Part shown: positions 1-64,000 of the stretch, in pieces | How positions within the stretch are numbered: position 1 is the first letter of the stretch | Layout of the letters: every line of letters begins with the position of its first letter | Assembly (NCBI GenBank): GCA_965218055.1 | Contig: CBDCKA010000002.1 | Location: 745,619-809,618, forward strand | Source: Terriglobia bacterium | GTDB taxonomy: Bacteria > Acidobacteriota > Terriglobia > JAJPHL01 > JAPKYU01 | DNA: 64,000 bases | Direction: 5' to 3' | The notes under the pieces: generated by a model | Database searches by the model: none | What the model saw: only the letters and a program-made list of their open reading frames with translations | Told to the model about the DNA's origin: nothing | Translations under genes and position numbers: made by a program

Positions 1-638
1 CGCTCGAGGATGGTCACTTGCTCTCGAGTACGCAGGTTCGCCAGGAGAGACTCGATTTGCGTGCGGGTCGGACCGGGCGCAATCTTCTCACCAATGCTAC
101 CCTCGTCCGCAAGCACGACCGTCCGGCCCGCATCGGCCGCGGTGAGCGCCGCCGAGAGTCCCGCAACACCGCCGCCGGCAACAAACAGGTCCGGGTGGTG
201 GTTGCAGGTCTCCCTATGACCAGCCGGCTGACCGCGGGGCACTGTGCCGAGCCCAACCATGCGGCGGATAATTCGATCCATCAGCGGCCAAATCCATCTC
301 GGCCGAAAGAACGTTTTGTAGTAGAAGCCGACAGGGAACAGCCAGGAGAGATGCCAGAGCGCGGAATACACATCGAAGTCCACGGAGGGCCAGCCCGCCG
401 TTTCGCGAGCGATCACCTGTCCATCGACCGCTGGCGTACAACAAGCGCGAACCGCTGGCTCGGCATCGATCGTGACAAGACAGTTGGCACAATCACCGGT
501 CAGGCAATACAGTCCCCGAGGACGATGGTACTTGAAAGAGCGTGAGAAGACACGCACACCGGCCCGGTATAGCGCGGACGCGACAGTGTCTCCCGGGCGG
601 ATGGGGATCGATTTCCCCTCGAAGTTAATTGAAGACAT
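1..638 (-). CDS. FAD-dependent oxidoreductase with an N-terminal 2Fe-2S domain, sarcosine oxidase alpha-subunit-like. Only the 5' part is present; the gene runs off the window start.
   Basis: Hand translation of the minus strand from ATG at 638-636 gives MSSINFEGKSIPIRPGDTVASALYRAGVRVFSRSFKYHRPRGLYCLTGDCANCLVTIDAEPAVRACCTP. This is a SoxA/HcnA-type 2Fe-2S N-terminus. It is followed by the dinucleotide-binding fold DLFVAGGGVAGLSAALTAADAGRTVVLADEG. It is absent from the ORF track because it is truncated at the window edge. Confidence 0.6.
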   Translation of the reverse strand, partial: MSSINFEGKSIPIRPGDTVASALYRAGVRVFSRSFKYHRPRGLYCLTGDCANCLVTIDAEPAVRACCTPAVDGQVIARETAGWPSVDFDVYSALWHLSWLFPVGFYYKTFFRPRWIWPLMDRIIRRMVGLGTVPRGQPAGHRETCNHHPDLFVAGGGVAGLSAALTAADAGRTVVLADEGSIGEKIAPGPTRTQIESLLANLRTREQVTILE

Positions 639-641
639 TGG

Positions 642-911
642 TTAATGGACGTCATCGATCTCGTTAGAAAGTGTGTTGCGCCGGACTGTCAGCCACCGGC
701 CGCAACCTGCTTGGTGGAACCAGCGTTCGGTCTGGACGCCGGCGACATTCTCAGGCAACCAGACGCGCTGGTAGTCCTCTTCGGTCTCCGGGCGTCGGGC
801 TTCGCCGCCGAACGAAAACTCGGTGTACGGTCGGCTGCCGCAGTGGGGGCATGTCAGGCGGAACGCCAAAATCAATAGCTCCGGGCGCGGGGGAAGCGCG
901 CGTGCCGCCAC
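642..911 (-). CDS. Sarcosine oxidase delta-subunit-like small protein (SoxD family). The true start is possibly an internal TTG near 875 or 869.
   Basis: The 89-aa ORF contains LTCPHCGSRPYTEFSFGGEA and WFHQAGCGRW, which match the SoxD CPxCG and CG zinc-ribbon signature. It lies immediately upstream of the SoxA-like gene on the same strand. Confidence 0.5.
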   Translation of the reverse strand: MAARALPPRPELLILAFRLTCPHCGSRPYTEFSFGGEARRPETEEDYQRVWLPENVAGVQTERWFHQAGCGRWLTVRRNTLSNEIDDVH

Positions 912-945
912 CTAGCGCCAGACGGGAGAGCGCTGGCGCCCGGTA

Positions 946-2979
946 TCATCGGCTTGTTCTTACCAGGCGGAAGCCAAGGGCACCGTCGCGGCGGACAGGT
1001 CCGAGTGCGGCTCGAAACGTACAGCTGCAAATGACTGCGGCGCCACCCCAGCCGCAGCCACGAACCACCCGGCCCGAGCCTTCGGAGGGCACTTGGGGCT
1101 CCGTGGTCGGAGTCCGGCCCGAGCCCGCGGAGGGCCCTTGGGGATCCGTGACCGGATCCGCCGAATATTCGGTGTCGTAGTCCCGGAGCCATTCCCATAC
1201 ATTGCCGTTCATGTCATACAAGCCCCAAGCATTGGGCTGCTTTTGAGCTACGGGGTGAGTCTGCTTCCCGGAATTCTTGAGGTACCAAGCCCTGTCATCC
1301 AGGTTTCCGGCATGCTCGCCCTTGGTGCCCGCCCGGCAAGAATACTCCCATTCCGCCTCCGTGGGAAGGCGATACAAATACCCATCCCGGCGGGCATTCA
1401 GTTTGCTGATAAACTCCTGCGCATCGGTCCACGTCACATTGTCAACGGGGCGGTCGGCACCTTTGAATTCGCTGGGATTGCGTTCCATTAGGGCATCCCA
1501 TTGCGCCTGGGTCACCTCCGTTGTCTGCATGTCAAACGCGCGGGTTATGGTCACTTCGTGAACAGGCTTCTCCTCTGCGTCTTCTGTCTCCGACCCCATT
1601 TGAAAAACACCCGGCCCGATGTGCGCGAACTTCATCGAGCGAATGACGCCCTCGGTTTTTTCCTCCTCAATCACCATAGACCCGGCCAAGGCCCACCAGA
1701 TGGACGCCTGGACGACGCCGGAACTCGGCAGAATCTTCACGTCGTAGTTGGGCACTGGAACCAGCGCATCGCCGAAGGGCCACTTCGGTTGTATGATGTA
1801 GTCCGGCTCTGGCAGCTCAGTCGCCGGTTTTCCCATCCCGCTGATGACCTCTAGGATTTGCGCGCCTGCGCTGCGGGCGGCTTCGTAGACCTCAACTGGC
1901 CGCCGATAATAGCCAAGGAAAAAAAACAGATCACCTGGCTTCAGCTTTGCTGAAAGCTCTTGCACCGGCGGGACTTCCCCCGAAATACGCTCAAACTGGC
2001 GGATAAACTTCGGATCACCTGGAGAACCTGGCTGCCAATGAGGATAGTGTGAGATCAGCCACGCATAGACTTGGTGCCCGTCCCTTCGAACCTTCATACA
2101 CGCCTGCGCTGCCTTCTCGATGGACCCAACCTCCTCCTTACTCAGGGCGCTGTACAACTCACCGAGGATGTTTAGGTAGGCTTGGCCCAACTGGCCCGCA
2201 GGGATTGCGGGCACAGTGTGTTCCTTATGGAATTTCTTATGACGGAAGGGCAGATTGCGTTCACGCGCACCGGGCACAAGCACGCTCTGGTACATGGCAG
2301 GCATATGTCCCTGGCGGGTGAGGGCAGAAACGAGTTCGCCGGTGAATGTCCAGAGAAGCGCGAGGTTTTGCTGCGAGACAATGGGATAAGTCTGGCCCTT
2401 AAACCGTCGGAGAACATCTGGTGGCACGGGAGCTGAGCTTTCAAGAAACGCCGCCACGTTCCTCAGCAGTTCCTTGGCGATTTCATCTGGGGGCTTTGGG
2501 CCAATGCCAACAACGAACGCACCGGTGGCGTGCAATTTACGCGCAAGGGCGAGTTCTTGATCCGGTGTTACATTTGACCAGGAGAATATCACAGCATCTT
2601 TTGAGGATAATTTAACAGCGGGCGAGTATTCCTTGAGTAGAATCAACCCGCCGGAGCGTCCCATGCCTTCTGAGACGAAGTCGTAGCGAACGCTGGCTAT
2701 GAACAGGTCACCGCCAGCCAGCAGCCGCTCGGCAACAGCCTCGCCCGCCTTCGTTATTGTCGGCAGATCTTTTTGGGCACTTTGTGTGCCAGCGAAGAGC
2801 GCGTCGAAGTAAGATTTAGCAAAGGGGCCATTGGCCTCGGCAGCCGCTACCGATCCGGTGTTTGCCCTCGACCAGCTACCGCCGAGACCGAACACTATCA
2901 AGACCAGACATAGCAAGCCTGGCCGGATAAGCATCCGAGCCCCAGGGCGCGAATTCTGTTGAAGTCCGTCCATGAACAC
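946..2979 (-). CDS. Secreted two-domain protein: an unknown N-terminal domain of about 430 aa plus a C-terminal formylglycine-generating-enzyme (FGE/SUMF1-sulfatase) domain.
   Basis: Signal-like N-terminus MLIRPGLLCLVLIVFGLGG. C-terminal motifs typical of FGE-sulfatase domains are WEWLRDYD, RVVRGCGWGG and GFRLVRT. A GGGAGGG ribosome-binding site precedes the start at 2979. Confidence 0.65.
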   Translation of the reverse strand: MFMDGLQQNSRPGARMLIRPGLLCLVLIVFGLGGSWSRANTGSVAAAEANGPFAKSYFDALFAGTQSAQKDLPTITKAGEAVAERLLAGGDLFIASVRYDFVSEGMGRSGGLILLKEYSPAVKLSSKDAVIFSWSNVTPDQELALARKLHATGAFVVGIGPKPPDEIAKELLRNVAAFLESSAPVPPDVLRRFKGQTYPIVSQQNLALLWTFTGELVSALTRQGHMPAMYQSVLVPGARERNLPFRHKKFHKEHTVPAIPAGQLGQAYLNILGELYSALSKEEVGSIEKAAQACMKVRRDGHQVYAWLISHYPHWQPGSPGDPKFIRQFERISGEVPPVQELSAKLKPGDLFFFLGYYRRPVEVYEAARSAGAQILEVISGMGKPATELPEPDYIIQPKWPFGDALVPVPNYDVKILPSSGVVQASIWWALAGSMVIEEEKTEGVIRSMKFAHIGPGVFQMGSETEDAEEKPVHEVTITRAFDMQTTEVTQAQWDALMERNPSEFKGADRPVDNVTWTDAQEFISKLNARRDGYLYRLPTEAEWEYSCRAGTKGEHAGNLDDRAWYLKNSGKQTHPVAQKQPNAWGLYDMNGNVWEWLRDYDTEYSADPVTDPQGPSAGSGRTPTTEPQVPSEGSGRVVRGCGWGGAAVICSCTFRAALGPVRRDGALGFRLVRTSR

Positions 2980-3086
2980 TGATCCCTCCCGATTCCTTGG
3001 TGATGTTGCCGAGCCTGCGCAGAATGGCTAAGGAGCTACCACCAGCACACGGAGAGTTGCCGAGAACAAAGCAAGCTGACGCACGA

Positions 3087-3125
3087 GCGCGGATCCTTCG
3101 CAGTGGTATTGGAAAGGATCCGCGC
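3087..3125 (-). terminator. Perfect 10-bp-stem hairpin (GCGCGGATCC / GGATCCGCGC) immediately downstream of the TonB-dependent receptor stop. Candidate transcription terminator.
   Basis: The inverted repeat is seen in sequence 20 nt after the stop codon at 3146. The T-tract is weak. Confidence 0.35.
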
Positions 3126-3145
3126 TGCGCGTCGAGACGCGCTTC

Positions 3146-6100
3146 TTACCAAAGCAATTTCAGACCAAACTGCAGGTCTCTGCCCTCAAAGGCGCTACCG
3201 ATAACTCCAAAGCCTCCGGTTCCGAAGGTGGTCCCAGGATCCCTAAAATTGGCAGTGTTGGTAAGGTTGAAAGCCTCAAAACGAAACTGCAACGTAAGTC
3301 TCTCATGCAGTGTGAAATCCCGAAGGAGGGCGAAGTCCAGATTGGTTACACCCACGCCTTGGACTATGCCACGTCCTGCGTTCCCGAACCTGGCATGCAG
3401 CGTATCAGATCCCTCTAAAAGAGGAGGCGCAACAAACGCAGATGTATTAAACCACTTGTCCGTTGCCGGATCGAAGCTACCTCTTCCAGTATTCGGGTCG
3501 CCTATAAGGTCTGGCCGAAACGAGGAGGTGCTTCCCACATTCAGACTATCGCTGGGCATACCAATCGTCAGGTATGGACCGTTCATAAGGGTGAGGATTC
3601 CATAGAAGGTCCAGTTGCCCAAGACCCGCCCCGCAAAGCTGTCGGTCAAGAACCTTTTTCCTGGCCCGAATGGAGACGTGTAACCGGGAACGAACGTGAA
3701 GCGTCCGTTAACACTGCCATCGCCCATTCCGCGGTTAAGGTCCCCCGTACTTGGTGCCCTTCCCTCGCCTCCACTCGAGCTGAGGTCAATGCTCTTGCTG
3801 AATGTGAACGCCGCGAGCAGGGACAAACCGTCTGGGCCGGGCCTCTTCCGTATGCTAGCTTCCAGCCCATGATAGGTCGCGTCCCCGTCACCACGAAACA
3901 TTAAAATAGTCGTGAAGTCCGGGAAGGGGCGCCGGGGTGTAAGCGGCTCAAGACCCCGGCCGGGAGCGGCGTCGTTGATGGTGGTCGTACTAAACTCGTT
4001 AAGCGAGCGGCTGCCCTGGTAGCCGATCTCAAAAGACATATCTTGGGTTAGCTCGCGCTGGATGGAGGCGCCCCAAGAGTGAACTACGACTCTTGGAAGG
4101 GGGCTCTGGATGCCCCAGGGATTAAACCCAGCATTAGCAAAGTCTTCTGGACTGTCGAACATGGGGTCAGGAAAGGGATTCGACATCGATAGATCTGGAA
4201 CTACCGCGGCACCGAAATTGCTCTCAAGCGCGGCATTCTGCCGGGGGGCCCCGCCCAAAAACCAGTACCCGGCGAAATACGGTTCGTTCGAATAGGCGCC
4301 ATAACCTCCGCGGATAACAGTCTTGTCACCGATGCGATACGCAATACCGAGACGCGGCAGTGGCATATCGTTCGTCATTTCAACTAGGGGAACACCCGCC
4401 TCAAAACGTCCTTCTTCCGTAGCCGGGAGGTTCGGATCGAATTGGAAGGCAGGGAAAAGCTCTCCTGTCTGATCGTTGATGTTCGCGCTCAGGCCTGAGT
4501 GGTCTACCCAAGGGCCGCGATACTCATATCGGAGCCCAAGATTGATGGTAAGTCTGTTCGTTACCTTCCAGTCGTCCTGAATGTACCAGGCATGTGTGAC
4601 CTGACTCAGGTCGCCAAAAAAAGAATCCGCGCCAAGTTCCGAACTAGTGACGTGTCCCAACAGGAAGTCGCCGAAGGCGTTCCCTGTGTAACGATCCGAG
4701 AAGTTAACGCTTGAACCTCTCGAGAAGCTATTCCAGGAGAAGTTTCTCCGAAGTTGATATCCGAGCTTGACAGTATGAGCTCCTTTAAAGAACGACAAAT
4801 TCTCCTTAATTTCTGGATAATGGCCGATCGGGGCCGCGCCATGCCAGAAGGGATCCCCCAGTCGAAGGAAGCCGGGGATGCTAACGTCCAACACCCCATC
4901 ATTATCGGCCGTACTCCGCGGAAAGCGGGGCAACCCGAGGGCCTGATTGAAGCCCTGGGGTGTTTTAGTCGCCTCCCCCAAACCAGGGGAATAGGGCCGT
5001 TTGAAGTAGTGTACGCCAAATTCGTTTATAACGGTCGGGCTGAATGTATGTGTCTGGACGAGATTGACCGCCCAGGTTCTCAGGCTGTCGGTCCTGGTGA
5101 ATACCTGAATCGCGTTAACCTGATCTATCGGGGCGGAATCCCAAATGCCGCGCATAGACCAACGATCGTTGTCCCCAGTTCTGAAGTCGATCTTGGCGAT
5201 TAGCTGGTCCTTGTCGGTTCCCGAAGTACAATCACCGCACCGAAAGTTAGTGCCGGTGCCGGTGCCGAAGTTTGGTGAGGGCCAGAATTGCAAAAACTGT
5301 TGTGAAGTGCTGTTGAGGCGATCTGCCGGAATGGTATTGTTCGGGAAGGGCGCTCCGGTTAGGGGATCAGTGACCGGGCTTGTGAAGATCCCATTCTTTT
5401 CGGCAGTCGTCGGTACGATCCCAGTAAACGACGAGAACCTTTTCTGCCTTTGGGCTTGCCAGGAAACGAAGAACCAAGCGTTGTCTCTGCCGTCGAATAC
5501 GCCGGGAATGAAGATGGGGCCTCCAACCGTCGCCCCGTACTGGTTCTGCTTGAATTCAGGGCGCTCTCCGGGATCAAAGAAATTCCGGGCATCCACGTTG
5601 TCGTTGCGAAGGAAGTTGAACACGGTGCCATGGATCAAGTTCGTACCGCTCTTGGTCACTAGGCTGACGACGCCTCCCGGCCGGATTCCGTACTCGGCTC
5701 CATAGAGCCCGGTCTTGATCGCGAACTCCTGCACCGAGTCCGGTCCCTGGGTATAGGTCATTTGGCCGTTGTTCTGCGATAGCATACTGCCATCGACCAG
5801 GACCATCGTGTCCTGGGGGCGCATCCCACGGACGTGGAAATTCGCAGCAAAGTTGTTACCGAGACGGTTGCCGCGAGCCGGGGCTATGCCCGGGGACAGC
5901 AGTACGAGAGAGCCAATCACGTCCCGCCCGTTGAGCGGAAGCCCAACGATCTTCTCGTTCTCAATGACTGTGGTCATTGTCGGAGCCTCCGTCTGCAACA
6001 GAGGAGCTTCCGCAGTGACCTCGATTTTTTCTGTCACCGCGCCGAGGGAGAGCGTGAAATCCATTCGATAGGTGCGGCCAACCTCCAGCGTGACGCCTGA

Positions 6101-6376
6101 CCGCAATTCGGTCTTAAAGCCAGCAGAGGACACTTGAATCTCGTAGGCGCCGACGGGGAGATTGGTCAGAGTGTAATCTCCAGTGTCGGTAGTGACGGTC
6201 CGGAAAACTTGGTTCGTCGCCACTTGTCTCATCTCGACTTCGACGCCGGGCACAATGGCGCCGGTCGGGTCTAGGACCCTGCCCACTACTGACGCCAAAC
6301 CAATCTGAGCTTCCGCAATCAGGGAAGATCCGAGAAATGTCAAAGCCAGAAGGACTGCAACGCTTGACCTACTCAT
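3146..6376 (-). CDS. TonB-dependent receptor-like outer-membrane protein with an N-terminal carboxypeptidase-regulatory-like domain.
   Basis: 1076 aa. It has a signal peptide and the N-terminal Ig-like pattern VGRVLDPTGAIVPGVEVEM...TDTGDYTLTNLPVGAYEI. The long beta-rich body ends in aromatic W. The architecture is typical of Acidobacteria. Confidence 0.75.
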   Translation of the reverse strand: MSRSSVAVLLALTFLGSSLIAEAQIGLASVVGRVLDPTGAIVPGVEVEMRQVATNQVFRTVTTDTGDYTLTNLPVGAYEIQVSSAGFKTELRSGVTLEVGRTYRMDFTLSLGAVTEKIEVTAEAPLLQTEAPTMTTVIENEKIVGLPLNGRDVIGSLVLLSPGIAPARGNRLGNNFAANFHVRGMRPQDTMVLVDGSMLSQNNGQMTYTQGPDSVQEFAIKTGLYGAEYGIRPGGVVSLVTKSGTNLIHGTVFNFLRNDNVDARNFFDPGERPEFKQNQYGATVGGPIFIPGVFDGRDNAWFFVSWQAQRQKRFSSFTGIVPTTAEKNGIFTSPVTDPLTGAPFPNNTIPADRLNSTSQQFLQFWPSPNFGTGTGTNFRCGDCTSGTDKDQLIAKIDFRTGDNDRWSMRGIWDSAPIDQVNAIQVFTRTDSLRTWAVNLVQTHTFSPTVINEFGVHYFKRPYSPGLGEATKTPQGFNQALGLPRFPRSTADNDGVLDVSIPGFLRLGDPFWHGAAPIGHYPEIKENLSFFKGAHTVKLGYQLRRNFSWNSFSRGSSVNFSDRYTGNAFGDFLLGHVTSSELGADSFFGDLSQVTHAWYIQDDWKVTNRLTINLGLRYEYRGPWVDHSGLSANINDQTGELFPAFQFDPNLPATEEGRFEAGVPLVEMTNDMPLPRLGIAYRIGDKTVIRGGYGAYSNEPYFAGYWFLGGAPRQNAALESNFGAAVVPDLSMSNPFPDPMFDSPEDFANAGFNPWGIQSPLPRVVVHSWGASIQRELTQDMSFEIGYQGSRSLNEFSTTTINDAAPGRGLEPLTPRRPFPDFTTILMFRGDGDATYHGLEASIRKRPGPDGLSLLAAFTFSKSIDLSSSGGEGRAPSTGDLNRGMGDGSVNGRFTFVPGYTSPFGPGKRFLTDSFAGRVLGNWTFYGILTLMNGPYLTIGMPSDSLNVGSTSSFRPDLIGDPNTGRGSFDPATDKWFNTSAFVAPPLLEGSDTLHARFGNAGRGIVQGVGVTNLDFALLRDFTLHERLTLQFRFEAFNLTNTANFRDPGTTFGTGGFGVIGSAFEGRDLQFGLKLLW

Positions 6377-6511
6377 AGCTGCCTCCTCACCAAGTTTTGT
6401 CGAATATCAGACATTCTGAGCATCCAGCTATTTTACTGGGTAACAGGCTCTGAAGTTGCTTGTCAAGAGGAAAATCGCATCCATGAATTTCTTTTTTGTT
6501 GACATAACCTG

Positions 6512-6546
6512 TTCGCATAACCATAGTGGGCACCTTACCTCTTAAA
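6512..6546 (+). promoter_or_regulatory. Candidate sigma70-like promoter (TTGACA, N17, CATAGT) in the AT-rich divergent region upstream of the ADH gene.
   Basis: Hexamers read from sequence. The -10 element is a poor match. Confidence 0.2.
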
Positions 6547-6654
6547 GTTAAAGCCCAGGCATCGCTTCGGCGAGGACAACTTGCAGACCGCGCGCCATAG
6601 CCTTCAGACACGTCGGGCTCGTATCGACAATTTCCACACTCAAGAGGCTCGCTC

Positions 6655-7689
6655 ATGAAGGCAGCCGTCTGGTATGGGAAGCGTGACGTCCGCCTCGAGG
6701 AGGTGCGCGAGCCGCCGAATCCCAGCGGGGAAGACGTAGTCGTTGAAGTTAGCTGCACCGGAATCTGCGGGACTGACCTTCACGAGTATCTCGCCGGGCC
6801 GATCTTCATTCCGCCAGCCCTGAAGCGGGTGGTCCTTGGGCACGAATTCAGTGCACGGGTGACTGCTGTTGGAAAGGAAGTAACCAGGGTGAAGCTGGGC
6901 GACCGGGTCGTCGTCATCCCTCATCGCGTGTGCCGGACATGTCATTTTTGTCAACGTGGGATGCTGCAACATTGTCGGAACTTGCAACTGGTTGGGATTA
7001 CACGGGACGGCGCCTTTGCTCGCTACACCGTTGTGCGCCAGGACCAGCTGGTCCCCCTGCCAAGTACTATCACGGACGAAGTTGGCGCGCTCATCGAGCC
7101 GCTTGCGGTGACGCTGCGCGCGATGCAGTTGCCCGGTGTCCGCATTGGCGACGATGCGGTAGTTATCGGCGCCGGGCCGATCGGCCTTTGCGCCCTCGCG
7201 ACGGCGCGGGCCGCAGGCCTCCGGAACATCTTCGTCATCGAGAAGCTCCCGCGCCGGGCCGCGCTCGCACATGAGCTGGGAGCGGCCGCCGTCATCGACC
7301 CGCAGCTTGAAAATCCTGTCGACGCAGTCCGCGACCTTACCCGGGGCCGTGGCGTCGATGTCGCCTTCGAATGCGTGGGGCTGGTCGCGACCATGAATCT
7401 CGCCATCGAAGTTGTACGACCAGGCGGACTCGCTGTTATCATCGGCATCGCTGAGACAAGCGGCGACCTCAACCTTCATCGCGTAGTTGCAGGCGAGAAA
7501 GAAGTGCGCGGGTGCATTGGTTATTTCGATGGTGTGTGGGAAGCTGTTATCGACCTGCTCGCGTCCGGGCGACTCGATCCGACCCCACTCGTGACCCACC
7601 GAATCGCGGTGAACGACATTGTCGAGCAGGGCTTCCGTGCTCTCATCGAAGAGAAAGACTCGTGCGTCAAGGTTCTGGTGCACCCGTAA
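6655..7689 (+). CDS. Zinc-dependent alcohol dehydrogenase of the MDR family (threonine/sorbitol/butanediol dehydrogenase-like).
   Basis: Motifs GHEFSARV, the structural-zinc Cys cluster CRTCHFCQRGMLQHC and the Rossmann motif VIGAGPIGL. Confidence 0.85.
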   Translation: MKAAVWYGKRDVRLEEVREPPNPSGEDVVVEVSCTGICGTDLHEYLAGPIFIPPALKRVVLGHEFSARVTAVGKEVTRVKLGDRVVVIPHRVCRTCHFCQRGMLQHCRNLQLVGITRDGAFARYTVVRQDQLVPLPSTITDEVGALIEPLAVTLRAMQLPGVRIGDDAVVIGAGPIGLCALATARAAGLRNIFVIEKLPRRAALAHELGAAAVIDPQLENPVDAVRDLTRGRGVDVAFECVGLVATMNLAIEVVRPGGLAVIIGIAETSGDLNLHRVVAGEKEVRGCIGYFDGVWEAVIDLLASGRLDPTPLVTHRIAVNDIVEQGFRALIEEKDSCVKVLVHP

Positions 7690-7697
7690 ACGGGCGG

Positions 7698-8444
7698 TTG
7701 AAAGGGAAGCGCGGCCTCGTCGTCGGTGCCTCCCGCGGCATTGGGAGGACGACTGCTCGCACGATGGCGCGGGAGGGGGCTCGACTCGCTGTGGCGGCGC
7801 GCGGACGAGACAATCTCGAGTCACTCAGCCGGGAAATCGCACATAGCGGCGGCAAAGCAGTCGTGATCGTTGTGGATTGCAGTAACGCGGAAGATGCAAC
7901 CCGCGCAGTCGAGTGCGCCCATGAAGCGCTCGGGGGGCTGGATTGCGTGGTTAATGTCGCCGGCATCCATCCTACCTGGGCGCGGATCGGCGATCAGCCC
8001 ATCGAAAGTTGGGACCGAGTGATCGCTGTCAACCTCTCTGGCAGCTTTTACATCTGTCGGGCCGCGCTGCCGCTCCTCGTCGCAGGGGGAGGCGGCTCCA
8101 TCGTTAATGTCACGTCGGTGGGCGCGTTCCGAGCCTGGGATCTCGTTGGACCCTACACCGTGGCGAAGGCGGGACTCGAGATGCTCACGCGGACAATTGC
8201 GCACGAGTATGGGCGTGAGGGCATCCGCGCGAACTGCGTCGCGCCAGGAGTGATCGACGCGGGAATCACGGACGACGTACTCGGGCGCGATCCGAGTCTC
8301 CGGAAGACATTGATCAACATGCACCCGATGGGGCGGCTCGGGCTTGCGGAGGAAGTGGCTGAGGCGATTGTGTGGCTTGCTTCGGACGCTTCGTCGTTCA
8401 CGACGGGGACGTCGATCGCGGTCGACGGAGGATTCCTCGCGTAG
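7698..8444 (+). CDS. Short-chain dehydrogenase/reductase (SDR).
   Basis: The ORF track starts at 7512 and would overlap the ADH gene. An in-frame TTG at 7698 gives MKGKRGLVVGASRGIG, the classic TGxxxGxG start. YxxxK is present as YTVAK. Confidence 0.8.
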   Translation: MKGKRGLVVGASRGIGRTTARTMAREGARLAVAARGRDNLESLSREIAHSGGKAVVIVVDCSNAEDATRAVECAHEALGGLDCVVNVAGIHPTWARIGDQPIESWDRVIAVNLSGSFYICRAALPLLVAGGGGSIVNVTSVGAFRAWDLVGPYTVAKAGLEMLTRTIAHEYGREGIRANCVAPGVIDAGITDDVLGRDPSLRKTLINMHPMGRLGLAEEVAEAIVWLASDASSFTTGTSIAVDGGFLA

Positions 8445-8469
8445 TTGAGGAATCGAGAAAGGAGGAAGA

Positions 8470-8901
8470 ATGATGGCAAAAAATGTTCCGGAAGGCGGTG
8501 TCGAGAAAAAGGAGATCATTATGCCCAGCGAGGTTCACTCGCTGGAGCTGTGGCCGTATTCGCATGGCGTCAAGGTTGGGAACCTGCTCTTCATCGCCGG
8601 GCAGGTCGCCCTCGACGAGGAGCTTCGACTCATCGGGCCCGGCGACGTCGAGGCACAAGCGCGGCAGGTGTGGACGAACATCAAGAAGGTCGCTGAGGCG
8701 GCAGGCGGCAAGGTCACCGACGTGGCCCGCGTGACAACGTTTGTGCTCGACATCAACAGCTTCGATGCCATCCACCGAGTGCGAAAGGAGTTCTTCCCCG
8801 ACGGCCGGTACCCGACCGCGACCGGTGTCCAGGTAGTGAAGCTCGGGCTGCCGGGGCTGCTCCTCGAGACAGAGGCCTTTGCCGTTATCGGATCGTCGTG
8901 A
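8470..8901 (+). CDS. RidA/YjgF/TdcF-family enamine/imine deaminase.
   Basis: 143 aa. Family-typical LLFIAGQVALDE and GKVTDVARVTTFV. A GAAAGGAGG ribosome-binding site lies upstream. Confidence 0.8.
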   Translation: MMAKNVPEGGVEKKEIIMPSEVHSLELWPYSHGVKVGNLLFIAGQVALDEELRLIGPGDVEAQARQVWTNIKKVAEAAGGKVTDVARVTTFVLDINSFDAIHRVRKEFFPDGRYPTATGVQVVKLGLPGLLLETEAFAVIGSS

Positions 8902-8912
8902 TAAAACGAGCG

Positions 8913-8945
8913 TGAACTAAAAAAGCTAAGAAAGCTTAAGAAAGC
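8913..8945. repeat. Short imperfect tandem repeat (AAGAAAGCT-like, 3 units) directly upstream of a GGGGGAGG Shine-Dalgarno sequence.
   Basis: Seen in sequence: aaaagctaagaaagcttaagaaagctaaggggg. Confidence 0.3.
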
Positions 8946-8965
8946 TAAGGGGGAGGCTAAAGAAG

Positions 8966-9808
8966 ATGAGAATCGCAAACGTAGACGGCCGCGCCATGGC
9001 TGTCGTAGGCGAGCGGTTGATTGACATTGAGCGAGCGAGTGGCGGGAGCCTGCCATCCGATCCAATGCAGCTCCTGGCGCGCTTGGATGAGGCGCGCAAG
9101 CTCGACCTCTCGAAGGAGAAAGGGATCCCGCTGGAGGGCGCGCATCTTGGGCCGCCCGTGCCACGCCCGAGCAAGATCCTCGCCGCTGCCGGGAACTACA
9201 GCGACCACGTCAAGGAGGCCGGTGCCGAGAACCCGGGCGAACCAAACCTGTTCGCCAAGCTCCCCAGCGCTTTAGTCGGTCCGCGCGACGCAGTCAGCAT
9301 CCTGCCCGGGCGCGTTCAGATTGACTGGGAAGCTGAGCTGGTGGTGGTGATCGGCAAGCAGGCGCGCAACGTTCCCGAGGAGAAAGCCTGGTCCTATGTC
9401 GCCGGCGTGACCTGCGGCCAGGACATCTCTGATCGGGAGGAGCAGTTCCGCGCCTTTCAGCAGTACACGATGGCTAAATCGTTCAATACCTACGCGCCGA
9501 CCGGGCCATACCTTGTCACTGTCGACGAACTCAAAGACCGCGACAACGTCCCGCTGCGCTGCTACTTGAACGACGAAAAGGTGCAGGACGGCGCGACCGG
9601 AAAGCTGATCTTCTCGGTGCCGAATCTCATCGCATGGACCTCGAAGGTCTGCACGCTCGAAAGGGGCGACCTCTTTTTCACCGGCACGCCTGGCGGCGTC
9701 GGAGTTTTCCGCAAACCGCCGCGTTGGCTCAAGCCGGGTATCGTCCTGCGGACCGAGATTCCGGGCGTTGGAACAATGGAGAACCCCATAGCCGCCGCAA
9801 AGAGTTAG
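8966..9808 (+). CDS. Fumarylacetoacetate-hydrolase (FAH) family protein (2-keto-4-pentenoate hydratase / HpcE-like).
   Basis: 280 aa. Family features KILAAAGNYSDH, ELVVVIGK, CGQDISDRE and FFTGTPGGVG. Confidence 0.8.
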   Translation: MRIANVDGRAMAVVGERLIDIERASGGSLPSDPMQLLARLDEARKLDLSKEKGIPLEGAHLGPPVPRPSKILAAAGNYSDHVKEAGAENPGEPNLFAKLPSALVGPRDAVSILPGRVQIDWEAELVVVIGKQARNVPEEKAWSYVAGVTCGQDISDREEQFRAFQQYTMAKSFNTYAPTGPYLVTVDELKDRDNVPLRCYLNDEKVQDGATGKLIFSVPNLIAWTSKVCTLERGDLFFTGTPGGVGVFRKPPRWLKPGIVLRTEIPGVGTMENPIAAAKS

Positions 9809-9815
9809 GAAGAAG

Positions 9816-12212
9816 ATGGCGATCCAGGTTGACCAGAAGCTCCCGCGGTGTCTCCGCTGCGGGAAATTGGTGCATGTGCGCGACGCCGAGCGGGTCGAGT
9901 CCCGGGGTCTTCTCTTCTGCTCAAAGATATGTCGCGATGAGTACGCGGAGCTGACGCCGCACAGCGCCGAGTCTATGAGTACGGCTTCGGGGCCCGTGCC
10001 GCAGTTCCTCCCGTCAGAAGGAGAGCCCCGCAGCGACCCGTCAGGTGATCAGCAGCGCCCCTTGCGGACCGGCGGCGATGCCCGCCTCGCGCCCGGTATT
10101 GATGCAGGTCGCGGTGTCGAAGAAGCGCGCCCACGCCATTCCGAGCCCCAGCCGGGAGATGGCGCGAACTTGCGGGTCGGCATCGACGTTGGCGGGACCT
10201 TCACGGACTTGGTCCTGTTCAGTCCCACAACTCGCGAGCTACGGGTGGCGAAGGCTCCGAGTACACCCAACAACCCCATCGAAGGCGTCAGGGCTGTGAT
10301 CGACAAGGCCGGAATCCCGCTGGAAGCGATCCACACGCTGGTACACGGCACGACGGTCGGGACCAACGCGCTACTCGAGCGAAAGAAGTCGCTGCCGGCG
10401 CTGATCACGACGAAGGGTTTTCGGGATGTGGTCTTTATCCAGCGGAATAATCGAAAGCACCATTATGACCTCAGCTGGGACAAGCCGAAGCCGTTCGTTG
10501 AGCGTCGGCACTGCTACGAGGTCTCGGAGAGGCTCAACTACAAAGGCGAGGTCGTGACGCCGCTTGAGGAAGACGGCGCGCGGGCCGTCATCGCGGCGAT
10601 CAAAAAAGCTGGGATCGCGGAGATTGCCGTCTCATTCCTCTTTTCCTACGTGAACCCCGCGCACGAACTCCGCATGCGTGAGTTGATTGCCGAGGTCTAC
10701 CCGGAGGCCACTGTCTCGCTGTCCCACGACGTGTACCCGCGCTGGCGCGAGTACGACCGGGCGAGCACCGTCTTGGCCGATGCGTACCTGAAAACGCTTA
10801 TTGCAGACTATGTGGGCAATCTCGCGGGCGGGCTCCAGGCGGCAAGCGAGTCGATGAACTTCCTGATTATGAAGTCCAACGGTGGAGTGCAAGAGGCGAG
10901 TGCAGCGGCTGCGAAGCCGGTCGATCTGCTCGTCTCCGGCCCCGCTGGGGGTGTGCTGAGCGCGACCTTTTTTGGCAAGTTAACCGGACGTCCCAATCTG
11001 GTTTGTATGGACATGGGCGGGACGAGCTTCGACGTCAGTCTGATTAAGGGTGGTGAGGCAAACCGTAGGATCGATTTCGAGATCGAGTGGGGTCTGCCGG
11101 TGTTTATGCCCATGATTGACGTGCAAACGATCGGGGCCGGTGGCGGATCGGTCGGCTGGATCGACAAGGGTGGCCTACTGCGTGTTGGTCCGCGCAGTGC
11201 CGGTGCCGTCCCCGGGCCTGCGTGCTACAGGCGAGGAGGAACCGAGCCGGCCGTGACGGACGCTAATCTCGTGCTCGGACGGATCAGCCCCGATTATTTC
11301 CTGGGAGGCGAACTCTCCCTCGACGTCAGCGCCGCGCGGCGGGCCTTGGAAGGACTCGGCGCCCGGCTTAACATGGGCCTAGAGGAGGTCGCGTCTTCCG
11401 TGGTGGAGCTCATCAACTTCAACATGGTGAACGCGATCCGGCTCATCTCCATCGACCGCGGCCTCGACCCTCGCGAGTTCACTCTTTTCTCGTTCGGTGG
11501 CGCAGGTTCTCTGCACGCGGGAGCACTGGCAGACATCATCGGCATCCGCGAGGTGCTCGTTCCTATCCACCAGGGCGTCTTTTCGGCGTTTGGCCTGATC
11601 ACCGCGGACATGCGCGTTGATGAGTCCGTGACGGCGAGCTTCCGCTCGGATACGCTCGATGTCGAGCGCGTCAACGAAGTGCTCGAGCGCCTGCGCAAGC
11701 GCGCGCTCGCCCGACTTCGGGCCGATGGATATGAAGGAGCGGCTGCCCTAGAGGCTAACATCGAGATGCGCTACCTCGGACAGAACTACAGCACCGAAAT
11801 CCCGGTGCCTCTCGTCGACGGGGGCCTGGGCCATAGTGAGCTGAGCAAGGTGCTGGATGGCTTCCATGCTGAACATCGACGTCGCTACGGCTATGACATT
11901 TCGAACGAGATTGTCGAGCTCGTGCATTTCAATGTCACAGCGGTTGGCCCGACGGAAAAACCGAAAGTTCCAACGCTTGGGCGAAACGGGAAAGGGGCCG
12001 AAAAAGGGCGTCGCAAAATCTATTTCAAGGGCCATGGTTGGACCGATTCATTCGTGTACGAACGAGCTGCGCTTGGACAGGGCTCGCGGATTGAGGGTCC
12101 AGCGGTTATCGAGGAGCCCACGGCAACGACGCTTCTCCATCCGGGCCACAAGTTGGAGGTCGACGAATACGGCAACCTCGTGATGACGACGATGGCAGGA
12201 AAGGAGACCTGA
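9816..12212 (+). CDS. hyuA: Hydantoinase/oxoprolinase subunit A (HyuA family) with an in-frame 118-aa N-terminal extension carrying a TRASH/FCS-like zinc ribbon. A canonical-length protein would start at TTG 10170.
   Basis: MRVGIDVGGTFTDLVLFS follows the TTG at 10170, and the body is HyuA-like. The N-terminal extension is CLRCG-x19-FCSKIC, a C-x2-C-x19-C-x3-C pattern. ATG 9816 has an AGGAAG ribosome-binding site and the region has high-GC3 codon usage. Confidence 0.8.
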   Translation: MAIQVDQKLPRCLRCGKLVHVRDAERVESRGLLFCSKICRDEYAELTPHSAESMSTASGPVPQFLPSEGEPRSDPSGDQQRPLRTGGDARLAPGIDAGRGVEEARPRHSEPQPGDGANLRVGIDVGGTFTDLVLFSPTTRELRVAKAPSTPNNPIEGVRAVIDKAGIPLEAIHTLVHGTTVGTNALLERKKSLPALITTKGFRDVVFIQRNNRKHHYDLSWDKPKPFVERRHCYEVSERLNYKGEVVTPLEEDGARAVIAAIKKAGIAEIAVSFLFSYVNPAHELRMRELIAEVYPEATVSLSHDVYPRWREYDRASTVLADAYLKTLIADYVGNLAGGLQAASESMNFLIMKSNGGVQEASAAAAKPVDLLVSGPAGGVLSATFFGKLTGRPNLVCMDMGGTSFDVSLIKGGEANRRIDFEIEWGLPVFMPMIDVQTIGAGGGSVGWIDKGGLLRVGPRSAGAVPGPACYRRGGTEPAVTDANLVLGRISPDYFLGGELSLDVSAARRALEGLGARLNMGLEEVASSVVELINFNMVNAIRLISIDRGLDPREFTLFSFGGAGSLHAGALADIIGIREVLVPIHQGVFSAFGLITADMRVDESVTASFRSDTLDVERVNEVLERLRKRALARLRADGYEGAAALEANIEMRYLGQNYSTEIPVPLVDGGLGHSELSKVLDGFHAEHRRRYGYDISNEIVELVHFNVTAVGPTEKPKVPTLGRNGKGAEKGRRKIYFKGHGWTDSFVYERAALGQGSRIEGPAVIEEPTATTLLHPGHKLEVDEYGNLVMTTMAGKET

Positions 12213-12213
12213 T

Positions 12214-14007
12214 ATGGCCCAGCCACAAACGCGCAACGCAATCGACCAAGTCACGCTGCAAGTAGTGAACAGCTACCTGGTGACGACGGCGCGCGAAATG
12301 GGGATCGCGATGCGCAACACGGCCTACTCCCCGCTCTTCAACGAGGGCCTCGATTTCTCCTGCGCGATCTTCGATCGCCACGGTGAGATGATTGGCCAGG
12401 CGGAGTTCTGTCCAGCGCAGCTCGGGGCGATCATCTTTGTTGTGGAGTGGACAATCAACGAAATCGGCCTTGAAAATTTCCACCCAGGGGACATCGTTCT
12501 TCACAACGACCCCTTCCGGGGCGGCTGTCACTTACCGGAGCACTGTGTCATCAAGCCTGTCTTTCACGACGATGCGCTGCTCGGGTTCGTCTCCTGTATC
12601 GGACACATGACCGAGGTCGGCGGCAAGGCCCCGGGTGGCTTTCCCGGCGACGCGACCGAGGTCTTCCAGGAGGGCATCCGGTTCCCGCCGGTGAAAATCG
12701 TCGACCGGGGGCACCAAGTCGATACCGTCTGGAACATCATGTTCGCAAACGTGCGGACACCGAAAGTCTCCTACGGCGACATGATGGCGATGATCGGATC
12801 GCTCTATGTCGGCGAACGAAGCATGCTCGAACTGGCGGAGAAGTACGGCAACGACCGGTTACAAGAGATCACAGAGGCAATTAAGGACTACTCGGAGCGG
12901 CGCATGCGGGCAGAGATAACCGAGATGCCGGACGGCGTGTACGAGCTCGAGCGTTACGCCGCCGATGATGACGGAATTACCGAGGAGCCGGCGAAGATCA
13001 AGGTCAAGGTTACGATCAAAGGCGACAACATGACCGTTGACTTCACGGGGTCCGATCCCCAGCGCAAAGGCCCGATCAACTGCACCTACGGCGTCACGGC
13101 CTCGGGCACTTACAACGCGCTCCTGCACTTAACGGACTCTTCAATTCCGTCGAATCATGGTTGCTACCGACCAGTGCGCATCATCGCGCCTCCGGAAACA
13201 ATCGTAAATGTCGAGTACCCGGGTGCGAGCGTTGGCGGCAACTCGGAGATTCAGCCGCACATCGTGGATGCGGTGTTCGCCGCTCTGGCAAACGCGCTGC
13301 CGGACCGGGTTCCCGCGGAGTGCGGCGGGACGAATTCGCTTGTCTCGTTCGGAGGTATGCATCCCGACACGGGCGAGCCCTTTGCCAGTCTCGTGAACGA
13401 GGGCTGTGGCTGGGGCGGGAGGGCGACGAAGGACGGCAACAACAGCCTCTGCCAATACGTCGGCAACTGTCCCTGCCAGCCGATCGAGATTCTTGAGACC
13501 CGCTACCCCATCTTGCACGAAGCTTTCCAGATCACAGAGGGGTCCGCTGGTGCCGGTCGAAATCGCGGCGGCTTCGGCTCGTCGCGGCAGTTCCGCGTGG
13601 AATGCGACGAGTTGCGTGTTTCGGCGTTCGTCGAGCGCGCAAAGATCCCTCCGTATGGGCTTTTTGGCGGCAAGCAAGGGGGAATTGCTGGCATCGAGAT
13701 CGCCCGGAAGGACGGCGTGTTCCGGCCTCCCCGCGAGGTGGCAGGTGTCAAGTGCGACGGGAAGTTCTCCGACGTTTACTTGTACAGAGGCGATCGGGTC
13801 CGCAGCCACTGCTCGGGCGGAGCCGGCTACGGATCGCCGCTCGACCGCGAACCGGAGCGGATTGAAGAGGACGTGCGCAGCGGATTCCTAGCACGCTCTC
13901 AAGCAGAGGAGGAATACTGCGTCGTCTTCGCTGCCGACGGTGAATGCATTGACAAGGGTGCAACCGAGCGGCGCCGAAAAGAGTTGCGCACGCAGGGGGT
14001 CGAATGA
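12214..14007 (+). CDS. hyuB: Hydantoinase/oxoprolinase subunit B (HyuB family).
   Basis: 597 aa. HyuB-like N-terminus MAQPQTRNAIDQVTLQVVNSYLVTTAREMG. Start is 2 nt after the HyuA stop. Confidence 0.85.
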   Translation: MAQPQTRNAIDQVTLQVVNSYLVTTAREMGIAMRNTAYSPLFNEGLDFSCAIFDRHGEMIGQAEFCPAQLGAIIFVVEWTINEIGLENFHPGDIVLHNDPFRGGCHLPEHCVIKPVFHDDALLGFVSCIGHMTEVGGKAPGGFPGDATEVFQEGIRFPPVKIVDRGHQVDTVWNIMFANVRTPKVSYGDMMAMIGSLYVGERSMLELAEKYGNDRLQEITEAIKDYSERRMRAEITEMPDGVYELERYAADDDGITEEPAKIKVKVTIKGDNMTVDFTGSDPQRKGPINCTYGVTASGTYNALLHLTDSSIPSNHGCYRPVRIIAPPETIVNVEYPGASVGGNSEIQPHIVDAVFAALANALPDRVPAECGGTNSLVSFGGMHPDTGEPFASLVNEGCGWGGRATKDGNNSLCQYVGNCPCQPIEILETRYPILHEAFQITEGSAGAGRNRGGFGSSRQFRVECDELRVSAFVERAKIPPYGLFGGKQGGIAGIEIARKDGVFRPPREVAGVKCDGKFSDVYLYRGDRVRSHCSGGAGYGSPLDREPERIEEDVRSGFLARSQAEEEYCVVFAADGECIDKGATERRRKELRTQGVE

Positions 14008-14996
14008 AGAGCAATGGGCCTCGCGTCGTCGTCGCTGGCGGAAACTTCCGGGACCTTCAGCCCGAGCGCAGAATCCTTGGCGCGATAGGCGCAGAGATTG
14101 TGGATGCGAACCGGCTGCCGCGTGAGGAAGTGATCGAGCTTGCGCGCAATGCAGACGCCCTCATGACCGACCACTTTTTTGTGGATGCGAACGTGATCGC
14201 CGCGCTTCAGCGCTGCCGGGTGATCTGCCGGTATGGAATCGGAGTCGACAAGGTCGATGTTGAAGCGGCGACCCAGGCAGGCATAGTTGTTACGCGTGTA
14301 CCGGAGTATTGTATTAGCGAACTCGCTGACCACACAATCGGTCTTCTGCTCGCGGTTGCTCGCCGCATTCCCCGCTACAACGCCGCCGCTCGCGCAGGAA
14401 ATTGGAATTGGCTCTCAGACGGTGTGCGCCGGCTTGCAGGAGCAACCCTGGGGATCGTCGGGATCGGCCGAGTCGGAAGGGCAGTCGCTGCCAGGGCAAA
14501 ACCGATCGGATTGCATCTCTTCGCTTGCGATCCGAATTTGGGAGACGAAGAGATCCGTACACGCGGCGCGGAGCCCACACCGCTGGAGCGGCTCCTTGCC
14601 CGGTCCGACATCGTCTGCCTGCACCTGCCACTCACTTCCGAGACGCGCGGCCTGATGGGGCGTGCCCGATTTGCGGGAATGAAGCAGGGGGCTATTCTGA
14701 TCAACACCGCGCGCGGCGGCCTCGTTGACCAGGAGGCGCTGGTCGAAGCGCTCCGCTCGGGGCGGCTTGCCGGCGCTGGCCTTGACGTGCTCGCCAGCGA
14801 GCCGCCGGACCCCAATGATCCGATTCTGTCGCTGGAGAACGTCGTCCTGACCCCACACGCGGGGCACTTCTCCGAGGAGTCGCTCCTTCAGGTGCAAACC
14901 GAGGCGTCGGAGGAGGTGCTCCGCGCACTGACGGGAGAACCGCTCTTGAACGCGGTGAACGAGCGGGAACTGAACGCGCGGAGGATCCACTCATGA
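14004..14996 (+). CDS. D-isomer-specific 2-hydroxyacid dehydrogenase (NAD-binding).
   Basis: GxGxxG Rossmann motif GIVGIGRVGRAVA, catalytic-region HAGHFSEE, and an ATGA overlap with hyuB. Confidence 0.8.
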   Translation: MKSNGPRVVVAGGNFRDLQPERRILGAIGAEIVDANRLPREEVIELARNADALMTDHFFVDANVIAALQRCRVICRYGIGVDKVDVEAATQAGIVVTRVPEYCISELADHTIGLLLAVARRIPRYNAAARAGNWNWLSDGVRRLAGATLGIVGIGRVGRAVAARAKPIGLHLFACDPNLGDEEIRTRGAEPTPLERLLARSDIVCLHLPLTSETRGLMGRARFAGMKQGAILINTARGGLVDQEALVEALRSGRLAGAGLDVLASEPPDPNDPILSLENVVLTPHAGHFSEESLLQVQTEASEEVLRALTGEPLLNAVNERELNARRIHS

Positions 14997-15811
14997 CGTC
15001 CGGCGAGGTGGGCACAACGCTCAAGGGCAAGGTGGCTGTCATTTCGGGCTCCAGCAAAGGTATCGGGCGTGGCCTCGCAATCGGTCTTGCGCGCCACGGA
15101 GCGGCTGTTGCGGTCAACTACAAGAACGACCAACAGGGTGCCGAAGAAACAGCGCGCGTGATCCGTGAGGCGGGAGGCGAGGCCGTGGTGATCGGTGCTG
15201 ATGTGTCGGTAACCTCCCAGGCGGCACGGCTGGTTGACCAGGCTGTCGAGCGTCTCGGACGGATCGACGTGCTCGTCAACAACGCAGGTCGTTCGCGCTT
15301 TAACTGGGCCCTCGAGATCACGCTTGAGGACTGGGAGGACGTCGTCGGGACGAACCTACGGGGGGCCTTCTTCGCGAGCCAAGCGGCAGCACGCCACATG
15401 CAGGCCAGCGGCGGAGGCTCGATCGTAAACGTCAGTTCCTGCGCCGCCACCCTCACCGCACTCTACCACTCGATCTACACAATGTCGAAGGCCGGGCTTG
15501 AGGGCCTGACGAAGCAGCTCGCACTCGAGCTTGCGCCCGCGATACGTGTCAACGCGATCGCCCCGGGGCCGACCGACGTGGAACGCGCCCGACAATACGA
15601 TCCGAATTTTGACCGGACCTGGGGTGCGGTTGTGCCAATGGGGCGCGTCGCCCAACCTGAAGACCTCGTTGGGCCGGTCGTGTTTCTGGCGTCGGACCTG
15701 TCCCGTTACGTGACTGGGGACGTCCTCCACGTGGACGGAGGCTGGACGATCCAGGGCAAGACACCTTCTATGGAGGATTTCGATGTCGCGGCCGACCGCA
15801 AACGGGGCTAA
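14993..15811 (+). CDS. SDR family oxidoreductase (FabG-like).
   Basis: LKGKVAVISGSSKGIGRGLA, NNAG and YTMSKAGLEGL motifs. Confidence 0.8.
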   Translation: MTSGEVGTTLKGKVAVISGSSKGIGRGLAIGLARHGAAVAVNYKNDQQGAEETARVIREAGGEAVVIGADVSVTSQAARLVDQAVERLGRIDVLVNNAGRSRFNWALEITLEDWEDVVGTNLRGAFFASQAAARHMQASGGGSIVNVSSCAATLTALYHSIYTMSKAGLEGLTKQLALELAPAIRVNAIAPGPTDVERARQYDPNFDRTWGAVVPMGRVAQPEDLVGPVVFLASDLSRYVTGDVLHVDGGWTIQGKTPSMEDFDVAADRKRG

Positions 15812-15820
15812 GAGGGGATC

Positions 15821-16798
15821 GTGAATATAAGCGCCGAGAGGATGTGCGAACTCTATCGCACGATGTTGACGATACGGCGCTTCGAAGAGAAGGTCTCGTC
15901 GCTCTTCGCCCGTGGCCGGATGCCGGGTTTCACCCATTCGTACATTGGTATGGAGGCCGTCGCTGCCGGTGTATGTGTCGGGCTACGAGCGACGGACAAG
16001 GTTACTTCCACTCACCGCGGACATGGTCATGCCGTTGCGAAGGGGCTCGATTTGTGTGCCCTGATGGCCGAGCTCTATGGGAAGCGCACCGGCATCTGCA
16101 AGGGACGGGGTGGCTCGATGCACTTTGCCGACGTTCAGCGCGGTCTGCTTGGCGGGAACGGCATCGTTTCCGGGGGCCTCCCGATGGCGACGGGCGCGGC
16201 GCTCGCCAACAAGCTCGATGGCCGCGACGATGTTGTCGTTGCGTTTGCCGGCGAGGGTGGCGTCAATCAGGGGACGTTCCATGAATCGCTCAACCTTGCC
16301 GCGATCTGGACGCTCCCTGTTCTCTATGTCATCGAAAACAATATCTACACCGAGTACTGTCACTATCGGACGGTCACTGCCATCGACAAGCTTTCCGACC
16401 GGGCCGCCGCATACGGGATGCCGGGCATCATGGTCGACGGCCAAGACGTCCTGGCGATGCACGAGGCAACGACCGAGGCTGTGGAACGTGCCCGCACCGG
16501 CGGAGGCCCCACCCTGCTGGAGGCGCGGACTTATCGCTTCCGGGGACACCATGAGGGCGAGGACCAGATCCTTGGCCGCAACGTCTACCGCACGGTTGAC
16601 GAGATTGAGGAACAGCGGCGGCTTCGCGATCCGATCACTCTGTTGAAAACGCGGATGTCAGATTGCGCTGGCGACGACTTCTTCGCCCGTACAGAAGAGC
16701 AGATCAAAGGGGCCATAACGCGGGCGGTCGAGTCAGCCGAGGCAAGCGAACTGCCGTCGCCGAGCGAGGCAGGCGAGTTCGTCTACACGTCGTCCTGA
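15821..16798 (+). CDS. Thiamine-diphosphate-dependent 2-oxoacid/acetoin dehydrogenase E1 component alpha subunit.
   Basis: 325 aa. TPP-binding GDG-type region VVAFAGEGGVNQGTFHESLNLAAIWTLPVLYVIENN, consistent with the E1-alpha family. Confidence 0.85.
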   Translation: MNISAERMCELYRTMLTIRRFEEKVSSLFARGRMPGFTHSYIGMEAVAAGVCVGLRATDKVTSTHRGHGHAVAKGLDLCALMAELYGKRTGICKGRGGSMHFADVQRGLLGGNGIVSGGLPMATGAALANKLDGRDDVVVAFAGEGGVNQGTFHESLNLAAIWTLPVLYVIENNIYTEYCHYRTVTAIDKLSDRAAAYGMPGIMVDGQDVLAMHEATTEAVERARTGGGPTLLEARTYRFRGHHEGEDQILGRNVYRTVDEIEEQRRLRDPITLLKTRMSDCAGDDFFARTEEQIKGAITRAVESAEASELPSPSEAGEFVYTSS

Positions 16799-16956
16799 GG
16801 CATTCTCTAGGAGTGTCTCCGAAGACTGTCTTCCCGGCTCCGAACGGTGTTTGGGCACGCCCGGAGGGCTAGAGCCGAGCGGTTGGGCTACATCTCGCGT
16901 GTCGGAGGAGTTCTGACCACCGGCAATTAGGGGCCGGCGATTAGGGGGTAGGTACA

Positions 16957-17703
16957 GTGCCTGCAGTATCTGCGACGCAGATCGCTCGCGCGACCGATCT
17001 GGTCGGACAACTTGAGCGAGAGATCGAGCCGTTCGTTGCACAGGTGGCCGACGGGCCTTTCGTCCGGGCCGTGCTGGACGGCAGCTTTCCACTTGATGGC
17101 ATCCGGTTTGTGCACATGAATCACTACCACCTGATCGTGAACGACATGGCCAATCTCAATGTCTACGTGGCCAAGGCGCGCGACGAAGAGGAAATGCTCT
17201 TCTTCCATTTCATGGCGGCTGAGGAGAAGAACCACTTTGAGTCAGTATTCCTCCTGGACGCGGGTCTCGGGCTGGATGCCCAGGCGGTTCGCGCCTTCGA
17301 GCCGCACCCAGGCTGTCTTATACGAACTAACTACTTCTCGCGGCTCGCGCAGTATGGCTCCCCGGGCGAGGTGGCGCTGGCGATCCTTCTCAACTTTCCA
17401 GTTTGGGCTGGCGGCGCGAAGCGCGAGGCACAGGGCCTGAAGCAGCACTACGGGATGGGCAATCCGGTTCCAGGCACGGACAAGTACGACACGGACATAC
17501 TCGACCGTTTCGAGGGCGCCACCGCCGGCTTCCGCGAGCAGGCCCTCAGGATCATTGCTCGCGACCTGGCCGACCCGTTTAACGAGGTGCGGCTGCGCCG
17601 CGCCGGGCTCTGGGCAGCCGAGTGCGAGGCGATTGTGTGGCAGTTTTACTACGAAGAGGGTGCTAAGTGCGGGAGCTCCGACTCGGCTAGGGTGCCACGA
17701 TGA
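16957..17703 (+). CDS. TenA/PqqC-fold (heme-oxygenase-like superfamily) protein of unknown function, paralog 1.
   Basis: GPFVRAVLDGSFPLDGIRFVHMNHYHLIVND aligns with the TenA N-terminal helix HPFVQGIGDGTLPIDRFKYYVLQDSYYL. The thiaminase-II catalytic Cys region reads ILLNFPVWAGG, so no Cys is present. Confidence 0.5.
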   Translation: MPAVSATQIARATDLVGQLEREIEPFVAQVADGPFVRAVLDGSFPLDGIRFVHMNHYHLIVNDMANLNVYVAKARDEEEMLFFHFMAAEEKNHFESVFLLDAGLGLDAQAVRAFEPHPGCLIRTNYFSRLAQYGSPGEVALAILLNFPVWAGGAKREAQGLKQHYGMGNPVPGTDKYDTDILDRFEGATAGFREQALRIIARDLADPFNEVRLRRAGLWAAECEAIVWQFYYEEGAKCGSSDSARVPR

Positions 17704-18464
17704 TCATTCCTGCGGATCAGCTCGCGCGCGCGGAGCGCCTCGTGGAGTCGCTCCAGGGTGAGTTGGGCTCGTTTGTCACTGAAGTCGAAGACGGGCCTTT
17801 CGCGCGTGGCGTTGCTGACGGCTCATTTCCTGTTGAGGGAATCAAGTTCTTCGTGGAGCAGACATACCAGTTGGTGATGAACGACATGGGGAATCTCTCG
17901 CTCTATGTGGCGAAGGGCCGCGATGAGAGCGAGGTTGACTTCTTCCTTTTCATGGCTGTGGCGGAGAAGCTCATGCTCGATTCACTTTACTTGCTCATCG
18001 ATGCGATTGGCATCCGGCGTACCGAGCTTCACTCCTCCGAGCCTCACATCCGTACGTCCTTCCGGACGAACTACTTCACCCGGCTCGCACTTTTCCATCT
18101 GCCCGGTGAAATAGCACTGGCAATCCTGATCAACTTTCCCGTTTGGGCAGGCGGCGCGCGCCGGGTCAGCGCCGGAATGAAGCAGCATTATGGCCTGGGG
18201 AAGGCGGTCAAGGGGACGGAACTGATCGATACGGACGTCCTGGACCGGTTTAGCCAAGCGACAAAGGGCTTCTCCGACATGGCCGTGCGCATTGTCGCCG
18301 CAGACCTGACAGATGGGCAGGCAGAGCGACGGATGCGCCAGGTCGCGAAGCTCGCCGTTGAGTACGAGGCGATGATCTGGTCGAACTACTATGTCGAGGG
18401 CATGAAACGAGCTGGTCTGGAACCGTCCTTGTTGCGCCCAGGCGAGAGTCGTGGTCGGTCATGA
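17700..18464 (+). CDS. TenA/PqqC-fold protein, paralog 2 of the preceding gene.
   Basis: Clearly similar to paralog 1 (GPFARGVADGSFPVEGIKFF, ILINFPVWAGGARR, KQHYGLG). ATGA overlap with paralog 1. Confidence 0.5.
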   Translation: MIIPADQLARAERLVESLQGELGSFVTEVEDGPFARGVADGSFPVEGIKFFVEQTYQLVMNDMGNLSLYVAKGRDESEVDFFLFMAVAEKLMLDSLYLLIDAIGIRRTELHSSEPHIRTSFRTNYFTRLALFHLPGEIALAILINFPVWAGGARRVSAGMKQHYGLGKAVKGTELIDTDVLDRFSQATKGFSDMAVRIVAADLTDGQAERRMRQVAKLAVEYEAMIWSNYYVEGMKRAGLEPSLLRPGESRGRS

Positions 18465-18563
18465 CAACGAGCGGCTGCTGCTGGGATGCGCGTCAAGGAG
18501 CGCGCAGCGTCGAATTGAGCGCGCGCAACCCATCGTCAATCCAGCACCGGAAGGAAAGGTTCA

Positions 18564-19619
18564 GTGGAGAGCATGAAGTACGGTGAAAGCGAGTCGGTCG
18601 CGACATCCTCTAATCTGGCCGACGCATCCGCCGGCACGTCGACCCGAACCCTGAGCTACCTGCAGGCATTAAAAGAGGCCTTGCGTGAGGAGATGCGGCG
18701 TGACGAGAAGGTGGTCATTCTTGGCGAAGACGTCGAAGTTGGCGGAGCTCTGAGCATTCTGACCGGTCTCACTGCTGAATTTGGCACCGAGCGGGTACGC
18801 AACACGCCCATCTCCGAAGCCGCCTTCGTTGGCGCCGCAATCGGGCTCGCGGCAAGTGGCTACCGGCCTGTTGTCGACCTGATGTTCTCGCCGTTCATGT
18901 GGTGCGCAATGGACCAGTGCTGTAACCAGGCGGCAAAATGGCGCTACATGACGGGCGGGCAGTTCTCACTGCCCATCGTCTACCGAATGGCGACGGGGCA
19001 GCTCGGTGGCGAGGCGGCCGCACAACACACCTGTAGCATCTACAGTCAGTTCATGCAGGTACCAGGACTCAAGATCGTTATCCCGGCAAACGCACATGAT
19101 GCGAAAGGTTTGTTGAAGACCGCAGTCCGTGATCCCGACCCCGTGCTCTTCTTCGAGGTGACACGTCTTAACGGAATAAAGGGACCAGTGCCGGAGGCGG
19201 ACTATATCGTGCCATTCGGCGTCGCGAATGTGCTGCGCGCGGGCCGCGATGTGACGATCGTCGGGATCGGATACATGGCTACCGAGGCAGTGCGAGCGGC
19301 TGAAATCCTGGAAAACGAGGGTGTGTCGGCGGAGGTGATCGACCCCCGGACGCTTGTCCCGCTGGACATCGACACAATCTTGAAGTCGGTCCAAAAGACC
19401 CACCGCCTCGTCGTGGCGGACGAGGCGACACCCATGGCATCCGCCGCTAGCGAGATTGTTGCATGTGTGGCCGAGCTTGCTCTCGAATTCCTCGACGTAC
19501 ACCCTGCCCGCGTATGCGCCCTGAATGTGCCGACTCCATTTAGCCCGGTGCTCGAGCGCGCCGCCCTTCCGGATGCCGGGCGAATCGTAGCGGCTGTACA
19601 CAAACAGTTGGGCATGTGA
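18564..19619 (+). CDS. TPP-dependent dehydrogenase E1 component beta subunit (transketolase-like C-terminal).
   Basis: 351 aa. E1-beta hallmarks EDVEVGGALSILTGLTAEFGTERVRNTPISEAAFVGAAIGLAASGYRPVV and PLDIDTIL. Confidence 0.85.
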   Translation: MESMKYGESESVATSSNLADASAGTSTRTLSYLQALKEALREEMRRDEKVVILGEDVEVGGALSILTGLTAEFGTERVRNTPISEAAFVGAAIGLAASGYRPVVDLMFSPFMWCAMDQCCNQAAKWRYMTGGQFSLPIVYRMATGQLGGEAAAQHTCSIYSQFMQVPGLKIVIPANAHDAKGLLKTAVRDPDPVLFFEVTRLNGIKGPVPEADYIVPFGVANVLRAGRDVTIVGIGYMATEAVRAAEILENEGVSAEVIDPRTLVPLDIDTILKSVQKTHRLVVADEATPMASAASEIVACVAELALEFLDVHPARVCALNVPTPFSPVLERAALPDAGRIVAAVHKQLGM

Positions 19620-19641
19620 AGCATCCGAGGACCGAGAAGAC

Positions 19642-20052
19642 ATGAGCCATCGAGAAGTGAATTCACCGCGCCTACCGGAAACAGCCGAGCAGTTTGGGGT
19701 CTCCGGAGGAATTGTTGCAGGGGATACGCTCTACATCTCGGGGCAAACCCCACTGGATGCCAACTTCAAGGTCATGGGTAAGACCTTCGAGGAGCAGACA
19801 CGCATTGTATTTGACGCAATCACTGCTGTCCTCGATGAAGCTGGATTCACATGGGATGATATGGTAAAAATGGCGGCATTCGTGCACATGGAGGACCGGT
19901 CCGCCATACAGACGTACTGCACAATTCTGAAAGAATATCTCGCCCGATACTCTTCGAGGTCCGCCGTCGCACACACATACATGCTGATGGGCGAAATGCA
20001 AATCCCAGAAATGATGATCGAGGTAGATGGCATCGCCGTCAAGCAGCGTTGA
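19642..20052 (+). CDS. RidA/YjgF-family protein (second copy in the cluster).
   Basis: 136 aa. TLYISGQTPLD and AAFVHMEDRS, typical of the YjgF fold. Confidence 0.75.
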   Translation: MSHREVNSPRLPETAEQFGVSGGIVAGDTLYISGQTPLDANFKVMGKTFEEQTRIVFDAITAVLDEAGFTWDDMVKMAAFVHMEDRSAIQTYCTILKEYLARYSSRSAVAHTYMLMGEMQIPEMMIEVDGIAVKQR

Positions 20053-20128
20053 CGGATCGAGAAAACTCACTTGCGGGATCGGCTAGAAACTAAGGCAAGA
20101 CTCAATTGCATAGACTTGGATAACTGAC

Positions 20129-20944
20129 ATGCCTATCGTACGACTTTCCACCGGTATCGACTGCTACTATGAGACAGGAGGCAGCGGGGACCCATTACTG
20201 CTGATCATGGGAACATCTTCGGACCACTGCTTCTGGGAGACCCAGCGTCCAGTCTACGAGAAATTCTATCGCGCGATCGTGTACGACGCGCGCGGGACCG
20301 GCCAATCCAGCCAACCGGAGGACGTGGAGAATTACACCAACGCGCTCCTGGCCGACGATGCTGCCGCGCTGCTCGATGCGCTCGGCATCGAGCGCGCCCA
20401 CGTTTCAGGGATCTCCCTTGGCTCTACAACTGCTCAGGAACTGGCCCTACGTCATCCTGAGAAGATCGGGACGCTTCAGCTCCATGGGACCTGGGGGGCC
20501 AAGGATCGATGGTTCCATTACGTCATCGATCAACTCAAGTACCCGATCGAACAGGAGGACCGCCAAGCCTTTGCACGGGCTGTCATGCCGTGGGTGTTAA
20601 GCCCGACGGCACTCAACGACCCCGAGAAGCACGATGCGATCTGGGACTCCCTTATGACTCACCCCCACGTGTCATCGTTCAAGGGTATCCTCGGCCACAT
20701 CCACGCGGATCACACGCATCATACAATAGACCGTCTTCCTGCCATACGCGTGCCAACATTGATTACCAGCGGCGAGTTGGACTGGCAGGTACCAACCCGA
20801 CTAGGGCGCGCCGTCCACGCAGCGATTCCGGGTTCCGAGCTCCACATATTCACAGGACCACATTCAAGTCACTGCGCGTTTTTCGAGATGGCTGACGAGT
20901 TTAACCGGGTTACTCTGGACTGGCTACGCGCCCACCCGCTCTAG
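20129..20944 (+). CDS. Alpha/beta-hydrolase fold protein.
   Basis: Nucleophile elbow GISLGS (GxSxG), an HGTWG motif and a C-terminal His in HSSHCAFFE. Confidence 0.75.
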   Translation: MPIVRLSTGIDCYYETGGSGDPLLLIMGTSSDHCFWETQRPVYEKFYRAIVYDARGTGQSSQPEDVENYTNALLADDAAALLDALGIERAHVSGISLGSTTAQELALRHPEKIGTLQLHGTWGAKDRWFHYVIDQLKYPIEQEDRQAFARAVMPWVLSPTALNDPEKHDAIWDSLMTHPHVSSFKGILGHIHADHTHHTIDRLPAIRVPTLITSGELDWQVPTRLGRAVHAAIPGSELHIFTGPHSSHCAFFEMADEFNRVTLDWLRAHPL

Positions 20945-21173
20945 AGGCCTTGCCGGATGTCCACGGTTCGCCAAAGGCCACGTTGCGCCTCGAGCGTGTT
21001 TCCCGACGAACCATTGGCTATTTTGCACCTGGGTCGGCGTAGCCGGAGGTCGTTTGGAATAGCCGTCGCGCCGCGCTAATCAATCGCGCGCAAATGGGAC
21101 CACTTAACACCGCTTTTGGAGAATTTAACCTGCCGGCTATGAGCCGGTTACGCTGCTGGACTACCCAACTTTT

Positions 21174-21773
21174 ATGGACCTGCCAGAAATGAAAGCTGCC
21201 AAGAGCATTATTGGAAAGATAAAACATAATCTAAAGTTTCATTTAGTCGATTCTACCGCGATATTAGCCGAATCTACACCCGTTTTTGCGGTGTTTGAAA
21301 CACAAATAGCTGGGCTGTCCAACGAAATTTCTATAAATACCCGGCTGATTGCTGCAGGTATAACTTATTTCGGCGGAACGGGTTACATCTATGGTAAAGG
21401 GAGGGATTTGTCAAGACGCTTATTCAGCATCGGAGACGAGACAACTGAAAAAGTTCTCGCTTTACATGATGCGGTTTATTTGGCGGCATTTAATTTGGTG
21501 ATAGCCCCACCGCTCTACTTTGCTGCTGGAGAAAGAGACCTGAAACGAATTGCCATAGCCACTGCCACGATCATGGCGGTTGCATTAGTCAATGGCGGAC
21601 CACTGGGTTATGCAGTTGACTTGTTTAGAGATCTAACTGGCTTAAAGGAATGCAGGAGGCCCTCTTATCGTTTCCTGAAAAAGCAAAGTCCAAGAGTGAA
21701 ACGAGTGCTTGTAGTCTTATTAACTGCGGCGGCTGTGGCTGTTACCGGAGGGATTTATGCCCTCCGGAATTAA
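21174..21773 (+). CDS. Small membrane protein resembling the AlaE (L-alanine exporter, DUF1144) family. It sits in a low-GC island.
   Basis: TRLIAAGITYFGGTGYIYGKGRDLSRRLF and GGPLGYAVDLFRDLTG resemble, from memory, AlaE SRLVAIPVN...YGMYRDLFMRAAR and GAVYGYFLDYCRRLF. Local GC is about 42% against about 65% in the flanks. Confidence 0.45.
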   Translation: MDLPEMKAAKSIIGKIKHNLKFHLVDSTAILAESTPVFAVFETQIAGLSNEISINTRLIAAGITYFGGTGYIYGKGRDLSRRLFSIGDETTEKVLALHDAVYLAAFNLVIAPPLYFAAGERDLKRIAIATATIMAVALVNGGPLGYAVDLFRDLTGLKECRRPSYRFLKKQSPRVKRVLVVLLTAAAVAVTGGIYALRN

Positions 21774-21785
21774 GCCTCAGAGAAA

Positions 21786-22343
21786 CTAAGTACCCTCATC
21801 GTCGAAGTCGTGGATGCGAAGCCGCCGGGTGCGAATGAGATCGCGCGCCATCTGAAGGTCTTCATCGTGGAACCGGCGGCTGCCCTGGACGCGCTTGTCT
21901 GCAAACACCATGAGATTCGGGTTCATCGAGGTAGGGTTCTCCTCCTCACCCAGTAACACAACCATACCCGCTGGGCGTACGAGATCGATCGCGACGCGAT
22001 GCGCTTCCGAGTTGGCCTCACACGCGAAGACGAAGTCCGGTCCGTAGCCGCCTAGTTCAACGCGCACCTGCTCAAGCGCGTCCGCAGACGCAGTCAGGGA
22101 AAAGACTTGCGCGCCGGCGCGAACCGCCTGAACAGTGCACGCGGGCGAATCAGCGAGCAGCGCCACCTTGCGTATGCCACGTGCCAAGAGAACGGCGACG
22201 GTCGCGAGCGCAAGTGGCCCCTCGCCCACAACAGCGACTAAGTCAGCGGGTCGCAGTTGGCTCAAGCGGACGGCGTGTATCGCAGCCGCGACGTGCTCTT
22301 CACCGACGGTGCGGCTCCCCCGAGACGGGCTCTCAACATTCAA
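21786..22343 (-). CDS. Orphan Rossmann (cofactor-binding) domain of an MDR-family zinc alcohol dehydrogenase. The catalytic N-terminal domain is absent. It may be a pseudogene or a standalone domain.
   Basis: 185 aa. GxGxxG-type motif VVGEGPLALATVAVLLARG. The start ATG overlaps the E2 stop (ATGA). Confidence 0.5.
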   Translation of the reverse strand: MNVESPSRGSRTVGEEHVAAAIHAVRLSQLRPADLVAVVGEGPLALATVAVLLARGIRKVALLADSPACTVQAVRAGAQVFSLTASADALEQVRVELGGYGPDFVFACEANSEAHRVAIDLVRPAGMVVLLGEEENPTSMNPNLMVFADKRVQGSRRFHDEDLQMARDLIRTRRLRIHDFDDEGT

Positions 22344-23530
22344 TGGAGTTCCTCCTGTAGACGGCCAGGATCATCCAACAGATCTGCGAGATCGGCGAGG
22401 AACAGCGCTGCGGGTGCACCGTCGAGCGCGCGGTGGTCGAACGTGAGACTGAGGGGACAGGTCTGCCGCATCGCAGCCGCGCCTCCGGAGATCGACGGGC
22501 GGGGCTTGGCGGCGCCAATGCCAAGGATCGCGACCTCCGGCGGATTAAGGATCGGCGTGAATGTATCGATGCCGTACGCGCCCAGGTTCGTGATTGTGAA
22601 CGTCCCTCCCTGGATGTCCGACTGGCGGAGTGTGCCGCTACGCGCTTTGTCCACGAGCTGGCGGCGCTGTCTCACGATCTGTGCGAGGCTTAGTCCGGAC
22701 ACATCGCGAATCACTGGGGTGACGAGTCCCTCATCGAGAGCAACCGCAATTCCGATGTTGACAGTGTCGAAAAACCGGAGTTCGTCGCCAATGAGATGGG
22801 CGTTCAGCCGCGGATGACGCGTCAGCACACGCGCGACTGCCCCCAGTATGACATCAGTCATCGTTGCGTGGTCGGGCGCCCCCTCCCGAACGGCCGATGC
22901 TCCAGCTATTCCCACCTCGCGCATTACGGTGAGCTGAGCGGCTTCGGCGATGCTGCGGCTCAGCGCAGCAGCGATCGCCTTTCTCATGCGGGTAAGCTTC
23001 TGAGTTCGCACCGGAACAAGCGCGCCGGCGGTTACCTCGGCCCCTTGAGTCGCTGCCGCCGCCCGCACATTCGCCTCTGTCACGAGGCCCCGTGGTCCGG
23101 TACCGCGAATCTTGTTGACGTCGACTCCTAGCTCGCGCGCGACCCTTCGAGCGAGTGGAGAAGCGCGCCCCTCTCGGTCATCCCGCTGTTCCTTCTCGCC
23201 AAGTGCTTCGTTAGAGTCACTCACATGGACCAGGGAGTCCCTGTGCCCCGGCGTGGCGCTGGCGGGCACCGAAGTGTGCACAACCCCGCTGTCAGATCCC
23301 TCCAGAATCGCAAGGACCTCGCCAACCGCGATCACAGCACCCACTTCCGCCACGAGGCGCCCGACCACGCCAGCGCTCGGTGCCACCACTTCCATGTTCG
23401 CCTTCTCCGTCTCTATTTCGACGAGCGGATCGCCTTCCTCGACAGCGTCGCCCTCTTTGCGCACCCAGCGGACGACTGTCCCCTCGCGCATCGTGAGGCC
23501 GCATTTCGGCATCACGACCTCTATCTGCAT
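22340..23530 (-). CDS. Dihydrolipoamide acyltransferase (E2) of a 2-oxoacid dehydrogenase complex.
   Basis: N-terminal lipoyl domain with EIETEKANMEV and a C-terminal catalytic DHRALDGA motif. Confidence 0.85.
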   Translation of the reverse strand: MQIEVVMPKCGLTMREGTVVRWVRKEGDAVEEGDPLVEIETEKANMEVVAPSAGVVGRLVAEVGAVIAVGEVLAILEGSDSGVVHTSVPASATPGHRDSLVHVSDSNEALGEKEQRDDREGRASPLARRVARELGVDVNKIRGTGPRGLVTEANVRAAAATQGAEVTAGALVPVRTQKLTRMRKAIAAALSRSIAEAAQLTVMREVGIAGASAVREGAPDHATMTDVILGAVARVLTRHPRLNAHLIGDELRFFDTVNIGIAVALDEGLVTPVIRDVSGLSLAQIVRQRRQLVDKARSGTLRQSDIQGGTFTITNLGAYGIDTFTPILNPPEVAILGIGAAKPRPSISGGAAAMRQTCPLSLTFDHRALDGAPAALFLADLADLLDDPGRLQEELH

Positions 23531-23818
23531 CTTTCAGGCACCTTCCAGTCGCACGCGTAAGCACACCACCCGGTGCTGTCTTTTCGCTAATCCAGATCGT
23601 ACTAGGTGTAAGAGTCGAGGTTAGTCAAGTTACGGTATCCAGACGAGCCATGTCAAGCCGCCTAGTCCGCGGGTGATGTCATGCTGCCGGCGGAAAAAGG
23701 CGGAGGCGGAGGGTGCGGGCCCTTGTCCCTTAGTAACCCCGCTAGGAGGGGGAGATTGGCCATCCGCCGTAGGCGTTACGGCGAAACAGAACCTACGACC
23801 AAACCTGCCAATGCAGTA

Positions 23819-25732
23819 CTACTGGTCCGCCATCCGGGGGCGATTCCAAGGCTGTGCCAGCGTGGGTTGGTTGGCGTAGCGTTTCATCTGGAACACCAGC
23901 CGGCTGCCGCAGCCGGGCTCCAGCCGCACGGTGACGAATGGGTGATCCAGAGTCAGGGACTTGTTGTCCAAGGCGACGGAACGGAACTGATGTTCGCCAT
24001 AGGCGCCGGCCTGCACAACGACGGTGCGGGTCTCGACTGGATTGACGTTGACCAGGGTCAACGTCACCGAGTCGGCCGTGAGCTTCTCGACCAGGGCTGC
24101 GACATCCTCTGGCAGCCCGGCCCGCTGCCGGGGCGGATCGAAATAGCGGACCCGGCTATGCAGCATCCAGGCGGGGCCGGTCAGGTATCCGCCCAGGGTG
24201 AGCTGGGTCAGCGTGTCGGTGGTGGCCGGATTGAGGGTTAACAACCAGTCCGCCAAGCGCGTCGCAGCGGTGGTCGGGTCGTTGCGCATCTCCTCCATTT
24301 TCCGGCGAATGTCCTCCAGGTCTGCCCGCAGCGCCTTCTCCGGATATTGCGGGTTTTGCCCTTCCAGAAACCCAATCCAGCCGCTCTTGGAGATGCGCTT
24401 CAGGTCCGTTCGCTCCATGGACCAGAGATAGATTTCCGTCAACCGGTTGGTGAAAAGGTTGTCTGTCCAGTGATACCAACGCTCCTGGCCGGCGTGCCCA
24501 TGGCCGCGTGGATCCCCATACATCTGCGGGATCATAACCTTTCCATCAATCCTTTTTTTCTGCGCGTAGAGATTGTCCATTTGCTTGCGGAGGGTATGAA
24601 TATATGCGGGATCTCCAGTGAGTAAAAACGCATTGCCAAATCCCGGCCACATGCCCACGTGAAAGAGGTTTCGGTGGGCAATTCGTTCGATTTCCCCATC
24701 AAAAATTGTGAAGTTCCAGCCGTACGTACCCTTGTACCATTTTCCGCCGTATTCGCCGCCGATTGTCCCGTCCAAGCCAATATTCGTGGGAATGTTGCCG
24801 CCATTGGCTTCCGTCCGCTGCTTCCAGGCGTTGACGTACTCCAGAACCCAGTCCCGATACTTGCGCTCGTGCGTGAGCATGTAGGCGTCTAGGGCCAGAT
24901 TGGTGGTCGCCAGATTCAGCGGCTGGTCGCCCACGCTGTCCAGGTATTCGTCACAATGGGCCAGCATTTTGGGGTAGTGCTTCTCAAAGTCGAGCATTTC
25001 TTGTTGGCCCGCGCTGCTGTGGAGCATGTGGAAGCTTCCGGAGACCGGGTCGCCCACCCAGTCATACACGGTGGCTTTCCTCAACATGGGGCCCTTGCTG
25101 CCGTTCCAGATGCTGCGGATGATCTTGTGCTTGGGGTCGTAGTTGGGCGCCTCGGGATCCTCGTTCATGAAGAGCCCGGCGAATCGCCGCATGCGCTCCC
25201 GCAGCCGTGCGTCGGCGGGATCCGACAGGCCCTGGAGCATGAAGCCTCGCATCCCCTCGCCGGTGTGGAGCCAGTCGGACATGGTGATGAATTCCTTGTA
25301 ATAGGCGCCCTCCCTGGCCAGTTCGGTCTTGGTAGTTCTCAGTTCCTTGTATTGCCGGAGGTGGCCTTCCAGAGCCTTCTTGAACAGATGCAGGACTGAA
25401 TCGGAAGCACCCAGGGCATGAAGCAGTGTCCAGTTGCCAAACGTCTCCATCGCATCATCGGGGCCGTCCAGGGTGCCCCAGCGAGGGGTGTGCAGCAGGT
25501 AGCCGCGCTCGTCCAGATACTTGGCGGCGAAACGATCGCAAGCTCTGGAATTCGCACGCAAGAGCTCTCGTTCCAGCAGAGCCCAGCCGGGCGGTGTCAT
25601 AGGCGTGGCAATCACCACGGTGGCCTCTTCCGTCGCAGGCGACACGACACGACATGCAAGCACCAGGATCAGTAAACAACCAATGCGCACTAGGACGTTG
25701 GGCATGACGATTCTCCTCGCATGGCGGATCAA
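23819..25732 (-). CDS. Hypothetical secreted protein, possibly of an (alpha/alpha)6 glycosidase-like fold. The signal-peptide start is probably at 25705.
   Basis: Long ORF with coding-like composition and the signal peptide MPNVLVRIGCLLILVLAC. No family was recognised. Confidence 0.5.
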   Translation of the reverse strand: MIRHARRIVMPNVLVRIGCLLILVLACRVVSPATEEATVVIATPMTPPGWALLERELLRANSRACDRFAAKYLDERGYLLHTPRWGTLDGPDDAMETFGNWTLLHALGASDSVLHLFKKALEGHLRQYKELRTTKTELAREGAYYKEFITMSDWLHTGEGMRGFMLQGLSDPADARLRERMRRFAGLFMNEDPEAPNYDPKHKIIRSIWNGSKGPMLRKATVYDWVGDPVSGSFHMLHSSAGQQEMLDFEKHYPKMLAHCDEYLDSVGDQPLNLATTNLALDAYMLTHERKYRDWVLEYVNAWKQRTEANGGNIPTNIGLDGTIGGEYGGKWYKGTYGWNFTIFDGEIERIAHRNLFHVGMWPGFGNAFLLTGDPAYIHTLRKQMDNLYAQKKRIDGKVMIPQMYGDPRGHGHAGQERWYHWTDNLFTNRLTEIYLWSMERTDLKRISKSGWIGFLEGQNPQYPEKALRADLEDIRRKMEEMRNDPTTAATRLADWLLTLNPATTDTLTQLTLGGYLTGPAWMLHSRVRYFDPPRQRAGLPEDVAALVEKLTADSVTLTLVNVNPVETRTVVVQAGAYGEHQFRSVALDNKSLTLDHPFVTVRLEPGCGSRLVFQMKRYANQPTLAQPWNRPRMADQ

Positions 25733-25765
25733 CTACATCGGGCAGCAAACCTGCCCGCACATCCT

Positions 25766-27172
25766 TTATTGCCCGGATAGTGGAGGCATTTGCATTCTGC
25801 GCAGTCTCTGGTTCAGATATCGGCTGTTTCCCAGGGCGCGTTTCTCTTTGTTGAGCCGTTTCACCTGCGCCATGGCCTCGCGTGCCTTTTCCTTCTGCCC
25901 GGTTTTCCGGTACGCGATGGAAACCTGGTAATAGGCGGTGATATCGTCCGGGTCCAGCTTGATCGCCGCCTCAAACTCGGGAATGGCAGAGCGGAGATCC
26001 TTCTTCTTCAGGTAAAGCTTGCCGAGGTTGGTGCGCGTGCGGGAGTAGGCCGGCTGCAACGCGGCAGCCCGTTTCAGATGTTTCATCGCTTCTTCCTCCC
26101 GGCCTTCCCGAATACGCAGCTCTCCCAGAAGGTAATGGGCGAAGAAGTTGGAGGGATGCGCCTGGGTCACCTGCTGCAGCAGGGCAATCGCATCGTCATG
26201 CCGCTCCCCATGAAGATACAGGAAGGCCAGGCCGATCTTGGCGGAAGCCGACTTGGGCTGGATTTCCATGGCCTTGCGGTAGTCCAATTCCGCGTCGCCG
26301 TAGCGCCCGTGAGAAAGCCGCAGATATCCGCGCAGGAGATGCAACGGATAGGACTTCGGCAGATGCTTGACACCTTGATCCAGCAACTCCATCCTCACCG
26401 AAACCATATGTACATCCACCGGCAGCCCGGCAATCAAGATGTAGTTGCCCTCATCCTGCGGATCGTTCCGGATTGCCTGTTTCAGTGTCTTCAGGGCGTT
26501 TTCCGCTTGGCCGGCTTCCAGGTAGGCCTTCCCCAACAGGGTCAGGATGTCCCCATCCTTGGGATACTTCGGCTGGGCCTCCTTCAGGGTAGCAATACAC
26601 TCGGGCAGCTTTCTGGCCTGGTACTGGGCAAGGGCCAGGTTGTAGGCGGCCACCGCTGGCTTCGGATACCCCTTCTGGGCGCGCTGGAAATACTTCTCTG
26701 CGGCCAGTAATTGGCCAAAGCGCGCCAGCAGCAACCCCGATTCAAACTGGGCCACCGCGTCGGTTTCCGGTACTCCCGCCAGCACCTGCTTGGCCCGGGC
26801 CTCGTTTCGGGTTCGCAGCAGCGCTTCGGCATAGTCCACACTGAGCAGCGGATTGTTGGCCAGCACAGCCGGAACCTTCTCAAAGTGAGCGGCCGCCTTG
26901 GCATAGTCCTGTTGTTGGAACGCAATCTGACCGCGCAGGGCGTTCATGGGCTCATTCTGCGGATCCCGGCCCAGTCCCTTCTCCAAAAGCTGGATGGCCT
27001 CCTCCACACGGCCCTTCTGGAGAAGTTCCAGCGCGCTCTGCACCTTTGCCTCTTGGGCCCAGCCGGCGCTCAGACCAAGCAGCAACAGCAGGAGATGGGC
27101 CCATCCCGGGAGAACCCGCCCGAGGGGATACCGCCCAGAGGGGCTAGCCGATCTGGAAAACAGTCCGACCAT
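25766..27172 (-). CDS. TPR-repeat protein (secreted), partner of the downstream FG-GAP/ASPIC gene.
   Basis: Multiple TPR-like A/L/Y-rich 34-mers. Its start overlaps the upstream gene's stop (TGATG). Confidence 0.75.
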   Translation of the reverse strand: MVGLFSRSASPSGRYPLGRVLPGWAHLLLLLLGLSAGWAQEAKVQSALELLQKGRVEEAIQLLEKGLGRDPQNEPMNALRGQIAFQQQDYAKAAAHFEKVPAVLANNPLLSVDYAEALLRTRNEARAKQVLAGVPETDAVAQFESGLLLARFGQLLAAEKYFQRAQKGYPKPAVAAYNLALAQYQARKLPECIATLKEAQPKYPKDGDILTLLGKAYLEAGQAENALKTLKQAIRNDPQDEGNYILIAGLPVDVHMVSVRMELLDQGVKHLPKSYPLHLLRGYLRLSHGRYGDAELDYRKAMEIQPKSASAKIGLAFLYLHGERHDDAIALLQQVTQAHPSNFFAHYLLGELRIREGREEEAMKHLKRAAALQPAYSRTRTNLGKLYLKKKDLRSAIPEFEAAIKLDPDDITAYYQVSIAYRKTGQKEKAREAMAQVKRLNKEKRALGNSRYLNQRLRRMQMPPLSGQ

Positions 27173-28875
27173 CAGCGCTGATCCGCCCTTGAAGAACCTG
27201 CCAAAACCCCCTTTCGTTCGTGGATGGAAACGACCCGATCGGCGGCCACGTTTTCAATGACTTGCTGGGTGCCGCTCGGCCAGGAGATTTCGATCCGCTC
27301 GGCCTGCGTTGCCGCGCCCAGGCCAAAATGCACGCGCAGGCCGTTGCTGGAGTAGTAGCTGGAGGCGCTCCGCACCTCGTCGGTCTGGGTTCTGCCCTGA
27401 GAGTGGAGCCGAATCCGGGCACCGATGGCGCTTCGATTCGAGCGCGCACCCTCCAAACGCAGAATCAGCCAATGGTTCTTGTCTCCGCCTTCATTGCGCA
27501 ATAACGAAGGCAAGTCGTTCATGTTGGCGATCACGATATCCAGGTCGCCGTCCCCATCCAGGTCCTCGAAGGCAGCTCCGCGGCTGGCCGTTTTCACCTG
27601 CATGGCGGCCCCGGCCCGGGCCGACAGGTCCTGGAACGTGCCGTTGCCCAAATTCCGAAAGACCTGCTTGGCCTGCCGATAGCTGATGCCAGACGAATGC
27701 CCGTCCACCTCTGGGTAAACGTGGCCGCTAACAACAAAGATGTCCTTCCAGCCGTCGTTGTCCAGGTCCACCAGTCCGACGCCCCAACTCAAGTACTGGG
27801 CGTTGTACCCCAATTTGGCCGAGAATGTAACGTCGGTGAAGGTTTCATCCTGGTTGTTCTGATAAAGCGTGTCTTCGGAAAAATTGGTCACCATCAGGTC
27901 CGGATACCCATCCCGGTTATAGTCACCGATGCCCACCCCCATGCAGCCCTGCTCTTTGCCGTCTTCGTCATAGGCAATGCCGGATTCGATGGCGATGTCA
28001 GCAAACGTCCCATCGCCGTTGTTCTTCAGCAGCACGTTGGGGGTTTGGTCGCAAGCCACGAAGATGTCCGGCCAGCCATCCAGGTTGAAATCCAACGTCA
28101 CCGGCATGAAGCAATAAAAGCCCTCAACCCCAGTGACGCCGGCTGCCGCAGAGACATCGGTGAAGGTACCGTCTCCGTTGTTGCGGTACAAGATGTTCTC
28201 TGCCCGTCCCAGCCCCAGGGGGCCGCACAGCACCGGCATTCCTAGCCAGATGCAGCCTGGCCGGGAGCCGGGCTCGAATCGCGCCGCGTCGCGAGCTTCC
28301 AGGTAATTGGCTACAAACACGTCCAGGTCACCGTCGCGGTTGAAGTCCACGAAGGTGCAGCCGGCGTTCCAGCGGCCCGTCGCCTGGATGCCGGCTTCCT
28401 CCGATACATCCGCAAAGGTGCCATCTCCCCGGTTTCGGTAGAGAGCGTTGCCGCCGTAGGAAGTCAGGAAAAGGTCCGTCCAGCCATCGTTGTCGTAATC
28501 GCCCACGCAAGCTGCCTGGCCCCACCCGGAGCGACCCAGGCCGGCGGCCTTGGTCACGTCCTCAAACTTGCCATCTCCCAGATTCCGGTAAAACCGGCTG
28601 CTCGGGGCTTGCTCCGGGGTCCATTCCAGGCGGGAGCCGTTGGCAAAAAAGATGTCCGGGCGACTGTCGCCATCGTAGTCAAAAACGGCCACCCCCGTGC
28701 CGCTTGTCTCCAGAACGTATTTCTGCCTGCCCACACCCCCATAGACAATTGGTTCGGAAAGGCCGGCGTTGGAGGCCACGTCGGTAAAGGAAATCCAGGT
28801 GTCGGGCCCCGGTCCCAGGGCAGCTAGAAGCGACAAGCCAGTGAAAGCTAGCAAGACAATCAACAGGAGGCGCAT
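27172..28875 (-). CDS. FG-GAP/VCBS repeat protein with a C-terminal ASPIC/UnbV domain (CRTAC1-like).
   Basis: Repeated DxDGDGxxD-type calcium-binding FG-GAP repeats. C-terminal NRSAIGARIRLHSQGRTQTDEVRSASSYYSSNGLRVHFGLG. Confidence 0.8.
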   Translation of the reverse strand: MRLLLIVLLAFTGLSLLAALGPGPDTWISFTDVASNAGLSEPIVYGGVGRQKYVLETSGTGVAVFDYDGDSRPDIFFANGSRLEWTPEQAPSSRFYRNLGDGKFEDVTKAAGLGRSGWGQAACVGDYDNDGWTDLFLTSYGGNALYRNRGDGTFADVSEEAGIQATGRWNAGCTFVDFNRDGDLDVFVANYLEARDAARFEPGSRPGCIWLGMPVLCGPLGLGRAENILYRNNGDGTFTDVSAAAGVTGVEGFYCFMPVTLDFNLDGWPDIFVACDQTPNVLLKNNGDGTFADIAIESGIAYDEDGKEQGCMGVGIGDYNRDGYPDLMVTNFSEDTLYQNNQDETFTDVTFSAKLGYNAQYLSWGVGLVDLDNDGWKDIFVVSGHVYPEVDGHSSGISYRQAKQVFRNLGNGTFQDLSARAGAAMQVKTASRGAAFEDLDGDGDLDIVIANMNDLPSLLRNEGGDKNHWLILRLEGARSNRSAIGARIRLHSQGRTQTDEVRSASSYYSSNGLRVHFGLGAATQAERIEISWPSGTQQVIENVAADRVVSIHERKGVLAGSSRADQR

Positions 28876-29559
28876 TCTGTACTCACTTTAGCATTCTATG
28901 CGGAACGAGGCCGTCGATTCCACCGGAGCAGCGAGACAAGGCAGATCGATACCTCGGCAAACGACGCTAGGTCGAGCAGTGCCAGATCATCTGGGTCTAC
29001 GCGTTCTAGAGGGCCGTCGTCAAGAAGACCCTGATTGCCGCAAAACGTGAGACTTGTCCATTCCGGGTGCCAGTTCCGGGCGGACACCACGACGTCTGGC
29101 GCGTGCACGAACCCCATCGACTTCCGGGAAGGCGTGAGCGGTGGTCGTCGTTTGAGGATGGTACGGCTCGCCTGTGGCTCTGGTGCCCCGGCTGCCAACG
29201 CAAGACTGCGAAGTTGTACTCCTTCTTTTCCCCTGGGTCGCTTCACCGTTCTGACCTCCGCTGTCGGCACTGCCATCACCTGACCTACTAGAGCGTCAAC
29301 TGCGGAGGCAATTGCTGGTGGCACGAAGTGGTCCCACCGATGCAGAGGCTGCGACGACGTAGACCCGCAGTGCCCCGGCCTTGGTTCAGTCGCGCCAAAA
29401 CACCAAAATTCTGGTTTACGAGGTGTCCCCTCCTGATACGTATCCCAGTCTCACGCAGGAGCCTCGAAGGAAGTAGTATGAAGTAGTATATTGAGCTGAA
29501 GCCTATGCCGCAGCAGAGTAGCGGTTCGCCAGGCTTAACCTGGCAGTAGCGGAGGAATT

Positions 29560-30657
29560 ATGCCGAAGCGTGGACTTCTGGTTTTGTTGGCCGTGCTGGC
29601 CTGGTCGGAGGGTTTTTGCGTTCCCGCGCGTGCCCAGGCCCAGTTCGGCGCCATAACAGGCAAGGTGGTCGGGGAAGATGGCCAGCCCGTCGTTGGCGCC
29701 GAGATCGTGATTGAGGGAACCGAGATGAAGGCGAATTACAAGGTCAAGACGGACAAGAAGGGCCATTATTACCGTCGCGGCCTTAACATACAGAATGCTT
29801 ACAACGTGACCCTGCTGATAGATGGGCTGAAAAAGACCTATGCGAATGGAGTAAGGATAAAAAGGGGGGAGGAAGTTATTGACTTCGACTTGAAGGCGCA
29901 CCGCGAACGCGCGCAGGCTGAGCGGGCAGGCCTCCAGGTGGGCCCGGGCGGGAGGCTCACCAAGGAACAGCGCCGAGAAGTCCAGCAGCAACTGGACAAG
30001 GAGAAGATCGAGCAGGACAAGATCCTGAAGCTCAATCAGCTCTTTGCTGATGGCGTGGGAGCAATGAGGGCCCGCAATTATGACCAGGCCATTGCCCAGT
30101 TGGAAAAAGCTGCGCAGTTGGGCCCCGAACAGCACGCCGTGTTTGCGAATCTCGGGGACGCCTACATGAAAGCGGGCAGAAGCAAGCGCGGTTCCGACGC
30201 CCAGGCCTTGTACGAAAAGGCGATTGAGGCCCACGAGAAGGCCGTTGCCTTGAGTCCGGACGATCATACGCATCGCGTCCGATTAGGAATGGCCCTGGCT
30301 TATGCGGGTGAATTTCGGCGAGCTGAGGAGGAACTGAGCAGGTGCGTTGCGCTCGACCCGGCCAACGGGGGCAAGTACTTGTACAACCTGGGCGCGCTGC
30401 TGATCAACGATGGCCGGAGAGAAGAGGCCATCAAAGCCTTCCGCAAGGCTACCGAGCTTGACCCCAGCTACCCGATGGCCTGGTTTCAGCTTGGCGTGGC
30501 ATTGAGCGCCGAAGCCAAGGTGGATGAGAAGACCGGCAAGTCCATCCCACCCCCCGGCACGGTGGAAGCGTTGCAAAAGTACTTGGAATTGGAGCCTGAC
30601 GGGCGTTTCGCGGCAGCCGCCAAATCCCTGATAGACGTTGCCACCCGGAGTCGATAG
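29560..30657 (+). CDS. Secreted TPR-repeat protein with an N-terminal carboxypeptidase-regulatory-like Ig domain.
   Basis: Signal peptide, ITGKVVGEDGQPVVGAEIVIEG, then TPR units. A GGAGG ribosome-binding site is present. Confidence 0.7.
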   Translation: MPKRGLLVLLAVLAWSEGFCVPARAQAQFGAITGKVVGEDGQPVVGAEIVIEGTEMKANYKVKTDKKGHYYRRGLNIQNAYNVTLLIDGLKKTYANGVRIKRGEEVIDFDLKAHRERAQAERAGLQVGPGGRLTKEQRREVQQQLDKEKIEQDKILKLNQLFADGVGAMRARNYDQAIAQLEKAAQLGPEQHAVFANLGDAYMKAGRSKRGSDAQALYEKAIEAHEKAVALSPDDHTHRVRLGMALAYAGEFRRAEEELSRCVALDPANGGKYLYNLGALLINDGRREEAIKAFRKATELDPSYPMAWFQLGVALSAEAKVDEKTGKSIPPPGTVEALQKYLELEPDGRFAAAAKSLIDVATRSR

Positions 30658-30684
30658 GGAAAGTCCAGAAACCCACATCAGCAG

Positions 30685-30930
30685 CTAATTCGCTACAAAT
30701 CCGCGCGCGATTCGCGGAACAGACTTCGCACCCGGCACGCGTGCGTCTTCTGCAAGTGAGAATGTGGCCCTCCAACAAGCTTCAAGCACGGCCCGCACAC
30801 GCAGCATCAGTGGCAGTACTCGGCGGGCTGATGGTGTTTTTCCGTGGGGAACCAGGATGGAACCGTAGCGCCCACTGGCGAGGTTCACATACTCGCATCG
30901 TACTCGGAAACATTCCTCTGGACGGAGACC
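30685..30930 (-). pseudogene. Tyrosine recombinase (phage-integrase family) catalytic-domain fragment. It is truncated and lacks the HxxR and Tyr regions.
   Basis: RPEECFRVRCEYVNLASGRYGSILVPHGKTPSARRVLPL fits the integrase pattern R-x-(S/E)E-x(4)-L-x-W-x-D-(I/V)-D-x(n)-GKG-x-K-x-R-x-V-P-L. Confidence 0.4.
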
Positions 30931-30965
30931 GCTGTCAATCAGGGACAGTGGCAACAGACAGCAAC

Positions 30966-31085
30966 GGTTCGGATACCGCCAGATATTGACCAGACCGATT
31001 GTTTCTTCTTGGCTTGGTGAGGTACAAACTTGTTGTGGAAAGTGTAAACCGGATTCAGTATGTGGAGCGCGTAGGAATGGGGGTT
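30966..31085 (-). mobile_element. Short remnant of an IS3-family right end (copy C). It shares TGACCAGACCGATT...GTGTAAACCGG with the copies at 41320 and 63464.
   Basis: Direct sequence similarity to the two other loci. It abuts or overlaps the 3' end of the FG-GAP gene. Confidence 0.4.
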
Positions 31086-33647
31086 TCACCTTGTGGGGTG
31101 CGCCCGGCTCTCTTCTCCCAATGAGAAGGCGGGCCGCTCCAGTGCCGTGAATGTTTTCTCCGACTCCTTGATTTCCAGGAACTGGTTTACCCCAACGTTA
31201 CGGAACACCTGCCGCGTGTCGCTGGTGGGCCACCAGATTTCCAGGGTTTCGATCCGGGCCGCCTTGCCCAGCCCGATGTGCTGCTCAAGAGGGGAGGCGC
31301 CAAACGACCCGCCACTGCCGACGACGCGATGAATGAAGTGGCGCCCACGGTCGCCCGTCTGCACGGCAAGCTTGACGCGGGCACCAATGGCCCCGCGGTT
31401 CGTTTTCACCCCCACCAGCCGCAGACTGATCCAGTTATTGCCGTGCCCGGGGTTTCTGAAGAGTAAGTTTCCGTGCCTGTCGCCCGGCACGGCGCCGCCC
31501 ATCTCAATAAAAATGTCTTGATCGCCGTCGTTGTCGATGTCGGCGAAGGCCACCCCGTGCCCCTTATGAAGATCGCCGGTCCCCGACGACGCGGTGACAT
31601 CCACGAAATACTTCCCGTCGTGATTCCTGAACAACACGTTTGGAGCGAGCGCTCCGTAAGAAGGAGTGCCGGTCCCCAAGTAGAAATCGAGAAATCCGTC
31701 ATTGTCCAGATCGCCGAAATTGGATCCCATGGGCTGAAACATGCGGTCTAGCCCAACACTTTTGGTCACGTCCTGGAAGCCTGACCCCGTGTTCCTGTAG
31801 AGCTTGAGCGTCTCGACCCCCACCGGCAATTCCAAGTAACTGCGTATGATGTCCATGATCGAGCTATAGTAACTGGAAACGAACAGGTCCAGCCAGCCGT
31901 CGTTGTCATAGTCGAAGAACCAGGCCGGGAAGCTGTAAATGGGGTGTTGCACTCCCAAGGGTTTGGCCATGTCGGTAAACGTAAGGTCGCGGTTGTTGTG
32001 GTAGAGGAAGTTTTCCGCAGACAGGTTTGAGAGATAGAAGTCCGGGTAGCCATCGTTGTCGTAGTCGCCCGCAACGACGGCTTTGGTGAACATGACCCGG
32101 TCCACGCCGGCGGCAGGCGCAATGTCCACGAAGGTCCCGTCTCCCTGGTTGAGGAAGAGCTGGCTGGGAGAGCGCTCGTTGCCCACGAATAGGTCCAGGT
32201 CGCCGTCCCGATCAATGTCAGCCCAGGCGGCAGTTTGCGTGGATGTGGCGGGCACCGCCAGCCCACTCTGGCGCGTCACGTCGGTGAAGGTTCCGTCGCA
32301 GTTGTTGCGCAGCAGCGAGTTGCGCATGGGCAGTACCCATGCGCCCCGGAGCACCAGAATATCCAGGCAACCGTCATTATCGTAGTCGGCGTGGACCATG
32401 TTCAGCCCGCCGAGCTGATTGGCCAGCCCGGCCTGCCCGGTTCGGTCGGTGAAGGTTCCGGTCCCGCTGTTGTGCAGGTAGCGCATCGGCGCGCAAGGGT
32501 CCATTGCGCTGGTCACAATGTCCAGCAGTCCGTCATTGTCCAGGTCATCCACAATCGCTCCGCCGGCCGTGTTGAAGGTGTCGGCTCCCACCAGAGGGGC
32601 TACGTCCACAAAGCGGCCCACATCCTCCTTGGACTCAAAGGGCGCGAGAGGAACCAGGTGTTGCTTGGGAACAGCGTCGGGGTACCTGCCCAGGGCCATC
32701 GAGGCAAGGTTCAGTAACCACCGCACCTCCAGGTCTTCCGGCTTCTGCTCCAGGAACTTGAGAAAATGCCGGATGGCGGCCTCCCAATTGGCGATCCGCT
32801 TCGGCTGCACCCCGCCAGGCATAGGAAACATGCAGGTCTTGGCACGAGCGCTGGGTACCAGGTTCTCCACCTCTGCCAATCGCAGGTGGGCAATCCCCAG
32901 CTTCTCCTCCAGTTCCAGCAGCAGCACCTGCTTGTCGCCGCGGGCGACAGCCTGTTTGTATGCCGCTTGAAGATACTTGACCGCCCGATCTAATTCCCCC
33001 TGGTAGGCCCAAAGCTGAGCCAGGGTGTGATAGGCAGCCAAGAGCCTACCGTCGCCCCCCTGCCCTGCGCTCTCGTTCTTGGCTGCTGCCAAATAGCTTT
33101 CCAACTCTTCAAATCCGCCACGAACCGCCGTAACCTGGACCGCGCAGACAGTTTGTAAATTCTGTTCCCAGCCGGCTGGCTTCTGGATGCGGCGAAACAG
33201 GTCTCTTGCTTCTTCACCTCCAGCGACGTCGGTGGTCAGTCGGCCCTCGACTCTCAGGCTCATGTAGCCAACTCTCTCTGCTTCCTCAAGCACCTTCAGG
33301 ATCATGTAGCCGGCCGGCGTTTGGACAACCCCGGACACCTGTCCCGCAGGCAGCCCCTTCAACGCCTCTCGAATTTCGGGGCGTAGATCCGACAGCTTCA
33401 CCTTCCCCAGATAGCCGCCCTCTGGCCCAGTGGAATCGATCGAGTGCTTCTTCGCCAACTCGGCAAAGTCCTCCCCGCGCTGGAGACTCGCCAGAACCTT
33501 TCGCGCCTCTTCGGACGTGCGCAGCAGAATCATCCGAACGTCAACCTCGAGAGGCTGCTCCTGCTCGCTCGCCCAGAAGACGGACCCGATCAACAGGAAA
33601 GGGATGCCCAGCACGACCATGGCCGGGTACAGCTTGATTCCTTTCAT
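31086..33647 (-). CDS. Fusion protein: N-terminal PpiC/parvulin-type PPIase domain, then a TPR-like region, FG-GAP repeats and a C-terminal ASPIC/UnbV domain.
   Basis: Parvulin-like EGGYLGKVKLSDLRPEIREAL...AGYMILKVLE. FG-GAP DxDxDGxxD repeats. C-terminal NRGAIGARVKLAV...GSGGSFGASPLEQHIGLG. Confidence 0.75.
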   Translation of the reverse strand: MKGIKLYPAMVVLGIPFLLIGSVFWASEQEQPLEVDVRMILLRTSEEARKVLASLQRGEDFAELAKKHSIDSTGPEGGYLGKVKLSDLRPEIREALKGLPAGQVSGVVQTPAGYMILKVLEEAERVGYMSLRVEGRLTTDVAGGEEARDLFRRIQKPAGWEQNLQTVCAVQVTAVRGGFEELESYLAAAKNESAGQGGDGRLLAAYHTLAQLWAYQGELDRAVKYLQAAYKQAVARGDKQVLLLELEEKLGIAHLRLAEVENLVPSARAKTCMFPMPGGVQPKRIANWEAAIRHFLKFLEQKPEDLEVRWLLNLASMALGRYPDAVPKQHLVPLAPFESKEDVGRFVDVAPLVGADTFNTAGGAIVDDLDNDGLLDIVTSAMDPCAPMRYLHNSGTGTFTDRTGQAGLANQLGGLNMVHADYDNDGCLDILVLRGAWVLPMRNSLLRNNCDGTFTDVTRQSGLAVPATSTQTAAWADIDRDGDLDLFVGNERSPSQLFLNQGDGTFVDIAPAAGVDRVMFTKAVVAGDYDNDGYPDFYLSNLSAENFLYHNNRDLTFTDMAKPLGVQHPIYSFPAWFFDYDNDGWLDLFVSSYYSSIMDIIRSYLELPVGVETLKLYRNTGSGFQDVTKSVGLDRMFQPMGSNFGDLDNDGFLDFYLGTGTPSYGALAPNVLFRNHDGKYFVDVTASSGTGDLHKGHGVAFADIDNDGDQDIFIEMGGAVPGDRHGNLLFRNPGHGNNWISLRLVGVKTNRGAIGARVKLAVQTGDRGRHFIHRVVGSGGSFGASPLEQHIGLGKAARIETLEIWWPTSDTRQVFRNVGVNQFLEIKESEKTFTALERPAFSLGEESRAHPTR

Positions 33648-34014
33648 GATATACGCGCCATTATAGCTCTAAACACGACCGCCGTCTCCGCACTCCGCAC
33701 TTGTTGACAAAGACGCGGACGATCCTACGGATCGCCCGCAGAAACGCGGCAAATCCAGCGGATTCCCCCGGAAAGCGGTCTGATGGAGAGGGCCTTCTCC
33801 CAGCGGCAGAGGCAGAGAGGCGTGAGGCAGTTCCTCCGACGCAATAGTATTCCTCGGCAGGGTCTGTCGAGCTGACGAGAAATGTTGCTTGCGGGCGAAA
33901 GTGGTGATGGTCCCTACAATTTTCCTTACGGTGCGGTACCATCAAGACCCTCGCGTGCCCCGCGAGGCGGAAGCCTCGCATGCGCGGTATGATGGTGGTG
34001 ATGTGCGATAAATC

Positions 34015-35136
34015 TTGCTCAGGAGAGGATCCGTGAACCGAAGAGAATTCCTAGAAATCAGCGGTTTGGGTGCCGGGGTTGTCGGAAGACCCACCGCGTC
34101 ACAGCAGGTTGCGAGAAACTCTCCTCCGAAAAAGGCCCTTATGAAGGTCGGCACGCAGCGTGGCGACTCCGACCGGCCTCCCACCCTCCACATGCTCGCC
34201 GCCTTGGGGGTTCATCACATCTGCAGTTCCCTGCCCTCCCGGCGGTTTGACGGGAACTGGTCGGTGGAGGGGCTGCTAAAGCTGAGGGAGCGCGTCGAAT
34301 CTTTCGGGATCCAACTCGACATAGTGCCCCTGCCGTTGAGTTCCCACTACATCACCCGGGCGGAAAATCCCCATATCATGCTGGGCAAGAGCCCGGAGCG
34401 GGACCGTGAGATCGACCACATCTGCCAGATGATCCGCAACTGCGCCCGGGCCAGCATTCCCGCTGTGAAGTACAACCTGACCATCCTCGGCGTGGTGAGA
34501 ACGCAGCGCACGGCCGGCCGTGGCGGCTCCAGCTATAGCACCTTCGTCTATGAAAAAGCACAACAGGAGCCGCCACTGACCGAAGCCGGTCCGGTGAGCG
34601 CGGACGAAATGTGGGAACGCATCACCTATTTTTTGCAGCGCGTCGTTCCGGTGGCCGAGGAATACAAAATACGAATGGCCTGCCACCCCCACGACCCGGC
34701 TATGCCTCGGGACACAGGGTTTCGCGGTGTCCGGCGGGTGCTCGGCACCGTGGAAGGCCTGAAGCGGCTCGTTGAGATCCAGCCCAGCCAATACCACGGA
34801 CTGAACTTCTGCCAGGGCACCGTGTCGGAGATGCTGGAAAATCCCGGCACGGAAATTTTCGACGTGATCCGTTACTTTGGGAGCCGTGGCAAGATCTTCA
34901 ATGTGCACTTCCGGAATATTCGCGGCCGCTTCTTGAATTTCCAGGAGAGTTTCATTGACAACGGAGATGTGGACATGCTCCAGGCGATGCGGGTGTACAA
35001 AGAGGTTGGCTACGACGGGATGATCATGCCGGATCACGTTCCCCCAATCCCCGGAGACACAAAAGGTCTCCAGGGCTATGCCTACACCTTCGGCTACATC
35101 AAAGCCCTCATCCGCGCCGTGGAGGCAAAAGGATAA
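34015..35136 (+). CDS. Mannonate-dehydratase (UxuA)-like TIM-barrel protein with a twin-arginine signal. The start is probably GTG 34033.
   Basis: [16 protein letters not shown] Tat motif. ACHPHDPA resembles the UxuA ACHPDDPP motif. Confidence 0.7.
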
Positions 35137-35524
35137 CCGCGCCGGCCCGAGCGGCCCAGGTACGAGGTAGCGGAACAGAGCAGTGACCCCGAGAGTTTTC
35201 CCGGTGGGCCGGTTTCTACGGGTTTCTAATGGTCGGGGGCCAGAGCCGAGCGGGCTCTGGCATCCAAAGCGCAGGCCGTGGTTGCGCGAACCGACGACGG
35301 GAGGCAGCCGCGCTGGGCCGCGTCCACCGCGGTTGCCTCCCCGTTATGCAGCAGGGTCTTGACGAAGAACCTGCGGGAATTGGGGACCGGCTCGCCCAGC
35401 TCCGCGTGCAGGTTCTGGCACCCGACCAATTGTTTCAGTTTGGGTTTTCCCGGCGGATGTTCAAGAATATCAATACGACCGAGGATTGGGAGGAAGTGCA
35501 ACGCGAATCGGAGAGAGAAAGTAA

Positions 35525-37606
35525 ATGACAAGTCCAGAGAAGCACGCAATGCCTGGTCTTTGGGTCCAGGCGGCTGCGGCCACGGCTTTTCTCTTCTTCG
35601 TATCCCTTCTGCAGGCCGCCGGGCATTCAGCCTTGGCCGTCCGGGCGACCCAGCCGCCCATCATCGACGGAATCATCCACAAGGAAGAATGGGCTGGGGT
35701 CACGCGACTGGAAAACTTCATTCAGTTGGAGCCAGAGCAAGGAAAGCCGGCGACACAACGCACCGTCGCCTACTTCGCCTACGACGATAGTTACGTCTAC
35801 ATCGCGGTGCATTCCTACGACACCGAACCCGAGAAGATTACCGCGCGCCTAAACCGTCGGGACGACAACCTGTCGAGGGACGATTCCGTCACCGTCTTCC
35901 TCGACACCTTTCACGACCGCCGCACCTGTTACTTTTTCTCGACGAATCCGCTGGGCACCCAGAGCGACGGCCGAATCAAAGACGACGGGCGAGTCCGGGA
36001 CAGAAGCTGGGATGCCGAGTGGCATGTCGCCGCCCAGACGGATTCCGATGGCTGGACAGCCGAGTTCGCCATTCCCCTGCGCGCGATGCAGTTTCACTCC
36101 GGCGAGAATCGCTCCTGGGGAATCAACATCGGGCGGTCCCGGCGCAGCAATCTGGAGGACAGCTTCTGGGCCGGTCCGCTGGAGTCGTCCTACCGAGTTT
36201 CCCAGTTCGGGGAGATTCTCGGCCTGACCTTGCATGGCGGCGCCAAACGCTGGGACCTGATCCCGTATGTGCAGGGCGGTTACGCGCAGGGACGCAATAC
36301 CAGCGGCAGTATGGGGCTCGACCTGCGCTATGCTTTTCGGCCGGAGACGATGGCGAATCTGACCATCAACCCCGATTTCGCCATCATTGAGGCGGATGAA
36401 GAGTTCGTCAACCTATCTCGCTTCGAAGCACGCCTGGAGGAAAAGAGGCCCTTTTTCCTGGAAAGCAACGAGCGCTTCCGGCAGCGTATCCAGACGTTTT
36501 ACTCGCGCCGCATTCAGGACATCGATATAGGAGGCAAGCTTCTTTCCCGCAACGGGCCCTGGGACTTGGCCCTGCTTTCGGTTCGCTCATCCCCAATGGA
36601 GGTTGACTCCGGGCCCGATGGAGCCTCCACCTCCGAGCACGCGAACTACACGGTGGCCAGGGCCGAAAGGCAAGTCCTGCGATCCTCCAATATTGGCTTC
36701 ATGGTTGCGAACCGGTCCCTGGGCGGGGACAATCGCGGCTCGATCGGTCTCGATACGACGATGCACCTGACCCGCACGATGCGCTTCACCGGCCAGTTGC
36801 TCCGCTCCCATGGCCTCTTCAAGATGGGGCGTTGGGCCTACTTCGTGCGGCCGGCGTGGGATACCTCGACCTCCCACTTCCACTTCCGCTACACCCACCT
36901 GGGGGACCGCTTCGGCGATAACGTGAATGCCGTCGGATTCATCCGCGACGACGACCGTCGGGAGATGGACAGCGATCTGGACAAAAACTTCTGGTTTGAA
37001 GAGGGCCCCGTCCAACGTATCTTCCTGCAATCGAAAAACAAGGTCTACTGGAGCCAGCAAAACATTTTGCGGTATTACCACAATATCGAGACCATGGAGG
37101 TCGAATTCCGTAACCGCTGGAGCGTGGAGGCCAGTCACCGTAATGTCTTCGAGCTCTTCGAAAAAGGCTTCCACAACGATCAGGTGGAGTTCAATGTCGG
37201 CTATAACACGCGAGAATTCCAGTCGTGGCAGGTGGGCTATCAGACCGGCCGCAACTTCGACTCCGATTTGGACGTCATCAGCGCACGGATACGGCGCAAG
37301 CTGACGGCCGGGCTGGCTTTGGAATATGAGCTTTCACGTGTCTGGCTCGATCCTGACCCCGAGAAAAAGGCTACTTTCATTAATGTTGTTCGCGTTCGCC
37401 AGAACTTCACACGGGATTTGTTTATTCGCGTGTTCTTTCAGACGAATTCGGTGATTGACCGCAAGAACCTGGAAGCGGTATTTGTCTGGCGCCACAGGCC
37501 CCCCTTCGGTTCGATTCAGTTTGCGTTTCAACGAGGAAGGGCAGTTTTTGGCCAGCGCTCTGAGCGGGGGAACACATACTTTATCAAGGTTGGCCATGTG
37601 TTTTGA
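35525..37606 (+). CDS. Secreted DUF5916 / carbohydrate-binding-family-9-like domain protein.
   Basis: Signal peptide and a CBM9-like N-terminus IIDGIIHKEEWAGVTRLENFIQLEPEQGKPATQRTVAYFAYDDSYVYIAVHSYDTEP. Confidence 0.55.
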   Translation: MTSPEKHAMPGLWVQAAAATAFLFFVSLLQAAGHSALAVRATQPPIIDGIIHKEEWAGVTRLENFIQLEPEQGKPATQRTVAYFAYDDSYVYIAVHSYDTEPEKITARLNRRDDNLSRDDSVTVFLDTFHDRRTCYFFSTNPLGTQSDGRIKDDGRVRDRSWDAEWHVAAQTDSDGWTAEFAIPLRAMQFHSGENRSWGINIGRSRRSNLEDSFWAGPLESSYRVSQFGEILGLTLHGGAKRWDLIPYVQGGYAQGRNTSGSMGLDLRYAFRPETMANLTINPDFAIIEADEEFVNLSRFEARLEEKRPFFLESNERFRQRIQTFYSRRIQDIDIGGKLLSRNGPWDLALLSVRSSPMEVDSGPDGASTSEHANYTVARAERQVLRSSNIGFMVANRSLGGDNRGSIGLDTTMHLTRTMRFTGQLLRSHGLFKMGRWAYFVRPAWDTSTSHFHFRYTHLGDRFGDNVNAVGFIRDDDRREMDSDLDKNFWFEEGPVQRIFLQSKNKVYWSQQNILRYYHNIETMEVEFRNRWSVEASHRNVFELFEKGFHNDQVEFNVGYNTREFQSWQVGYQTGRNFDSDLDVISARIRRKLTAGLALEYELSRVWLDPDPEKKATFINVVRVRQNFTRDLFIRVFFQTNSVIDRKNLEAVFVWRHRPPFGSIQFAFQRGRAVFGQRSERGNTYFIKVGHVF

Positions 37607-37852
37607 TGGTCCTCAGTCAGCAGGCGGCGAGCAGGAAGTAACTGGCGCCCAACGGGGCCAGGGCTGGCAAGGCTGAGACACTGCCGAAGAAGGGAAAAAA
37701 TGCATGAGAGTCATACGAGCGCTTCCGGGGGCAGTCTGCTTCTTCCCGCTGGCGCTGATGGAATGCAGCGAAGCGTCCCTCAATGAAGAGGTTTTCCATG
37801 CCCTCAGGTTCAAGGCCGAAGACTGCAAGCAATCCATCAAGGGTGTGCGTTC

Positions 37853-38686
37853 ATGAGTGAAGGTACGACCTCTTTGCACAGGCTGAATGGCTTAGTTGCG
37901 GTGGTGACCGGAGCAGCTCAGGGGCTGGGCCTGGGGATCGCTGAGCAGCTTGCCCGCGACGGCGCCGGGGTGATCATGGCTGACGTCAGACTGAAAAATG
38001 CACAGGCATCGGCCCAAAAGTTGCGAGAGCAAGGTCTGAATGTGCAGCCAGCCCATTTGGATATCTCCGCCAGTAGTGGGGTGACCGAGTTCTTCGACGG
38101 GACAGTTGCTGAATACGGTCGGTTGGACATTCTGGTCAACAATGCCGGTGTTGGACAAGACGTCTCCCCGGTCGTCCATCTGACAGACCAGGAATGGGCA
38201 CGCGTCCTAGGTGTCACCTTGACCGGAACGTTCTATTGTTGCCGCGCGGCAGCACGAACCATGGAGCGGCAGGGATCCGGGTGTATCGTCAATATCGCCT
38301 CCATCAACGGCCAGAATCCAGCAGCGCTGGTCGCGGCCTACAACGTGGCTAAGGCCGGTGTAATCAGTCTGACCAAGACGCTGGCATTGGAGCTTGCCGC
38401 CTACGGCGTGCGGGTAAACGCGGTGAGTCCGGGGCCTGTCTACACAGAATTCAACAAGACCGTCATGGCGCAGCGCTGCCAAACCCTGAATCTCACCGAG
38501 GATCAGATGATTGAGCGCATCCGAGGCGCCATCCCGCTTGGACGATGGGGACAGCCAGCCGATATCGCACGGAGCGTTGCTTTTCTGTGCAGCCCGGCAG
38601 CCTCGTGGATCACGGGCGAGGTGCTCAGAGTCAGTGGGGGACTGGAAGGCGTCTCGGCCGCGCCACCAAAACGCGCGGAGAACTAA
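37853..38686 (+). CDS. SDR family oxidoreductase.
   Basis: [22 protein letters not shown] and YNVAKAGV motifs. Confidence 0.8.
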
Positions 38687-38722
38687 GAATATACATATCC
38701 CAACCTCGGTCCCCGGCAGAGG

Positions 38723-41251
38723 TTAGTTGCCGGGCAGGCGTGGATCAACCACAATCCGCGTGGTTTCTCTCGGAATGCTGCCGAATGGGCCGGGGACAAC
38801 CGTTCGCCCAGCGCGAGGCCTGTTCCAGAAATCATACGTCATGCCGCTCATTGCCAGCCCTTCGGCGAACTCGCCCCGAACGGACCATGCCAGCTCCAAC
38901 GTCGTGGGGTTAAATTCGGCTACTATATCGGCCTCGGAGCTATGGATATCAAATCCGTACCTCTTCCGCCAGGCAGCCAACTCCAGCTCCGTGAAAGGTA
39001 CTAACGACGGTGCGAAGGGCAATTTGCGAGGCATTTTCCCGTTTACGTGGAAGGGCCTGGGCTGGCGAGCGTTTCCGAGTAAATTGTAATCAGAAACATT
39101 ATGGGGCGAGTACAAACCGACGTTCCAGCCGTTATTGATCAATATGTTATTAACCACCGTGTTTTCTCCGACGGGAATTGTTCCCAGATCGCCGAGACTT
39201 CGCCCAGGAACGTCCATGATCAGGATGCCCGCCCCGGCGCAATGTCCGATCATGTTATGCGCGATGATTACCTTGGTGGCGCTATATTCGTAGATACCAT
39301 TCGAGTAGGTACAGCCCCAGACGAAGTTGTGATCCACCAGATTAGGGGCGAACGCCGCCTCTACGTAGATGCCGCCGAGGCCCGGTCCGGGACCGTAATG
39401 AGAACCCGTGTTGACAACCACATTTTGGGTGATGCGCGAATTAGAGTTGATCCAGTCTATCCAAATGCCGGTTCCGTGCAACGTGTCGAAAATCAAGTTT
39501 TGCCGCACCAGCAGATTCAGGTTGGTGTGTAACTTGATCGCGGCGCATTCTGCAAGAAACTCCACGTCATGCCAGGCGTTTCGCCGGTGGACGTTCTCCT
39601 CGATCAGCGACCCATACGCACCGGGACCGGTGATTCCGGTGGTGCCGATGTCGTTCAGCGTGTTGCCGCGCAGGATGTGGTAGCCGAGGATGTCGGGCCG
39701 AGTCGGGATTGCGCGCGTGGTGGGGGGAAGGTCCGTCGTATCCGTCAGGCGCGAACCAAAGAAGGAGATCCCTCCGTCTCCGATATCAATGCCCACTCCA
39801 TTCACCCATTGGAGCGTATTGTCCTCAATGAGCCAGTGATGGCCATGCATGGTGGAAATGGCGCCACGCTGCGGGAAAGGGAAGCCATTTCCGGCGTGCT
39901 CCATGATGAATCCCTTCACCCGGATATAACCGAGATGATAGGTCTCAGGAGCGAAGATCTGTTCTCGCGCCGTCAACTCCCATGCGGCATCATTCGGATC
40001 AATTCCACCGCGTGGGGCAATGTGAATTGTCAGACCGTGGGGTTCCACCCAAAAGGACCCTTCATCCATAAAAAGTTCCGTGTAGCGTGAGACTTGCTTG
40101 AGGCGTTTCCCGGTCTGGAAGATTAGTCCGCGAACCTGCAGGTAACTCTTTGACCTCGGGTAGCTAAAGACCTGTGGCACATCAAAATGATTCATCTGAT
40201 TTATCTGCCGGAAGTTCGCAACGGCGAAGGGATTGTAGCCGTTAAACAATTTGCCCGGCAGTCGCGCCATCCAGACTTCCTTCACCGTTGCTCCGCTTGG
40301 CTCTACGCTCTCGTCCTTCAGCCAGGGGATCGACTTCATCCACTGGACCCTCAGGATTTCCGATCCCTTGATTACCACCGTTGCTCCCGGCGCCGCCTCG
40401 TAGCTGATCATATGCTCCGGATCTGTTCCCCCCCGCGCCGGCCGCACCCATTCCCGATACACACCCGCGCCGACCACCACCCGCTCGCCCGCCTGCAACA
40501 CTTCTGCCGCCCGGGTGATCGTCTGGAACGGCATCTCCTTCGTCCCTGGATTCCTATCCGAGGCCTTTGGGTGAGATTGCTCCACGTAATACGTTTTCGA
40601 GAACTTCAGCGGCGCTTCCCACGTCATGAACTCACTTCCGTCCGGCAGGAAGGCCGGCGGCTCCAGTGACCGCATCTTCGCGTATGGTACACCTCCTCTC
40701 TCTTCCGGACCGAAAATCAAGAGTACCCACGGGCCGAACTCCAGGGTTTCCCCCTCCGCTACAGGTTTTTGGTAGGCGAGAGCGTTGTTGGCTTCGTCCC
40801 CGCCCAACACCTGAAATTCCGGAAAGTCGAGCTGCTTGAATCCCTTTTCTGCTAACCACTTCGCCTGCGGCCCCTTCGAGGCCGTCACCGCGTATACATA
40901 TCCGGCTTTTTTGCAGATCGCTTTCACCCCGCCACTCTTACTGGACTGGATAAAGCTTCGTCCCAGGAATTCTTCCGGCACCGAGACGAGAACGTCCTCC
41001 GCGTCCAGGAACACCCTTGCCCCCCGCCGGACCTTCTCCACCCGCCCCACCGCCGGCGCCAATGCTGAGTTTTGGGAACTCCTGATGTCTTCCAGCTGCG
41101 TTGCCCTGGCGCCCTCCTGGGCAGAGGACACTGCCCGCAACGCTGGATCGTAGCCAGCCAGTGCCAAACCCAACAACAGGCCGACCGCAACCAACCCAAC
41201 ACGCCTCGGAACCAGCCCAACTGGTGAACTCTTAAATAAGATGGATGGCAT
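38723..41251 (-). CDS. Secreted right-handed parallel beta-helix protein (pectate-lyase-fold; probable polysaccharide lyase or hydrolase).
   Basis: 842 aa with a signal peptide. It has repetitive NxxGxxIxxN-like beta-helix coils (VVVNTGSHYGPG, NNILINNGWN). Lower GC, about 50%. Confidence 0.65.
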   Translation of the reverse strand: MPSILFKSSPVGLVPRRVGLVAVGLLLGLALAGYDPALRAVSSAQEGARATQLEDIRSSQNSALAPAVGRVEKVRRGARVFLDAEDVLVSVPEEFLGRSFIQSSKSGGVKAICKKAGYVYAVTASKGPQAKWLAEKGFKQLDFPEFQVLGGDEANNALAYQKPVAEGETLEFGPWVLLIFGPEERGGVPYAKMRSLEPPAFLPDGSEFMTWEAPLKFSKTYYVEQSHPKASDRNPGTKEMPFQTITRAAEVLQAGERVVVGAGVYREWVRPARGGTDPEHMISYEAAPGATVVIKGSEILRVQWMKSIPWLKDESVEPSGATVKEVWMARLPGKLFNGYNPFAVANFRQINQMNHFDVPQVFSYPRSKSYLQVRGLIFQTGKRLKQVSRYTELFMDEGSFWVEPHGLTIHIAPRGGIDPNDAAWELTAREQIFAPETYHLGYIRVKGFIMEHAGNGFPFPQRGAISTMHGHHWLIEDNTLQWVNGVGIDIGDGGISFFGSRLTDTTDLPPTTRAIPTRPDILGYHILRGNTLNDIGTTGITGPGAYGSLIEENVHRRNAWHDVEFLAECAAIKLHTNLNLLVRQNLIFDTLHGTGIWIDWINSNSRITQNVVVNTGSHYGPGPGLGGIYVEAAFAPNLVDHNFVWGCTYSNGIYEYSATKVIIAHNMIGHCAGAGILIMDVPGRSLGDLGTIPVGENTVVNNILINNGWNVGLYSPHNVSDYNLLGNARQPRPFHVNGKMPRKLPFAPSLVPFTELELAAWRKRYGFDIHSSEADIVAEFNPTTLELAWSVRGEFAEGLAMSGMTYDFWNRPRAGRTVVPGPFGSIPRETTRIVVDPRLPGN

Positions 41252-41319
41252 GCTTCATCCTTCCCGACGTGAATTCTCTTACCCGAAGCGAGCGTCCAAG
41301 CGCTCACTCACTACACTGG

Positions 41320-41640
41320 TGACCAGACCGCGTTTTTGTACCAAGCGTTGTGAGAGAGTCTACATCACAGCCAAGGGCTGTGAAACTGTCTTGGGTGGCG
41401 GATGGGGGTTGCCGGCCGCCGGGGCAGGCGGCCGGTAACCGAGCGAGGAACACGGTCGTTCGGTGTTGTGCTGGACCCGCCACTGCTCGATCACAATCTG
41501 TGCCTCCTTCAACCGAATCGCCAGGCAGGATCGAATGACGCCTGGCAGACATTTCCGGGCCGCTTCGTCAACCGGAAGCAGCCGCGGAGCGACATCCTCC
41601 TTTAGACCGCCACAGATTGCTTGACGAACGGGAGGTGCGA
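41320..41640 (-). mobile_element. IS3-family transposase remnant (copy A): a terminal inverted repeat plus an internally deleted OrfB C-terminus.
   Basis: LKEAQIVIEQWRVQHNTERPCSSLGYRPPAP is the IS3 OrfB C-terminal signature. The terminus TGACCAGACCGCGTTTTTGTACCAAG is homologous to 63464. Confidence 0.5.
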
Positions 41641-41708
41641 TCTTAGAATTAACGAGAGGCGTAGTGTCGGCCAATGGCGGGCAAGTGCCGCTCGAGGCGA
41701 GGTGCGCT

Positions 41709-43343
41709 ATGAAGGTCAAAGTTTGGGTTCCCTTCCTGTTGTTCGTCGTCTTCCTGTTCTTACTAGCCTGGCCGCTTGCGGCCCCGGTTGTAGCCGGGGA
41801 TAAGAAAAAGGCGGATTCGGGCAAGGACGACCGGCTCAGCAAGAAAGAGCGCGAGCGCCGGCGGCGCTCCCTGGAAAAGGAGCTCAATCGGCCCTTTGAA
41901 AAGTGGCTCAAGGAAGACGTCGCCTATATCATCACTCCAGAAGAGCGGGCAGCTTTCAAACGGCTCCAGAATGCGGAAGAACGGGAGCAGTTTATTGAGC
42001 AGTTCTGGGTGCGCCGGGACCCGACGCCGGACACAGCGGAGAACGAGTACAGAGAAGAGATGTACCGGCGCATTGCTTATGCCAACCAACATTTCGCCTC
42101 GGGGTGGCCGGGCTGGAAGACCGACCGCGGCCGTATCTACATTACTTTTGGCCCGCCCGACGAGAAAGAAACGGAACCCGTGGGCGGCACGTACGATCGG
42201 CCTATGGCAGAAGGCGGCGGCACCACCCAAACCTACCCTTGGGAGAAATGGCGGTATCGCTACATCGAGACAATCGGCAGCAATGTAGAGATCGAGTTCG
42301 TGGATAAGAGCTTGAGCGGGGAATACCGCATGGCGATGGGTCCCGAGGAGAAGGACGCGCTGTTTAACGTGAGCGCTGGGGCGACCACGCTAGAGCAGAT
42401 GGGCATACGCACCAGGAAGGACCGCATCATGGGCCTCGACCGGCGCGCGAACCACCTCGCGATGCTCGAGCAGTACACCAAGCTGCATACACCCCCGCCG
42501 GTCAAGTTTCGCGATTTGGAGGAAGTGGTCAGTTCCAAGATCAATTACAACCTATTCCCCTTCAAAGTCCGCACCGACTACGTTCGCATTACTTCAGCCA
42601 TCGTGCTGGCAGCGCTGACGGTGCAGATCAATGCCAAGGACATGAGCTTCGAGAATAATGCGGGGATCGAGCGGGGCATAGTGAACATCTTCGGGCGGGT
42701 CAGCACCCTGAGCGGGCGCGTCGTGCAAACGTTTGAGGACGTGGTGAGTGTCGATGTGCCGGCCGGCCAGTTTGAGCTGTATCTGGACCAGAAGCGCGTT
42801 TACTGGCAGGGGTTGCCGCTGCGGTCCGGCTTGTACCGGCTGGATCTGGTGTTGAAGGACATCAAGAGCGGTAATATGGGGACCCATCGGATGGCGCTTC
42901 GCGTGCCTCGCTACGACGAGGAAACCCTGTCTGCCTCCAGCCTCATTCTGGCGGACCTGCTGGAAAAAGTTCCCACCAGGCAGATCGGCAAGGGCCAGTT
43001 TGTCATCGGCTCGACGAAGTTGCGGCCCAGCGTAGAGGAAAAGTTTCGCCGCGACCAGCAGGTGGGCATCTATCTGGAGATCTACAATCTGGCTACCGAC
43101 GAGCAGACTCGCAAGCCTTCCGCCTCGGTCGAGTACGCTTTGGAGAAGAACGGCCGGACCTTGTTCCAGCTCACCGAGAACAGCGACCAGATCCAGGGCG
43201 CTTACCAGCAGCTGACGCTGGAAAAGATACTCCCCCTGGAGATCATGAAATTGGAACCGGGTCAGTACAAGTTGCAGGTAAAAGTGACGGACCGGATCAA
43301 CAAGCGGTCCATCGCTCCTACCGCAACATTCACGGTCCAGTAG
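41709..43343 (+). CDS. GWxTD-domain protein (secreted).
   Basis: Signal peptide MKVKVWVPFLLFVVFLFLLA. The hallmark GWPGWKTDRGRIYITFGPPDE is present. Confidence 0.75.
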   Translation: MKVKVWVPFLLFVVFLFLLAWPLAAPVVAGDKKKADSGKDDRLSKKERERRRRSLEKELNRPFEKWLKEDVAYIITPEERAAFKRLQNAEEREQFIEQFWVRRDPTPDTAENEYREEMYRRIAYANQHFASGWPGWKTDRGRIYITFGPPDEKETEPVGGTYDRPMAEGGGTTQTYPWEKWRYRYIETIGSNVEIEFVDKSLSGEYRMAMGPEEKDALFNVSAGATTLEQMGIRTRKDRIMGLDRRANHLAMLEQYTKLHTPPPVKFRDLEEVVSSKINYNLFPFKVRTDYVRITSAIVLAALTVQINAKDMSFENNAGIERGIVNIFGRVSTLSGRVVQTFEDVVSVDVPAGQFELYLDQKRVYWQGLPLRSGLYRLDLVLKDIKSGNMGTHRMALRVPRYDEETLSASSLILADLLEKVPTRQIGKGQFVIGSTKLRPSVEEKFRRDQQVGIYLEIYNLATDEQTRKPSASVEYALEKNGRTLFQLTENSDQIQGAYQQLTLEKILPLEIMKLEPGQYKLQVKVTDRINKRSIAPTATFTVQ

Positions 43344-43418
43344 TCCAAGTGCTACCTTCCTCGGCCTGGGAAAAGTCGACGTCGGGTCGCGCCATGCGCC
43401 ACGGATTGGCCCTGACCC

Positions 43419-44300
43419 CTAGGCTTCCAACGCTTCCAGACGGGAATTCCCAAACCAAAGCCTTCGTGCAGTTTCGCCGAGCACCGCTGCCCGCGCCGCA
43501 CTCTTTAACTCGAGTTCTTGGGTAAAAATCCTGAGATGGTCGCGGTACCCCAGTTTCGGCGTCCAAAGCGCGGGTGGATACGAGCTGCCCCAAACGCAGC
43601 GCTCGGGCCCGAAGGCATCGATGATCTTGTAGCAAAGAGGGTGTGTATCCCTGCAGGGATAGGGCTCCCTGCTGCCCCAGGCCACCCAGCTCATCTTCAC
43701 GTGGAGGTTCTTATGTTCGGCGAGCCGCTGCAACGCCGCTAGGGCGTCGGCAGTCTCGGGACGCCCGGCCTGCATGCACAAACAATGATCAATAGCGACG
43801 CGCAGCCCCGGAAAGTCCTTCAACATGCGGTGAAAAGCGGGCAGATGATCCTTCCCCCAGTCCCAGCCGCCCTGCGGAGTCAGTCCGCAAATCAGAACAT
43901 TCACCACAATCCCGAGATCGGCGGCAGCCTTCCACAGGGCTCTCACCCCCTGGCTGTCTAATTTACCGTCCTTGCCGGGGATACTTCGCATTCCGCGGAG
44001 CCCGTAAACTTCAGTGTCGTGAGTCAAGATGCCAGGACCGTGGGGATCATCCGGGTCGAGCGTGCAAACCCCTGCGACCCAATCCGGATTGCTTCGCGCG
44101 CTGTCGCAGATATACCGGTTGTCGAAACGGTAGAACGTGCTCGTTTGGATGGCGCAGACGGCGGCCACTCCGTTGGCCCGGCTCTCCTGGCGCAAGTCCT
44201 CCAGAGACGCCTTTCCGGGCGGCCGGAGCGGCTCGGACACCGGCGGATAGCGCTCCTCATCAGGAGAGTAAATATGCGCGTGCGTGTCGATGATGAGCAT
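43419..44300 (-). CDS. Amidohydrolase-2 family TIM-barrel metal-dependent hydrolase.
   Basis: MLIIDTHAHIYSPDEERYPP N-terminal metal-binding HxH motif. Confidence 0.75.
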   Translation of the reverse strand: MLIIDTHAHIYSPDEERYPPVSEPLRPPGKASLEDLRQESRANGVAAVCAIQTSTFYRFDNRYICDSARSNPDWVAGVCTLDPDDPHGPGILTHDTEVYGLRGMRSIPGKDGKLDSQGVRALWKAAADLGIVVNVLICGLTPQGGWDWGKDHLPAFHRMLKDFPGLRVAIDHCLCMQAGRPETADALAALQRLAEHKNLHVKMSWVAWGSREPYPCRDTHPLCYKIIDAFGPERCVWGSSYPPALWTPKLGYRDHLRIFTQELELKSAARAAVLGETARRLWFGNSRLEALEA

Positions 44301-44919
44301 AACGTCTCCCAACCCGTAGGTGTATGGCCGGCCAGATCAGCACTGCGCTCGCCATGCCAGCTGGGGTTGATCTGTGTGTACCGGTTGAGCGCCTCCAGGA
44401 TTTGCTTCAGCAGGTAACGGGTAATTCTAAGCTCAGAAATGGTGAGATGCTCTGCCTAACTCAGCAAGTCCCGTCTATACTCTTAATGATTAATCCGACC
44501 TGCAGCGCCGACTCTAACATAGCGAAGTCGCCGTCCACAACTGCTCTGAGACTGCCCTTTGATCCCGAGAATGTCGTCAACAACGGCTGCAGTGATCGAG
44601 CTCTCTTCAGGGATCAACCGCCCGGGGAAATGCCCGGCGAGGGCCGCTCGGAGCCCCCAGAGAGAAGCACGTGCTGGAAGGGCTCAGTTGGGGCCAATGC
44701 GTGTATACTCGCGACTCCCGGAGGGCCAAAAACTAATTCCGGTTCAAATCATCGCAGGCGTTGGTGTGTCGGCAGCGATGTACAAGGCTGGGCAGGGGTA
44801 GCGAACGCAGAATAGTTAGGCTGCTGCACGAAGCCCGAGGCCCTCATTACCTTTCGCGACCTCTAGCGGAAAGTTCCCGCGGAAGAATCTTGTACAAGAA
44901 AGAAAAGGAAGCCAGGAGC

Positions 44920-46278
44920 ATGGCAACACCGGGTCCGCAGTCGTTGGTCAAGTCTCCACCCACCGGGTGGGTGGATTCCTTGCGCTCAATCGGGCCTGGC
45001 GTGATTATCGTTGGAACAATCGTCGGCAGCGGCGAACTCGTAGCGACCACCCTGCTCGGCGCCAAGGTAGGATTTGTCCTCCTTTGGTTGATCGTTGTTT
45101 CGTGCCTAGTCAAGGTGATCATTCAAGAGCAATGGGCCTATTACGTGATCACCTCAGGAGGCACCCTGCTAGACGCCACTTCCCTTCTTCCCGGCCCACG
45201 CGTACGCGGACTCTCGTTGTGGACCTGGCTACTGTTCCTTTATTTCATCCTCAACATTGTGGCAGGAGCTGGTGTGGTTGGGATGGCTGCGACCACGGCG
45301 GCACTGGCGACCGGCGTGGGAAGCGTCCCCTTTTGGGCCCTGGCGCTTACCGCTCTCGCCATCATATTCCTGTGGTTCGGCACCTACGCCCGGATCGAAA
45401 AACTGTTCATTTTGATGGTCGCTTTGTTCTCGTTTTCCATGTCCATCGCTCTAGTGTTGACGCAGAGCACGGAGCTAGCTATTCGCTGGTCGGAACTGAT
45501 TTCCGGACTACGGTTTGAACTGCCGCCCGCAGGAATGTACATCGCGCTCTCCGCATTCGGCCTCACCGGCGTCGGCGCGCCGGAAATTATCTTTTACACT
45601 TATTGGTGTCAGGAAAAAGGCTACGCCCGTTACATCGGACCGCCCGAAGAAACTCCGGAGTGGCGGGAGCGCGCGCGGGGCTGGATTGCTGTCATGCGGA
45701 GAGACATCATGGTCTCTGCTGCCATTTACACTCTGAACACGATTGTGTTTTATCTACTCGGGGCAGCCATTTTGCACCGCACCCGACCTGATGCAGCGAA
45801 CCTGGAGGGCCTGGACGTTGCTTTGGCCCTCTCGAAGATTTTCACGGAGTCCTTCGGGCAGTGGAGTTTCGTGATCTTCATGACTGGCGCTTTTTGGGTC
45901 CTGTACTCTACCTTTGTCGGTGCCTGCGCGTCCTGGGCGCGCTTCAGTGCCGACTTTTCTAAGAAGCTCGGCCTTTTCTCGGCGACCGATCCTGCTCAGT
46001 GGGGCTGGTGGTGCAAGTGGTTCTCAATCTCCCTGGCCGCAATTTTCCTGCTGGTATTCTTCCTCGTCCGGACTCCGGTAGCTCTGATCCTGCTTGGTGG
46101 AGTCATACACGCCGTGTTTCTTCCACTGCTGGGACTTTCAGTGATCTATCTGTTCCACCGGCGCGGCCGGCAAGGTCTGACTCCGGGGCCTCACGCGAGG
46201 GTCATTTCGTTGATCTGCAGCGCCATCATACTCTTGGTAGTGATTTGCACGCTCTATCTGCAGACGGGTGGCGCCTGA
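44920..46278 (+). CDS. NRAMP-related membrane transporter with a non-canonical TM1 motif.
   Basis: GPGVIIVGTIVGSGELVATTLLGAKVGFVLLW aligns with MntH [32 protein letters not shown]. DPGN is replaced by GSGE. There are about 11 hydrophobic segments and an AGGAG ribosome-binding site. Confidence 0.65.
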   Translation: MATPGPQSLVKSPPTGWVDSLRSIGPGVIIVGTIVGSGELVATTLLGAKVGFVLLWLIVVSCLVKVIIQEQWAYYVITSGGTLLDATSLLPGPRVRGLSLWTWLLFLYFILNIVAGAGVVGMAATTAALATGVGSVPFWALALTALAIIFLWFGTYARIEKLFILMVALFSFSMSIALVLTQSTELAIRWSELISGLRFELPPAGMYIALSAFGLTGVGAPEIIFYTYWCQEKGYARYIGPPEETPEWRERARGWIAVMRRDIMVSAAIYTLNTIVFYLLGAAILHRTRPDAANLEGLDVALALSKIFTESFGQWSFVIFMTGAFWVLYSTFVGACASWARFSADFSKKLGLFSATDPAQWGWWCKWFSISLAAIFLLVFFLVRTPVALILLGGVIHAVFLPLLGLSVIYLFHRRGRQGLTPGPHARVISLICSAIILLVVICTLYLQTGGA

Positions 46279-46359
46279 CTTGCCTGTGGCAGAAATGTGG
46301 CAGCGGGGTGCCTTTCCTGGCCTGTCTTGTCAACTGAGCTCGGGACATCCCCGTCACCG

Positions 46360-47769
46360 TCAATATCCCCTCATTTCATATATCTTTTGAACAACATCAT
46401 AATAAGCCCTTGCGCCAATCAAATGGAATCCCATGAACATTAGAGGCGTCATGTCAGCCTTAATCATTCGTCCGATGAACTGTGAGTTCAACATGTACTG
46501 CGCGAGCGGGTACAGCACTCCCGTCGTGGGGCAAATCTTCCTATTCTGGCCACCAACCTCAAGCGCACCCTCTCGCTCAGGAGAATAAGTATTAATATGC
46601 CAATCCGCTATGTTCGATAACTCCTCAGTCCCGCTGCCTTCGGTTATCGGACCAATATAAATGACCTTAAGCCCGGCGCGCTTAAATTCCTTCGCGGCAT
46701 CAATGTTCTCCTTTGAATCTGATGTTTCACTTGCTATGAAGACGAAGTCGCCAGGCTTGCCTTTCGTCTTAAGTTCCCCTGTGCCATCTGGATGTAGGAG
46801 ATGCCCGGTCCGGTGGATCAGGCGGCTCATTGCAAGACCAGACGCACGATTTGTATTTTCCGTCACCATGATTGCCCATGGCAACTCGTCGTTCGTCACA
46901 GGATCGCGTCTTACTGGATAGTTCCAGTAGTGCGCGCCCTGGCTCACATATTCAACCATTGCCTTTGCGACAGCGTCGATATGATTAATATCATTGGCAA
47001 CTTTCCGTCCACGGTCCTTTATGAGCTCAATATATTCAGTCGCCTTATCCGTGGCTCCCATTGCGCCTCCGCCCCTGTGCCGCATCGCTATTTCAGCAGT
47101 AAGCATCCAATAAAAGTTGTGCATTCCCTGAGGAGCTATCGGACATGCTCTGACCGCGGGAATCTCAGGAATGTATAGCACCCCATCTGTGAATGGTACT
47201 CCGGATGTGAGAACTATGTCAGAGCATTCCTCTGGCATGAGAGTGTCCTCGAACACTGGATTTGTCGCGAGCTCGTTCATGGCCAGAACCCCCTTCGGAG
47301 TGGTGTGGTTAGGATAGTAAGGAACCCTAAGCCCCACTGTGAAGGCGCCCCGGTCACGCGTCTTCTTAGTGTGTAGCCTCGGAAAGTCGGATAGAAGGAA
47401 GTCACCACTCCCAATCACATCAAACTTCTCCGCCTCAACATGTCGTGACCAATGATGAAGATAATCAGGATTGCCTGGTCGCGACCGTCTTAGCTCTGCA
47501 CGGTGCATATGTCCACCAGTAATCTGACAATAGATCTTCTTCTTACTTCTTAGCGATGTAACCGCTCGATCTGCGGCTTCAGCGATAATGGGAAGTTCAG
47601 TTGTAGCAATCCGGTTCCATATTTGTTCAGCCTTTTCGTAATACTGGATTCCGTATGGCTTCTCATTGGCGGTTGTTCTTTGTAGAGCCCGACTTCCTTT
47701 GAGATCGTGCGTGCTCAAGGCCACCGTCAGTGCTCCCGCACTGACTTTAACGAAGTCTCGTCTTTGCAT
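46360..47769 (-). CDS. Tat-signal secreted protein of unknown function. The gene has markedly lower GC, about 45%.
   Basis: MQRRDFVKVSAGALTVAL twin-arginine motif. Long ORF. No family recognised. Confidence 0.5.
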   Translation of the reverse strand: MQRRDFVKVSAGALTVALSTHDLKGSRALQRTTANEKPYGIQYYEKAEQIWNRIATTELPIIAEAADRAVTSLRSKKKIYCQITGGHMHRAELRRSRPGNPDYLHHWSRHVEAEKFDVIGSGDFLLSDFPRLHTKKTRDRGAFTVGLRVPYYPNHTTPKGVLAMNELATNPVFEDTLMPEECSDIVLTSGVPFTDGVLYIPEIPAVRACPIAPQGMHNFYWMLTAEIAMRHRGGGAMGATDKATEYIELIKDRGRKVANDINHIDAVAKAMVEYVSQGAHYWNYPVRRDPVTNDELPWAIMVTENTNRASGLAMSRLIHRTGHLLHPDGTGELKTKGKPGDFVFIASETSDSKENIDAAKEFKRAGLKVIYIGPITEGSGTEELSNIADWHINTYSPEREGALEVGGQNRKICPTTGVLYPLAQYMLNSQFIGRMIKADMTPLMFMGFHLIGARAYYDVVQKIYEMRGY

Positions 47770-47976
47770 TTGTCTGTCTCCTTTACGCCTCCGGTGGCAG
47801 TGTTTTACCACCGTGGGATCGAAGCTACAAGCACTTTCGTCGTGCTTGTCTACTCCGGAAGTTCCCTTCCGAGCCGACCGCACGCCAGAGCTAGAGCAAT
47901 TCATTTCATCCCTTTACCAGATCACCGTGCATGGGCAGGTTCGGCATTTGACGCCGTTGTGCGCGTCTGGATTGGC

Positions 47977-48006
47977 TTGACAACGCGGATTCACTGGGTC
48001 CATTAT
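47977..48006 (+). promoter_or_regulatory. Candidate sigma70-like promoter (TTGACA, N18, CATTAT) upstream of the cytochrome c / PQQ dehydrogenase operon.
   Basis: Hexamers read from sequence. Weak. Confidence 0.2.
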
Positions 48007-48068
48007 CGCCTCCCCGCATTGTGTGCGGTGCGCCTACGCTACTGGGTGAGAGCGAGAGGGAGAATACG

Positions 48069-48929
48069 ATGCTCACAAACGGTGGCTTCTGTGGCCGAGC
48101 CAGAACGCTGGTGCTGACGCTACCGATCCTGCTGTTTGCGTTTTTGAGTGCAGCGAGCGCGGCGCAAGGCGCCGCCGCTGCTGCCCGGGAGAAAGAAGTC
48201 AAGAATCCGGTGGCAGGGGATCCCGCGGCAATCCACCAAGGCAAAGCTCTGTTCCGGCTATTTTGCAGCATGTGCCATGGGCTGGATGCAAGCGGTGGGA
48301 GCCGCGGTCCGGATCTTACCGCGGGGCGCTGGACACACGGCAGCAGCGACGCCGGCGTCTTTCGAACCATCCGAGAGGGCGTACCGGGTACGGAGATGCC
48401 GGGGAATGGGTTACTGCTGGAGGAAGAGGTCTGGTCGGTAGTTGCCTATCTGCGTAGTCGGAGCGCTGCTTCGGCGGCGCCGGTTGAGGGCAATCACGAG
48501 GCCGGCGAGCGGATCTTCTTCGGTTCTGGGATCTGCTCCCAGTGCCACATGGTGAATGGCAAGGGAGGCCGCCTGGGGCCGGATTTGTCCCGCATTGGGG
48601 CTGCCCGCCACCCCCAGCAACTCGCCGAATCCATTCGCGACCCTAACAAAGAGGTTACCGTGCGCGACATCCTAGCGGAGGTCACCTTGGGATTCCAGAC
48701 GGTCATCGTGGTGACCAAGGGCGGTCGGCGCATCACGGGCGTGCGCCGCAACGAAGACATCTTTTCTATCCAGCTCATGGACCAGGATGAGGAGATTCAC
48801 CTGCTTTTGAAGAAAGACCTCCGGGAGGTGATCTACGAGCGCAGATCCCTGATGCCGGGGTACACCGAGCAGATCCTGAGCGACAAGGAGTTGCAGAACT
48901 TGTTAGCCTATCTGGACAGATTGCGTTGA
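48069..48929 (+). CDS. Diheme c-type cytochrome, the probable electron acceptor of the downstream quinoprotein dehydrogenase.
   Basis: Two CxxCH motifs (CSMCH, CSQCH), a signal peptide and a GAGGGAG ribosome-binding site. Confidence 0.7.
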   Translation: MLTNGGFCGRARTLVLTLPILLFAFLSAASAAQGAAAAAREKEVKNPVAGDPAAIHQGKALFRLFCSMCHGLDASGGSRGPDLTAGRWTHGSSDAGVFRTIREGVPGTEMPGNGLLLEEEVWSVVAYLRSRSAASAAPVEGNHEAGERIFFGSGICSQCHMVNGKGGRLGPDLSRIGAARHPQQLAESIRDPNKEVTVRDILAEVTLGFQTVIVVTKGGRRITGVRRNEDIFSIQLMDQDEEIHLLLKKDLREVIYERRSLMPGYTEQILSDKELQNLLAYLDRLR

Positions 48930-48988
48930 GGATGAGCAACCAAGGAAGATGGCGAGATGGGAGCAAGAAACTTGGAGGGAAAAACGGT

Positions 48989-50621
48989 TTGAAAACATAC
49001 GCGCTCTTCCTCGGCCTGTGGCTTGCTGGCGCGGGCGCCATTAGCGTTTGGGCGCAGGTCAGCTACGAGCGGCTGCTGAAAGCAGCCGATGAGCCGCACA
49101 ACTGGTTCACCTACTCCGGCGACTACAGCGGTCAGCGCTACAACCTGCTGAAACAGATTCACACCGGCAACGTAGAGCACCTGGCCGTACGGTGGGTCTT
49201 TCAGACCGGAGCGACCGGCCATTTTCAGGCTACCCCGCTGGTCATTGACGGCATCATGTACCTGACCGGGCAGGAGAACCGCGCCTTCGCTCTGGACGCT
49301 CGCACCGGGCGCGCCATCTGGCGCTACCAGCGTACCCTGCCCCAGAATCTTCCCCTTTGCTGTGGATGGATCAACCGCGGCTTTGCGGCGCTGGGCGACA
49401 AAGTGTTCAATGGCCACCCTCGACGCGCACGTCATGGCGCTGGACGCGAAGACCGGCAGCGTCGTTTGGGACGTGGAGGCCGTGGACTACCGCAAGGGGT
49501 ACATCTTTACCTCGGCGCCGCTGGTGGTCAAGGACAAGGTCGTTGTGGGGATATCCGGGGGCGAGTATGGGACTCGCGGGTTTATTGACGCCTACGAGGC
49601 GGAGACCGGTAAGCGCGCCTGGCGGTTCTACGCCATCCCCGGCCCGGAAGAGCCCGGCAACAAGACCTGGGCGGGAGATTCCTGGAAAACGGGCGGCGCG
49701 CCGGCCTGGCTGATCGGCAGCTACGATCCGGAGCTGAACCTGATTTACTGGGGCATCGGCAATCCCGGGCCCGACTTCTACGGCGGAGATCGCAAAGGGG
49801 ACAACCTGTACAGCAACTCTGTGGTGGCGCTGGATGCCGACACGGGGAAGTTAAAGTGGCATTTCCAGTTCACCCCGCACGACTTGCACGACCGGGACGC
49901 TGTGCAAATCCCGGTGCTGCTGGACCTGGAGTATCAGGGCCGGCCGCGAAAGCTGATGGCCTGGGCTAATCGCAATGGCTTTTTTTACCTGCTGGACCGC
50001 ACCGACGGTAAGTTCCTATTCGGCAAACCGTTTATCCACGTGACCTGGGCCAAGGAAATTGGTCCGGATGGCCGTCCCGTGCGGCTCCCAAACAGCGATC
50101 CGACCCCGGAAGGCACTTACATTTGTCCTGGGCCGACGGGAGGCACCAACTGGATGTCTCCCTCGTTTCACCCGCAAACCGGCTATTTCTATGTGACCGC
50201 CCGCGAAGAGTGCGCCATCTATTTCAGCTCGCCGCAGAAATTCCGGGAAGGGCAGTGGTTTTTCGGCAGCGCGGCCCAGGTCAAAGCTGACGAGAAATCT
50301 TGGGGAGCCCTGCGTGCTATTGATCCCCTGACGGGGGAAATCAAGTGGGAATTCAAATACCACTCGCCTTCCTGGGGAGGCACGCTGACGACCGCGGGCA
50401 GATTGGTCTTCGCCGGCGAGCAGGATGGGTACCTAATGGCCTTCGACGCTAAGACCGGAAAGCACCTCTGGCACTTGCAGACCGGCTCCCCCATCAGGGC
50501 CGCGCCGATGACCTATGCGCTGGACGGCAAGCAGTATGTGGTTATCCCCTCCGGAAGCGCCCTGTTCGCCCTGGCGTTGCCTGACAACGTCCTCGCCGAA
50601 GGAGGTTTGGGGAAACGCTAG
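48989..50621 (+). CDS. PQQ-dependent alcohol/methanol dehydrogenase family protein (8-bladed propeller). It is interrupted by a +1 frameshift near 49405-49420, from either an authentic pseudogene or a sequencing error.
   Basis: ORFs 48926-49588 and 49362-50621 join as ...CCGWINRGFAALGDKVF / MATLDAHVMALDAKTG if one A is removed from gtgttcaatgg. It has the vicinal CC disulfide and the propeller W motifs. Confidence 0.7.
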
Positions 50622-50673
50622 GCCACGGACGCACCTATACCCACGGCAGCCAGTTGCAGCGGGACGAGCATCG

Positions 50674-51810
50674 TCACCTGCCGTTCACGCTGAGGGGGAG
50701 GCGGACCACCAGGTTGCGCCCCGGACCGATGTGCAGGTTGGTGAGTTCCAGTTCCAGTTCCAAGCGCTGGCTGCCTTCGGGCGCCTCGCTGTTGATGCTT
50801 GGAAACAGCAGGGAGGTGCCTTCGGCGGCGATAACGTTGGTCTCGATGCTGAACCAAGCAGGCGCCTGCCGGATGCGAAAGTGGAAGGGAATGGCGGAGT
50901 TGTTGTGGACGCGAAGGACTAGGGGAGTGCCGGGGCGATAGCTCAATTCAGGATTCTCCACCCTCACCGCTCCCTGCCAGAGCCCGCGTAGGAACTGCTC
51001 GGCGCCCCAGAGCTGGCCACCCATCCAGGCTGCCGTGCGGCGGGCGAACAGTGCCTCGCGCACGCCAGCGGCATCCGGCGTGCGCACAAACAGCAGCGTG
51101 ATGGGCCGAATCCCGCCAGCGGCGCGGGATGGCATTGGACTATGGATGTCGCTATTGCAAAGAATTGTCAGCTTCTTCTCTTCGATCCACGGATAGGCAC
51201 TGGCATAGAAATCGATCGACGGATAGCCCCTTTCATAAAACTTCTCCCCATTGACCAGTTCCATACCATGAAACAGCTTTTCCTGGTGGGCGGCAGCGAT
51301 GGGCGGGAACCACTCCAGTTTGGGGATGTTCCATTGGGGATGGTTCCAGAAGACAAAGGCGCCCTGGGCGCGCGCCCGGCGCAGCGCCTCGAACAGGTCC
51401 GGCACGTTCAGGGCATTGGGGTCGGTGACGAACAGGGCGTTGAAGTGCGCCGGCCCGTGCTCCAAGGTCTTGGTGATTTCTACCCCCGGGATCAGGATCA
51501 GACCCAACTGCTTGGCCAGGGGACTGGCCAGAGCGTAGGAACGGGTGCCGTCCACCTTCACGTCCTCGGCATGGGGATGATGGTCGGCATGGTCGGTCAG
51601 TGAGATCACATCCAGGCCGTCGCGCCAGGCCTCCATCACCCGCACGGTGGGCCACACCCGGCCGTCGGAGAAGACGGTGTGGATGTGGAAGTCGCCCTTC
51701 AGCGTCTTGTAGCCAGGAAGGTCGGGCACGGGAAGGGGGTCCCGCACCTGGGCCGCGTGCAGGGTTTCCAGCAGTAGAAGCGCAGCGAGCACATGGAGGA
51801 AGACCGTCAT
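50674..51810 (-). CDS. Secreted PHP-domain metal-dependent phosphoesterase.
   Basis: GDFHIHTVFSDG, the PHP HxH...D motif. Signal peptide MTVFLHVLAALLLL. Confidence 0.65.
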   Translation of the reverse strand: MTVFLHVLAALLLLETLHAAQVRDPLPVPDLPGYKTLKGDFHIHTVFSDGRVWPTVRVMEAWRDGLDVISLTDHADHHPHAEDVKVDGTRSYALASPLAKQLGLILIPGVEITKTLEHGPAHFNALFVTDPNALNVPDLFEALRRARAQGAFVFWNHPQWNIPKLEWFPPIAAAHQEKLFHGMELVNGEKFYERGYPSIDFYASAYPWIEEKKLTILCNSDIHSPMPSRAAGGIRPITLLFVRTPDAAGVREALFARRTAAWMGGQLWGAEQFLRGLWQGAVRVENPELSYRPGTPLVLRVHNNSAIPFHFRIRQAPAWFSIETNVIAAEGTSLLFPSINSEAPEGSQRLELELELTNLHIGPGRNLVVRLPLSVNGR

Positions 51811-52183
51811 TGTCGGAGAGGAACGTGGCATCGGGCACCTCAGGCCCGGCGCGCCTGTCTCACGCTCCGAAGCCGCCTCAATTCTATCATCAGCAGCACC
51901 GCTGGTGGCCGGCTGGCCGGGTCGCCACGTTGACCTCTCTGTTGACCTGCCTACTGACGTGGCGTATGATCGCTGGCAAGAAGGAGTTGCTCCCCACGAT
52001 TGTCTAAACCTTGGTCACTACAGCGTCGCCGAGAAACTCAGCGAGGAGGCGAGCGTGTCGTCTATCGCGTGTAACTATGCATCTGAACCGCGGGCCGTCG
52101 GGGCAGGGCGGCTGGCGCATGCTCTTGGGGAAGGGGAAGGTCAAATCGGAGATTCCAGTTTGAATCTCGGGGAGTGCAGATTC

Positions 52184-54274
52184 ATGTTGCACACTAGATA
52201 CGTCGCCGTGGTCATTGTCTTGTCAATTTTCTGCCTTCTTCCCATTCAGGCAATTCAGGCGCGCCCTTCACAGAGCAATGAGGCCCTTGTCCTCGCCTCA
52301 CCCGATGGTGCGATCGAGGTGAACTTTACGATCAAAGAGAAACTGGAGCCTTATCCTTCTGGCCTCCGACTGTACTACGCGGTGTCCTACCGTGGCCGTA
52401 AGGTCGTTCTTGATTCCCCTCTCGGCCTTGATTTCCAAGAGATGCCGCCATTGGCTCGCGATCTGGTCGTACAACAGACCTCACGGCGAACCGTCAATGA
52501 AAGATGGGCTCCTGTAGTTCCGAGCAAGAGGAGCAGCGTTGTTGATAATTTTAACGAACTCCGCATCGACTTGCGGGAAGCACATTCACCGCATCGCAGT
52601 CTCGGCCTGGTGTGCCGCGCCTATGATGACGGCATCGCCTTCCGCTATGTGCTTCCGGAGCAGACGGGCGTAGATGAGTTTCGTTTGACGTCGGAGCGGA
52701 CGCAATTTCATTTTGCGGGAAATCATACCGTCTGGGCAGCGGACTACAAGGAGTTCGTGTCTTATCATGAGGCGGAGTTTCGCGAGAGCCCTTTGAACCA
52801 GATTTCTCCCGAGGCCGTCATTGAACCGCCCTTGCTGGTTCGGGTTGCGGAGGACGTCTGGGTCGCCGTCGCCGAGGCGAATTTGCGGGACTGGGCCGGT
52901 ATGTACCTGACAGGGATGGGAGCGATACCCAACGTCCTCGTGACGACGCTCTCACCCCGTCGCGATGAGCCTGGTGTTCTTGTGCGCGGCAAGGTTCCTC
53001 ATCAGTCTCCCTGGCGCTTGCTGATGATCGGGCAGCGGCCGGGCGACCTAATTGAATCGGACATTGTGATGAACCTGAGCGAGCCCTCTACCCTAGAAGA
53101 CCCCTCCTGGATCACTCCAGGCAAGTCGGCTTGGGACCATTGGTGGAGCGATTATGCTCCCGATGCGAATTTCAAGGTCGGCGTCAATACTGAGACGATC
53201 AAGTACTTCACGGAGTTTGCAAGCGAGATGGGATTTGAGTATGTTCTGGTGGATGGGCAGTGGTACGCACCTCTTGTAGACCCGACACTAGAAATCCCAA
53301 CAGAATGGCGGGAGGAGATCCAGGCATCCAGGATCGCCGGAATGACACTACATGCAAATGCCGATATTACCAGAGCCGTTCCTGAGCTCGACATGCCGGA
53401 GGTCATCCGACATGCCAAAGAGCGGAACGTGAAAGTCATGCTCTGGCTACACTGGAGGCATGTTGACGGACAAATGGAGGATGCATTCCCACTCTATGAG
53501 AAGTGGGGAATCGCCGGTGTCAAGATTGATTTTATGACGCACAACGATCAGGAGATGGTGAACTGGTATCCTCGCGTCCTGAAAAAGGCTGCCGAGCACC
53601 ACCTGGTGGTGAATTTTCATACTGCCTACAGGCCGACAGGCCTCCGCCGCACCTATCCAAATCTACTGACGTGCGAGGATGTTCTGGGAAACGAACACAA
53701 CAAATTTAGCGGCCGGATTACCCCCGAGCACACGGTGACGGTCCCCTTCACGCGAATGCTGACCGGGCCGATGGATTTCACGCCGGGAGGTTTCCGGCAC
53801 GCGACTCCTGAACGCTTTCGTGCCCAACGCTCGGCGCCCTTCGTCATGGGCACGCGCATTCACCAGCTGGCGATGATGGTGGTCTATGAAAGCCCATTGC
53901 AAGTACTCTGCGATAGCCCCTTCAACTATCGCGGGCAGGCTGGGCTGGAGTTTCTGCGAGCCGTCCCCACGGTTTGGGACGAGACAAAAGTCCTCGAAGG
54001 CAGCGTGGGCGATTTCATCGTCATCGCGCGGCGAAGGGGAGATACCTGGTTCCTCGGGGGGATGAGTGATGAGGAATCGCGCACCCTTGATGTTTCTCTT
54101 GCGTTCTTGGGTGCAGGCCCGTATTTAGCTCACATATTCGCTGATGCGCCGGACGCCGGGGATTACCCAGACCGAGTGAAAGAAGAGAGACGCACGGTCA
54201 CATCCGAGGACAAACTAGCTATTACGATGGCTCCCGCGGGTGGGTACGCCGCCATCCTATCTGCCGCTCGATGA
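52184..54274 (+). CDS. Glycoside hydrolase family 97-like protein (alpha-glucosidase/alpha-galactosidase).
   Basis: Signal peptide MLHTRYVAVVIVLSIFCLLPIQA. GH97-like N-terminal beta-sandwich and TIM-barrel segments (LVDGQWY, WLHW, DFMTHNDQEMVNWY). Confidence 0.7.
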   Translation: MLHTRYVAVVIVLSIFCLLPIQAIQARPSQSNEALVLASPDGAIEVNFTIKEKLEPYPSGLRLYYAVSYRGRKVVLDSPLGLDFQEMPPLARDLVVQQTSRRTVNERWAPVVPSKRSSVVDNFNELRIDLREAHSPHRSLGLVCRAYDDGIAFRYVLPEQTGVDEFRLTSERTQFHFAGNHTVWAADYKEFVSYHEAEFRESPLNQISPEAVIEPPLLVRVAEDVWVAVAEANLRDWAGMYLTGMGAIPNVLVTTLSPRRDEPGVLVRGKVPHQSPWRLLMIGQRPGDLIESDIVMNLSEPSTLEDPSWITPGKSAWDHWWSDYAPDANFKVGVNTETIKYFTEFASEMGFEYVLVDGQWYAPLVDPTLEIPTEWREEIQASRIAGMTLHANADITRAVPELDMPEVIRHAKERNVKVMLWLHWRHVDGQMEDAFPLYEKWGIAGVKIDFMTHNDQEMVNWYPRVLKKAAEHHLVVNFHTAYRPTGLRRTYPNLLTCEDVLGNEHNKFSGRITPEHTVTVPFTRMLTGPMDFTPGGFRHATPERFRAQRSAPFVMGTRIHQLAMMVVYESPLQVLCDSPFNYRGQAGLEFLRAVPTVWDETKVLEGSVGDFIVIARRRGDTWFLGGMSDEESRTLDVSLAFLGAGPYLAHIFADAPDAGDYPDRVKEERRTVTSEDKLAITMAPAGGYAAILSAAR

Positions 54275-54294
54275 GGCTCGATTGTTTCCTTGGC

Positions 54295-55494
54295 TCAACG
54301 GTGCGACTGGCGGAGGAGGAGGGATTCGGTCCCCACTTCCGGTCTGAAGGCACCTAAGTTATAGGAACCATCCAGGTTTCCAGACCAGAAGGAACTGATC
54401 AGCCGGTTGACCTTGGCGGAAGCTTCCATCTGCACCATGTGGCCGCTGCCGGCAATGATCTCGGTGCGGACGTTTCCCGGCAGGCTTTGAGCCTGGGACA
54501 CAGGCAAAATCCGGTCTTCGCCGCCCCAAATCACCAGGGCAGGCACCGGTAACTCGCCGAGCCGATCACGCAGCACCACCACCTGCTGGCCGCCAGGACA
54601 GAACTGAGCGGCGATGGTGCGCAAAGCCCGGTCCACGCCATCCACCCGCTTGTACTTGAGGGTGTCGTCCACGAGCTGCCGGCTGACCAGCGAGGGATTG
54701 GCGAACAGCTTCTCCAGGTGCGGCTTGATCTCCTTGCGCCTACCGGCGTTCACGAAGCCGTTGATGTAGTCGCCGTCAATCTCCAGACCCAGGCCGGCGC
54801 TGGCGATCAACACAAGCGACAGGGTGCGGTCGGGGTGGGCGAGAGCGAACCCCAGAGCAACGGCTCCTCCCATCGAGTGACCCACTAGGTGCCCTTTCGA
54901 CACCCCCACAGCATCCATGAAGCCGCCCAGCGCTCTGCTGAACTCCACGAGGATGCCGTCGCCGACGTTCTTTGACGAGCCTCCGTGCCCCGGCAGGTCC
55001 AGCGCATAAACGGCGCGGTCTGCGGACAGCGGCTCATGATTGAACAGCCAGCTATTCAGGTCGCCACCGAAACCGTGAATCAGGATGGCCGGGTCCCCGC
55101 CTTCCCCGCGCCTCAGATAGCGCAAGGTCTGGCCATGCACTTCGGCGGTCTCCGGTTTGGGACCGGCAACTTCTTCCTCGGCTTCCTCGGGAACAAAACG
55201 GGCCTGAAACTCGGCAATGAAGGCGTCGATTTCCGAGTCGGGAACCGAAGCGTCGGCAATCACTCCAACGAGGCCGGCGACCGGCACCACCTGGCCGGGC
55301 CTGGCCACCTGGCGGCGCAGGATGCCTGCCTGGGGAGCTTCCAGTGAGCTTGCGATTTTCTCAGTTTCGATCTCGACCACCTCAACGCCCGGCTGCACCT
55401 CGGCCCCCTCTTCAACAAGCCAGTCGCCCACCTTGCCCTCCTTCATGGAGAGTCCCCATTTGGGCATGGTGAGCTTTTGGATGCCGTCGCTCAT
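54295..55494 (-). CDS. acoC: Acetoin dehydrogenase E2-like component: a lipoyl domain fused to an alpha/beta-hydrolase fold (AcoC type).
   Basis: Lipoyl domain with VEIETEKIASS. Hydrolase elbow GHSMGG. Last gene of the aco operon. Confidence 0.8.
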   Translation of the reverse strand: MSDGIQKLTMPKWGLSMKEGKVGDWLVEEGAEVQPGVEVVEIETEKIASSLEAPQAGILRRQVARPGQVVPVAGLVGVIADASVPDSEIDAFIAEFQARFVPEEAEEEVAGPKPETAEVHGQTLRYLRRGEGGDPAILIHGFGGDLNSWLFNHEPLSADRAVYALDLPGHGGSSKNVGDGILVEFSRALGGFMDAVGVSKGHLVGHSMGGAVALGFALAHPDRTLSLVLIASAGLGLEIDGDYINGFVNAGRRKEIKPHLEKLFANPSLVSRQLVDDTLKYKRVDGVDRALRTIAAQFCPGGQQVVVLRDRLGELPVPALVIWGGEDRILPVSQAQSLPGNVRTEIIAGSGHMVQMEASAKVNRLISSFWSGNLDGSYNLGAFRPEVGTESLLLRQSHR

Positions 55495-56495
55495 CTCACC
55501 ACATCGCGAACCGCCGCGGCGATCCGGCCGGCATCGGGAATGTAGAGGTCCTCGAGGGCGTCGCTGAAGGGCACCGGTGTGTGCGGAGCGGTCACCATCT
55601 TGATCGGGGCCTTGAGCGAAGTGAAACCATTCTGGGCAACGATGGCCGAGATATCGGCCGCCATGTTGCAGCGCGGATATGCCTCATCCACCACCACCAG
55701 GTGGCCCGTCTTCTCCACGCTTTCCAGAATGGAGTCCTCATCCAGTGGCGAGGTGGTTCGGGGATCGATGATTTCGCACTCGATCTTTTCCCCGGCCAGC
55801 GCCGCCGCGGCTTCCGAGGCCATGTGGACCATCCGTCCGAAGGCAACGATCGTTACGTCATCGCCTTCCCGCACGAAACCGGCCTCGCCAAAGGGCACCG
55901 TGTAGGACTCCTCGGGGACCTCGCCCTCGATCGAGTAGAGCATCTTGTGCTCAAAGAACAAGACCGGGTCGTTGTCACGTATTGCTTGAATGAGGAGCCC
56001 CTTGGCGTCGTAGGGCGTTGCAGGGATGACGCATTTCAGCCCCGGGATATGGGTGAAGATCGGGTACAGGCACTGGGAGTGTTGGGCGGCGGCGCGAAGG
56101 CCAGCACCGATCATGGTGCGGATCACCACCGGAGTGATGGCCTTGCCGCCGAACATATAGCGGAACTTAGCGGCCTGATTGTATATCTGGTCGAAACAGA
56201 CGCCCATGAAGTCGGCGAACATGAGTTCGACCACCGGCCGCAGTCCCGCGGTGGCCGCGCCGATGGCGGCGCCGACAAAGGCCGACTCGCTGATCGGTGT
56301 GTCCATGACCCGGTCGCCGAACTTTCTCCACAACCCCTTGGTCACGCCGAGCGGGCCGCCCCAGGCGTCCATCTCGCCGTTGGCCCCGCTGCCTCCGGCA
56401 ACGTCTTCGCCCATCACCACAACTGTGCTATCCCGCTCCATCTCCTGAGCCAGTGCCTCGTTGATTGCCTGCTGAAAGCTGATTTTCCTAGCCAT
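55491..56495 (-). CDS. acoB: Acetoin:DCPIP oxidoreductase / TPP-dependent E1 beta subunit.
   Basis: 334 aa. E1-beta hallmarks GEDVAGG...GVTKGL...PISESAFVGAAIGAA. Confidence 0.85.
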   Translation of the reverse strand: MARKISFQQAINEALAQEMERDSTVVVMGEDVAGGSGANGEMDAWGGPLGVTKGLWRKFGDRVMDTPISESAFVGAAIGAATAGLRPVVELMFADFMGVCFDQIYNQAAKFRYMFGGKAITPVVIRTMIGAGLRAAAQHSQCLYPIFTHIPGLKCVIPATPYDAKGLLIQAIRDNDPVLFFEHKMLYSIEGEVPEESYTVPFGEAGFVREGDDVTIVAFGRMVHMASEAAAALAGEKIECEIIDPRTTSPLDEDSILESVEKTGHLVVVDEAYPRCNMAADISAIVAQNGFTSLKAPIKMVTAPHTPVPFSDALEDLYIPDAGRIAAAVRDVVR

Positions 56496-56531
56496 TGTGT
56501 GCCTTCATGGTTTTGAAACGAGAGTGGCGTT

Positions 56532-57500
56532 TCAGTATGACTCGTAGACGTCTGTCAATAAATCGGCCGTGCCCGGCTTGGGGGCTTTCCTAGCATTCAC
56601 CACCGCATCCTCGATCAGCGCGACGGCCTCCTGTTCGATCTTCTCCAGCTCGGTGGGATCGGCCAGCCCGGCCGCGGTGAGTTTCTTCGAGAGGTTGGTG
56701 AGGCAGTCGCGGGACTCGCGAATCTTTTTCACCTCATCGGGTTCGCGGTAGGTTTGCGCGTCACCTTCGAAGTGCCCGAAGTAGCGGTTCACCTTGCATT
56801 CGATCAGCGTCGGTCCCTCTCCCTCGCGGGCGCGCCGGATCGCTTCGCCGGCGGCTTCGTACACAGCGAAGAAGTCGTGGCCGTCGACAGTCACGCCCGG
56901 CATGTTAAAACCGTTCGCCCGATCCGCGATGTCCTGGCACGCGACCGAGTACTTGCAGGATGTGGCCTCGGCATACCCGTTGTTCTCGATCACGAAGATG
57001 CACGGCAGCTTCCAGATCGACGACAGGTTCAGGCTCTCCAACAGGGTGCCCTGGTTTGAGCCTCCATCGCCAATGAAGCCTACGGCGACGTTCCTGGTGC
57101 CCAGCTTCTTCGCCGCCAACCCAGCGCCGCAGACGAGCGGCGCCCCACCGCCCACGATGCCATTGGCGCCCATCATCCCCTTCCCCAGATCGGCAATGTG
57201 CATCGAGCCACCCTTGCCGCCGCACAGGCCACTCTTCCTGCCGTAAATCTCGGCCATCATGCCGTACACGTCGCAGCCCTTGGCCAGGCAATGGCCATGG
57301 CCCCGGTGCGTACTGGCGATCTTGTCATCATCGCTGAGGTGTATACACACCCCGACCGCGATCGCTTCCTCGCCCGCGTAAAGATGTACGAAGCCGGGAA
57401 TTTCGCCGGTGGCGAACTCAACGTGGATCCGCTCTTCAAACTCCCGGATCATCCTCATGGTCCGGTAGGCGTTGAGCAGCTCGTCCTTACCGAGTTGCAT
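56532..57500 (-). CDS. acoA: Acetoin dehydrogenase / TPP-dependent E1 alpha subunit.
   Basis: 322 aa, paralogous to 15821-16798. TPP motif GFIGDGGSNQGTLLESLNLSSIWKLPCIFVIENN. Confidence 0.85.
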   Translation of the reverse strand: MQLGKDELLNAYRTMRMIREFEERIHVEFATGEIPGFVHLYAGEEAIAVGVCIHLSDDDKIASTHRGHGHCLAKGCDVYGMMAEIYGRKSGLCGGKGGSMHIADLGKGMMGANGIVGGGAPLVCGAGLAAKKLGTRNVAVGFIGDGGSNQGTLLESLNLSSIWKLPCIFVIENNGYAEATSCKYSVACQDIADRANGFNMPGVTVDGHDFFAVYEAAGEAIRRAREGEGPTLIECKVNRYFGHFEGDAQTYREPDEVKKIRESRDCLTNLSKKLTAAGLADPTELEKIEQEAVALIEDAVVNARKAPKPGTADLLTDVYESY

Positions 57501-58590
57501 ATGTCACACTCCCCTCTTCCGCCGGCCCCCCCGGCCGCTGGTGCCTTGCCAACAGGCCATCTTGTGCCGCCCGGGCCATCACCCGGTCAATATCAATTGT
57601 CAGGGGGCCGTCGGTCTGAAGCTCGATGGTGACCCGGTCGTCAGGTCCGAATTCTATTTCCCGCTCCCCGTCGAGCGCGACCACCCCGCGCGAGGTGCCT
57701 ACCCTCTGAGGCTCTCCCGGCCGAATTTCGTGAACGGCGGCGATTCCGACGCGCACGATCAATCCGGGGGCGATGGGCGCCACCAGTGTGGTCGAGGCTG
57801 CCTCGGGCGGCACCAGATCAACGCGCAGGCCGTACCCAGCACGCCGCGAAACGGGGCGCAGGAGTCCGGCGATCGAAGAGAGCCCAATGGCATTCGTCTC
57901 GGAAAAGGCGACGAAAATCTGGCTCAGAGTCTCGGGACGCCACAAAGCCTTGGACCCAATCCACAGGTCTCTGGAAATCGCTGCGTCCACCAGGGCGAGC
58001 TCGCGCGAGTCGCCGTTGATCTCCACCCGCAGTACCTTGTTGCGCACCACCGCTTCAGCCGGGGAAACCCTGCGGGTGGCCACTAGGCCGGTGGCCAGGC
58101 CGGCGATCGTCGCCTCGCGGATTGCCGAAAAGACATTGTTGGTGCCGGTGGACAACGTGGTAATGGGTGTCTCCCCGCAGGCCATCGCTACGAGCCGGTG
58201 TGTGCCATCGCCGCCCAGAACCACGATGGCCCCAACCTGGGCCGCGACCATGCGCTCGACCGCGCGCACGGTGTCGAGCGGTCCAGCTTCAATCGGCATG
58301 TCCAAGAAGTCAACCTCGGGCCAGGGCGCCTCGGCCGGGCGATGGGTCGCAACAGCCTGACGTACACGGTCGGCAATGCCGTCCACGTCCGGCATCATGA
58401 GGACCTTGCCGACGCCGACGGCACCAAGCGCCGACAGCAGCCGGTTGATCATGCTGCACTTCTCGGAAAGGTGGAACACCGATGCCTGCGCAACCAAGCG
58501 ACGGATGTCTCGCCCCGACGCCGGGTTTGCCAAGACGCCGACCGACGTCTCATGCGCGAACGATTTTTTCACCTCGTGCGAATTGTCCAC
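57487..58590 (-). CDS. acoX: ATP-NAD kinase-family protein (AcoX-like), first gene of the acoXABC operon.
   Basis: GGDGT motif in AIVVLGGDGTHRLVA. Overlaps the acoA start. The plus-strand alternative ORFs lack motifs. Confidence 0.65.
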   Translation of the reverse strand: MDNSHEVKKSFAHETSVGVLANPASGRDIRRLVAQASVFHLSEKCSMINRLLSALGAVGVGKVLMMPDVDGIADRVRQAVATHRPAEAPWPEVDFLDMPIEAGPLDTVRAVERMVAAQVGAIVVLGGDGTHRLVAMACGETPITTLSTGTNNVFSAIREATIAGLATGLVATRRVSPAEAVVRNKVLRVEINGDSRELALVDAAISRDLWIGSKALWRPETLSQIFVAFSETNAIGLSSIAGLLRPVSRRAGYGLRVDLVPPEAASTTLVAPIAPGLIVRVGIAAVHEIRPGEPQRVGTSRGVVALDGEREIEFGPDDRVTIELQTDGPLTIDIDRVMARAAQDGLLARHQRPGGPAEEGSVTYATR

Positions 58591-58622
58591 GTGCGGTGGT
58601 TCGTTGCTTCTCTTTCGTATAA

Positions 58623-59111
58623 TTGGCCCTGCATATGGGCCCCAATTGTTACACTTCGAGCCACACCTGTCCAGGCGCCCTTCCTGAAGAGTGGCCCAAA
58701 TACTTCAGGGGCGAGCTTGCCCTGGCCCGCGGAAGCACTAGGCAGGCGATAGCATTGTTCGAAGAGGCGATTGGATTGGCCGCCGCTTGGAGTTTCTTTG
58801 GAACTGGGGGATCGGAATCGCTTGCGCGCGCCTGGGAACGGCAAGACAATCTCCAAACAGCGATCGGTGTCTTGGAAGCGGTGCGCCCCTTCAAGACACG
58901 GTATTTATTTCCATCGCCGTACTATGTCACGGAATGGATGAAAACCCAGCTTAGGCTGGCTCAGTTGTACCGGAAAGTGGGTCGCGAGCAAGAGGCACGC
59001 GAGATCGAAGCCGAATTGCGGAAGTTGCTGGCCTACGCCGACCCCGATCACCCCTTCCCCCGCCAGATCCAGCGCTCCCAGGAAGTCGCACTCTCGCAAC
59101 CACCAACTTAA
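58623..59111 (+). CDS. Hypothetical protein, possibly a C-terminal remnant of a TPR-containing regulator.
   Basis: Helical TPR-like sequence AIALFEEAIGL...LAQLYRKVGREQEAREIEAELRKLL with no convincing start context. Confidence 0.25.
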   Translation: MALHMGPNCYTSSHTCPGALPEEWPKYFRGELALARGSTRQAIALFEEAIGLAAAWSFFGTGGSESLARAWERQDNLQTAIGVLEAVRPFKTRYLFPSPYYVTEWMKTQLRLAQLYRKVGREQEAREIEAELRKLLAYADPDHPFPRQIQRSQEVALSQPPT

Positions 59112-59258
59112 CGGGCTACTGAAAACCCCCGCCGCGTGTCATTCCGAGGGCCGACCCTCTTTTTGCTGGGCGCGGGCGCAAGGAGGGGAGTGTTACAAGC
59201 GATGAAAAAAGGCGTTCCGACGCGCGAGAAACCGCTGCCGGACCGAACGCCCGAATCA

Positions 59259-61058
59259 CTATTCGAGTGAGAAAACGATCAGCGTTCCCCCCAGGTTGGT
59301 GAAGTCGCTGAGGGAGCGGCCGAGGCCGACCGCCCCCAGGCCTGCGGTCCCTTCCGTGAGCCCTTCTGCGAGCCCGATGCCCGCCCAGCCCCCCACGCCG
59401 GTAAGCACCGCGACGTACTGTTTGTCATCGTGCATGTACGTGATGGGGTTGCCGACGATGCCGGAGGGGGCGTGGAACTTGTAAAGAACCTTACCCGTGT
59501 CCATGGCGACCGCTCTGAACCAGCCGTCCAGTGACCCGTAGAAAGCCACCCTGCCGGCGGTGGTCAGCGGCCCACTATAGACTTGGAACGTGTCGTAGAT
59601 CGCCCACTTGGTCTTACCTGTCATTGGATCGAAAGCGATGAGCCGGCCACGCGTATTGCCGTGTCCTGCAGCAAACATGCTCACGGTGGCCCCGACGTGC
59701 GGAAAGCCAGCCTTATATTTGACGGTGAAAGCTTGATAGTCCATACAGATGTGGTTGGTACCGACGTAGAAGAGCTTGCTCTGGGGATCGTACGAGGCGG
59801 GTTGGTGGTTCTTAGCGCCCATAGCGGCCGGGCAGATGTCCTTGACGTTCACGTCGGCCTCGGTCATCTTGTCCGGGTTTAAGACGGGCCGCCCCGTCTC
59901 CATATCGATCTCCTTTGCCCAGTTCACCGTGGGATCAAATTTGTGCGCTCTGAGGAGCTTGCCGTTGCGGCGATCGAGCACGTAGGCGAAACCGTTGCGG
60001 TCGAAATGCGTGAGAGTCGGAACTGTCTGGCCGTCGATTTCCGCCTCGGTGAGGATACTCTCGTTAATGCCGTCGTAGTCCCAGCCGTCGTGGGGTGTCA
60101 TCTGATACGCCCACTGGGCTACGCCGGTGTCGGCATTTCGCGCGAAGAGGGTGGTGGACCACTTATTGTCGCCGGGCCGCTGCGTGGGATTCCATGTGCC
60201 CGGGTTGCCGGTGCCATAGTAGAGCAGGTTGAGCTTCGGATCGTAGGTATACCACCCCCACGTCGTGCCACCGCCGAGTTTCCACTCCTCTCCTTCCCAG
60301 GTCTTCAGGCTGGAATCCTTACCCACCGGTTTCTGGGTGGCACCATCGATGGTCTTCTCAGGATCAACCAGCATTTCCTCATCCGGCCCGGTGCTGTAGG
60401 CGCGCCACTCGTGCTTGCCGGTCTTGAGATCGTAGGCGTCCAGGTGACCGCGGGCACCGTACTCTCCCCCAGAAATACCGACGATTACTTTGTCATGGAC
60501 CACCAGCGGAGCCGCGGTTAGAGTTTCCCCCCGCTTTGGATCGGCGTTTCGGGCTTTCCAAAGGACCTTGCCGGTACTGGCCTCAAGGGCGTAGAGATGT
60601 CCATCTAAGGTGGTCGCAAGAATTTTCCCGTCCGCGTACGCCAGACCGCGGTTCACGAGGTCGCAGCAGGCAACCGACGGTGCGGACTTATCCTGAACTG
60701 GACTGAATTTCCAGACAATGCGTCCAATGTTATTCAGATCGATCGCGTAGACGTAGTTGGGGTAGGAACTCTCGAAGTACATCATGTCACCGATGACAAG
60801 AGGTTGGCCTTCCTGTCCCCGGAGGGTACCCGTCGACATCGTCCAAGCAACCCGAAGGTCTTTCGTGTTATGGACGTTAATCTGGTCTAGTTTGCTGTAG
60901 CGGATACCACTATAGCTTCCGAGGGGCATGACCCACTGTTGAGGATTCTGGGACATTTGCTCGAGAGACCCGTTGGCTGGTGCAGGAGTGGGAGCAATCG
61001 CAGCGCATGCACAAACTGCTATTGCCCAGCGCCAAAGCCGTTTCATTCTTCCCTTCAT
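59259..61058 (-). CDS. xoxF: PQQ-dependent methanol/alcohol dehydrogenase of the XoxF (lanthanide-dependent) type.
   Basis: Signal peptide MKGRMKRLWRWAIAVCACAAIA. Vicinal disulfide SVACCDLVNRG. Catalytic region PHDGWDYDGINE carries the DYD residue diagnostic of XoxF/PedH rather than MxaF (DYA). Confidence 0.8.
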   Translation of the reverse strand: MKGRMKRLWRWAIAVCACAAIAPTPAPANGSLEQMSQNPQQWVMPLGSYSGIRYSKLDQINVHNTKDLRVAWTMSTGTLRGQEGQPLVIGDMMYFESSYPNYVYAIDLNNIGRIVWKFSPVQDKSAPSVACCDLVNRGLAYADGKILATTLDGHLYALEASTGKVLWKARNADPKRGETLTAAPLVVHDKVIVGISGGEYGARGHLDAYDLKTGKHEWRAYSTGPDEEMLVDPEKTIDGATQKPVGKDSSLKTWEGEEWKLGGGTTWGWYTYDPKLNLLYYGTGNPGTWNPTQRPGDNKWSTTLFARNADTGVAQWAYQMTPHDGWDYDGINESILTEAEIDGQTVPTLTHFDRNGFAYVLDRRNGKLLRAHKFDPTVNWAKEIDMETGRPVLNPDKMTEADVNVKDICPAAMGAKNHQPASYDPQSKLFYVGTNHICMDYQAFTVKYKAGFPHVGATVSMFAAGHGNTRGRLIAFDPMTGKTKWAIYDTFQVYSGPLTTAGRVAFYGSLDGWFRAVAMDTGKVLYKFHAPSGIVGNPITYMHDDKQYVAVLTGVGGWAGIGLAEGLTEGTAGLGAVGLGRSLSDFTNLGGTLIVFSLE

Positions 61059-61200
61059 CGTCGGTTCTCCTTCTATTATCTCTTCTTGGGTATTCATTCC
61101 ACGCTTAGTAACAGATGACCTTCGGTGTCTGAGTAGGTTGGCTCTCGCCCGCGGCACCGCGCGGTACATTGTTAAGAACCCCCTCTGTCACGCCTGTTGC

Positions 61201-61215
61201 GGTGCAAATTGCACC
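61201..61215. promoter_or_regulatory. Perfect palindrome GGTGCAAaTTGCACC about 150 bp upstream of xoxF. Candidate transcription-factor binding site.
   Basis: Seen in sequence. Confidence 0.2.
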
Positions 61216-61459
61216 ACTGTTGCGCTACAGACTAGCATTGGCTGGGCCAATGTCAAGGACCCAAAGCTACCCCATTGATCCTTAACAGACCGAAATCAGA
61301 GGCCCGCGATTTCCCCTCAGGGCAGGTGCGTCAGCCAGTCTTCTTGGTTCGCCACTGAGCCGATGACAAACGCCCAGCGACAACCCGCCAATGTCGTGCT
61401 TTCGACTTTGCCCTCCCTCGCTCGGCGAACGGGCTCCCCTTTCCTCAAGAAACCGTCCG

Positions 61460-62209
61460 TTAGTCGAACTCAGACGGCGGCCTCCCGGCGGGCACCAGCC
61501 CGACGCTGCGCCCCCTCACGTACTGGTAGATTCGCTCAATCTCTTTGGCGTTGAAAAAGCCTGCCCAGCTCGGCATACCCTCGGCCTTCTTGCCTGCCAT
61601 GGCTACTGCGAGAAACTGCTGCGGCGTCATGCCCGCGCGAAGGGAACGCCGCAGATCCGGCGCAAGCTGGCCACTCACCGCGTCTTGACCATGGCAGCGG
61701 AAGCAGTAGGAGTTGTACAATTGATAACCGCGGAAGACGCCCTTCGTGACCTTGTCATCCTTGCCTTCCACAAACAGGCGGAAATCCAATCGGACCGTCT
61801 CACCATTCTTAAGATTGTAAGTGTATTTCTTTGTGCCAGCCCCAGGCTTAGCAGCCACCCGGTCTTTTAACGAGAGGATCCATTTGACCATTTCTCTGAG
61901 CTGGGTATCCGTCAAATTAGGGTGGGGGGGCATCGCCACCTCGCCCCATTCACCGGAGCCGCCCTGCCGGATCCTGGCGGCCAGCTTTTCCACAATTCCT
62001 GTTTGCCCCGCGTACCGCTTGGCCACGGCGTTATAGGCCGGGCCCACCAGTTGGCGGTCAATGGCGTGGCAGGAAGAGCAATCGCTATCTTCTACCAGCT
62101 TTTCGGCCTCTTCCCCTGCGGGCTTTTTGTTCGCCGGTGGCGTCTGGGCCCCAGCCCACACCCAAACTTGGGCCATCGCCACGAAGAACAGCGCCATTGC
62201 GGCAGTCAT
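61460..62209 (-). CDS. Diheme c-type cytochrome (XoxG/cytochrome cL-like electron acceptor).
   Basis: Two CxxCH motifs (CSSCH, CFRCH). Signal-peptide start MTAAMALFFVAMAQVWVWAGA. Confidence 0.7.
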   Translation of the reverse strand: MTAAMALFFVAMAQVWVWAGAQTPPANKKPAGEEAEKLVEDSDCSSCHAIDRQLVGPAYNAVAKRYAGQTGIVEKLAARIRQGGSGEWGEVAMPPHPNLTDTQLREMVKWILSLKDRVAAKPGAGTKKYTYNLKNGETVRLDFRLFVEGKDDKVTKGVFRGYQLYNSYCFRCHGQDAVSGQLAPDLRRSLRAGMTPQQFLAVAMAGKKAEGMPSWAGFFNAKEIERIYQYVRGRSVGLVPAGRPPSEFD

Positions 62210-62311
62210 GTCCCTGCCAAAGCCCCCCTCCTTCTTGTGTGAGGTTACCTCAATCCCCGCGTCTGGTAACTCTGCCGCACGAACCGGCATGCCTTCAGAG
62301 GAGATCATGGG

Positions 62312-63112
62312 TCAGCGCTCGGGCGTGTACAATTTCACGCCGTGCTCACTTAGTATGGAGGTGAGTTCCGTCTGGTGCTTAGCGATCACCTCGTCGAGTC
62401 GCTTTTTCAAGGCGGTGTCGTCGTCGCGTACTCCCATGGACATAGGGAACACGTACTGCTCCGGCGAACCTGTAGCCCGTTCGCTCGGAACTCCCACGAC
62501 ATTTAGATCGGGATACCTTTTTAGGAAGGCACCGATCGCGGGCTCCCAAGTGATCATGACATCGACTCGTCCGTTTTGGACTGCATCCAGCATGACAATG
62601 GGCGATTCCCCGGCATGACCTCCGATGTCGAAGGCAACCGCGCGTTGGACCATCCCACGTATCTTCAGGCCGCTTTCGGGCGGAGTGTCCTGTTCAAAGC
62701 CGACCTTGATCCGTTGAAGGACCGGCGAATCCATACTGGTGACGTCGTAGTTTGCAGATTTCTTAAAAATAAATACATAGGACGAGATGTAATACGGTTC
62801 GGTAGTGCGTGCTTGCCGGCTTCCATACGGAATATCCATCACGACATCGCACTTGCTAGCGTCGAGCGTGGTGGCCAAGAATTCGGAGAAACCGCCGTGC
62901 CCGCGGTAGCTTGCCCAGGTGTACTCCAACGTTTCGCCAAGCGCGTTGGCAACGGCTTCGGCGATCTTGTTTTCGAAGCCCTCCCCCGCCCGATTCGAAT
63001 ACGGTAGATAGTCGGGATCTGCGCAGACGCGCAACGCCTTGCCATGAACCGGGACTGCCGAGGACGCCAGGCTTGCGAGTGCCAAGGCGGCAACGAGGGA
63101 ACCGAGCTTCAT
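62312..63112 (-). CDS. Quinoprotein-dehydrogenase-associated periplasmic substrate-binding protein (MxaJ/XoxJ-like).
   Basis: Signal peptide MKLGSLVAALALASLASSA, then ALRVCADPDYLPYSNR, characteristic of the MoxJ-like family. It lies between cytochrome c and the IS. Confidence 0.6.
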   Translation of the reverse strand: MKLGSLVAALALASLASSAVPVHGKALRVCADPDYLPYSNRAGEGFENKIAEAVANALGETLEYTWASYRGHGGFSEFLATTLDASKCDVVMDIPYGSRQARTTEPYYISSYVFIFKKSANYDVTSMDSPVLQRIKVGFEQDTPPESGLKIRGMVQRAVAFDIGGHAGESPIVMLDAVQNGRVDVMITWEPAIGAFLKRYPDLNVVGVPSERATGSPEQYVFPMSMGVRDDDTALKKRLDEVIAKHQTELTSILSEHGVKLYTPER

Positions 63113-63165
63113 AAGTGTAATCCTACGACCTGAGGTGTGCCCGCCGGATCCCTGTCGAGTCAAGG

Positions 63166-63271
63166 CCATCTCCAACGACGTCAGCCGTGTCAAGGGTTCT
63201 TTCTTTCCGTTTTTCTTCCCTTCAGGCATAAAGATCCATCCGGGCAGGCGCACGCCTTTGGTCGGTAACTC
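63166..63271. repeat. Copy 1 of a diverged direct repeat of about 106 bp.
   Basis: ccatctccaacgacgtcagccgtgtcaagggttctttctttccgttttt...ggtcggtaactc is about 88% identical to 63354-63459. Confidence 0.6.
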
Positions 63272-63353
63272 TTTCTCCGTCGCCGAATCTTCATCCGTGT
63301 CCAGCCCCCTCACTCGGCCTGTGTTACTTCATCAGCTCGGTGTTGCCCACCAA

Positions 63354-63459
63354 CCATCTCTAACGACGTTGGCCGTGTCAAGGGTTCTTTCTTTCCGTTT
63401 CTGTTCTCTTCAGGCACAACGATCCATCCGGGCAGGCGCATGCCTTGGGTCGGCAACTC
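63354..63459. repeat. Copy 2 of the direct repeat of about 106 bp. It ends exactly at the IS3-family terminus.
   Basis: ccatctctaacgacgttggccgtgtcaagggttctttctttccgtttctg...ggtcggcaactc is followed by ggtc|TGACCAGACCG. Confidence 0.6.
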
Positions 63460-63463
63460 GGTC

Positions 63464-64000
63464 TGACCAGACCGATTTTTTGTACCAACAGTAGCGAAAG
63501 TCTACATCATAGCCTGGGGCCGTGAAACCGGTTTTGGTAGTAGGAAAGGGTTATAGGCCCCCGGCGCCGGGGGCCTATAGCCCAGCGCGAGTGTGGCCGC
63601 CTCGTGTTGTATTCCTCCCGCCACTGTTCCACCACCACCTGTGCCTCCTTCAAGGAGTAAAAGATCTCTCCATTCAGGCAATCATCCCGCAGCTTCCCAT
63701 TGAAACTCTCACAGTATCCGTTCTCCCAAGGGCTGCCCGGTTCGATGTACAGCGTCGCGGTCCCTAGTTTCGCCAGCCACTGGCGCAGCTGTTGGGCAAT
63801 GCACTCGGGCCCGTTATCAGAGCGAAGGTGCTCTGGAATGCCCTTCCACAGCATCACGTCCGACAACGTCTCGATGACCTCCTGACTGCCCATCCTTCGC
63901 TCTACCCGGATCGCCGGGCATTCTCGCGTGTATTCTCGATCAGCGTCAATAACCGCAACGTTTTCCCCTCATGCGTTCTGGCACTCACGAAGTCATAGCT
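63464..64000 (-). mobile_element. IS3-family insertion sequence (copy B), right end and 3' part of orfB. The element continues beyond the window end.
   Basis: Terminus TGACCAGACCGATTTTTTGTACC. Palindrome GGCCCCCGGCGCCGGGGGCC. OrfB C-terminal DDE region SDNGPECIAQQLRQWL...GSPWENGYCESFNGKLRDDCLN...LKEAQVVVEQWREEYNTRRPHS. Confidence 0.6.
63507..63893 (-). pseudogene. IS3-family transposase OrfB C-terminal portion with a frameshift at its very end (RPHSRWAIGPRRRG instead of RPHSALGYRPPAP).
   Basis: The +1 frame restores ALGYRPPAPGAY. The upstream part has a stop in the N-terminal direction before the window end. Confidence 0.55.

Follow-up and report, generated by a model that had tools for sequence, protein, structure and literature searches.

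A separate gene for a small four-cysteine zinc-ribbon protein has been genuinely fused to hyuA in the DNA analysed here (one stretch of 64,000 nucleotides, hereafter the window), and the ribbon is probably an accessory subunit, stabilised by zinc, with other proteins as its binding partners. The fusion ORF lies on the + strand (9816..12212) and is open over 798 codons. Its 798-aa translation comprises the zinc-ribbon module (aa 1-46; 9816..9953, +), a 72-aa linker (9954..10169, +) and the HyuA core (aa 119-798; 10170..12212, +), the latter recognised by Pfam and NCBIfam models as the ATP-binding alpha subunit of a hydantoinase/oxoprolinase-family enzyme. ATP-dependent enzymes of the hydantoinase, lactamase and oxoprolinase type are of biocatalytic interest for the opening of lactam and hydantoin rings and are usually treated as two-subunit enzymes. 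Literature searches combining TRASH with hydantoinase and zinc ribbon with hydantoinase, and for DUF7576, found no papers.

The fused reading frame and its enzyme

The ATG at 9816, proposed as the start codon in the first-pass annotation, was confirmed by homology, because M-[AP]-IQ opens every family member. It is preceded by a Shine-Dalgarno-like AGGAAG (9807..9812, +), which overlaps the stop codon TAG (9806-9808) of the upstream gene and ends 3 nt before the ATG; the motif described earlier is present, but the distance of 7 nt from this stop is that of the ATG. In relatives, the corresponding ATG is likewise preceded by comparable purine-rich motifs. The in-frame TTG at 10170 (L119), named as the canonical start position of HyuA, coincides with the start of the unfused homologues; the Pfam model Hydant_A_N matches from aa 120, which places this codon there. 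The GC-rich third positions reported for the whole extension hold for the ribbon part, with GC1/2/3 of 0.67/0.39/0.78, a coding-type pattern as in the neighbouring genes, but not for the linker, where the values of 0.78/0.64/0.69 give a composition that is not typically coding.

The HyuA core matched Hydant_A_N (184.7 bits), Hydantoinase_A (318.1 bits) and Hydant_A_C (59.9 bits), all above the Pfam cut-offs, and the adjacent gene, which starts 2 nt past the hyuA stop (12214..14007, +), encodes a HyuB beta subunit of 597 aa (Pfam Hydantoinase_B, E = 6e-174). The best NCBIfam match of HyuA was the caprolactamase alpha subunit, with 555.5 bits against an equivalog cut-off of 1000 bits, and HyuB scored 357.1 bits with the caprolactamase beta subunit (also below 1000) versus 125 bits with an acetophenone carboxylase subunit. 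By these profile scores, the pair is assigned to the caprolactamase superfamily and not to the caprolactamase equivalog itself.

The ribbon, its family and its fold class

The ribbon module was delimited by translation, the family alignments A2 and A4, the AlphaFold2 (AF2) model and profile matches. The C-x2-C-x19-C-x3-C motif noticed at first is exact at aa 12-39, CLRCGKLVHVRDAERVESRGLLFCSKIC, including the F-C-S, and its cysteines form a Cys4 site (C12/C15/C35/C39; 9849-9932, +); the other recognisable parts of the module are an invariant N-terminal I3-Q4…Q7 motif and the helix RDEYAEL. Comparative searches assigned the first ~46 aa to a family, so far uncharacterised, of small free-standing proteins (about 60-90 members, 51-109 aa) with the signature M-x-IQI-x-Q…C-x2-C-G…[FLV]C[ST]-x2-C-x-[DE]E. 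An exhaustive HMM search returned 33 matches, nearly all of them free-standing (53-75 aa), and a profile word search added a further 64 proteins (51-109 aa), each annotated as hypothetical. When the 118-aa extension was used in a word-index search, it gave a single match (P0001) and missed even the query's own cluster, which deprives the lack of other matches of any weight; a first profile scan of genome contigs with a two-sequence ribbon alignment gave no match, and a metagenome scan for the ribbon gave only 3 loci. In alignment A2, the residues I3, Q4, Q7 and G16 and the four cysteines are invariant, E42 is nearly so, and the middle cysteine spacing ranges from x19 to x24. The window sequence has every invariant residue of the IQIxQ zinc-ribbon family and differs in being fused rather than free-standing. 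Since a whole protein family is conserved around this motif, with all four cysteines invariant, it is judged to stand far above chance.

The assignment of the ribbon to the TRASH/zf-FCS class was borne out by profile matches at the level of the family, but the window sequence alone scored under every Pfam cut-off. The best-matching Pfam model was DUF7576 (PF24461), found in 27 of the 28 family members at E <= 0.1 (best 1.2e-6); zf-FCS (PF06467) matched 10 of the 28 (best E = 9.8e-4, suggestive and sub-threshold), TRASH_HVO_1752_C (PF24273) six and YHS (PF04945) one, and several small homologues carry a precomputed PF24461 match. No Pfam or NCBIfam model matched the window ribbon above threshold: zf-FCS gave 12.9-14.5 bits against a cut-off of 22.4, and DUF7576 gave 14.8 bits (118 aa) or 17.3 bits (63 aa) against 27, with only residues 7-44 of the window aligned to model positions 15-59. 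The TRASH cysteine motif is said to have been given by Ettema et al. in 2003 as C-x2-C-x19-22-C-x3-C, a pattern to which aa 12-39 conform with their x19 middle spacing. A comparison of the family profile with eL24/L24e gave E = 5.8e-5, and a relationship in sequence and fold to ribosomal L24e was found; the archaeal form of this ribosomal protein is the TRASH prototype. AF2 modelling gave a pLDDT of 82-91 for the ribbon core, in which it places a beta-hairpin (27-34) and a helix (37-46). In the monomer model of the full 798 aa, the structural check suggested with the first-pass annotation, the N-terminal IQIxQ peptide had low confidence (pLDDT 37), and this model gives confidence per residue only, from which docking on HyuA is not readable. 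Taken at family level, these comparisons support an L24e/TRASH-like fold class for the ribbon.

The earlier proposal of a metal-sensing or regulatory module fused to HyuA was right about the fusion. A role of the ribbon as a metal sensor or metallochaperone, which would bind Cu, Zn, Cd or Ni reversibly and either switch the ATP-dependent enzyme on or off or deliver the catalytic metal of HyuB, is unlikely. Such a role would suit the invariance of the four cysteines and the metal sensing and trafficking proposed for TRASH/YHS domains, one of which acts as a Cu2+ switch on an adenylyl cyclase (PMC4626032), and HyuB-type subunits have a metal site for catalysis, in which Zn was modelled in the case of CapB (PMC8453981). 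However, an all-Cys4 site in a treble-clef/ribbon fold is a classic structural zinc site, no metal-resistance or metal-transport genes lie beside the ribbon in any examined locus, and the invariant residues other than cysteine (I3, Q4, Q7, G16 and E42) suggest a protein interface rather than a metal site only; no finding specific to sensing was obtained.

Gene linkage, fusion and the linker

The order ribbon gene, hyuA, hyuB was found in all 12 distinct neighbourhoods (8 read at the DNA level and 4 from stored gene calls), whatever lies upstream, and wherever a related locus extends far enough, the gene after hyuA is hyuB. The ribbon stop often overlaps the hyuA start (ATGA) or ends up to ~15 nt before it. 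In the window, the upstream gene encodes a fumarylacetoacetate-hydrolase-family (FAH) protein of 280 aa (8966..9808, +; Pfam FAA_hydrolase, E = 1e-60), and an FAH gene also precedes the ribbon gene in loci L001/L006, L007, L008 and L012; upstream of other ribbon genes there are an ABC permease, integrases or nothing. Among the genes of the operon are those for Zn-ADH, SDR, RidA, FAH, 2-hydroxyacid dehydrogenase and E1/E2. In locus L020, the ribbon lies downstream. The linkage is specific to one enzyme subfamily: of the 80 HyuA loci examined in GTDB species representatives, the ribbon gene occurred in only three, which are the three with at least 62% identity, and in none of the 76 with 46% identity or less. 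The association with HyuAB provides a first functional context for bacterial DUF7576-like small proteins, a previously uncharacterised group. One syntenic unfused operon sits in a Thermoleophilia MAG. The window also encodes a TonB-type outer-membrane receptor.

These neighbourhoods bear on the suggestion of a chance read-through from an independent small TRASH protein: the ribbon is indeed normally separate (12 of 12 relatives), but chance is contradicted by the fusion in the window's own cluster and in seven more. Orthologues lacking the extension, with a closed upstream frame, had been named as an argument against a fused module; the HyuA of orthologues does lack it, yet a homologous ribbon is present as a separate gene, and the argument as worded does not apply. 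The window's 90% cluster has five members, which come from at least four independent assemblies and are all fused and 798 aa long. A further eight fused protein clusters have 73-95% identity to the window sequence and 782-798 aa, and P0093-P0099 (73-85% identity; 782, 784, 785, 786, 789 and 798 aa) all consist of ribbon, linker and HyuA. In the more distant fused clusters, seven linker lengths were found that differ by whole codons, always in frame; frame conservation was read from predicted proteins in this deeper clade and from DNA in the closest fused relatives. Ribbon identity to the window (70-93%) tracks that of the enzyme core (79-96%), with all invariant residues kept, and the linkers of the fused homologues are 56-72 aa long and only 14-42% identical to that of the window. 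By these identities, the ribbon diverges about as slowly as the enzyme core, and the linker changes almost freely. One protein, P0168 (733 aa, 55% identity), joins a ribbon of a different subgroup to HyuA through a 6-aa linker with the Met retained, and is probably a second, independent fusion, although it could be an assembly frameshift. On this comparative evidence, the fusion is genuine and evolutionarily maintained rather than a chance read-through.

The linker is Gly/Ser/Ala/Arg/Pro-rich, non-conserved and predicted to be disordered (AF2 pLDDT < 50 for aa 50-114), and it stands where unfused relatives have a short C-terminal tail followed by the stop/start junction. Against the closest fused relatives, its nucleotide divergence is 10-12% versus 3% in the flanks, and the changes are spread evenly over codon positions, with no indels and no stops; in the window it is open in the fusion frame only, the other two frames having 1 and 2 stops. 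No terminator, promoter, structured or unusual RNA fold, Rfam family or tRNA was found in or near the linker, and no repeat or copy of it elsewhere in the window or in the fetched loci. An origin of its ~150 extra nt in a duplicated and since degenerated 5' end of hyuA ('ARLAPGIDAG' vs 'ANLRVGIDVG') was considered and rejected as unproven (protein shuffle p = 0.025; DNA not significant). Comparison with locus L012 revealed a relic of the hyuA initiation region at 10154..10172 (+), namely GGGAG followed by GGCGCG-AAC-TTG. The ATG of the unfused relatives, with its overlapping TGA, is absent from the window: L012 reads GGCGCGATGAACCTGCGC, versus GGCGCG---AACTTGCGG in the window. Several other fused homologues have no M, V or L at the HyuA start position, as in P0093 (..GATSRIGIDVGG). 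As a gene structure, the locus shows cleanly how two genes that overlap by 4 nt (ATGA) can collapse into one, their domains joined by a disordered tether.

The TTG at 10170 is a possible internal start, and HyuA might be made from it behind the GGGAG, with a ribbon separate in function, a tether of no selective value and a frame kept only by descent. The GGGAG and the TTG are kept in the window and in loci L009-L011, the linker evolves about neutrally, with a non-coding-like composition and no third-position bias, and an estimated quarter of random 72-codon stretches would be open at such a GC content, all of which a neutral, incidental fusion would explain. This account is nevertheless quite improbable, as the seven linker lengths are all in frame and stop-free at 14-42% linker identity, purifying selection on the ribbon continues after fusion, and in several members the HyuA N-terminus offers no codon for initiation, so that HyuA can be made there only as the fusion.

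The constant coupling to hyuA also bears on a possible RNA-binding role. The ribbon gene is always translationally coupled to hyuA, and the closest relatives of the ribbon in sequence and fold are ribosomal L24e/eL24/Rlp24, so that it might bind RNA like L24e and serve as a translational autoregulator or coupling factor of the hyuA-hyuB mRNA. This is very unlikely: covalent fusion with the enzyme, found throughout a clade and probably arisen independently a second time, is much easier to reconcile with a protein partner than with an RNA target, the junction shows no conserved RNA structure or Rfam match, and in the alignment the conserved family core has no obvious concentration of basic residues. 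That an indel in sequencing or assembly joined two ORFs is effectively refuted. In its favour are the origin of the window in a metagenome assembly and the protein P0168, a single sequence in which such an error is conceivable; against it, at least four independent ENA assemblies and one NCBI record contain this 798-aa ORF, and fused proteins come from Logan, JGI and ENA sources.

Proposed role and comparison with known systems

Strict linkage of the ribbon gene to hyuA and repeated covalent fusion are classic evidence for a physical partner, and because of this linkage and fusion the ribbon is proposed to be a physically associated accessory subunit of the enzyme. In the proposed course of events, a Cys4 ribbon encoded by its own gene of 51-109 codons, directly upstream of hyuA and translationally coupled to it within one HyuA/HyuB subfamily, would have been joined in frame to HyuA after loss of the ATGA stop/start overlap, and its dispensable tail, together with the old intergenic junction, would have become the disordered tether of 56-72 aa. 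The four cysteines would hold a structural Zn2+, and the ribbon with its invariant IQIxQ peptide would form a protein-protein contact module on the HyuA/HyuB complex, in a role analogous to that of the gamma subunit of the acetone and acetophenone carboxylases. The fusion may then merely secure 1:1 stoichiometry and proximity.

A wider and more tentative reading is that this hydrolase-type HyuA/HyuB subfamily may be a three-component enzyme that convergently recruited a TRASH-type ribbon for assembly or for metal/redox gating. If so, the natural fusions would be a Rosetta stone revealing the third component, and recombinant HyuAB of the subfamily would be inactive or unstable without the ribbon. 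A practical rule is suggested, namely that the ~50-aa ribbon be co-expressed when members of the subfamily are expressed.

Compared with the TRASH/zf-FCS/YHS superfamily, the ribbon is alike in its cysteine spacing, its F-C-S, its modelled beta-hairpin and helix and its eL24/L24e profile match, and the YHS domain of the M. phlei adenylyl cyclase is also a ribbon fused to an enzyme (PMC4626032). The window family differs in having its own invariant N-terminal IQIxQ, outside the stretch matched by DUF7576, and in being tied to hyuA-hyuB and not to metal transporters, regulators or the ribosome. With CapAB, N-methylhydantoinase and HyuAB, the enzyme shares the same three plus one Pfam domains in its alpha and beta subunits, with CapA and CapB as the best NCBIfam matches; it differs from CapAB in scoring far under the equivalog cut-offs, and the characterised CapAB-type enzymes are described with two subunits and without a zinc-ribbon partner (PMC8453981).

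A functional parallel is offered by AcxC and Apc-gamma, small Cys4 zinc accessory subunits of HyuA-like plus HyuB-like enzymes, the acetone and acetophenone carboxylases, in which the bound zinc lies remote from the active site and its site was judged structural (PMC5214803, PMC5543143). The Pfam model Acetone_carb_G did not match the ribbon, Acx and Apc chains were absent from its PDB sequence and fold matches, and according to PMC5214803 there are no gamma orthologues in the hydrolase-type branch ('Hyd'). The gamma subunits differ from the ribbon in being larger (AcxC ~20 kDa; PMC5543143) and in their cysteine pairs, C22 and C25 and C75 and C78, which lie ~50 residues apart (PMC5214803); they contact mainly the HyuB-like and not the HyuA-like subunit (PMC5543143, PMC5214803). 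By NCBIfam, the HyuA and HyuB of the window are nearer to caprolactamase than to these carboxylases.

Zinc-ribbon module of the HyuA open reading frame

Sequence analysis of the window revealed an open reading frame of 798 open codons encoding the HyuA fusion (9816..12212, plus strand), preceded by a fumarylacetoacetate-hydrolase-family (FAH) gene ending at 9808 and directly followed by the HyuB gene from 12214. A Pfam scan placed the three HyuA domains from aa 120 onward, while aa 12-39 (CLRCGKLVHVRDAERVESRGLLFCSKIC) showed exactly the C-x2-C-x19-C-x3-C spacing with the F-C-S signature, in agreement with the coordinates and Cys motif of the first-pass annotation. The Shine-Dalgarno sequence that it described, AGGAAG, is present (9807-9812), but it overlaps the stop codon of the FAH gene, and 3 nt separate its end from the ATG. 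Similarly, neighbour-like GC content by codon position was found in the ribbon (9816-9953; 0.67/0.39/0.78) but not in the linker (9954-10169; 0.78/0.64/0.69), where the fusion frame is the sole open frame.

In Pfam and NCBIfam scans, the window N-terminal sequence alone reached no curated threshold (zf-FCS, 12.9 bits, cut-off 22.4; DUF7576, 14.8 bits, cut-off 27; NCBIfam PP0621_fam, 16.6 bits, cut-off 45). An exhaustive HMMER search with a two-sequence profile against 1.84 billion cluster representatives revealed 33 relatives, nearly all free-standing and of 53-75 aa. A further 64 proteins (51-109 aa) came from a profile word search; every one of these is annotated as hypothetical, and for some a precomputed DUF7576 match exists. 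Judged by its sequence, the module belongs to a real protein family, in whose alignment I3, Q4, Q7, C12, C15, G16, C35, and C39 are invariant, E42 is nearly so, and the C-terminal tails are variable. Among 28 members, 27 matched DUF7576, 10 zf-FCS and 6 TRASH_HVO_1752_C, and the family profile matched PDB entries for ribosomal protein eL24/L24e from archaea and eukaryotes (E = 5.8e-5) with both Cys pairs aligned. L24e is described as consisting of one TRASH domain, with metal bound via four Cys (PMC4626032). The AF2 model of aa 1-60 showed a beta-hairpin and a helix (core pLDDT 86-90). Member matches, eL24/L24e match and model together support the TRASH/FCS fold, as first proposed, for the family, whereas the window sequence alone is sub-threshold. 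The invariant N-terminal IQIxQ peptide is an addition specific to this family. A 273-aa homologue, P0024, carries the same IQIxQ zinc ribbon at its C-terminus, behind an N-terminal part that may be a regulator domain of the FCD/GntR type; P0024 represents either a further fusion or a gene call that runs on.

Conservation of the fusion and divergence of the linker

A full-length protein search revealed a deeper fused clade, with ribbon, linker and HyuA in 7/7 proteins: P0093 (85% identity to the window protein, 798 aa, linker of 72 aa), P0094 (77%, 789 aa, 63 aa), P0095 (75%, 784 aa, 58 aa), P0096 (74%, 798 aa, 70 aa), P0097 (74%, 785 aa, 59 aa), P0098 (74%, 786 aa, 61 aa), and P0099 (73%, 782 aa, 56 aa). 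The differing linker lengths imply several independent indels, with the frame kept each time. Identity to the window was 70-93% in the ribbon and 79-96% in the core, but only 14-42% in the linker outside the window protein's own 90% cluster (82% for P0036, inside the cluster), and the invariant ribbon residues were all kept in the fused proteins compared. Nucleotide differences from the close fused loci L009/L011 amounted to 10-12% in the linker and 3% elsewhere, the linker changes being even across codon positions, and AF2 predicted aa 50-114 to be disordered. Low identity, even codon-position changes and predicted disorder thus identify the linker as a nearly unconstrained tether, whose sole conserved property is its open reading frame. 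Terminator, promoter, structured RNA, Rfam family and tRNA were sought as explanations of the linker, and none was found. Within this otherwise fast-evolving segment, a 52-nt island (10023-10074) shows no difference between the window and L009, L010, and L011. It encodes EPRSDPSGDQQRPLRTG, and the peptide PSGDQQR is found again in P0093; the island may be a short linear motif or, alternatively, an element at the nucleotide level.

At the former start of HyuA, several fused proteins lack Met, Val and Leu alike (e.g., ..GATSRIGIDVGG and ..GRKWRVGVDVGG), so that HyuA can be produced there solely as a fusion. In the window, GGGAG, an out-of-frame ATG (10159) and the in-frame TTG (10170) form a stretch (10154-10172) that is a remnant of the former hyuA ribosome-binding site, and internal initiation could occur at this TTG, behind GGGAG. 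The extension very probably represents a partner that is normally separate and whose fusion to HyuA has been maintained. The in-frame indels and lost start codons make it unlikely that the fusion is neutral or incidental. The earlier suggestion that a small TRASH protein is read through by chance does not hold. An artefact is excluded, since the fused ORF occurs in independent assemblies: the 90% cluster has five distinct members, each of 798 aa, from several ENA assemblies and NCBI, and the operon was also found in L009, L010, and L011. Another homologue, P0168 (733 aa, 55% identity), has a ribbon of a different subgroup, a 6-residue link to HyuA and the Met kept (…AGGRMTYRVGIDVGG), representing either an independent recent fusion by simple tail frameshift or an assembly error.

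Genomic linkage of the ribbon gene to hyuA-hyuB

The small ribbon gene was immediately 5' of hyuA-hyuB in all readable neighbourhoods (L001/L006, L003-5, L007, L008, P0003's contig and L012, a Thermoleophilia MAG; L013/L014, L015, L016/L017, P0082's contig, L018, L019, L022, and L029). As the next gene upstream differs (FAH, ABC permease, integrases or none), hyuA-hyuB is its constant partner. Its TGA overlaps the hyuA ATG (ATGA) or precedes the hyuA start by a few nt (up to ~15), which reads as the usual signature of translational coupling. Conversely, among 80 HyuA loci of GTDB species representatives, the ribbon gene was present in only 3, those at least 62% identical to the window HyuA, and in 0/76 loci with ≤46% identity, indicating an accessory of one HyuA/HyuB subfamily only. 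In L020 (HyuA/HyuB 45-47% identity; uncultured bacterium MAG, CAZNSX010000002.1), a distinct TRASH-like small ORF (L020:6892-7068; …CHCCGRMIPAKPLKKKIKGKERLFCSREC…; family-profile E = 4e-5) lies right 3' of hyuB, not 5' of hyuA, a position suggesting repeated recruitment of TRASH-type partners.

The L012 operon has the same genes as that of the window (ADH, FAH, ribbon, HyuA, HyuB, 2-hydroxyacid dehydrogenase, SDR, and E1), but with the ribbon as a separate gene of 67 aa. The junction reads GGCGCG-ATG-AAC-CTG in L012 and GGCGCG-AAC-TTG in the window, which has no ATG, hence no overlapping TGA, and a ribbon-HyuA spacing ~150 nt longer. No source of these extra nucleotides was detectable in the window and related loci compared. 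The linker peptide ARLAPGIDAG is weakly similar to the HyuA N-terminus ANLRVGIDVG (9954-10139 vs 10164-10193; protein-level shuffle p = 0.025, not significant at the DNA level); an origin of the extra linker sequence as a degenerate copy of the 5' end of hyuA is possible but unproven. The window (15821-19619) also holds two adjacent TENA/THI-4/PQQC-family genes (16957-17703 and 17700-18464), which separate the E1-alpha gene (15821-16798) of a 2-oxoacid dehydrogenase-like complex from its E1-beta gene (18564-19619); in L012, too, two TENA-family genes adjoin an E1-beta-like (transketolase-domain) gene. Directly upstream of the operon, a 1,076-aa outer-membrane receptor ORF (3146-6376, minus strand; CarboxypepD_reg, Plug, and OMP_b-brl_4) implies a diderm host. 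The closest unfused syntenic operon is that of the Thermoleophilia (Actinomycetota) MAG, and the operon may have been transferred horizontally.

Proposed role and relation to known enzymes

The ribbon gene is strictly linked and translationally coupled to hyuA, and its product is joined covalently to HyuA in a conserved (possibly recurrent) fusion; we therefore propose a physical partner. In this model, the ribbon would be an accessory subunit, stabilised by zinc and binding protein, of this HyuA/HyuB enzyme, and the fusion would tether the two 1:1. Whether its role is structural or in assembly, rather than regulatory, we rate as an even call. A metal sensor or chaperone is possible, with a precedent in the YHS-regulated adenylyl cyclase (PMC4626032), but of the metal-sensing or regulatory module proposed in the first-pass annotation, the fusion proved real while sensing found no specific support. 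An RNA-binding autoregulator is unlikely, as the ribbon is covalently joined to the enzyme.

Literature searches revealed no paper pairing TRASH or a zinc ribbon with hydantoinase, and none on DUF7576. Operon-partner domain fusions are well known, as are small zinc subunits among enzymes of this superfamily, so the finding adds no new kind of biology. It does bring out an uncharacterised small-protein family, the exclusive association of this family with one HyuAB subfamily, and natural fusions that speak for a third subunit where the enzymes are commonly regarded as two-subunit.

A precedent for such a subunit exists in the related acetone and acetophenone carboxylases, whose gamma subunit is a small Cys4 zinc protein with a metal site remote from the active site and judged structural (PMC5214803; PMC5543143). 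These gamma subunits differ from the ribbon in Cys spacing, bind mainly to the HyuB-like subunit, and gave no match to it in Pfam, PDB sequence and fold searches; the comparison indicates that they are not homologous to the ribbon. The hydrolase branch is stated to be without gamma orthologues (PMC5214803). The window HyuA and HyuB, both below the NCBIfam equivalog cut-offs, were nearer to caprolactamase than to the carboxylases.

Follow-up and report, generated by a model that had tools for sequence, protein, structure and literature searches.

A 64,000-nt stretch of contig CBDCKA010000002.1 from a Terriglobia bacterium, here called the window, contains three sites at which one short sequence recurs in the same orientation. 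This raises the questions of whether the sites are remains of a mobile element, how much of such an element each site retains, and whether any of them has altered a neighboring gene. A sequence-only reading had proposed that all three are terminal remnants of one IS3-family element and that the shortest may have supplied the C terminus of the gene beside it. Within the window, there are exactly three occurrences of the 11-mer TGACCAGACCG, always on the + strand, at positions 30987 (copy C), 41320 (copy A), and 63464 (copy B). A search with the 18-mer tip TGACCAGACCGATTTTTT, allowing up to 2 mismatches, found these three sites only, and no match was found in 100 dinucleotide shuffles. The common start in one orientation is thus present at all three loci, but for copy C it had been placed at 30966, which is 21 nt too far to the left of the actual position, 30987. 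We consider it very likely that the window holds relics of one IS3-family group common in Acidobacteriota (Terriglobia), with copy B representing the right part of an element, copy A a diverged member, and copy C a scar.

Intact relatives in Acidobacteriota/Terriglobia showed that TGACCAGACCG forms the tip of a right inverted repeat (IRR) belonging to an IS3-family element of ~1250 bp. A genome-collection scan with the transposase fragment of copy B returned 594 relatives, the closest of which (86% amino acid identity) were in Terriglobia/Acidobacteriota MAGs. In the relative loci, CGGTCTGGTCA was found 115 to 175 nt past the matched part of orfB, the same 11- to 24-nt IRR follows orfB, and the left repeat (IRL) lies ~1250 bp upstream. 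The intact element (~35 copies) has TGACCTGACCGG...TTTTGTACCA as its IRL and TGACCAGACCGATTTTTTGTACCA as its IRR; the repeats are ~24 bp long and start with TGACC, and the orfB stop lies ~40 nt from the IRR tip. The 33 distinct bounded copies were 1236 to 1401 bp long, mostly 1236 to 1304 bp, and clean 4-bp target duplications were seen at L003 (TCAC), L007 (GGCG), L010 (CTGC), L016 (AAAC), L023 (TGAG), and L037 (GATT). The parent element may belong to the IS407 subgroup of the IS3 family, with whose traits (a size of ~1.25 kb, 4-bp target duplications, and termini beginning with TGACC) the intact relatives are consistent.

The assignment to the IS3 family was examined in the intact copy at L003:2224-3473. 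Its orfA is in frame 1 and its orfB in frame 0 (corresponding to the 0 and -1 frames), and the two overlap at CAG_GGA_AAC, where the heptamer G_GGA_AAC fits the X XXY YYZ pattern. The fused OrfAB scored 297.9 bits against NF033516 (IS3 family transposase; cut-off, 160) over profile positions 1 to 366 of 369, with an HTH_Tnp_1 domain in orfA and HTH_21, rve, and rve_3 domains in orfB. Members of the IS3 family are 1200 to 1550 bp long, have 20- to 40-bp IRs, and fuse orfA and orfB via programmed -1 frameshifting (PMC7371123). The intact relatives are alike in size (1236 to 1304 bp, within the 1.2 to 1.55 kb of the family), in having two consecutive ORFs with orfB in the -1 frame and a putative frameshift site in the overlap, in having a DDE (rve) transposase that scores above the curated cut-off, in having terminal IRs within the 20- to 40-bp range that start 5'-TG, and in having short (3- to 5-bp) target-site duplications; copies A and B carry the IRR. 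The OrfAB of intact members would presumably be made by -1 frameshifting at the G_GGA_AAC heptamer, and, from what is known of the family, these members would be expected to transpose like other IS3-family elements; the 4-bp duplications left upon insertion are seen directly. Plasmid homologs are annotated only as "IS3 family transposase." In contrast with the intact relatives, the window copies are relics: copy A is 194 bp long, copy B is frameshifted and ends at the window edge, and copy C amounts to 18 bp. The left end and orfA are absent from all three inside the window, so none of them can transpose and, within the window, they are inert; the catalytic core is also missing from copies A and C.

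Copies A and B are IRR-side terminal remnants of IS3-family elements with bodies pointing rightwards, as had been proposed, and profile, blastn, and transposase-domain matches all agree on this point (E values against intact copies ranged from 1e-170 to 1e-34). Copy B (63464 to 64000, minus strand) is the IRR-proximal 537 bp of an element, spanning IS positions 712 to 1250 and ending at the window edge. It was 84.6% identical to the intact L003 IS over 539 bp (blastn, E of 1e-170) and matched the full-IS profile with an E of 1.9e-146 (nhmmer). Its minus strand encodes an integrase-core fragment (Pfam rve and rve_3; orfB codons ~124 to 289) for which IS3 was the best family, with 115.7 bits over profile positions 241 to 359 of the NCBIfam IS3 transposase model. 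The IRR of copy B, TGACCAGACCGATTTTTTGTACCA (63464 to 63487, + strand, tip at 63464), is identical to those of the intact elements in L001, L003, and L005. Relative to the intact element, copy B has two 1-nt deletions (~63935 and ~63588), both of which break the orfB frame, although assembly errors could account for them. Copy B is the right part of one such element, inactivated, if the deletions are real, by these two frameshifts.

Copy A (41320 to 41513, minus strand) derives from another, more diverged IS3-family element, of which it holds the last ~194 bp (IS positions 1059 to 1250), with its IRR at 41320 to 41343, the orfB stop at 41360 to 41362, and the last ~53 orfB codons at 41363 to 41521. 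It matched the full-IS profile with an E of 3.9e-36 (nhmmer), and residues 131 to 183 of its ORF matched the C terminus of OrfB with an E of 2e-19 (phmmer). With a profile restricted to IS ends from other genomes, copies A and B gave E values of 5e-21 and 6e-20. The two were only 71% identical to each other over 193 nt (~195 nt aligned), and each was closer to a different intact element: copy A was 82.9% identical to the L027 IS and 75.8% identical to the L003 IS by blastn, whereas the closest relative of copy B was the L003 IS, at the 84.6% given above. The view that they are copies of one element did not hold up; judged by their sequences, A and B are two different members of one IS group. 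The downstream blocks that all three loci had been said to share (gtaccaa..agtctacatca..gtgaaacc) are present in A and B, where they correspond to the IRR and to the final codons of orfB (..KPVSQPQAAM and stop), since the orfB stop lies so close to the IRR tip; they were unsupported in C. Likewise, decay of the copies was borne out by the two 1-nt deletions in B and the loss of internal IS sequence from A, but the idea that each copy had been truncated to a different length held only for A, which was shortened; B simply ends at the window edge, and C is only an 18-bp tip match.

The history of copy A could be followed in a related contig, L081, which shares 96.2% identity with the window and is colinear with it over 21056 to 41511. 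There, the ortholog of copy A has the same flank but retains 382 bp of the element (IS positions 868 to 1250), with 113 orfB codons, and is followed by an IS1595 element. Since the L081 copy is longer, the window copy must have lost ~190 bp of IS sequence after the lineages split. The earlier claim that copy A keeps about 100 orfB codons with an internal deletion was thus correct as to the loss of internal IS sequence but not as to the codons, of which only ~53 remain. Copy A was truncated already in the ancestor shared with this relative and then shortened further in the window lineage. The colinearity of the two contigs breaks off within or beside copy A (41511 to 41625; L081:854-1940). Past this point, L081 has an IS1595-family transposase, and the window goes into a gene for a GWxTD-domain protein (41709 onward). 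We also considered whether 41514 to 41567 is IS derived, given a resemblance of its translation ("RLLPVDE..CLAIR") to OrfB, and rejected this candidate, which was unsupported by nhmmer, phmmer, and a shuffle test (p = 0.75).

Copy C proved to be much smaller than proposed. Of the 120-bp terminal remnant assigned to it (30966 to 31085), only 30987 to 31004 (+ strand) is alike: this is a solo 18-nt match, TGACCAGACCGATTgTTT, with 17 of 18 nt identical to the IRR tip. The motif, TGACCAGACCGATT, lies in the intergenic region between the TPR and FG-GAP genes, and the match ends precisely on the outermost nucleotide of the IRR. It was unchanged in the syntenic contigs L081 and L091, and its presence in all three genomes indicates that it is older than their split. 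Neither an empty site nor a full element was found at this position, since all three syntenic genomes carry copy C and the next TPR/FG-GAP homologs are nonsyntenic. We think that copy C is probably an IR-tip scar, in which the outermost 18 bp of an IRR survived the deletion of the remaining element. Like other solo IS ends and deletion scars, it is an isolated IR tip with neither a partner end nor a transposase; unlike them, it is much shorter than the full IR (18 of ~24 nt), so that the case for its origin from an IS is a statistical one and not a demonstration. We rejected a composite or MITE-like structure, as no partner IR was found near copy C and no IRL was found on the 5' side of the FG-GAP gene. 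The region showed no structure upon RNA folding (z = +2), and Rfam and tRNA scans of the window found nothing.

The match at copy C might instead be due to chance, in which case no IS of this group ever occupied the intergenic region between the TPR and FG-GAP genes; we regard this as unlikely. In favor of coincidence, 17 nt aligned with an E of 0.94 (nhmmer) to a profile of 23 IRR ends from other genomes, blastn, with register ignored, gave an E of 0.23, and the invariant GTACCA at IR positions 19 to 24 is absent. There is no IS-like sequence nearby, and the full-length IS profile had no match on either side. A scan of a metagenome collection with the C-specific 20-mer, which led us to reject copy C as the end of a multicopy element, gave a single match in an unrelated coding sequence (L090:2416-2435, in which CTGACCAGACCGATT encodes L-T-R-P-I), and such tips can therefore arise by chance in very large databases. 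Arguing against coincidence, the match begins exactly at the terminal T of the IRR, and over 14 nt it does not differ from copy B or the nearest intact elements. Random 18-mers of matched composition match the window with at most 1 mismatch at a frequency of 5e-5, and in ~0.5 Mb of related loci, the exact 14-mer was found only at genuine IS ends and at the copy C ortholog, with no spurious matches. It is far less credible that the sequence common to the three sites serves the host as a regulatory or terminator element located downstream of genes, and we give this explanation almost no weight, even though all three sites are intergenic and the flank and tip of copy B together form a 7-bp hairpin followed by T6. 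The ~35 intact copies show the sequence as the IR end of a 1.25-kb element with 4-bp duplications, so that for A and B this explanation is already contradicted. The hairpin is tied to the flank of copy B, being absent at A, at C, and at other copies, and the absence of an Rfam match and of structure at C does not favor a host element either.

A further possibility is that copy C is a diverged terminal remnant of ~100 bp whose body replaced the last ~12 codons of the adjacent gene. This gene (31086 to 33647, minus strand; Pfam domains) lies outside the IS sequence and encodes an 853-amino-acid protein with a PpiC rotamase domain, FG-GAP repeats, and an UnbV_ASPIC domain, the domains ending at residue 824 of 853; an exact look-up of the protein returned no record. 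Homology of the gene to all other copies stops at 31076 to 31080, 89 nt from the copy C tip, and the ancestral tail (RRETPLRPSRRVEQKPE and stop) is missing in the clade comprising the window, L081, and L091. The nonhomologous 71-nt segment between this breakpoint and the tip supplies the last 7 codons (STSRSTY and stop) in L081 and L091. These features partly favor the earlier idea about the C terminus, as does a marginal similarity past the tip (best alignment score of 11 versus 6.6 ± 1.8 for the null; p of about 0.03). However, neither end profiles nor full-length profiles detected significant IS similarity in 31005 to 31075, and homology beyond the IR tip, as would mark an IS3 remnant, was not seen. 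The 71-nt segment likewise lacked similarity to the full-IS profile and had no match in the related loci compared. Uniform decay cannot give a 17/18 tip beside a near-random remainder, the 20-mer joining the tip to the subterminal sequence did not appear as a multicopy end in the metagenome collection, and the stop and last residues in the window are ancestral sequence. A remnant of this length is accordingly improbable in our view, more so than a chance match, and the short IR-tip scar remains our preferred reading of copy C.

Comparison of the FG-GAP gene's 3' end with homologs in unrelated contexts bears on two of the earlier claims about copy C. Its overlap with the last codons and stop can be dismissed on coordinates, as the stop (31086 to 31088) lies 82 nt from the tip of the 30987-to-31004 match. 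Nor is copy C the source of the C terminus in the window: the final residues (..FSLGEESRAHPTR) are conserved in homologs of 80 to 95% identity from unrelated contexts, so that the C terminus present in the window is ancestral sequence, and the stop itself was produced within ancestral codons by a 2-nt deletion (31086 to 31090) relative to L081, L091, L082, and L085, which changed AGG CGT GAA to AGG TGA. All relatives read on past this position (..HPTRRETP..), and the window protein is 11 residues shorter than that of the closest relative. The deletion could be either a real mutation or a long-read assembly error.

The FG-GAP gene is itself part of a gene-sized block of homology (31076 to 33687) that shows 86 to 90% nucleotide identity in nonsyntenic Terriglobia contexts (L082 to L089), with homology ending within ~40 bp of the gene ends. 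It occurs as a tandem pair in L089 and on the plasmid-like, IS-rich contigs L082 to L084 (ParA, RepA_C, PIN/PhD, IS1595, and Transposase_mut). This pattern suggests recent gene-level transfer, duplication, or conversion. The 3' boundary of the block is the breakpoint 89 nt from the copy C tip, on the side where the interior of an IS would lie. The tip might be the scar of an IS-mediated delivery or re-joining of the PpiC-FG-GAP-ASPIC gene at this locus, a reading we hold to be doubtful.

Copy B adjoins the gene for an mxaJ-like periplasmic binding protein. Genes for a cytochrome c and a PQQ-dependent dehydrogenase come after it, and the group makes up an xoxF/mxaF-type alcohol dehydrogenase cluster (59259 to 63112, minus strand). 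In L093 and L094, whose mxaJ-like gene is 97% identical, fdhE is the immediate upstream neighbor and no IS is present there. Homology of the window to these contigs stops at ~63149, ~37 nt upstream of the mxaJ-like start codon. Because fdhE abuts the mxaJ-like gene in these relatives, copy B and the adjoining 314 bp lie at a difference in gene order; the break and the tip of copy B are 314 bp apart, and this placement is less certain than that of copy A. The 314 bp between the mxaJ-like gene and copy B are absent from L093 and L094 and had no match in any related locus compared. They contain a partial tandem duplication with a 188-bp period and 88 to 90% identity (63166 to 63276 and 63354 to 63464), the second unit of which ends at the IS junction. 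Across this junction (63458 to 63481), the flank TCGGTC and the IRR tip TGACCAGACCGA form the 7-bp hairpin and T6 mentioned above, an intrinsic-terminator-like structure on the + strand that faces into the IS. Neither A nor C nor any intact copy that was checked showed this structure, which probably depends on the particular flank of copy B.

The decay seen here is of an ordinary and already known kind that involves no new mechanism, and the significance of the analysis is mainly one of housekeeping: two intergenic stretches can be assigned to dead IS3-family elements with corrected extents, and, for the window, the suggestion of an FG-GAP C terminus supplied by an IS is removed. The copies also record past rearrangement, since gene order differs from that of 96 to 97%-identical relatives at copy A and a few hundred base pairs from copy B, and they may be of use for annotation and for reconstructing recent rearrangements in related Terriglobia genomes. 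Any present-day effect of the relics would be limited to the regions upstream of two neighboring minus-strand genes, those for a beta-helix protein (41251) and the mxaJ-like protein (63112). Promoter-like sequences, which are consensus matches only, were found in and beside copy A: one on the minus strand (41384 to 41357) points toward the beta-helix gene, and one on the plus strand (41621 to 41649) points toward the GWxTD gene.

A conserved hairpin was also observed within the 3' end of orfB. In copy B it has a 14-bp stem (63549 to 63582); in copy A (41407 to 41440), 13 of 14 pairs are retained, and the hairpin is perfect in the L081 ortholog. In copy B and many intact copies (for example, L003:3355-3388), it is a perfect 34-nt palindrome that encodes GYRPPAPGAYSP on both strands. 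The hairpin could be a terminator-like or other cis-acting element; that it is a hitherto undescribed cis-acting element of this IS subgroup, a proposal separate from that of gene delivery at copy C, seems to us about equally doubtful. Across 13 IS copies, 5 of the 14 pairs showed compensatory changes, 95.6% of cells were paired, and none of 500 shuffles attained these values.
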